Assembly (NCBI GenBank): GCA_947169285.1 | Contig: CAMVPB010000016.1 | Location: forward strand, 1-11,943 | DNA: 11,943 nt | Direction of reading: 5' to 3' | DNA from: an uncultured bacterium | Lineage (GTDB): Bacteria > Bacillota_I > Bacilli_A > RF39 > UBA660 | Part shown: in pieces, positions 1 through 11,943 of the stretch | Numbering within the stretch: position 1 is the first letter of the stretch | How the letters are laid out: every line of letters begins with the position of its first letter | Translations under genes and position numbers: made by a program | The notes under the pieces: model-generated | Seen by the model: the letters and a program-made list of their open reading frames with translations, nothing else | The model's database searches: none | What the model was told of the DNA's origin: nothing

Positions 1-11
1 TATCAAAAAAA

Positions 12-39
12 GTAAACAGTTCTTTTTCTGTCTACTTTT
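12..39. terminator. Possible weak bidirectional intrinsic terminator hairpin at the window edge
   Basis: GTAAACAG (12-19) pairs with CTGTCTAC (28-35) with one A:C mismatch and an 8-nt loop. It is flanked by an A-run (5-11) and a T-run (36-39). The stem is AU-rich, so stability is low. Confidence 0.3.
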
Positions 40-127
40 ATCTTACAACTTCATTATGACGCTGTAGCTTTTTAAATAACAGAATAGTCAATAGTAAAAG
101 AAATTTTAATATATAATACAATATAAC

Positions 128-155
128 TTGAAATAATTTATAATTATAGTATAAT
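128..155 (+). promoter_or_regulatory. Sigma-A type promoter candidate for the 180..2174 gene
   Basis: TTGAAA (128-133), a 16-nt spacer, then TATAAT (150-155), about 25 nt upstream of the ATG at 180. Such hexamers occur by chance in AT-rich DNA. Confidence 0.45.
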
Positions 156-179
156 ATAAAACCATTATCAGGGATAATT

Positions 180-2174
180 ATGGATGATTTAAAACTAATA
201 AAAAAGTATTATGGTGAAAATATGTCGCATTTATGTAGGAATTTATTTCCTACTATTTTAGAAACTCCTAGTTTATTGTTTGAAATATTTTCTAATAGCT
301 TTGATTATTCTAAATTTTTATATGATGATTTAGTCAGTAATGACTTAATAAATAGTTTTAGAGATTTTATATATAGTTTATTAGAGCACAAAATTGATAA
401 TGAAAAATCAACTATAAGTAAGAGCCCATATGAATTAATGGAAGAAGCAGGATATACTTTATATAAATGTGAAATTGAAAATGATATTCAAAGTTTTAAA
501 AAATATTATAATAATGGTGAAGAACTATGTACATTTAAAGGTGGACGGCTTGATTGGTGCTATGTGTTTTTTGCTGTTAAGAAAAATGCTGATAAAATAA
601 GAAGAGAGGATTTTAAAAATCCCCAAAGACAAGATGAATATGGTACATCAGTAATAAGTATTCAATTTAGTAAAGGAGATTCTAATTATTTATCAATTAA
701 AAACAGATATAATCATACTGTTATAAATCCTGATGCAACTTTTTCTAATGATTTAGATAAAATTATTCCTGGATTAACAGAGTCTTTTAAAAATTATTTT
801 AAATATGATATTCAAAGTAATTATAGTGGATTTGAGATTCCTGGTTATGTTAGGTCTTTTGAAGGAAAATATTATAAATATAATTATGAGAGAGGAATTT
901 ATTATTACTGTTTAAATAATGTGGTAATCGAAACTGGTAAAGTCAAAAATGAATATTTAGATAAAAATAGATATTTAGTTTTTGATTATTTTATATTAGA
1001 TATAAAAGAAAGAAAAATTGTTGATTCCCTAGGATATGGTGGATACTATGATTCATTTGCAAAAGTAATAAATGACTTAGACATTGAAAAGATTAGTATT
1101 ATCAAAAATAAAGATGGAAATAAAGATATTGTTTTTGAAATAGATGGTGGAAAAATTGTAATAACAATTAATAATCAAAATAGAATGATTAAATATTATG
1201 ATGATATTAATATAGTATTACCTGATTCTTATCTTTCAAGTATTGAATATATAACTGATGAGATAGTATTAAATAATGTTTCTAAAATAAATTATGATTT
1301 TATGGGTAGTAAAGAGCATATAATTGCTAATTTAAAAAGATTTTCAGCTCCTAATCTTGAATCAATCGGAAATATTTTTATGGAAGCAGTAGAATCAATT
1401 GATAATTTTTATACACCCAAATTAAAAATAGTGGGTGATAGGGTGCTAAGAAATTGTACTCTTAATAAATATGATTTATCTAACTTAGAAGTTGCAGGAA
1501 AATATTTTTTATCAAGTAATGAAACAAAAGAAATAAGTTTTCCAAAATTAGCGTTAGTTGGTGATGGTTTTTTACAAGAATTATATTGTGCTGAAATAAT
1601 TGATCTTCCAAATCTAAGGGAAACTGGTAAATGTTTTGTTAAAAAAGGATTATATTTGAAAAATATAAATGCTCCTAGATTAATTAGAATAGGAGAAAAA
1701 AGTTTACAAGATGTACCTTTTTTAGAAGAACTTGATTTGCAAAGTATCCAATTTATTTCCGATAATTGCTTAAAAAGTGCAATCAACTTAAAAAAAATAA
1801 ATATACCAGATGCTATTCAAATAGGAAGACTAGTTTTAAGTGATAATAGATGTTTGGAATATTTGAATGCTCCAATAGTTAGCCATATTGGTGGCTATTT
1901 TCTAGGCGGATTTAGTAAATTAAATTACATAAATTTAAATAAAGATGTTAAAACTGATTATTGTTTTATTGGATTAGATAATGGTTCTTGGATGCCATCT
2001 ATTGGACTTATAATTGGAAATGAAAGCATAGTTGATTTTATTAATAAAGCATATCAAAAATATAATGAAGATAATTCAAAATATATTACACATAGATTAT
2101 ATTCCTCTCAATTAGCAGAATCTTTGGATAAAGACATTTATGATAAACCAATTACTCTTGCAAGAACAAAATAA
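180..2174 (+). CDS. Hypothetical protein: unrecognised ~370-aa N-terminal region plus a C-terminal leucine-rich-repeat-like array
   Basis: This is a 664-codon ORF. From about nt 1290 to 1950 the protein has ~9-10 tandem units of 21-22 aa with the pattern xxFLxxxxxLxxhxhPxLxxhG. Examples are DRVLRNCTLNKYDLSNLEVAG, KYFLSSNETKEISFPKLALVG, KCFVKKGLYLKNINAPRLIRIG and DNCLKSAINLKKINIPDAIQIG. The pattern is reminiscent of bacterial BspA/LRR_5-type repeats. No N-terminal signal peptide is visible. The SD is weak (GGGA at 171-174). Confidence 0.85.
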   Translation: MDDLKLIKKYYGENMSHLCRNLFPTILETPSLLFEIFSNSFDYSKFLYDDLVSNDLINSFRDFIYSLLEHKIDNEKSTISKSPYELMEEAGYTLYKCEIENDIQSFKKYYNNGEELCTFKGGRLDWCYVFFAVKKNADKIRREDFKNPQRQDEYGTSVISIQFSKGDSNYLSIKNRYNHTVINPDATFSNDLDKIIPGLTESFKNYFKYDIQSNYSGFEIPGYVRSFEGKYYKYNYERGIYYYCLNNVVIETGKVKNEYLDKNRYLVFDYFILDIKERKIVDSLGYGGYYDSFAKVINDLDIEKISIIKNKDGNKDIVFEIDGGKIVITINNQNRMIKYYDDINIVLPDSYLSSIEYITDEIVLNNVSKINYDFMGSKEHIIANLKRFSAPNLESIGNIFMEAVESIDNFYTPKLKIVGDRVLRNCTLNKYDLSNLEVAGKYFLSSNETKEISFPKLALVGDGFLQELYCAEIIDLPNLRETGKCFVKKGLYLKNINAPRLIRIGEKSLQDVPFLEELDLQSIQFISDNCLKSAINLKKINIPDAIQIGRLVLSDNRCLEYLNAPIVSHIGGYFLGGFSKLNYINLNKDVKTDYCFIGLDNGSWMPSIGLIIGNESIVDFINKAYQKYNEDNSKYITHRLYSSQLAESLDKDIYDKPITLARTK

Positions 2175-2213
2175 TTATAATTGTAGTATATAATAATAAA
2201 GAAATTTTGAATG

Positions 2214-2242
2214 TTGACTTTGCAAAATGAGAAAAGTATGAT
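2214..2242 (+). promoter_or_regulatory. Sigma-A type promoter candidate upstream of a structured leader
   Basis: TTGACT (2214-2219), an exactly 17-nt spacer, then TATGAT (2237-2242). Confidence 0.4.
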
Positions 2243-2256
2243 AATATTAATTCAGT

Positions 2257-2272
2257 TAGTAATATATTACTA
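2257..2272. promoter_or_regulatory. Perfect 16-bp palindrome (operator or 5' stem-loop candidate)
   Basis: TAGTAATATATTACTA is its own reverse complement. It starts about 15 nt after the -10 element, so it lies at the start of the predicted transcript. Confidence 0.35.
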
Positions 2273-2288
2273 CTTATTATTTTGTGAG

Positions 2289-2394
2289 TCTTGGTTGTTC
2301 TACACAACTCAGATTCGTACCAAGAGGAAATCTGCTCGAACTTTTATAGTTTGAGCTCGATAAATGACTAATTCAGAAATGGATTAGTTTTTTT
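2289..2394 (+). promoter_or_regulatory. Candidate structured 5' leader or small RNA (class not recognised)
   Basis: Helices read by eye: TCTTGGT (2289-2295) with ACCAAGA (2319-2325); CAGATT (2310-2315) with AATCTG (2329-2334), which crosses the first helix in pseudoknot topology; GCTCGAAC (2334-2341) with GTTTGAGC (2349-2356), 8 bp including one G:U; and a terminal hairpin with a U-run. I found no match to any riboswitch consensus I can recall. Confidence 0.25.
2367..2394 (+). terminator. Weak intrinsic terminator or attenuator candidate
   Basis: ACTAAT (2367-2372) pairs with ATTAGT (2383-2388) across a 10-nt loop, followed by T-run 2389-2394. The stem is only 6 bp and AU-rich. Confidence 0.3.
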
Positions 2395-2432
2395 GTTATT
2401 ATGAAAAAACGTCCAGGAAAGGATGTGTTTCT

Positions 2433-2705
2433 ATGTTAAATATTGTTAAAGAAGAATTGCCTATTGAAGAGAGTCTAAAAAATAAAATCAATCTTATATG
2501 TGAATTTGCTCATGTGAAGCCTATATTTATTAATGGTAATATAAGAAAAATTAATAAAACCAATTTAGTTTATATTGAACCAAATAGAGTAATTGTTAAA
2601 GATAAAACTCTTCTTATATTTAATTATTCTAATGAAGTATTTATTGAAAATTTATCCAATAAATTAAAATTATCTGATTTAGAAGATTATTTGAAAAAGT
2701 GCTAG
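2433..2705 (+). CDS. Hypothetical 90-aa protein
   Basis: The ORF has AGGAAAGGA (2415-2423) 9 nt upstream of its ATG. I recognise no motifs. It sits directly upstream of the serine recombinase, so a role as a regulator or recombination directionality factor is conceivable but unsupported. Confidence 0.6.
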   Translation: MLNIVKEELPIEESLKNKINLICEFAHVKPIFINGNIRKINKTNLVYIEPNRVIVKDKTLLIFNYSNEVFIENLSNKLKLSDLEDYLKKC

Positions 2706-2709
2706 ACTA

Positions 2710-2738
2710 TTGACTTTAAAAGAAAAATTGTATATTAT
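2710..2738 (+). promoter_or_regulatory. Sigma-A type promoter candidate for the sORF and recombinase transcript
   Basis: TTGACT (2710-2715), a 17-nt spacer, then TATTAT (2733-2738), immediately after the stop codon of the 90-aa ORF. Confidence 0.45.
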
Positions 2739-2782
2739 AAATAACCATCAAAGAGAGTACCCTTAAGAAATGGAGGTACATC

Positions 2783-4748
<1,966 letters not shown>

Positions 4749-4761
4749 ATTATGAAAATAA

Positions 4762-4854
4762 TGCTCCCACAGAATTTTTAAAAAAATTGAAAACGGGAGC
4801 ATTTATTTCTTTTGAATAAAGGGATTCTTTGATTTGTAAAGCTCTGTGGGAGCA
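4762..4854. repeat. Perfect 12-bp inverted repeat pair flanking 69 bp
   Basis: TGCTCCCACAGA (4762-4773) is the exact reverse complement of TCTGTGGGAGCA (4843-4854). The GGGAGCA core also occurs at 4795-4801 and 4972-4978. Confidence 0.7.
4764..4813 (+). terminator. Possible terminator of the recombinase gene
   Basis: GCTCCC (4764-4769) pairs with GGGAGC (4795-4800). An inner AATTTTT/AAAAATT pairing may extend the stem. The T-rich tail ATTTATTTCTTTT follows at 4801-4813. The loop and internal bulges are large, so this call is uncertain. Confidence 0.3.
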
Positions 4855-4876
4855 ATTTTGCAAGTGCAAAATAAGT

Positions 4877-4926
4877 GGTGTCATAAAAATATATGTATTT
4901 CCTAGAAATATTTATATTTTGACACC
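4877..4926. promoter_or_regulatory. 50-bp imperfect palindrome (operator or serine-recombinase att-site candidate)
   Basis: The outer arms GGTGTCA (4877-4883) and TGACACC (4920-4926) are perfect complements. The inner blocks AAAA, TATA and TATTTC/GAAATA also pair, with two 1-nt offsets. The core is ATTTC-CTA-GAAAT (4897-4909). The right arm overlaps the -35 element of the promoter listed next. Confidence 0.5.
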
Positions 4927-4947
4927 TCATACTTATCCTGATATAAA
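4919..4947 (+). promoter_or_regulatory. Near-consensus sigma-A promoter with an extended -10 (distal operon promoter)
   Basis: TTGACA (4919-4924), a 17-nt spacer, then TATAAA (4942-4947). TG at 4939-4940 gives a TGnTATAAA extended -10. Confidence 0.55.
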
Positions 4948-5039
4948 AAAGTAATATTTTATGTATTCCATGGGAGCAAAAAAGTTGATTTTTAATTGTC
5001 TTATAATTCTTACAATATATGATAAACATTCAAATTTTA

Positions 5040-5068
5040 TTTACTTTTAAGTTTTTATATGATATAAT
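5040..5068 (+). promoter_or_regulatory. Second (proximal) promoter candidate
   Basis: TTTACT (5040-5045), a 17-nt spacer, then TATAAT (5063-5068), with TG at 5060-5061 giving an extended -10. It would produce a leader of about 22 nt before the ATG at 5097. Confidence 0.4.
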
Positions 5069-5096
5069 AAATGGCAATTTTGATAAGGGGTGTTTT

Positions 5097-6983
5097 ATGG
5101 GCTTGGATGCTGAAGATTTTATTATTAGTTTGCTTGCACCAGAAGAGATTTGGGGAGTAAATAAATTAGAACCATTAAAAAATTTTGGATTATATACTAG
5201 AGTAACTGATCTATGTGTATTAACTGGTGCAAAAGTTTTCGAAGGCCAGGGTCCCATAGGACTAGATGGCTGCTGGGTTTATACTACTGAAATCTGTGGA
5301 AGAAATGTAACAGCAATTTCACCAGATCAAAAAGTAACAACTGGAAACCAAAGCGATAATAGTGGAGTTATTCGTCCGATATTAAACTGTAAGCAAGACG
5401 TATTTAAAAAAATAACAAGCGGAGCATATTATATCGGAGTTGGTGTAAAAGAAGTTGAATTTGGATGCTATCCAGATTGCGCAGTAGATTGGAATTTACA
5501 GTTAGAACTTGAAAACGAGTTTAAGTGGAATGGATTAACATCATCTGGAAGACAATTTTCAAAGGCTGATTATCCGCCTGTTATATGGAAAGAATACGAA
5601 TATAAGGGATCGCAATATGTTAGAGTCGAATCAAATGCTAATACTTCAATATTTACACTATCCAATGGCGAAATATATTCAAATGGAGACTATGTGTGGT
5701 TGAAAGTTTTACCAATTAGATGGTTAGTAGATGAAGAAAGTCAAACTCTTATTTGTAAAGCCGGATTGATATCAGGTATTGCAGTTACTCCTGCTAGTTC
5801 TTCTATTTATTCATTTAGTTATTCTGATATTCAATACTTTCTCAAAATAGTGTTTTTACCTGAATTGTTAAAAAATATTTCTTTATTAGGAAACAAAGTA
5901 GTTGATTCACATCCTGAAAAGAAAGAAGAACCACTTCCAAGTAAAACAAAAAAATCAAGAAACCCATATGGATTTAGTATGAGTAATGTGAGTGAAGAAG
6001 ATATAATAAGAGGATGTATAGAAAGTAATCTATCTGTATTTTTACATGGACCATCTTCTGAAGGTAAGAGTGCAAGAGTAAAACAAATAGATCCAGACTG
6101 TGAAATTATATATCTAAGAAATGCAAGCCCAGAGAGTTTAAATGGCAAAAGCGTTTATAATCAAACAACTGGAGAAATGATAGATGTAAAACCAACATGG
6201 TTAATTAGATTAGAAGAAAAATGTAAAAAAGAACCAAATAAGAAACATATATTGTTCTTTGATGAAATAACAAATGCACTTCCTAGTATTCAAGGTATAG
6301 CATTCAATATAGTTTTAGATAAAGAAGTAAATGGAAAATGGAAATTACCAGATAATGCAAGAATAGTTGCAGCAGGAAATGAAATGAAAGATTCATTATC
6401 AGCAAATCAATTAGCAGAACCATTATTTAATAGATTTGCACATGTATATATAAAAACTACTACTGAAAGTTGGTTAAAGTGGGCAAGTGAGAATGATATA
6501 CATCCGGCAATATATTCATATATAGCATACAAAAAAGGAGAGGCTCTAAGAAGTAAGTATGACGGAAAGAAACCAAATGCAGATCCAAGAAAATGGGAGA
6601 TGGCATCAAAGATGTTATATAGTACACAAAACCCACAAATGTTAAGATCATTAATAGGAGAAGACATAACAAGAGAGTTTGTAGAGTTTTGTAACCAAAG
6701 AGTAATAACAATAGAAGATGTAGTGAATGAAAACTATACAGATAAAGATATCGAAGAATTAAACACATCGGAAAGATATGCAACAACAATGGGGTTATCA
6801 CAAGTAGATGAAACTAACTTAGAAAAAGTAAGAGAATTTGTAAGCAAGATAGGAGCAGAGTTCACATCAATGTTTGATTTATTATGGACACATAATGATG
6901 AGGCAAGATTAGAAAAGATAGCTGAATTAAATGCTTCTAATGAACAAGCAAAGATGTTAATAAAGGGGGGGAAATTAAAATGA
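5097..6983 (+). CDS. Paralogue 1: divergent ~288-aa N-terminal domain fused to a MoxR/AAA_5-like AAA+ ATPase
   Basis: I chose the start at ATG 5097, with SD AAGGGG (5085-5090) 6 nt upstream, rather than the ORF-track ATG at 5019. ATPase motifs are Walker A GPSSEGKS (6048-6071), Walker B ILFFDE (6249-6266), sensor-1-like RIVAAGNE, and LAEPLFNRF, which is analogous to the MoxR LxxxLDRF motif. A helical C-terminal region of about 170 aa follows. Confidence 0.9.
   Translation: MGLDAEDFIISLLAPEEIWGVNKLEPLKNFGLYTRVTDLCVLTGAKVFEGQGPIGLDGCWVYTTEICGRNVTAISPDQKVTTGNQSDNSGVIRPILNCKQDVFKKITSGAYYIGVGVKEVEFGCYPDCAVDWNLQLELENEFKWNGLTSSGRQFSKADYPPVIWKEYEYKGSQYVRVESNANTSIFTLSNGEIYSNGDYVWLKVLPIRWLVDEESQTLICKAGLISGIAVTPASSSIYSFSYSDIQYFLKIVFLPELLKNISLLGNKVVDSHPEKKEEPLPSKTKKSRNPYGFSMSNVSEEDIIRGCIESNLSVFLHGPSSEGKSARVKQIDPDCEIIYLRNASPESLNGKSVYNQTTGEMIDVKPTWLIRLEEKCKKEPNKKHILFFDEITNALPSIQGIAFNIVLDKEVNGKWKLPDNARIVAAGNEMKDSLSANQLAEPLFNRFAHVYIKTTTESWLKWASENDIHPAIYSYIAYKKGEALRSKYDGKKPNADPRKWEMASKMLYSTQNPQMLRSLIGEDITREFVEFCNQRVITIEDVVNENYTDKDIEELNTSERYATTMGLSQVDETNLEKVREFVSKIGAEFTSMFDLLWTHNDEARLEKIAELNASNEQAKMLIKGGKLK
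5961..6113 (+). repeat. Direct repeat copy 1 (junction and Walker A region of paralogue 1)
   Basis: 5991-6097 is identical at all 107 nt to 11821-11927. There is one mismatch at 6098 versus 11928, then 15 more identical nt up to the window end. The preceding 30 nt (5961-5990) have 7 mismatches. Confidence 0.95.
6965..6971 (+). other. G7 homopolymer: SD for paralogue 2 and a potential slippery or phase-variable site
   Basis: GGGGGGG lies within the last codons of paralogue 1 (AAG GGG GGG AAA TTA AAA TGA) and ends 8 nt upstream of the ATG at 6980. A G7 run is conspicuous in DNA this AT-rich. Confidence 0.8.
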
Positions 6984-9031
6984 AATATCCAGATGTAAGT
7001 TTATTATCTATGGATCAGATATATGATGATGATTTAAGATTTATTAAAAGATATGGGTCAAGGTGTTCTGCCACTGATTTTGCAATACTTTTAGGGATTG
7101 CTATATCATCTAATAAATTTTTTGATGATGTAGAATCACTAGAAAATAGGACGGTTGATTGGTGGATTGAATCTGATAAACCAGCATATGTGGATTCGGA
7201 TAGTGCAGACGTATTATATGGTGGGGATGGCTGGGATAATGTAACTGGAGGACGTCCGGTTGTACAGTTTTCTCAGATTTCAGATAAGTTAATATCTAAA
7301 AAATATTCTGATGGAGTTTTAGAAGTTGAATATGGTATGTATCCTCAAAGTGCAGTAAATTTTCATTTGAATAAAAAATTAGAAGAATTATATAATGCGA
7401 ATGCACTTAGCAAAGTGTTTTCAACTGAATCACTTGTAAAAACAGGTGATACTTATATTGTCGACGCTCAAGCTGGATATGATAATGAAAAGAATTTTGC
7501 TCCTGAATATCTTGAGGAGTATCAATATTTAAACTTTAAATATGTTCGTATTATTCCACATGCAGAACCAGATGGAGATATTTTGTCTAATGGGGTAACT
7601 CTTAGAGAAGGTAAACCGATTTGGGTAAAAGTTGAACCAATAACATGGTTAGTAGATGAAAATGCAGATATAGCAGTAGCTAAGAAAGTATTATTCTCTG
7701 GTGTAAGATTTTTAGATTTTCCATATAAGTATGAAAGCTTTGATAAAACACGTATAAATAAGTTTTTAAATGAATGCTTTATACGCGACATAAATCAAAG
7801 CCAAAAAAATTCTAGAGAAATTTTAATAGGTAATAGTAATAGGAATAAGTTAAGAAAAACAAACCCATATAAATTCAGTTTTGATGAAGTTACTGAAGAA
7901 AATATAATAAGAGGTATGGTAGAAAGTAATATTGCTGTGTTTTTGCATGGTAGATCAAGTGATGGTAAATCAGCTAGAGTAAAACAAATGGATCCAAATT
8001 GTGAAATTATATATTTAAGGAATGCAACACCAGAAAGTTTAAATGGTAAAAGTGTTTATAATCAAACAACTGGAGAAATGATAGATATTAAACCAACATG
8101 GTTAACTAAATTAGAAGATAAATGTGAGAAAGAACCCGATAAAATACATATATTATTCTTTGATGAACTTACTAATGCATTACCTTCAATTCAAGGCATG
8201 GCATTCAACATAGTATTAGATGGTGAAGTAAATGGTAAATGGAAGTTGCCAAAAAACGCAAGAATAGTAGCAGCTGGTAATGATTTAAATGATTCACTTG
8301 CAGCAAACCAAATGGCAGAACCATTATTCAATAGATTTGCTCATGTTTATATTAATACAACACCATCTAGCTGGTTATTATGGGCATCTACACCAACTAA
8401 TAATTATGAAATGATAGATTATAAAGAAGAAGAGTTACCATTAAAAATACATCCATCTATATATGCTTATATATCTTGTAAATCATTTGGTGGAAGGGAT
8501 GTTTTAAGAACAACATATGATGGAAAGAAGCCAAATGCAGATCCAAGAAAATGGGAGATGGCTTCAAAGGTATTATATAAAACTGGAAAACCAGAAATGT
8601 TAAGAGCATTAATAGGTGAACCATTAACAAAAGAATTTGTTGAATTTACTAAACAACAAGTCTTAACTTTAGATGATGTGTTAAAAGGAAATTATGATGA
8701 TGAAGAATTAGAAGAAATGGATACTTCTCAAAAATTTTTAATGATTGCAGTATTATCTGCAGTCGATGAAGAACATTTTGAAATAGCAAGAAATTTTATG
8801 AGTAAACTTGGAGAAGAACCAAGAGCTGTTTTTGACTCATTATGGACACATGGAGATGAAAAAAGATTAGAAAAACTTGCTGAAGTTAAAATGACAGAAG
8901 AACCAAAAATAATGTCAAAAGAATTACCGAAAAAAGAAAAAGAAAAAAGTACTCGTGACTGCTATGTAATTTATGGTAATCATGATTCTATTTATAATGA
9001 TACTTTTCATGTAAAGAAATTAAAAATATAA
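6980..9031 (+). CDS. Paralogue 2: divergent ~294-aa N-terminal domain fused to a MoxR/AAA_5-like AAA+ ATPase
   Basis: It overlaps paralogue 1 by 4 nt (ATGA, 6980-6983). ATPase motifs are Walker A GRSSDGKS (7949-7972), Walker B ILFFDE, RIVAAGND and LFNRF. From NPYKF onward it aligns with paralogue 1. It carries an insertion of about 15 aa (TPTNNYEMIDYKEEELPLK) and a longer K/E-rich C-terminal tail. Confidence 0.9.
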   Translation: MKYPDVSLLSMDQIYDDDLRFIKRYGSRCSATDFAILLGIAISSNKFFDDVESLENRTVDWWIESDKPAYVDSDSADVLYGGDGWDNVTGGRPVVQFSQISDKLISKKYSDGVLEVEYGMYPQSAVNFHLNKKLEELYNANALSKVFSTESLVKTGDTYIVDAQAGYDNEKNFAPEYLEEYQYLNFKYVRIIPHAEPDGDILSNGVTLREGKPIWVKVEPITWLVDENADIAVAKKVLFSGVRFLDFPYKYESFDKTRINKFLNECFIRDINQSQKNSREILIGNSNRNKLRKTNPYKFSFDEVTEENIIRGMVESNIAVFLHGRSSDGKSARVKQMDPNCEIIYLRNATPESLNGKSVYNQTTGEMIDIKPTWLTKLEDKCEKEPDKIHILFFDELTNALPSIQGMAFNIVLDGEVNGKWKLPKNARIVAAGNDLNDSLAANQMAEPLFNRFAHVYINTTPSSWLLWASTPTNNYEMIDYKEEELPLKIHPSIYAYISCKSFGGRDVLRTTYDGKKPNADPRKWEMASKVLYKTGKPEMLRALIGEPLTKEFVEFTKQQVLTLDDVLKGNYDDEELEEMDTSQKFLMIAVLSAVDEEHFEIARNFMSKLGEEPRAVFDSLWTHGDEKRLEKLAEVKMTEEPKIMSKELPKKEKEKSTRDCYVIYGNHDSIYNDTFHVKKLKI

Positions 9032-9047
9032 AAAGGGGAATTTAAAT

Positions 9048-9437
9048 ATGAAAGATAAAAAGGAATTATTATTCTCATATATTAAAACTAATGTTGCTCC
9101 AATATTAGTAGATTTTATATCTTCTGAAGATTTAAGAAATGTAACAATATTACCTGCTAATATCGATTCTAAAGAATTGAATGGACATTATGAAGATATA
9201 AATTTTATGCCACCATATTGGTTTAATGAATTATTAAATAAGAACAATAAAATATTAGTTATTGATAGAATCGATTCAATTGATAAAGAAGAACAATTAA
9301 AATTTGTTGAATTATTAAAATATAGAAAAATATCTACTTTTGAATTACCAAGTGATTGTGTAATTATTATTACTGCTAGTGAAATAAATAATAATACTAT
9401 AAATGAAGAGATATTTTCATTAGTGGCTAGTATATAG
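9048..9437 (+). CDS. 129-aa degenerate (P-loop-less) copy of the paralogue ATPase core
   Basis: The SD GGGG (9035-9038) precedes the start. It aligns by eye to paralogue 1 as follows. ILVDFISSEDLR corresponds to VFLHGPSSEGKS, so the Walker A Gly and Lys are lost. DSKELNG corresponds to SPESLNG. PPYWFNELLNK corresponds to KPTWLIRLEEK. KILVIDRIDS corresponds to HILFFDEITN, so Walker B DE becomes DR. CVIIITASE corresponds to ARIVAAGNE. EEIFSLVA corresponds to EPLFNRFA, so the Arg is lost. Confidence 0.8.
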   Translation: MKDKKELLFSYIKTNVAPILVDFISSEDLRNVTILPANIDSKELNGHYEDINFMPPYWFNELLNKNNKILVIDRIDSIDKEEQLKFVELLKYRKISTFELPSDCVIIITASEINNNTINEEIFSLVASI

Positions 9438-9444
9438 GTGAGTT

Positions 9445-10917
9445 ATGAAATACGATATAGAAGCTTTAAAAAGAAAAATGTTAGTTAAATATCCATTCTT
9501 TGGAAGTGTTGTAGCAAATGTGGAATATAAAGAAAAAAATGATATAGAAACAGCCGCAACAGATGGAGAAGTTATTTATTACAACACAGATTTTTTACAA
9601 TCATTAAGTGTTGATGAACAGACTTTTGTTTTTGCGCATGAAGTGTGTCATATTGCTTTTAATCATATTTTAAGAAGTGAAGGAAAAAATCATAAATTAT
9701 GGAATATCGCAACTGATGGTGTTATAAATCAATTTTTAAAAAAGGATGGATTATCAATTCCACAAGGTGGAGTTGATATACCAGAAGCAATTAATTATGA
9801 TGCTGAGAAACTATATGAAAAATTATTAAAAGAACATCAACAAAATCAACAAAATAATCAATCTAGTAATCAAAATAGTAGTAATAATAACCAAGGCAGT
9901 TCTTCTAGTCAAAGTACAAGTGAGAACAATTCGCAAAGTCAACAATCTTCTAGTAGTTCAAATGAATCCAATAATAATTCAAACGATTCTAAAGAAAATT
10001 CACAAAGCAAAGATAGAGAAGGATCTAGTCAATCAAAAGAAGAAAACAAAGAGAAAAATGCTGGGCATGATAGTCATAGCATGTGGGATGATGCTGTAAA
10101 GAGAAGCAAAGAAAAACAAAAAAAATCTAAAGAAAGCAAAGATTCGAAGAAAAACAATGATAATTCTAAAGAATCAAAAGCAAAATCAGAAATTGAGAAG
10201 AAACAAGAGGAACTTGAAAAAATGGGTGAAAAAGATGCTTTTGATAAAAACCGTGAGGAAAAGAAAAAAGAATTAGAAAGACTAAAAGAAGAGTTATCTA
10301 GAAAAGCATCTCAAGCAGGAACTACAAGTAATGGTAATGTTAGAGAAGTTGGTAATATTGGTAATGCTAAACCATTAATTGATTGGAGATATGTTTTAAA
10401 AGAAACAATAAAATATGATGTTGATTGGTCTTATAGGAATGCAATGGTAGAAGATGGTGTTGTAATGGCTAATCTTGAAGAAATACCTATGCCTGAAACT
10501 GAAATAGTTTTAGATACTAGTGAATCTGTTAGTGTAACATTATTAAAAAACTTCTTAAAAGAATGTAAAAATATATTAAAGCATTCAAAATTAAAAGTTG
10601 GATGTTTTGATACAGAGTTCTATGGATTTACAGAAATAAGAACAGAAGAAGATATAGATAACATGAGATTTGAGGGAAATGGTGGTACTAATTTTAATAC
10701 TGCTGTTAACGCTTTTTCAAATCGTGTTGAAAATAAAATAATATTTACAGATGGTTACGCACCAATGCCAAAAAAAGCTATAGATGCAGTATGGCTTGTG
10801 TATGGTGATCGCAAAATACAACCACCTGGTGGTAAAGTGATTTATATCACTAGTGAGCAATTAAATAAACTTTATTCATTTAAAGATGATATTAAAAAAT
10901 TAACAAGGAAATTATAA
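9445..10917 (+). CDS. HExxH metallopeptidase-like N-domain, ~160-aa low-complexity linker, and C-terminal VWA domain with MIDAS
   Basis: HEVCH lies at nt 9637-9651 in the context FVFAHEVCHIAFNHI. An S/N/Q-rich then K/E-rich linker spans about nt 9835-10315. The MIDAS DxSxS motif is DTSES at 10513-10527, followed by GGTNF and IIFTDGY. The architecture matches what I recall as the Pfam DUF2201_N plus VWA-like DUF2201 family, which is typically encoded beside AAA_5 ATPases. This needs HMM confirmation. Confidence 0.9.
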   Translation: MKYDIEALKRKMLVKYPFFGSVVANVEYKEKNDIETAATDGEVIYYNTDFLQSLSVDEQTFVFAHEVCHIAFNHILRSEGKNHKLWNIATDGVINQFLKKDGLSIPQGGVDIPEAINYDAEKLYEKLLKEHQQNQQNNQSSNQNSSNNNQGSSSSQSTSENNSQSQQSSSSSNESNNNSNDSKENSQSKDREGSSQSKEENKEKNAGHDSHSMWDDAVKRSKEKQKKSKESKDSKKNNDNSKESKAKSEIEKKQEELEKMGEKDAFDKNREEKKKELERLKEELSRKASQAGTTSNGNVREVGNIGNAKPLIDWRYVLKETIKYDVDWSYRNAMVEDGVVMANLEEIPMPETEIVLDTSESVSVTLLKNFLKECKNILKHSKLKVGCFDTEFYGFTEIRTEEDIDNMRFEGNGGTNFNTAVNAFSNRVENKIIFTDGYAPMPKKAIDAVWLVYGDRKIQPPGGKVIYITSEQLNKLYSFKDDIKKLTRKL

Positions 10918-10929
10918 GGGGAGGAAAAT

Positions 10930-11943
10930 ATGAGTATTACAATTAGAGAAGTTACATTACCAACAAAAGAACAAGTTTTTAAATCCGGTTTAGATATTTT
11001 TATGACTGGAAAAGACAGAATATGTTTATTGTCTGATTTTGCAATACTAATGGGTTCATGTACTTCTGAAAATCCAAATTTCTTTCCTATTAACAGTAAA
11101 ATAAATTGGTGGTATTGTTTATCAGAAAATGGAAATCGTTTTGGAAAGGTTCGTACAAGTGGTTCATACAGTACTACTTCATGTGATAAATCAAATGGTG
11201 GGATTAGACCTGTTTTAAAACTAAATTCACCTGTAATGCCTAATGAAGGTTATATTAATTCAGAGGGGTTAGTAGAAGTAGAATTTGGTGAATATCCACA
11301 ATTTGCTGTTGATCCATTCTTTGGTAATACTCTTTCAGAACAACTTATGCATGGTCATTTAAAAGAGACTGGTAAAACATATACTCAAAATGCTATTTTT
11401 TCTGTAAAGGGATTAAATGCATTTGATCCAAAAGTGATAAAAGAATATGAATATAAAGGTCATAAATACGTGGTAGCAATGTCAAATACGTTTAATGATG
11501 AGCAAAAACTATCAAATGGTATGACTGCTAAATGTGGCAGCTTACATTGGATAGAAGTTGCTCCGATAAAATGGATATATGACAGGAAGTCAATGGCATT
11601 GATAAGTAAAATTGCTCTTGCTTCTGGAATTAGGCCTACTGATTCTAATGGAAAGTATCATGGATATTTTAAAACTACCGAGATGTATAGTTTCTTAAAT
11701 GACTATTTTCTTAAAGAGATTGTCCATAATAAGAACAACTTAATAGAAAAGCAAGAAAGTATATCGCAGAATTCTTTTAATAGAAGAAGAAATCCATATG
11801 GATTTAACATAAACAATGTAAGTGAAGAAGATATAATAAGAGGATGTATAGAAAGTAATCTATCTGTATTTTTACATGGACCATCTTCTGAAGGTAAGAG
11901 TGCAAGAGTAAAACAAATAGATCCAGAATGTGAAATTATATAT
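10930..11943 (+). CDS. Paralogue 3 (5' partial, runs off the window): divergent ~287-aa N-terminal domain fused to the same ATPase module
   Basis: It is absent from the ORF track because it has no stop codon. I translated it by hand as 338 open codons from ATG 10930, with SD GGGGAGG (10918-10924) 5 nt upstream. The sequence runs MSITIREV...SDFAILMG...NWWYCLSE...GGIRPVL...VEFGEYPQFAV...KEYEYKG...PIKWIYD...NPYGFNINNVSEEDIIRGCIESNLSVFLHGPSSEGKSARVKQIDPECEIIY. Confidence 0.85.
   Translation, partial: MSITIREVTLPTKEQVFKSGLDIFMTGKDRICLLSDFAILMGSCTSENPNFFPINSKINWWYCLSENGNRFGKVRTSGSYSTTSCDKSNGGIRPVLKLNSPVMPNEGYINSEGLVEVEFGEYPQFAVDPFFGNTLSEQLMHGHLKETGKTYTQNAIFSVKGLNAFDPKVIKEYEYKGHKYVVAMSNTFNDEQKLSNGMTAKCGSLHWIEVAPIKWIYDRKSMALISKIALASGIRPTDSNGKYHGYFKTTEMYSFLNDYFLKEIVHNKNNLIEKQESISQNSFNRRRNPYGFNINNVSEEDIIRGCIESNLSVFLHGPSSEGKSARVKQIDPECEIIY
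11791..11943 (+). repeat. Direct repeat copy 2 (junction and Walker A region of paralogue 3)
   Basis: It lies at an offset of exactly 5830 nt from copy 1; see copy 1 for details. Its extent beyond 11943 is unknown. Confidence 0.95.

Follow-up and report, generated by a model that had tools for sequence, protein, structure and literature searches.

What might be the function of an operon in which MoxR-like ATPases carrying large N-terminal domains are encoded together with an apparently dead ATPase paralogue and a protein combining a peptidase-like domain with a VWA domain? The initial annotation of this locus had regarded it as a candidate undescribed system in which the diverged N-terminal domains, hereafter heads, could act as sensors or specificity modules. 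The window, i.e. the whole stretch of 11,943 nucleotides that was analysed, represents the entire source contig, the length of which is given as 11,944 nt, and the five genes in question, here named A, B, s, V and C, lie between position 5097 and its end on the forward strand (Table 1).

Gene layout and catalytic parts of the operon

As initially described, the five genes are tightly packed, the A/B junction consisting of an ATGA overlap and the gaps between B and s, s and V, and V and C measuring 16, 7 and 12 nt, respectively, and a G-rich Shine-Dalgarno sequence is seen 5' of all five starts. The longest open reading frame of A would begin at 5019, but its true start is taken as position 5097 because the orthologue P0001 begins with MGLDAEDF. 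The contig ends within C, for which the full-length orthologue P0002 has 624 aa. In L081, the closest relative, an unrelated gene of 114 aa comes after the C orthologue, and neither this gene nor the gene following A in L088 has a match in Pfam. The strong, palindrome-overlapped promoter that had been placed in front of the operon was rejected as evidence, as the number of promoter-like sites between 4700 and 5150 in the AT-rich spacer (four) is about that expected in shuffled sequence (3.5). The best of them is located at 5040-5068 and not around 4870. Scans of the window for Rfam families and tRNAs came out empty.

Table 1. Position of the genes, promoter-like site and variable-repeat (VR)-equivalent loops in the window
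Feature	Position (nt)	Strand	Description	Evidence
Gene A	5097..6983	+	628 aa; head aa 1-288 (nt 5097-5960) and MoxR-like AAA+ module (nt 5961-6983)	ORF, start check, phrog_1297, AlphaFold2 model
Gene B	6980..9031	+	683 aa; head nt 6980-7861 and AAA+ module nt 7862-9031	ORF, phrog_1297
Gene s	9048..9437	+	129 aa; degenerate AAA alpha/beta core	hhalign, phrog_1297
Gene V	9445..10917	+	490 aa; N-terminal zincin, linker, C-terminal VWA domain with MIDAS	Pfam, phrog_1314
Gene C	10930..11943	+	Incomplete, contig ends at aa 338; head and start of AAA module	ORF, orthologue P0002
Large serine recombinase	2895..4748	+	Resolvase, Recombinase and Zn_ribbon_recom domains; phrog_95 integrase	
Best sigma-70-like promoter match 5' of A	5040..5068	+	TTTACT-17-TATAAT with TG; weak evidence	
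A loop equivalent to VR of relatives	5274..5384	+	aa 60-96, WVY...VIRPI	Aligns with verified VR of P0035/L001
B loop equivalent to VR	about 7160-7261	+		
C loop equivalent to VR	11107-11214	+		

With respect to the motors, comparisons of structure as well as of sequence agree with their assignment to the MoxR-like ATPases. Foldseek searches with the AlphaFold2 model of A (mean pLDDT 72.7) retrieved NorQ (9qhg, 9qh9, 9qh8), RavA (6q7l) and MCM, all with E values of 1e-5 to 1e-6, the superposition on NorQ having an rmsd of 3.8-4.4 Å over about 170 columns, and tblastn matched plasmid genes annotated as 'MoxR family ATPase' at 25-31% identity. In profile searches phrog_1297 was matched by A (E 2.8e-53) and by B (E 1.1e-38); Pfam AAA_5 was matched by A with 18.8 bits, i.e. 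under the cut-off of 22, and by B not at all, and a PDB sequence search with the AAA module gave no significant match. The ATPase motifs are found in A (GPSSEGKS at aa 318-325, ILFFDE at 385-390, IVAAGN at 423-428, LFNRF at 443-447) and in B (GRSSDGKS, ILFFDE, IVAAGN, LFNRF), and the truncated C has GPSSEGKS before the contig ends. Walker A, Walker B, sensor-1 and the Arg after sensor-1 are thereby intact in A and B, and they are invariant in 57 homologues. Among A, B and C the motors share 68-93% identity, and the beginnings of the AAA modules of C and A are even 95% identical in DNA. It is for their role as maturation chaperones, not as immune switches, that MoxR ATPases are best known.

The small gene s had been taken for a paralogue that has lost its catalytic residues, and this holds because in hhalign it matches the AAA alpha/beta core (probability 89%, E 2e-6) and the catalytic motifs are gone: the P-loop is deleted, DE of Walker B is changed to DR, the Asn of sensor-1 is lost and there is no lid domain. 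Judged from its sequence, s is an inactive AAA core; it also matches phrog_1297 (E 0.003) and is found in 59 of 75 related loci.

For V, the proposed combination of an HExxH domain with a VWA domain bearing a complete MIDAS is confirmed by the Pfam domains DUF2201_N (E 1e-36) and DUF2201 (E 1.1e-12), both exceeding the gathering scores, and by the motifs HEVCH (aa 65-69, nt 9637-9651), DTSES (aa 357-361, nt 10513-10527), GGT (aa 413-415) and FTDG (aa 434-437), all of which are kept in 62 homologues. The two domains are separated by a long, disordered linker of low complexity, rich first in Q/N/S and then in K/E. V matches phrog_1314 (E 8.5e-66), and the only PDB match by sequence was a marginal one to the minimal zincin MJ1213 (E 0.09). 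In many phage records DUF2201/PHROG 1314 is mislabelled as 'HNH endonuclease'.

The head domain and its diversification in related loci

The three N-terminal domains of about 290 aa are diverged, as had been claimed, yet they are not unrelated heads but homologous copies of one domain with common motifs and 29-34% identity to each other. A structural model of the head is confident (pLDDT 82, pTM 0.84). By sequence, the head is apparently a diverged, circularly permuted relative of DUF6273, a C-type-lectin-like domain, as weak matches suggest: an artificially permuted C head aligned to positions 7-171 of the 172 positions of DUF6273 with 23.6 bits (cut-off 23.5), and the nd12 tentaclin was matched with an E value of 0.0013 and a probability of 19%. 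No similarity of the head profile to the small target of nd12 was found by hhalign, and Foldseek searches of the head model against PDB and BFVD, in which a C-lectin fold might have been recognised, returned no match with an E value below 0.05. In DUF6273 itself the DGR variable repeats are located at the C-terminus, and its fold has been called C-lectin-like (PMC10743442, PMC11792537).

A reverse transcriptase (RT) is present in 18 of the 75 related loci and, when only the 49 loci with at least 2.5 kb of visible 5' sequence are counted, in 16 of these. In those 16 loci a cassette comprising an Avd-like gene, a template repeat (TR) and the RT is situated directly 5' of the head gene, and the differences between the TR and the head codons ~72-105 (~34 codons) are almost confined to adenines of the TR. 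In L001-L007 the repeats of 100 nt have 10-12 mismatches, of which 9-12 are at TR adenines, and the same is true for 12/12 mismatches in L011, 10/10 in L023, 14/14 in L034, 11/12 in L066 as well as in L040, 7/9 in L043 and 8/10 in L075. The RT matches RVT_1 (E 8e-19), has the motif LGNQSSQ and is 42.5% identical to the DGR RT of phage nd12, DGR phages of Bordetella and Faecalibacterium being matched as well; the Avd-like protein has a weak full-length bAvd-like match (E 0.01). Accordingly localised is the variation among 45 close homologues of the P0035 clade, in which the entropy amounts to 1.39 bits at aa 81-100 and to at most 0.42 bits in all other full 20-residue blocks.

In the window itself no DGR reverse transcriptase was found, and a search for template repeats of the three VR-equivalent loops yielded only chance matches of at most 13 nt. 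The loops of A, B and C have no DNA similarity to one another, that of A is identical to the loop of its 98% orthologue P0001, and none of the 38 differences between C and P0002 falls within aa 56-97. The window thus contains a fixed array of three heads, without a DGR, in place of hypermutation. Elsewhere, head arrays with DGR-type variation exist (L014, L044), and the number of head-ATPase paralogues varies between one and at least six across loci. The initial reading of the heads as specificity or sensor modules is supported by these sequence comparisons, as the DGR of relatives hypermutates one loop of the same head; as no DGR feature is present in the window, it derives from relatives with 55-63% identity.

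Distribution of the system and possible functions

The head-AAA/s/V block is conserved in 75 GTDB species loci of gut Bacilli and Clostridia, V being present in 70 of them. An enrichment in defence islands is not seen, as a survey of 150 flanking genes from 20 species loci yielded mainly housekeeping genes and, apart from a few cytosine methylases, no sign of a clear defence island, nor any phage structural module. None of the eight window proteins matched a component model of PADLOC v2 at E <= 0.01, and NCBIfam gave nothing useful for the window proteins except for the recombinase. The assembly GCA_016648615.1 was rejected as a single genome because its contigs bear JAEEGL metagenome accessions.

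The operon probably encodes a cytoplasmic machine for recognition and remodelling, with heads that capture ligands, engagement of a VWA partner and a setting of conflict, in which the array of A, B and C substitutes for the diversity created by a DGR. The heads would capture a variable protein or another ligand, upon which a ring of ATPases, possibly mixed from all three paralogues and including s in the role of a regulator or non-catalytic subunit, might engage V, a VWA co-factor of the kind usual for MoxR systems, via its VWA domain and MIDAS. Remodelling driven by ATP could then either offer what the heads have captured to the metallopeptidase or activate the latter. The most likely setting would be a conflict with phages or other invaders, and we infer an anti-mobile-element role of the operon; the paralogue array would be the hard-wired stand-in for diversity that is generated by a DGR in relatives. 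Only tentatively can it be suggested that reduced-genome gut Bacilli possess in this system a cytoplasmic, antigen-receptor-like immune machine, with a lectin-type head fused to the ATPase as transducer and the zincin-VWA protein as effector, and with diversity provided interchangeably by a phage-derived DGR or, as in the window, by a hard-wired array of paralogues with diverged heads on one type of motor, possibly in mixed rings.

It seems unlikely, in turn, that the operon encodes a housekeeping chaperone for maturation like NorQ-NorD, CbbQ-CbbO or RavA-ViaA, the heads being adaptors for a few fixed clients and V inserting a cofactor into them or processing them. The pairing of a MoxR ATPase with a VWA protein and the NorQ-like fold would fit such a chaperone, as would the conservation of the window loops between strains and the location among housekeeping genes, e.g. 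between rplQ and ispH in one locus. However, fixed clients are hard to reconcile with a head that is mutated by a DGR in relatives and with a varying number of paralogues, no conserved client gene linked across loci was found among the flanking genes, and in one 97.7%-identical contig the B-s-V-C block is missing after A.

Less probable still is a module of phages or mobile elements that would serve as chaperone-protease in the assembly of virions or elements, as proposed for the pair of MoxR ATPase and metallopeptidase-vWA protein in jumbo phages (PMC7824862). While the strong matches to phrog_1297 and phrog_1314, the occurrence of V-like proteins in 480 phage records and the affinity of the RT of relatives, which is closest to the DGR RTs of gut phages, point in this direction, the head-bearing ATPase was matched in only one of 2.9 million IMG/VR contigs as opposed to 179 matches in genomes, and the head has no tblastn match, nor the window DNA a megablast match, in 50,697 phage records. 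With mostly housekeeping genes and no phage structural gene among the 150 flanking genes, the block is not consistently part of phage modules. The large serine recombinase, correctly noted as the neighbour of the operon, would likewise fit a mobile element and also adjoins A in L088, but a recombinase lies beside the system in only two of 76 loci (of the 75 others only in L019); it is part of the genomic context, and its membership in the system is not shown.

There is also little to recommend a system for interaction with the host or with other cells, in which the heads would bind extracellular ligands and the ATPase and VWA proteins would serve export or surface assembly. Inspection by eye of the translations of all five genes revealed neither a signal peptide at the N-terminus nor a membrane segment, and no secretion genes are linked among the flanking genes; such a role would nevertheless be in line with the reduced-genome gut Bacilli as hosts, with surface proteins being most of the described cellular DGR targets (bioRxiv 10.1101/2020.04.01.020958), with a BspA-type LRR protein encoded upstream of the operon in the window, and with the weak, sub-threshold LRR_5 match of the head homologue P0196. 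Finally, the missing RT and TR in the window and the fragmentation of some relatives (L033; L040, whose VR contains a frameshift) could suggest that a DGR locus has here decayed and no longer has a function. This is very improbable, given that all five reading frames are intact and keep their catalytic motifs and ribosome-binding sites complete, and that the orthologues P0001 and P0002 are intact as well.

If the operon is indeed a recognition-and-remodelling machine in conflicts, hypermutated antigen sensors would occur not only in multicellular cyanobacteria and purple sulfur bacteria but also in abundant, uncultured gut Bacilli with small genomes. It would offer a compact experimental case, with sensor and ATPase in one polypeptide, a recognisable zincin as effector, and natural variants that either have or lack a DGR and whose heads number from one to six or more, and it would provide a functional lead for DUF2201/PHROG 1314 and for a head domain that occurs in about 2,500 protein clusters. 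Comparing loci with a DGR to those with paralogue arrays makes the question of recognition diversity in bacteria testable.

Relation to known systems

The system is not wholly undescribed, as its parts are known. Phages have been described to encode a pair of MoxR ATPase and metallopeptidase-vWA protein (Iyer et al. 2021, PMC7824862), which is represented by PHROG 1297 and PHROG 1314, so that a constituent, though not outright the system as such, has already been named. In this phage dyad the same two families are adjacent, and V has the same architecture of HExxH and VWA domains (DUF2201). In contrast, the ATPase studied here bears an N-terminal variable head of about 290 aa, a pseudo-AAA gene is inserted between the partners, several ATPase paralogues are present, and the context is cellular rather than in or near the morphogenesis genes of a phage.

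DGR-diversified lectin domains are likewise known from cyanobacteria and gammaproteobacteria, where they occur in vWA-MoxR conflict systems (Kaur et al. 2020, PMC7159879; Dore et al. 2024, PMC10907252). These vWA-MoxR(-VMAP) systems bring together, as the relatives of the present locus apparently do, a DGR-variable lectin-type domain, a MoxR ATPase, a vWA protein and a peptidase, and their published logic of sensor, ATPase transducer and protease effector is the one proposed here. However, the CLec/FGS domain that varies in them is C-terminal and in most cases on the vWA protein, whereas the head is N-terminal and on the ATPase; their effector is a trypsin- or caspase-like domain on a separate VMAP protein, whereas here the vWA protein itself bears a zincin, Pfam detected no VMAP domain in the five operon proteins, and the third gene, s, codes for a pseudo-AAA protein. 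Also the hosts differ, being multicellular there and small-genome gut Bacilli here, with a window that is devoid of a DGR.

Gut-phage DGRs use DUF6273 as a variable scaffold, in particular in the tentaclins (PMC10743442; PMC11792537). The relatives share with these the related RT mentioned above, the cassette order of RT followed by a target with the VR near its 5' end, and the W-W...G-x-R-P signature flanking the VR, the match to DUF6273 being weak. Tentaclins are, however, phage receptor-binding proteins with Ig domains, as opposed to a permuted domain with a beta-rich insert of ~90 aa and a fusion to an ATPase.

The fusion of a DGR-variable domain to an AAA-type ATPase has also been reported from other reduced-genome bacteria (2017 work cited in PMC10907252; Midasin-like UVR4 targets in PMC5758913). 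Those fusions differ in RT clade and host phylum, and neither a zincin-vWA partner nor a pseudo-AAA protein is mentioned in these accounts of them. NorQ-NorD, CbbQ-CbbO and RavA-ViaA likewise have the MoxR fold and an adjacent VWA partner with MIDAS, but they act on fixed clients and lack a variable head, a peptidase on the VWA protein and arrays of paralogues. While parts of the system are therefore already known, the N-terminal fusion of the head to the ATPase, together with a zincin-VWA partner, constitutes an uncharacterised, widespread family.

Composition of the operon

The five genes of the operon (A, B, s, V and C; see table) are co-directional and, as the initial annotation had stated, tightly packed: an ATGA overlap joins A to B, gaps of 16, 7 and 12 nt follow B, s and V, respectively, and each of the five starts is preceded by a G-rich ribosome-binding site. 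For gene A the start at 5097 was preferred to that of the longest open reading frame (5019), because its 98% orthologue P0001 opens with MGLDAEDF. The window, which has a G + C content of about 27%, is the entire source contig. The serine recombinase reported beside the operon was found upstream of it as a large serine recombinase; the strong promoter also postulated there could not be upheld, as promoter-like sites are no commoner there than in shuffled sequence. The spacer between the recombinase gene and gene A contains four copies of the heptamer GGGAGCA, of which 0.23 are expected in the whole window and a number that was reached in 0 of 200 shuffles. A hairpin arises from copies one and two; operators, recombinase sites or a terminator are conceivable functions of these sites. 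For P0196, a homologue of the heads described below, a weak match below threshold was obtained to the BspA-type LRR_5, a repeat family also present in the 664-aa protein of the window.

Coordinates of features in the window; VR-equivalent loops correspond to the variable repeats (VR) in the heads of related loci
Feature	Position	Strand	Remarks
664-aa protein with BspA-type leucine-rich repeats	180-2174		upstream of recombinase; LRR_5 E 2.2e-9
Hairpin	4754-4809		just past recombinase stop
GGGAGCA, one copy	4762	-	
GGGAGCA, three copies	4795, 4848, 4972	+	
Gene A	5097-6983	+	
VR-equivalent loop of A	5274-5384		
Gene B	6980-9031	+	
VR-equivalent loop of B	about 7160-7261		
Gene s	9048-9437	+	
Gene V	9445-10917	+	
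Zincin-VWA linker of V	9835-10350		aa ~130-300; low-complexity, Q/N/S-rich then K/E-rich
Gene C	10930 to contig end	+	
VR-equivalent loop of C	11107-11214		

A, B and C each consist of an N-terminal head and a MoxR-like AAA module. The intact ATPase motifs noted from the sequence were recovered, with GxSSxGKS, ILFFDE, IVAAGN and LFNRF all present in both A and B, and with the Walker A motif alone in C, after which the contig ends. The modules of A and B fall into phrog_1297 (E 2.8e-53 and 1.1e-38, respectively), and plasmid genes annotated as 'MoxR family ATPase' share 25-31% identity with the module in tblastn searches. As modelled by AlphaFold2 with a mean pLDDT of 72.7, A has a C-terminal half that groups with NorQ, RavA and MCM, the NorQ structures 9qh8 and 9qh9 being among the structural matches. 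The reading of s as a dead ATPase paralogue also stands: in profile-profile comparison it aligns with the alpha/beta core of AAA modules (probability 89%, E 2e-6), with the P-loop deleted, the Walker B DE changed to DR and sensor-1 lost.

V, proposed to combine an HExxH domain with a MIDAS-bearing VWA domain, does so, matching Pfam DUF2201_N (E 1e-36) and DUF2201 (E 1.1e-12) as well as phrog_1314 (E 8.5e-66), and its HEVCH, DTSES, GGT and FTDG motifs are conserved across 62 homologues. The long linker between zincin and VWA domain varies between homologues, and spurious matches to 'tail fiber' and to TolA stem from it. Proteins resembling V are present in 480 phage records, of which many are N4-like, and this pair of a MoxR and a metallopeptidase-vWA protein has already been named, with a proposed role in virion assembly (PMC7824862). 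In many GenBank/RefSeq phage records the DUF2201 zincin-VWA protein is called an 'HNH endonuclease', an annotation that apparently spread from the label of PHROG 1314, which is a DUF2201 family, and the sequence gives an HNH nuclease no support. No PADLOC model matches the proteins of the window.

Nature of the head domain

With respect to the heads, the description of the ATPases as differently headed does not hold, since the heads of A, B and C are diverged copies of one domain and not unrelated to one another. A model of the head alone is confident (pLDDT 82.4, pTM 0.84) except at the VR-equivalent loop, and Foldseek found no significant match to it in the PDB and BFVD. Residues 225-276 of C match the beginning of Pfam DUF6273, and in a tandem-head protein a DUF6273 match (26.3 bits) spans the junction of the two heads. 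When C was artificially permuted (aa 196-end followed by aa 1-112), positions 7-171 of the 172 in DUF6273 were matched with 23.6 bits at a cut-off of 23.5. On the strength of these profile matches we regard the head, with moderate confidence, as a permuted scaffold of the DUF6273 type carrying a beta-rich insert. It also exists as an autonomous module: its profile matches 2,557 representative clusters, many of them stand-alone proteins of 270-350 aa, and further architectures comprise tandem heads and fusions to DUF4116 or ankyrin repeats (P0121-P0269).

Head diversification in relatives and the array of the window

Gut metagenomes are rich in full-length homologues of about 640 aa, which comprise both head and AAA module. 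When one genome of each GTDB species was scanned, 179 encoding stretches emerged; the 75 loci retained, which were annotated by phmmer, derive from MAGs titled uncultured Bacilli, 'Tenericutes', Clostridium sp. CAG:417, Coprobacillus sp. CAG:605 and some Clostridia. The head-AAA gene is linked to V (70/75 loci) and usually also to s (59/75) in the conserved order head-AAA, s, V; a Clostridia-type branch (L056-L076) is devoid of s, and V there overlaps or abuts the head-AAA gene.

In relatives, the head is the target of a diversity-generating retroelement (DGR). In 18 of the 75 loci, the head-AAA gene is directly preceded by a gene for a protein of about 190 aa and one for a 339-aa reverse transcriptase (RT); among the 49 loci having at least 2.5 kb of visible upstream sequence, this applies to 16. 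Between the two genes resides an 80-100-nt repeat of head codons ~72-105, which differs from the copy in the head almost solely where the upstream copy, the template repeat (TR), has adenine. Such positions account for 9-12 of 10-12 mismatches in L001-L007, 12/12 in L011, 10/10 in L023, 14/14 in L034, 11/12 in both L066 and L040, 7/9 in L043 and 8/10 in L075. The RT matches RVT_1 (E 8e-19), is 42.5% identical to the RT of phage nd12, also matches those of Bordetella and Faecalibacterium DGR phages, and contains LGNQSSQ, a motif typical of DGR enzymes; the ~190-aa protein has a weak but end-to-end bAvd-like match. In the 45 homologues sharing at least 80% identity with P0035, a head-AAA protein of the DGR-linked clade, entropy reaches 1.39 bits at aa 81-100 and does not exceed 0.42 in any other full 20-residue block.

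In L014, six tandem heads with near-identical flanks differ inside the VR. In L040 (10216-10296) the VR carries an insertion of 1 nt compared with its own TR, by which the head-AAA gene is broken into two frames; DGR activity may here have inactivated its own target. In L044 (6338-15800) one Avd-like/RT cassette is followed by four head-AAA paralogues with identical VR peptides, which points to recent duplication or assembly collapse and not to independent diversification. The RT-less loci L014, L022, L026 and L030 retain at their VR 3' ends the GC-rich GCTGTTCGCCCAGC element common to RT-linked VRs; a DGR at another site of the genome may act on them in trans.

The window contains neither an RT nor a template repeat, its three VR-equivalent loops are not mutually similar in DNA, and they lack the GTTCGCCCAGC element common to DGR-linked heads at the VR 3' end, which is preserved in the RT-less loci L014, L022 and L026. 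The loop of A is identical in P0001, and none of the 38 differences between C and its orthologue P0002 falls within aa 56-97. Head identity is 29-34%, versus 68% (A/B) to 93% (A vs C type) for the AAA modules, the DNA of the AAA starts of A and C being 95% identical. The close contig L088 is 97.7% identical over 2315-6960 of the window and parts from it there (L088 6436), in the last ~23 nt of A, after which B-s-V-C are replaced by two minus-strand genes, whose products are a multi-pass membrane protein of 160 aa and a protein of 297 aa and match no Pfam family. L084, from the same metagenome as L088, has the whole block at 92% identity. Either the block shows presence/absence polymorphism, or the assembly made a join via the near-identical AAA repeats. 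Taken together, the missing RT and TR, the strain-invariant loops, the diverged heads on near-identical motors and the L088/L084 difference therefore indicate a fixed, strain-variable three-head array.

At least two head-AAA genes are present in 8 of the 75 loci. With HA for a head-AAA gene and H for a head alone, L014 reads HA HA s V HA HA s V HA H, and L025 and likewise the short contig L053 read HA s V HA. Together with the four copies of L044, these orders show that the HA HA s V HA layout of the window recurs. In L082 (10001-16456; P0003, P0093) an 895-aa head-AAA-head variant precedes an ordinary head-AAA gene, s and V.

Genomic setting and proposed role

The setting of these loci is cellular. 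One locus is flanked by rplQ and ispH/ligA; in L082 the block has the ribosomal protein/rpoA/rplQ operon on one side and ispH on the other. Of 2.9 million IMG/VR contigs, only 1 codes for a relative. In a set of 150 flanking genes taken from 20 species loci, ABC transporters, HTH regulators, GNAT acetyltransferases, tRNA synthetases, RuvAB and TsaD are the commonest families, phage structural genes are absent, and only three cytosine methylases point to defence.

Cooperation of an ATPase ring with a VWA/MIDAS domain is established for MoxR systems such as NorQ-NorD. Here, the head might bind a variable ligand and the ring might, in a similar fashion, act with the VWA/MIDAS domain of V, whereupon the zincin would either cut the captured ligand or be activated by it; s might modulate the ring, and the paralogues may co-assemble. 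A role in conflict would be the most economical reading of hypermutation together with copy-number and presence/absence variation, and it parallels the conflict proposals published for DGR-linked MoxR-vWA systems (PMC7159879, PMC10907252).

Full-text literature searches returned no description of the whole architecture. The nearest descriptions include the CLec-AAA fusions of CPR (candidate phyla radiation) bacteria, judging by their citation in PMC10907252, and the Midasin-like UVR4 targets (PMC5758913). Neither the components nor the underlying logic are novel as such; what appears to be new is their combination, i.e., an N-terminal permuted lectin-type head on a MoxR motor, a pseudo-AAA protein, a zincin-vWA partner and the alternation of DGR and paralogue array, in gut Bacilli hosts.

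Follow-up and report, generated by a model that had tools for sequence, protein, structure and literature searches.

DUF6273-homologous head domains of apparently permuted order are fused to MoxR-class AAA+ ATPases in an uncultured bacterium

Three AAA+ ATPase paralogues are encoded in the 11,943-nucleotide stretch of bacterial DNA analysed here (the window), and each carries an N-terminal head which, on sequence comparison, is a single domain of about 270 amino acids homologous to DUF6273 (PF19789). Four independent lines of evidence, namely Pfam coordinates, profile–profile comparison, structural matches in a viral library and the position of DGR variation, support a circularly permuted order of the DUF6273 blocks within these heads. 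As a whole, the window is probably best explained by permuted DUF6273-homologous heads mounted on an AAA+ module, with the head as the specificity part. The head family is new in that it is unmodelled by Pfam (2025 copy), NCBIfam and PHROGs. Searches of these three libraries and of PADLOC assigned the heads to no family apart from weak DUF6273 matches, and the exact sequence of the paralogue 2 protein was not on record. An assignment of the heads to a well-characterised enzyme domain was rejected, as no such match appeared in any library searched.

Table 1. Features of the window (positions in the 11,943-nucleotide stretch)
Feature	Position	Strand	Details
Head of paralogue 1	5097..5960	+	288 aa; DUF6273-like, apparently permuted; most divergent copy (DLCVLTG, single W, FLKIVF)
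Paralogue 1 segment W...RPIL	5271..5384	+	Equivalent to the DGR VR of relatives and to the canonical DUF6273 C-terminal VR region; GC 0.37
MoxR-type AAA+ ATPase of paralogue 1	5961..6983	+	Walker A 6048-6071, Walker B 6249-6266; phrog_1297, E 3e-53
Head of paralogue 2	6980..7861	+	294 aa; from motif positions and BLASTP against head 1
Paralogue 2 segment WW...RPVV	7157..7264	+	VR-equivalent loop; from motif positions and family entropy
AAA+ ATPase of paralogue 2	7862..9031	+	Walker A 7949-7972, Walker B 8150-8167; longer C-terminal tail
's', degenerate AAA+ core paralogue	9048..9437	+	129 aa; Walker A lost; Walker B DE changed to DR (LVIDR 9255-9269)
Zincin-like metallopeptidase + vWA (DUF2201_N + DUF2201)	9445..10917	+	HEVCH 9637-9651; MIDAS DTSES 10513-10527
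Head of paralogue 3	10930..11790	+	287 aa; nearest to the family consensus; copy with Pfam DUF6273 matches
Paralogue 3 residues 7-99	10948..11226	+	Corresponds to the DUF6273 C-terminal half (Pfam profile positions 92-171)
Paralogue 3 WW...RPVL loop	11104-11217	+	VR-equivalent; inside the residues 7-99 block
Paralogue 3 residues 225-276	11602..11757	+	Corresponds to the DUF6273 N-terminal part (Pfam profile positions 7-62)
AAA+ ATPase of paralogue 3, start only (window end)	11791..11943	+	95% nt identical to paralogue 1

The three heads are mutually homologous (BLASTP E 3e-27 between heads 1 and 3, and 8e-23 between heads 1 and 2) at 27–32% identity. A preliminary description of this DNA, made from its letters alone, had called them divergent overall yet alike in motif order, and the translations of all three bear this out. 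The shared motifs are D[FL][AC][IV]L.G (residues 33–44), W or WW (near residue 60), RP[VI][LV] (92–96) and VE[FY]G.YP[QD] (116–127), followed in order by EY[EQ]Y...[KQ]YV, LSNG, W..V.PI.W..D, SG[IV] and FL[NK]..F. While the ordered set was present in all three heads, two of the exact patterns originally proposed did not hold: paralogue 2 reads GGRPVV instead of G[GV]IRP[VI]L, and paralogue 1 reads FLKIVF instead of FLN..F. Head 1 nevertheless fits the head-family profile along its full length, and a near-identical relative of the paralogue 1 protein (P0032) has the same start methionine.

The head limits given earlier proved correct. DNA homology between the paralogues begins abruptly at positions 5957, 7858 and 11787, exactly at the head/ATPase junction. 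Past this junction the ATPases of paralogues 1 and 2 are 70% identical, and those of paralogues 1 and 3 are 92% identical over the first 51 amino acids (95% at the nucleotide level). In every locus compared, the heads had diverged further from one another than the ATPases to which they belong, for example 43% versus 98% identity in L034. We infer that the three paralogues of the window have diversified by an exchange of heads as cassettes on near-identical ATPases, without a DGR.

The preliminary description had given the order of the DUF6273 motifs as FGxYxQ, IEWxVL, WLNxxF, WWLRS and VRPAL, and this order was confirmed on 119 full-length domains drawn from 120 retrieved database proteins annotated PF19789. 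In the heads, the canonical 'vFLLS..E / YA..G / WWLRS / VRPAL' half comes first. It is followed by a linker of about 20 residues, the canonical N-terminal 'FG.Y.Q' hairpin, a beta-rich insert of about 80 residues between FG.YPQ and PI.W (TGKTYT, EYEYKGKKYV, LSNG) and the end of the head, 'PI.W.V.D ... aLiSK ... FLN..F'. The insert has no counterpart within the canonical DUF6273 set used. Common to both are the blocks FG.Y.Q, (I/P)xW.V(L/D), aLLlSK, (W/F)LN..F, vFLLS..E, YA..G, WW and G..RP(A/V)L, together with a hypervariable stretch from WW to RP. What differs is that the heads begin with the canonical C-terminal half, so they run vFLLS-like, DFAIL.G, WW, RP.L, FG.YP, PI.W, FLN..F instead of following the canonical block order.

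Pfam coordinates show the same displacement. In head 3, residues 225–276 match PF19789 positions 7–62 and residues 7–99 match positions 92–171, that is, out of order, and the coordinates of one relative (P0012) are out of order in the same way. When head 3 was artificially permuted, positions 7–171 of the 172 in PF19789 were covered in one stretch with 23.7 bits. All these DUF6273 scores are marginal (13–24 bits, with a gathering threshold of 23.5 bits), and native head 3 stays under the threshold at 21.8 bits. Native heads 1 and 2 gave no Pfam match, 7 of the 67 head-family members gave a sub-threshold DUF6273 match, and a precomputed PF19789.7 match of another protein (P0015) was absent with the PF19789.6 copy.

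Profile–profile comparison by hhalign used a canonical DUF6273 profile built from a narrow set, whose members are 46–82% identical and were retrieved with a composed bait sequence. The native head profile aligned in two displaced parts, columns 25–93 with canonical columns 129–191 (P 1.2e-8) and columns 209–267 with canonical columns 23–82 (P 6e-5); a third alignment joined columns 115–134 with 7–26 (P 0.075). After column permutation of the head profile the alignment was colinear over 140 columns, spanning canonical columns 23–191 of 197 (P about 8.6e-12), and any split at profile columns 104 to 209 gave the identical colinear alignment. As controls, a reversed profile and eight profiles with shuffled columns all gave P >= 0.05. 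By hhalign with its controls, the blocks are thus homologous to those of DUF6273 at the superfamily level.

A structural comparison was made with an AlphaFold2 (AF2) model of head 3 (pLDDT 85.9, pTM 0.85). Foldseek found nothing in the PDB (best E 0.28), as expected if the chain order is permuted. In the viral structure library BFVD, the head found its three best named matches in phage proteins that are all labelled 'DUF6273 domain-containing'. The first match (80 columns) is compact, high-probability and partial, and the other two are long and of poor quality. These weak matches agree with the relation to DUF6273. Sequence searches of the PDB with the head profile and with the canonical DUF6273 profile returned spurious matches only, to hemopexin-like repeats and nanobodies. 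According to the literature, DUF6273 is a C-type-lectin-like (CLec) ligand-binding fold that is diversified by DGRs and has its VR at the C-terminal end. Because the PDB comparison by Foldseek was empty, the CLec fold of the head is a putative one, assigned by homology to DUF6273 and from this literature.

The position of DGR variation in relatives bears on the permutation. Both canonical DUF6273 proteins and members of the head family are DGR targets. A reverse transcriptase adjoins the gene in 12 of the 75 related genome loci (RVT_1, E down to 5e-18), and TR/VR pairs were clear in ten of these loci. Nine were found by script (L010, L011, L012, L016, L028, L040, L046, L049 and L050), and in these nine TR adenines account for 91 of the 102 mismatches (binomial P 7e-36); the tenth, L076, had 11 of its 12 mismatches at TR adenines. 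L010, L011 and L012 combine one TR with three different VRs, and 12 of the 25 nucleotide differences between L010 and L011 lie inside the 100-nt VR. In these relatives the VR is the WW...RPAL segment of the head, at about residues 67–105. This position agrees with the permutation and supports it, since the WW...RPAL segment of canonical DUF6273 is at the C-terminal end, the reported place of its VR. Mapping of conservation across the family gave a corresponding picture: entropy peaks at profile columns 71–95, and no other part varies as much as this WW–RP loop.

The window itself contains no reverse transcriptase, no TR/VR repeat and no IMH-like GC-rich relic. In the search for TR/VR pairs, alignments between paralogues were rejected as not DGR-related. 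An adjacent reverse transcriptase and adenine-specific TR/VR pairs are therefore a feature of the relatives, and the DGR evidence reaches the window by homology, its own head copies not being DGR-linked. As in other DGR variable domains, the relatives have a variable ligand-binding loop that is changed at TR adenines, and the VR ends at a conserved GC-rich ...VRPAL segment. Their VR, however, lies about 70–105 residues from the N-terminus of a cytoplasmic ATPase of 600–650 amino acids rather than C-terminally in a surface or tail protein; N-terminal VRs are called rare in literature surveys.

That the resemblance to DUF6273 is chance or convergence of motifs (WW, RP, FG.Y, W..L) on an unrelated fold is already disfavoured and hardly credible: heads 1 and 2 lack a Pfam match, head 3 falls below the cut-off, only 7 of the 67 members reach even a sub-threshold match and the PDB search by Foldseek was empty, but against this stand profile–profile P values of 1e-8 (native) and 9e-12 (permuted) with controls at or above 0.05, three DUF6273 proteins as the best named BFVD neighbours, and a DGR VR that sits in the segment aligned to the canonical VR region.

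Single-copy proteins exist in both orders, canonical in P0211 and head order in P0006, P0007 and P0010. The permutation is likely to have arisen when the register shifted within a tandem array of DUF6273 domains. At the tandem junction of the canonical protein P0210 the spacing from VRPAL to FG.Y is 21 residues, compared with 22 in head 3. The 'half-repeat rearrangement' of the preliminary description, offered there beside circular permutation, is best read as this likely origin and not as an alternative to permutation. The same facts could also mean that each head is two juxtaposed half-domains, the C-half of one repeat and the N-half of the next, remaining from such an array, which fold apart or need a partner to complete each half. 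Canonical DUF6273 does occur in tandem (P0210 has 1.5 copies), the linker is of similar length at tandem junctions and in the heads, and tandem heads are known (P0011 and P0073). Yet AF2 predicts head 3 as one compact unit (pTM 0.85), standalone single-copy heads of about 280–320 amino acids are common, and the head limits are sharply conserved in more than 200 sequences, which makes separate half-domains very unlikely.

As single permuted domains, the heads belong to a large family. We found 2,887 representatives (50% identity) at E <= 1e-3, and still 1,025 when E <= 1e-30 was required; the best 150 matches were colinear in the head's own order, nearly all of them spanning the full domain. 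Heads occur alone, in tandem or, most commonly, fused to a MoxR-class AAA+ ATPase. The heads had been described as lacking a signal peptide, and a crude hydrophobicity scan detected no signal-peptide-like or TM-like segment in the proteins of the window. The contrast drawn between DUF6273, often on surface or secreted proteins, and the cytoplasmic heads was also upheld by a crude scan: heads are mostly cytoplasmic and AAA+-fused, and 7 of 209 head-family proteins had a TM-like segment, versus 45 of the 120 sampled canonical proteins, in which the TM- or signal-like segment is N-terminal.

The conserved module in which the head occurs consists of one to five head–ATPase genes, a degenerate AAA+ protein of about 130 amino acids and a zincin–vWA protein. 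Its hosts are uncultured Bacilli and Clostridia of the human and animal gut with small genomes. The ATPases carry the Walker motifs GPSSEGKS and ILFFDE, and the full-length orthologue of paralogue 3 (P0024) has 624 amino acids. In a Foldseek search of the PDB with the full-length AF2 model of paralogue 1, NorQ chains were best, followed by a mixture of MCM, the MoxR-family structure 2r44, McrB and dynein. Matches of the ATPase by tblastn were annotated as MoxR family. Pfam AAA_5 reached 18.8 bits in the window, under its threshold of 22, and E <= 0.01 in 15 relatives (best E 1.8e-12). The Walker A and B motifs together with the fold match place the ATPases in the MoxR class. Profiles of 61 's' proteins and 96 ATPase domains aligned over 123 columns (hhalign, P 2.2e-6), and 's' is kept in 57 of the 75 genome loci.

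The zincin–vWA gene adjoins in 71 of the 75 loci. Its product matches Pfam DUF2201_N and DUF2201 (E 1e-36 and 1e-12) and phrog_1314, and is the predicted partner of the ATPases. With a DUF2201 vWA domain (E 1e-12) and its MIDAS encoded beside the ATPase, the window encodes a predicted MoxR–vWA pair. It resembles NorQ–NorD and CbbQ–CbbO in that the best fold match of the ATPase is NorQ of NorQD complexes, and the MoxR plus metallopeptidase–vWA pairs reported from jumbo phages in that the adjoining vWA protein combines an intact MIDAS with a zincin domain at its N-terminus. Unlike these pairs, the window ATPase bears an N-terminal variable lectin-like head, occurs as one to five paralogues per locus and is accompanied by the degenerate AAA+ mini-protein. 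In the window and in L001–L003 the module adjoins recombinases or integrases. L009 has a chromosomal module with five paralogues between greA and tig, a placement that is also compatible with a housekeeping role. PADLOC detected no known defence system in the module.

Because its loop is hypermutated by a retroelement, the DGR, in related gut bacteria, we infer that target recognition in a cytoplasmic ATPase–protease machine is most likely the task of the head. The head would act as specificity module, its variable loop binding a cytoplasmic ligand, most likely a protein and possibly one of an invader. Docked to the vWA domain in the manner of NorQ–NorD, the MoxR-type ring would use ATP to remodel the target or present it to the zincin peptidase; alternatively, the ring may switch the peptidase on.

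The same anatomy could serve another role, as an assembly or maturation chaperone-protease of a phage or mobile element, with the heads as adaptors to structural proteins that the element itself encodes. Phage families are matched by both the ATPase (phrog_1297) and the vWA-peptidase (phrog_1314), a related ATPase occurs in 730 phage records, such a role has been proposed in the literature for the jumbo-phage pairs, and recombinases or integrases adjoin the module in the window and in L001–L003. However, the head was not covered by any phage or plasmid record; tblastn searches of both reached the ATPase part only, and the locus as a whole matched no phage by megablast. The fusion was found in 1 of 2.9 million viral contigs versus 275 matches in genome contigs, and the five paralogues of L009 are chromosomal. 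DGR hypermutation and divergent head arrays are also easier to reconcile with targets that change than with self substrates that are fixed. We therefore consider such a role unlikely.

In vWA–MoxR–VMAP ternary conflict systems, for which DGR-diversified CLec/FGS 'antigen sensors' have been described (Kaur et al. 2020; Dore et al. 2023), a hypervariable CLec-type domain likewise occurs together with a MoxR ATPase, a vWA protein and a peptidase, and sensing followed by ATP-dependent effector activation has been proposed. There, the vWA or NACHT protein carries the CLec domain, which has the canonical order and its VR at the C-terminal end, and VMAP is defining, whereas in the window the permuted CLec-like domain is on the MoxR ATPase and the zincin peptidase on the vWA protein. 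The hosts differ too, being small-genome gut Bacilli and Clostridia and not multicellular cyanobacteria or Chromatiales. No VMAP component was found in the window with Pfam and PADLOC, which sets it apart from the ternary systems, although a remote VMAP homologue may be present; the third conserved gene encodes the degenerate AAA+ mini-protein.

We tentatively suggest a further possibility, namely that the module serves the cytoplasm as a compact, immune-like defence in which hypervariable permuted lectin-like receptors on a MoxR motor capture invader proteins for a vWA-tethered zincin. Depending on the genome, the receptor repertoire would come either from a DGR or from an array of paralogous heads that have been swapped, and the motor would take proteins of phages or mobile elements and hand them to, or activate, the vWA-tethered zincin protease.

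In nearly all descriptions, DGR variable domains are C-type-lectin folds at the C-terminal end of surface or tail proteins. The head family presents what is probably the same scaffold in an apparently permuted order, its hypervariable loop lying close to the N-terminus, on a cytoplasmic AAA+ motor, and as the front part of a widespread three-gene module in uncultured gut Bacilli and Clostridia. The permuted order explains why searches for DGR targets or domains that depend on order or are anchored at the C-terminus would miss these proteins. The idea of a DGR-diversified intracellular antigen sensor rests so far on large multi-domain proteins of bacteria that are hard to grow. Because it is small, the module of head–ATPase, mini-AAA and vWA–zincin, with an optional DGR, offers a tractable test of this idea, and if the immune-like reading is true, small-genome gut Bacilli would have in it an analogue of adaptive recognition that is directed at proteins.

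Every long open reading frame (ORF) in the window lies on the plus strand, and GC content is 21-32%. The three paralogues each join an N-terminal head to a MoxR-type AAA+ ATPase. A recombinase gene and an inverted repeat adjoin paralogue 1, and assembly GCA_016648615.1 carries a near-identical recombinase and paralogue-1 layout without paralogue 2; the module may thus be carried by an integrative element. The leucine-rich repeat (LRR) protein, in which a crude scan found no signal peptide, appears unrelated to the module.

Features of the window and of one related diversity-generating retroelement (DGR)
Feature	Coordinates	Strand	Remarks
BspA-type LRR protein (LRR_5)	180-2174	+	664 aa; left end of window
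90-aa ORF		+	listed between LRR protein and recombinase
Large serine recombinase	2895-4748	+	Resolvase, Recombinase and Zn-ribbon domains; phrog_95 integrase
Inverted repeat, 27 nt	4757-4783 and 4833-4859		after recombinase, 5' of paralogue 1
Paralogue 1	5097-6983	+	head 5097-5960
Paralogue 2	6980-9031	+	head 6980-7861
129-aa ORF	9048-9437	+	between paralogue 2 and vWA-zincin gene
DUF2201_N + DUF2201 protein	9445-10917	+	vWA-zincin gene; domains from Pfam
Paralogue 3	10930 to window end (cut)	+	head 10930-11790
DGR of related locus L012	TR 6581-6680; RT 6893-7912; VR 8215-8314		upstream of and within a head-ATPase gene

A preliminary description had proposed that the three heads share an ordered motif skeleton, and this was found in the translations of all three. 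The order of the listed motifs held. Two patterns deviated: paralogue 2 reads GGRPVV, and paralogue 1 reads FLKIVF. The three-head alignment contains 50 invariant columns at 29-30% identity (28-32% in a second comparison), and head-versus-head BLASTP gave E values of 3e-27 and 8e-23. Thus, the shared skeleton reflects homology. At the DNA level, a nucleotide repeat family (D1) starts abruptly at 5957, 7858 and 11787, which is the head/ATPase junction. On its 3' side, proteins are 70% (paralogues 1 and 2) and 92% (1 and 3, the latter cut by the window end) identical, corresponding to nucleotide identities of 95% between 1 and 3 and 76-81% with paralogue 2. The heads are without DNA similarity except for one 39-nt motif (5697-5735 and 7622-7660). 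In all loci compared, heads were far more divergent than ATPases: 30% versus 68% identity in the window, 43% versus 98% in the related locus L034, and 41-55% versus 79-98% in L009. This contrast, together with the abrupt DNA junction, points to cassette-like exchange of heads, concerted evolution (gene conversion) of the ATPase, or both.

The preliminary description had also suggested that the heads are circularly permuted relatives of DUF6273 (PF19789). The literature describes DUF6273 as a C-type-lectin-like (CLec) domain. Pfam matched head 3 only, residues 225-276 aligning with PF19789 positions 7-62 at 21.8 bits (cut-off 23.5). When the halves of head 3 were scanned separately, residues 7-99 matched positions 92-171 (13.2 bits), and placing the C-terminal part before the N-terminal part gave a single match over positions 7-171 of 172 (23.7 bits). 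The related protein P0012 behaved in the same manner: residues 10-101 matched positions 87-169 in the native order, and residues 111-261 matched positions 5-169 after permutation.

Since these scores were marginal, we built profiles for profile-profile comparison. For the canonical set, a search with a hand-composed bait sequence yielded 4,228 proteins, of which the 120 listed are all annotated as PF19789 in precomputed Pfam data. Their consensus reads FG.YEQD, IEWLVL, ALVISK, LRKWLNN.F, VFLLS..E, YA..G, WWWLRSPG and AVRPALW, in agreement with the order given in the preliminary description. With hhalign, a profile of 223 head domains was compared with 119 canonical domains. In native order, head columns 25-93 aligned with canonical columns 129-191 (P 1.2e-8, probability 95.6%), columns 209-267 with 23-82 (P 6e-5) and columns 115-134 (EVEYGEYPQ) with 7-26 (FG.YEQD, P 0.075). 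Permuting the columns yielded one 140-column alignment covering canonical columns 23-191 of 197 (P 8.6e-12, probability 97.5%). Splitting at any column from 104 to 209 gave this same colinear alignment and splits outside that interval did not; eight column-shuffled profiles and one reversed profile gave P values of 0.05-0.63. Pfam coordinates and controlled profile alignments thus uphold the proposed permutation.

Both orders occur in single-copy proteins, the canonical one in P0211 (209 aa) and that of the heads in P0006, P0007 and P0010 (283-299 aa). Judged by sequence, the head family and canonical DUF6273 are therefore related by a genuine circular permutation rather than through misphased repeats. 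The permutation likely arose by a register shift in a tandem array, as the linker from RP.L to FG.Y measures 22 residues in head 3 and 21 residues across the tandem junction of the canonical protein P0210.

AlphaFold2 (AF2) gave a confident model of head 3 as a single unit (pLDDT 85.9, pTM 0.85). Foldseek found no match to this model in the PDB (best E 0.28), which is expected for a permuted topology and an order-dependent aligner. Against BFVD, ranks 2-4 (E 0.045-0.097) were Siphoviridae metagenome entries named 'DUF6273 domain-containing protein'. Only rank 2 was compact, a partial match over 80 columns (rmsd 4.4, probability 0.99); ranks 3 and 4 spanned 264 and 303 columns at rmsd > 20 and low probability. 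PDB sequence searches with the head profile and the canonical profile returned nothing real.

A word-indexed search recovered 10 relatives of the heads and its profile version 68, while an exhaustive profile search recovered 2,887 representatives at 50% identity with E <= 1e-3 (1,025 with E <= 1e-30). The best 150 of the 2,887 were colinear in the head's own order and nearly all full-domain. Among 67 members scanned, just seven gave a sub-threshold DUF6273 match and no other Pfam family covered the head, which is a large family without a model of its own. Heads occur alone (~280-330 aa), in tandem (two plus DUF4116 repeats in P0011, three in the 1,005-aa P0073), after ankyrin repeats (P0008, P0030), before a coiled-coil tail, or before an AAA+ ATPase (~600-650 aa), the commonest architecture among the closest relatives. 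ATPase-free heads are present in these four named proteins and in loci L007 (5542-9242) and L008. L007, a chromosomal Bacilli locus, has four head-profile matches, three of them consecutive genes (392, 397 and 413 aa). The preliminary description had noted that DUF6273 is usually seen in secreted or surface proteins, whereas these heads have no signal peptide. A crude hydrophobicity scan agrees: TM-like segments were found in 7 of 209 head-family proteins versus 45 of 120 canonical ones, and in no window protein.

Conservation mapping across 223 heads, as the preliminary description had suggested, located a variable stretch. Column entropy peaks between the WW motif and G.RP, with columns 71-95 most variable and columns 80-92 near maximal entropy, broken only by one conserved Gly. 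In 12 of 75 related genome loci and on the one viral contig, the head-ATPase gene is directly preceded by an ORF of 340-400 aa, an RVT_1 reverse transcriptase (RT; Pfam, E 5e-18 to 9e-14). A template repeat (TR) of 48-103 nt lies just upstream of the RT, and its variable copy (VR) falls within the head, roughly at residues 67-105, and ends in ...G(A/V)VRPAL. Clear TR/VR pairs were present in 10 of the 12 RT loci, nine by a strict script (L010, L011, L012, L016, L028, L040, L046, L049 and L050) plus L076. The unique pairs from the nine loci found by script contain 102 mismatches, 91 of them at TR adenines (binomial P 7e-36, adenine being 30% of TR bases); in L076, 11 of 12 mismatches are at such positions. 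Three metagenome-assembled genomes (MAGs; L010, L011, L012) share an identical TR and carry three different VRs. L010 and L011 show 25 nucleotide differences across the 1,929-nt gene, and 12 of these lie within the 100-nt VR. These patterns identify the head as a genuine target of DGRs in some of the relatives. Surveys place VRs overwhelmingly at the C-terminus and rarely at the N-terminus. In the alignment, the diversified loop corresponds to the VR region at the C-terminal end of canonical DUF6273, which lends independent support to the permutation.

An RT is likewise present upstream of the head-ATPase gene in L085. In L013 and L017 an RT-like ORF was present and no TR/VR was found; the L013 ORF resembles part of a cytosine methyltransferase joined to an RT truncated at its 5' end. 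L050 (4329-13797) carries four head-ATPase copies with 100% identical heads and 98-100% identical ATPases, reflecting either very recent amplification or an assembly artefact; the adjoining TR differs from all four VRs identically. The window contains no RT and no TR, and no intact GC-rich end motif was found in its VR-equivalent segments (GC 0.32-0.44).

The ATPase retains intact Walker A and Walker B motifs. AF2 modelled full-length paralogue 1 (pLDDT 79.6, pTM 0.50) with two well-modelled parts on either side of a disordered linker (residues 263-286). Its best PDB fold match was NorQ from NorQ-NorD complexes. Among the top 16 ranks, six were NorQ chains; between and after them came MCM subunits, the MoxR-family structure 2r44, McrB and dynein AAA modules. 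The vWA-zincin protein carries HEVCH and DTSES (MIDAS) motifs, and together with the ATPase forms the same type of pair as the 'MoxR plus metallopeptidase-vWA' pair described in jumbo phages (PMC7824862). Between zincin and vWA lies a ~165-residue low-complexity insert (Q, N, S, K, E; residues ~125-290), which attracts spurious TolA and tail-fibre matches. The PHROG family matched by this protein, phrog_1314, is labelled 'HNH endonuclease', yet Pfam identifies the protein as a zincin peptidase plus vWA; the family is probably mislabelled. The 129-aa protein is a degenerate paralogue of the ATPase alpha/beta core (hhalign P 2.2e-6, 123 columns) that has lost Walker A and has LVIDR in place of the Walker B DE; this mini-AAA protein may cap or regulate the ATPase ring.

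Searching one-genome-per-species contigs, we found 275 stretches encoding relatives. The 75 loci kept are mostly from uncultured gut 'Bacilli', 'Tenericutes' and Clostridia MAGs, and include Clostridium sp. CAG:417, Coprobacillus sp. CAG:605, Candidatus Faecisoma and Zhenpiania hominis. In a local census of these loci, the order head-ATPase, small protein (the counterpart of the 129-aa protein), vWA-zincin protein recurs almost everywhere (vWA-zincin in 71 of 75, small protein in 57 of 75). A whole-ORF count gave a single head-ATPase gene in 63 loci, two in nine, three in one and four in another. The locus L009, on a contig of 640 kb, carries five copies in tandem, flanked by greA and tig. PADLOC and NCBIfam gave no system-level name for the module.

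In a rival, less probable reading, the module would be an assembly chaperone-protease of a mobile element, a role proposed for the jumbo-phage pair (PMC7824862). In L001-L003, as in the window, the module adjoins integrases or recombinases. The fusion occurs on just one of 2.9 million viral contigs, and no cultured phage or plasmid record searched covers the head; phage and plasmid matches end at the ATPase and are annotated MoxR or AAA ATPases.

In MoxR-vWA conflict systems, DGR-diversified CLec domains have been proposed to act inside the cell as 'antigen sensors' (bioRxiv 10.1101/2023.09.22.558884; PMC7159879). [quoted passage not shown] However, it has a permuted lectin-like domain that is fused directly to the ATPase, the vWA protein bears a zincin as the peptidase, and no VMAP component was found. 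We found no description in the literature of a permuted DUF6273/CLec domain, of the head family, or of DGR targeting of a MoxR-type ATPase head; the nearest prior observation is that of Wu et al., who reported CPR DGR targets carrying Midasin-like AAA motifs, with VRs, fold and VR position all left unclassified. The analysis shows how the domains are related, that head and ATPase are fused, which neighbours are conserved, that the catalytic motifs are intact, where the variability lies and that DGRs target the head in relatives. Beyond this, we infer a sensor function for the module. The variable loop of the head would bind a cytoplasmic ligand, and the MoxR-type ring would dock the vWA domain, as NorQ docks NorD. 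Powered by ATP, the ring would then remodel the bound target or present it to the zincin domain, or else switch that domain on. Having more than one paralogous head, or a DGR, would broaden the recognition repertoire.

Follow-up and report, generated by a model that had tools for sequence, protein, structure and literature searches.

Probable recent gene conversion at the junction of variable heads and a constant MoxR-like ATPase module in a three-paralogue array of uncultured Bacilli

Paralogues that combine a variable with a constant part and are subject to gene conversion are known from Neisseria pilE/pilS, the Mycoplasma MgPa repeats, the orphan modules of rhs/CDI loci and duplicated tuf genes. 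MoxR-type ATPases and variable domains come together in the DGR-associated MoxR-vWA 'ternary' conflict systems, in which a CLec/FGS domain lies C-terminally on the vWA protein or is itself a separate target (PMC7159879; PMC10907252). The third component of these systems is a VMAP protein (Kaur et al. 2020, PMC7159879; Dore et al. 2024, PMC10907252).

The locus described here occupies an 11,943-nt stretch of DNA (the window) from an uncultured gut or rumen bacterium of low GC (22-32%) and 'Bacilli/Tenericutes' type. A cluster member identical to the first paralogue of the window sits on one contig, 11,944 nt long, and the window is therefore essentially an entire short-read metagenome contig. 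Three paralogues (p1, p2 and p3), each with a variable head of ~290 aa fused to a constant MoxR-like AAA+ module of ~335 aa, surround one gene for a 129-aa protein and one for a DUF2201 zincin-VWA protein. All three are full ORFs with ribosome-binding sites, except that the p3 module is cut by the contig end, and nothing in the array looks like a silent cassette. Of the three, p2 holds the canonical place ahead of the 129-aa and VWA genes. The window stops 123 nt into the shared module of p3, and the contig end falls 123 nt past the last p3-specific base. Related loci (L001, L002, L003, L085 and others), with which the window was compared, are all short-read metagenome contigs. The features of the window are as follows.

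2895-4748, plus strand: large serine recombinase, encoded ahead of the array; not conserved beside the array in other genomes.
4750-4990, no strand: spacer with four TGCTCCC motifs; an inverted copy (~75-80%) of the spacer 3' of p3 in L002 and L001.
5097-5960, plus strand: variable head of p1; translation probably begins at 5097 (MGLDAEDF), behind an AAGGGG ribosome-binding site, in an ORF open from 5019.
5289-5390, plus strand: VR-equivalent of p1, the position of the DGR variable repeat in related genomes; no sign of active diversification here.
5961-6983, plus strand: constant MoxR-like AAA+ module of p1; Walker A GPSSEGKS, Walker B ILFFDE; 'X-type' from 6098 on.
5991-6097, plus strand: exact shared tract, copy A, 107 nt, in p1; encodes SEEDIIRGCIESNLSVFLHGPSSEGKSARVKQIDP, including the Walker A motif GPSSEGKS.
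6098, plus strand: single mismatch, C (A at 11928); maximum chi-square breakpoint between p1 of the window and its orthologue in L001.
6980-9031, plus strand: p2, with the head at 6980-7861 and the module at 7862-9031.
9048-9437, plus strand: partner protein of 129 aa, conserved; 75 related loci match by tblastn at E<=1e-8.
9445-10917, plus strand: protein with a DUF2201_N zincin (HEVCH) and a DUF2201 VWA region, joined by a long low-complexity linker.
10930-11790, plus strand: variable head of p3; VR-equivalent at 11122-11223.
11791-11943, plus strand: start of the p3 ATPase module, truncated by the contig end.
11821-11927, plus strand: exact shared tract, copy B, 107 nt, in p3.

Like the ternary systems (PMC7159879, PMC10907252), the locus pairs an AAA+ ATPase, here MoxR-like, with a vWA protein, and several paralogous variable components can occur in one genome. 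Unlike in those systems, the ATPase itself carries the VR-bearing head, at its N-terminal end, and the vWA partner starts with a DUF2201_N zincin. The 129-aa protein, which has no known domain, is the product of the third conserved gene, and we do not file the locus as a member. The ternary systems belong to multicellular bacteria; the hosts here are small-genome gut Bacilli. The arrangement also resembles NorQ/NorD, CbbQ/CbbO, RavA/ViaA and the phage pair phrog_1297 and phrog_1314 in its apparent AAA_5-type fold and adjacent VWA partner, but the ATPases of those systems lack a variable head of 290 aa. A published description of this architecture was not found in the literature on DUF2201 and DGRs, including Roux et al. 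2021.

The ATPase module matches Pfam AAA_5 at 18.7 bits, below the 22-bit cut-off, and the phrog_1297 ATPase family with an E value of 2.8e-53; the locus has a second PHROG match, to phrog_1314 (E 8.5e-66). The top Foldseek matches of the module, at low TM-scores, are NorQ, a dynein AAA domain, McrB and the MoxR protein CHU_0153. The protein at 9445-10917 matches the DUF2201 VWA-like (E 1.1e-12) and DUF2201_N (E 1e-36) families, which gives the MoxR-like ATPase an adjacent vWA partner, and its gene is kept in 86 related loci. The 129-aa protein gave no match in Pfam, NCBIfam or PADLOC. The initial annotation had called it a pseudo-ATPase, a label that is not confirmed: its PHROG match is weak (E 0.003) and pairwise comparison showed no similarity.

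The p1 head was modelled by AF2 with a pTM of 0.81; Foldseek searches of this model against PDB and BFVD returned no match better than E 0.04, and PDB sequence profiles gave nothing credible for the heads. The p3 head scored 21.3 bits against Pfam DUF6273 (cut-off 23.5), a family matched by 15 of 72 family heads at E<=0.01 (best E 6.8e-7); these matches are partial and mostly under the gathering score. DUF6273 and C-type-lectin-like domains are DGR targets in the Mtd-like 'tentaclins' (PMC10743442, bioRxiv 10.1101/2024.10.15.618418), and the VR of our family is placed towards the protein N-terminus as it is in tentaclins. Unlike tentaclins, the proteins of our family are apparently cytoplasmic ATPase fusions and not phage tail proteins. 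The family counts at least 2,634 proteins at E<=1e-5, found in gut and rumen Bacilli, and the best 120 of these carry neither a name nor a Pfam domain. Searches for exact protein matches to p1, p2 and the VWA protein found none, as did a search of viral and genome collections with a 58-nt exact pattern. None of the eight window proteins matched the anti-phage defence HMMs of PADLOC-DB v2. No Rfam match was found in the window, L001, L002, L003 or L085; no tRNA was found either, and hence no clue to an att site. A phage origin was considered and finds no support: 50,697 phage records, searched in near and in distant mode, yielded no DNA match, and protein matches to ATPases of N4-like and jumbo phages are only 24-32% identical.

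In many relatives, the head is associated with a DGR. Among 93 sequences (92 related loci and the window), 22 have an RT match directly upstream of the head-ATPase gene, in some loci as a remnant only, and an Avd-like ORF is also present in the relatives' cassette. At 15 of the 22 RT-bearing loci there is a TR/VR pair whose mismatches fall mainly on adenines of the TR (14/14, 12/12 and 16/17 among the examples). Judged from this pattern, the Avd-TR-RT cassette hypermutates the head in these relatives, much as the DGR of the ternary systems (PMC7159879, PMC10907252) does a ligand-binding domain. The VR lies near the protein N-terminus, at head codons ~70-106 in RT-bearing relatives, and ends in a G-x-VRPAL-type motif. 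The window has neither an RT match nor a TR-like repeat, unlike the ternary systems, and nothing in it marks the heads as present DGR targets; its VR-equivalent is conserved among p3 orthologues.

Against this background of divergent heads, p1 and p3 share a stretch of their modules to the letter. By direct comparison, 5991-6097 equals 11821-11927 over 107 nt without a mismatch; a lone difference follows (6098, C, Asp; 11928, A, Glu), and 6099-6113 again equals 11929-11943 over 15 nt up to the window end. The two copies are direct repeats at an offset of 5830 nt. Immediately upstream, the NPYGF linker (5957-5990 against 11787-11820) is mismatched at 7 of 34 nt, and a codon alignment of the p1 and p3 heads gives 45% identity, a dS of 1.7 and a dN of 0.88. 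Head pairs in general have a dS of 1.5-1.8, that is, they are saturated at synonymous sites, at 45-50% identity. Thus p1 and p3 are far more alike in the tract than in its flanks, synonymous sites included. The coordinates, counts and spacing given in the initial annotation are exact. Its statement on p2 holds for the many synonymous differences and is slightly generous in calling the amino acids nearly the same: p2 differs from the tract at 27 of 123 nt and shares 31 of 41 residues (76% aa identity), 9 of them with another codon.

One way to account for the tract would do without recombination. The patch covers the N-terminal helix and Walker A, where the protein is most conserved, the ATPase module is nearly invariant family-wide at the protein level, and codon bias in an AT-rich genome (22-32% GC) could have done the rest. 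However, under the window's own codon usage, the chance of an identical choice at all 41 codons for one peptide is ~6e-12. The same peptide region is also written differently in p2 and in the p3 gene of L085, which has 13 differences in the patch, and family-wide codon entropy in the patch is 1.0-1.24 bits, no lower than elsewhere, so that the tract has no special conservation of synonymous sites. We regard conservation alone as extremely improbable. A functional element at the nucleotide level was considered for the patch and rejected, because codon entropy is normal and both L085 and p2 differ freely.

Instead, the 107-nt identity is probably a recent homologous gene-conversion tract or, equivalently, the trace of crossing-over between the constant modules, which form direct repeats. 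In the genome of the window, only 123 nt of the p3 module are seen, and the longer comparison of p1 with p3 rests on relatives. The modules of full-length p3 orthologues are 93.5% and 92.6% identical in nucleotides to window positions 5957-6960. The dS between the p1 module of the window and the p3 modules of L002 and L003 is 0.27 and 0.33, on a scale set by orthologous p3 heads at 0.16 and 0.29; p1 and these p3 modules diverge no more than orthologues do. Between the p1 and p2 modules, dS is 0.84 at 74% nucleotide identity.

The same relatives bear on whether the terminal 123 nt belong to p3 at all. The window is a whole contig that ends within a repeat, such repeats break de Bruijn assemblies, and six further contigs (L086, L043, L055, L067, L072 and L073) also end soon after entering the module of the downstream copy; the end could then be a k-mer overlap or collapsed repeat drawn from the p1 path. 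Yet position 11928 sets the terminal sequence apart from p1, so it is not a copy of that path, and an independent bovine-metagenome contig with a complete p3 gene, L002, has the same 123 nt, including this A. The visible p3 sequence is likewise identical in L001, and the p3 modules of L003 and L085 are complete or longer. An assembly artefact is thus very improbable as the source of the tract. The tract is identical between the window and L002 though their flanks differ by ~6%, an observation that calls for independent conversions of very recent date or for exchange of the segment at the level of the population.

The ends of the tract differ by lineage: the p3 orthologue of L085 (head 95% identical in amino acids) has an unconverted junction, with its 13 differences falling within 5991-6098 and p2-like bases at 6068-6098; that of L003 has 4 differences within 5991-6098; and that of L002 is p1-type from 5963 onward. 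Tract and flanks accordingly conflict in phylogeny, with L085 as an orthologue that lacks the tract. A breakpoint is also visible between two near-identical p1 genes. Compared with its orthologue in L001, p1 of the window is mismatched at 3 of 989 nt and then at 52 of 863 (Fisher p ~1e-14), and the maximum chi-square breakpoint falls at 6098, a value reached in 0 of 2000 permutations. It is at 6098 that the X-type p1 and the 'Y-type' modules of L001, L002 and L003 first differ. Within the module, informative sites are conflicting and clustered (15 against 9), with a conflicting block at 6727-6788.

These data also bear on a single past event, in which the whole module was recently duplicated and a head was then replaced by cassette capture, with conversion not ongoing. 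The background X/Y divergence of ~6% and the paralogue-specific state of 15 of 25 informative sites would fit a duplication that predates the strain splits, and the heads are unalignable. But the differing tract ends in the window, L002, L003 and L085, the p2-like bases in L085 p3, the clustered conflicting block and the breakpoint at 6098 need several independent exchange events, and we consider one-off shuffling improbable.

Discordance between heads and modules extends to other metagenome-assembled genomes. Paralogous heads and modules are 65% and 98% identical in L079, 61% and 96% in L030, and 87% and 98% in L035; long exact repeats within these three, as within L049 and L059, are possibly inflated by the assembler's resolution of loops; in genomes of the L079, L030 or L035 type they measure 421-976 nt. 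The L030 heads have their nearest relatives in other genomes, whereas the L030 modules are nearest to each other (98% against 86-87% aa identity). Taken together, recurrent homologous gene conversion among the constant ATPase modules is well supported, and in this lineage it probably involves p2 also. The 5' edge of the tract sits at the head/module junction, where alignable homology starts, because heads that are 45-50% identical are too divergent for strand exchange. The 3' edge is most probably 6098/11928, where complete identity would give way to ~94% between the X-type p1 and a p3 that we infer from its relatives to be Y-type beyond the contig end. The likely agent is RecA-type recombination. 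The initial annotation had favoured recent gene conversion or cassette exchange over simple old duplication, and the contrast in dS, the lineage-specific ends, the 6098 breakpoint and the hybrid contigs described below all speak for it.

A crossover inside the tract would yield a gene with a p1 head and a p3 tail, and everything from p2 to the p3 head, including the 129-aa and VWA genes, would be lost. Two contigs have this form. L001 carries a p1 head, a p3-type module, the p3 C-terminus and 344 nt of p3-downstream sequence that is 80% identical to L002. The P0001 contig joins a p1 head to a p3-type module and the p3 downstream spacer; its recombinase-to-p1 spacing is that of the window, but p2 and the VWA gene are missing. 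L001 is what such a deletion should leave behind, unless the contig is a chimera that the assembler built as a graph path across the shared junction of 107-141 nt; we infer that the hybrid exists as a genome and is not such a path. Of the two outcomes that had been foreseen for recombination between the copies, deletion thus has candidate products, on the same proviso, and head swapping is not expected, as direct repeats delete and do not swap.

This last point also weighs against a dedicated device for cassette exchange or phase variation, made up of the junction tract, the inverted spacers of ~240 nt and the serine recombinase. The recombinase does lie immediately upstream of the array, the spacer is rich in TGCTCCC (4 matches against 0.33 expected) and is an inverted copy of the post-p3 spacer, and both full and hybrid arrays are found. 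But the recombinase is not beside the array in other loci, with only 4 distant matches among the related loci searched, and the shared tract is ordinary coding sequence whose nucleotides are not conserved family-wide. Alternative orientations were not seen, and the spacer pair is the only inverted element found, unlike what a shufflon or invertible cassette would present. Programmed head switching is therefore extremely improbable, and we retain homologous conversion between the modules.

As in the conversion systems named at the outset, homology-dependent exchange would keep one part of the paralogues near-identical while the other diverges, leaving mosaic tracts with variable ends, and the direct repeats are able to delete the genes between them. 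Unlike in those systems, the homogenised part here is a C-terminal enzymatic module and the divergent part an N-terminal head of ligand-binding type, and silent cassettes are not apparent.

Taken alone, the tract is a classic mark of gene conversion between paralogues, the product of an ordinary recombination process. It carries a practical warning, in that such repeats end metagenome contigs and may create or hide hybrid genes. It also marks where, in a large and uncharacterised family, a variable head of ligand-binding type meets a constant MoxR-like motor. The DGR targeting of this head in many relatives brings a new architecture, and a new group of reduced-genome hosts, to the DGR-coupled MoxR-vWA systems. 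We speculate, as a doubtful proposal, that the locus could be part of a receptor-like immune or conflict system of small-genome gut Bacilli with variable heads and a constant motor. Sensor heads of the DGR-target kind would be diversified in two interchangeable ways, through hypermutation by the DGR or, where it has been lost as in the window, through arrays of divergent paralogues. Exchange at the junction of variable and constant parts would then keep the motors compatible with a single set of 129-aa and VWA-zincin partners, and the junction would be a selected joint for reassorting or deleting heads. If the modules are truly kept interchangeable, the family would offer a tractable case in which hypermutation, paralogue expansion and recombination vary a sensor while its engine is conserved.

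The window carries seven long genes, all on the + strand. Three of these, p1, p2 and p3, are paralogues in which a variable head of ~290 aa precedes a constant MoxR-like AAA+ ATPase module.

180-2174, + strand: BspA-type leucine-rich-repeat (LRR) protein
2895-4748, + strand: large serine recombinase
5019-6983, + strand: p1 (ORF from 5019, probable start 5097)
6980-9031, + strand: p2
9048-9437, + strand: 129-aa ORF
9445-10917, + strand: DUF2201_N zincin and DUF2201 VWA protein
10930 to beyond the window end, + strand: p3

The BspA-type LRR gene lies upstream of the recombinase, and its sole homologue among the fetched loci is found near the array in the related metagenome locus L030 (7063-8532, 42%). 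In the VWA/zincin protein, the HExxH and VWA domains are separated by a low-complexity linker of ~160 residues (~130-290) in which S, N, Q, K and E are abundant; this linker is the source of spurious 'tail fiber' and TolA matches.

At the junction of head and module, p1 and p3 share an exact repeat of 107 nt (5991-6097 and 11821-11927), as the initial annotation had claimed. The single mismatch that it reported, C at 6098 against A at 11928 (Asp versus Glu), was also confirmed, as were the 15 identical nucleotides that follow, up to base 11943. The 34 nt directly 5′ of the tract, which make up the NPYGF linker, have seven mismatches between p1 and p3; beyond this linker, a codon alignment of the heads gives 45% identity (dS 1.7, dN 0.88). 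The divergence described for p2 holds: 27 of the 123 nucleotides are different. With the codon usage of the window, two independent encodings of the tract peptide would use the same 41 codons with a probability of ~6e-12. From this probability and the p2 differences, we conclude that the tract is real and that neither codon bias nor conservation of the protein accounts for it. Codon entropy across the family is not lowered at the tract, which argues against a functional element at the nucleotide level. An antisense ORF of 105 aa with a TTG start (5831-6148, - strand) overlaps the tract; it shows no sign of being a gene and is probably a chance ORF.

Full-length p3 orthologues occur in two related loci, P0124 on L002 and P0002 on L003. 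Both have p3-type heads, with 86-95% amino acid identity to window p3, and ATPase modules that are 93.5% (L002) and 92.6% (L003) identical in nucleotides to window p1 (5957-6960); for the orthologous flanks, identity to the window is 94.4% and 89.6%. Comparison of synonymous divergence indicates that the p1 and p3 modules share far more recent ancestry than their heads.

Synonymous divergence (dS) between modules and between heads
p1 module versus L002 / L003 p3 modules: 0.27 / 0.33
Orthologous p3 heads, window versus L002 / L003: 0.16 / 0.29
p1 versus p2 modules: 0.84
Any pair of heads: 1.5-1.8

The limits of the shared sequence vary between lineages. Over the stretch from p2 through the 129-aa and VWA genes to p3, locus L085 matches the window at 91.8% identity, and its p3 has 13 differences within 5991-6098, those at 6068-6098 matching p2. 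The L003 p3 has four differences in 5991-6098, and in the L002 p3 the p1-type sequence starts at 5963, compared with the 5990/5991 switch in window p3. Between window p1 and its orthologue on locus L001, 3 of 989 nt differ up to 6097 and 52 of 863 thereafter (Fisher p ~1e-14). In line with the exchange proposed in the initial annotation, a maximum chi-square test on this pair placed the breakpoint at 6098, a value reached in 0 of 2000 permutations. This abrupt divergence defines window p1 from 6098 on as a distinct module type, X, also present in the p1 tail upstream of p2 in L085; L001, L002 and L003 carry the other type, Y. Among informative sites in four complete modules, 15 group by paralogue and 9, clustered at 6727-6788, group otherwise. 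The visible 123 nt of window p3 equal those of L001 and L002, including the A at 11928. Together, these observations point to exchange on several occasions, not just one. The next difference between X and Y, at 6114, falls one base past the equivalent of the window end. Judging from these sequence patterns, window p3 most likely continues as a Y-type module ~6% different from p1, so that the 100% identity would be expected to stop at 6098 and to drop to ~94%, not to the level of p2.

P0123, a protein identical to p1, is recorded on one contig of 11,944 nt, so the window represents an entire contig. No second copy turned up in exact look-ups or exact-pattern scans. The window stops 123 nt past the last p3-specific base, and the contigs of L086, L043, L055, L067, L072 and L073 also break off, ~110-480 nt into the ATPase module of the downstream copy. 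At the window end, assembly was probably interrupted by the repeat; besides such breaks, co-existing variants in the samples are possibly reflected in the contig ends. An outright assembly artefact at the 3′ end is unlikely, as the terminal sequence departs from p1 at 11928 and exactly the same 123 nt occur in L002, a bovine-metagenome contig of independent origin that spans all of p3.

The initial annotation had further predicted deletion by recombination between the direct repeats, and two contigs fit a crossover in the tract. In L001, a p1 head is joined to a Y-type module whose C-terminus resembles that of p3 (KILSHSLK versus KILSYSSK), and a stretch of 344 nt matches the L002 sequence downstream of p3 at 80%. 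The 8,670-nt contig of P0001 has the same recombinase at the same 349-nt spacing to p1, after which come unrelated minus-strand genes, with p2, the 129-aa gene and the VWA gene absent. Alternatively, the assembler could have created these hybrids by passing through the shared junction of 107-141 nt. A real variant is mildly favoured by the L001 assembly, from which the sole p3-type head recovered (L087) shows no more than 71% identity.

Scanning with the VWA protein yielded 80 loci in MAGs of the 'Bacilli/Tenericutes' type from gut and rumen. In the majority, a single head-ATPase gene precedes the 129-aa and VWA genes; some carry additional copies, placed downstream or in tandem upstream. Three loci repeat the pattern of the window, with the switch falling somewhere between ~-20 and +160 nt relative to the junction.

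Nucleotide identity between head-ATPase copies within a locus; all three are short-read assemblies, in which loop resolution can make similar repeats appear identical
L079: head 65%, module 98%, longest exact run 976 nt
L030: head 61%, module 96%, longest exact run 421 nt
L035: head 87%, module 98%, longest exact run 907 nt

In L030, each head has its closest relative in another genome, whereas the two modules are closest to each other (98% versus 86-87% amino acid identity). Elsewhere, four head-ATPase genes in L049 (7737-17187) and two in L059 (5771-9586) are ~100% identical over ~1.8 kb, heads included. Either the genes were amplified in tandem very recently, or the assembler went round one loop more than once. 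A single 914-aa ORF in L012 (357-3098) matches the ATPase module twice, first truncated and then in full, and is possibly a fusion from unequal recombination between tandem copies.

The C-terminal module contains both Walker motifs, A (GPSSEGKS) and B (ILFFDE). It matches phrog_1297 'ATPase' (E 2.8e-53) and, below threshold, Pfam AAA_5; a fold search showed similarity to NorQ, dynein AAA domains, McrB and MoxR. Its VWA partner matches DUF2201_N, DUF2201 and phrog_1314. PADLOC returned no match for any window protein. The AF2 model of the head is confident (pTM 0.81) and had no structural match in the PDB or BFVD. Pfam DUF6273, a C-type-lectin-like domain and target of diversity-generating retroelements (DGRs) (PMC10743442; bioRxiv 10.1101/2024.10.15.618418), was matched by 15 of 72 heads (best E 6.8e-7).

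Immediately upstream of the 642-aa homologues, which share 58% identity with p1, is the gene for an RVT_1 reverse transcriptase (RT) of 339 aa. In L090, a template repeat of 100 nt (TR, 5233-5332), located between the RT and an Avd-like ORF (NF033474, E 1.9e-5), is 91% identical to head nucleotides 215-314, the variable repeat (VR, 6867-6966), with 8 of 9 mismatches at template adenines. The proportion at TR adenines is 14/14 in L018, 10/10 in L021, 12/12 in L022, 16/17 in L056 and 13/14 in L063; mismatches confined almost entirely to TR adenines identify the head as a DGR target in these relatives. The Avd-like ORF/TR/RT layout lies 5′ of the head-ATPase gene in L090, L016, L018, L021, L022, L049, L056, L063, L064, L069, L073, L084, L091 and L092, and in L073 one TR serves two target paralogues. 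Of the 93 sequences examined (the window and 92 related loci), 22 have an RT match, which in some loci is only a remnant. L009, L014, L045, L058 and L080 have only RT fragments (28-240 aa, tblastn) upstream of the head-ATPase gene, which suggests that the DGR has repeatedly decayed or been lost while the target-ATPase and VWA genes persist. Neither RT nor TR was found in the window. The VR-equivalents (p1 5289-5390, p2 7172-7270, p3 11122-11223) are not GC-rich, and that of p3 is conserved among p3 orthologues; no DGR is acting in the window now.

From sequence comparison, the best explanation for the tract is that the constant modules of these direct-repeat paralogues underwent homologous gene conversion or crossover, presumably through RecA, with the 5′ limit set where p1/p3 homology begins. 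A dedicated switching device might have involved the neighbouring serine recombinase, but this gene is not conserved with the array, making such a device unlikely. An inverted spacer pair of ~240 nt brackets the array (window 4750-4990; L002 2320-2580; L001 1880-2140), the window spacer between recombinase and p1 being an inverted copy (~75-80%) of that downstream of p3 in relatives. It contains several hairpins and four copies of TGCTCCC, where 0.33 would be expected over the full length of the window. In L002, SLATT_4 and SMODS/AGS_C genes (2748-4552) come immediately after the p3 orthologue; these CBASS-like nucleotide-signalling defence components hint at a defence-island-like neighbourhood.

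DGR-coupled MoxR-vWA conflict systems are already known (PMC7159879, PMC10907252), with a variable lectin domain on the vWA protein or a separate target, and with a VMAP protein. The present family differs in its VR head fused to the ATPase N-terminus, its zincin-VWA partner and its host group, and we found no description of this combination of fusion and partner in the literature. A plausible selective reason for keeping the modules alike is that all motors would have to work with a single set of 129-aa and VWA/zincin partners, or co-assemble. Gene conversion itself is ordinary in kind; what is new is its setting, a variant of the DGR-linked MoxR-vWA systems.
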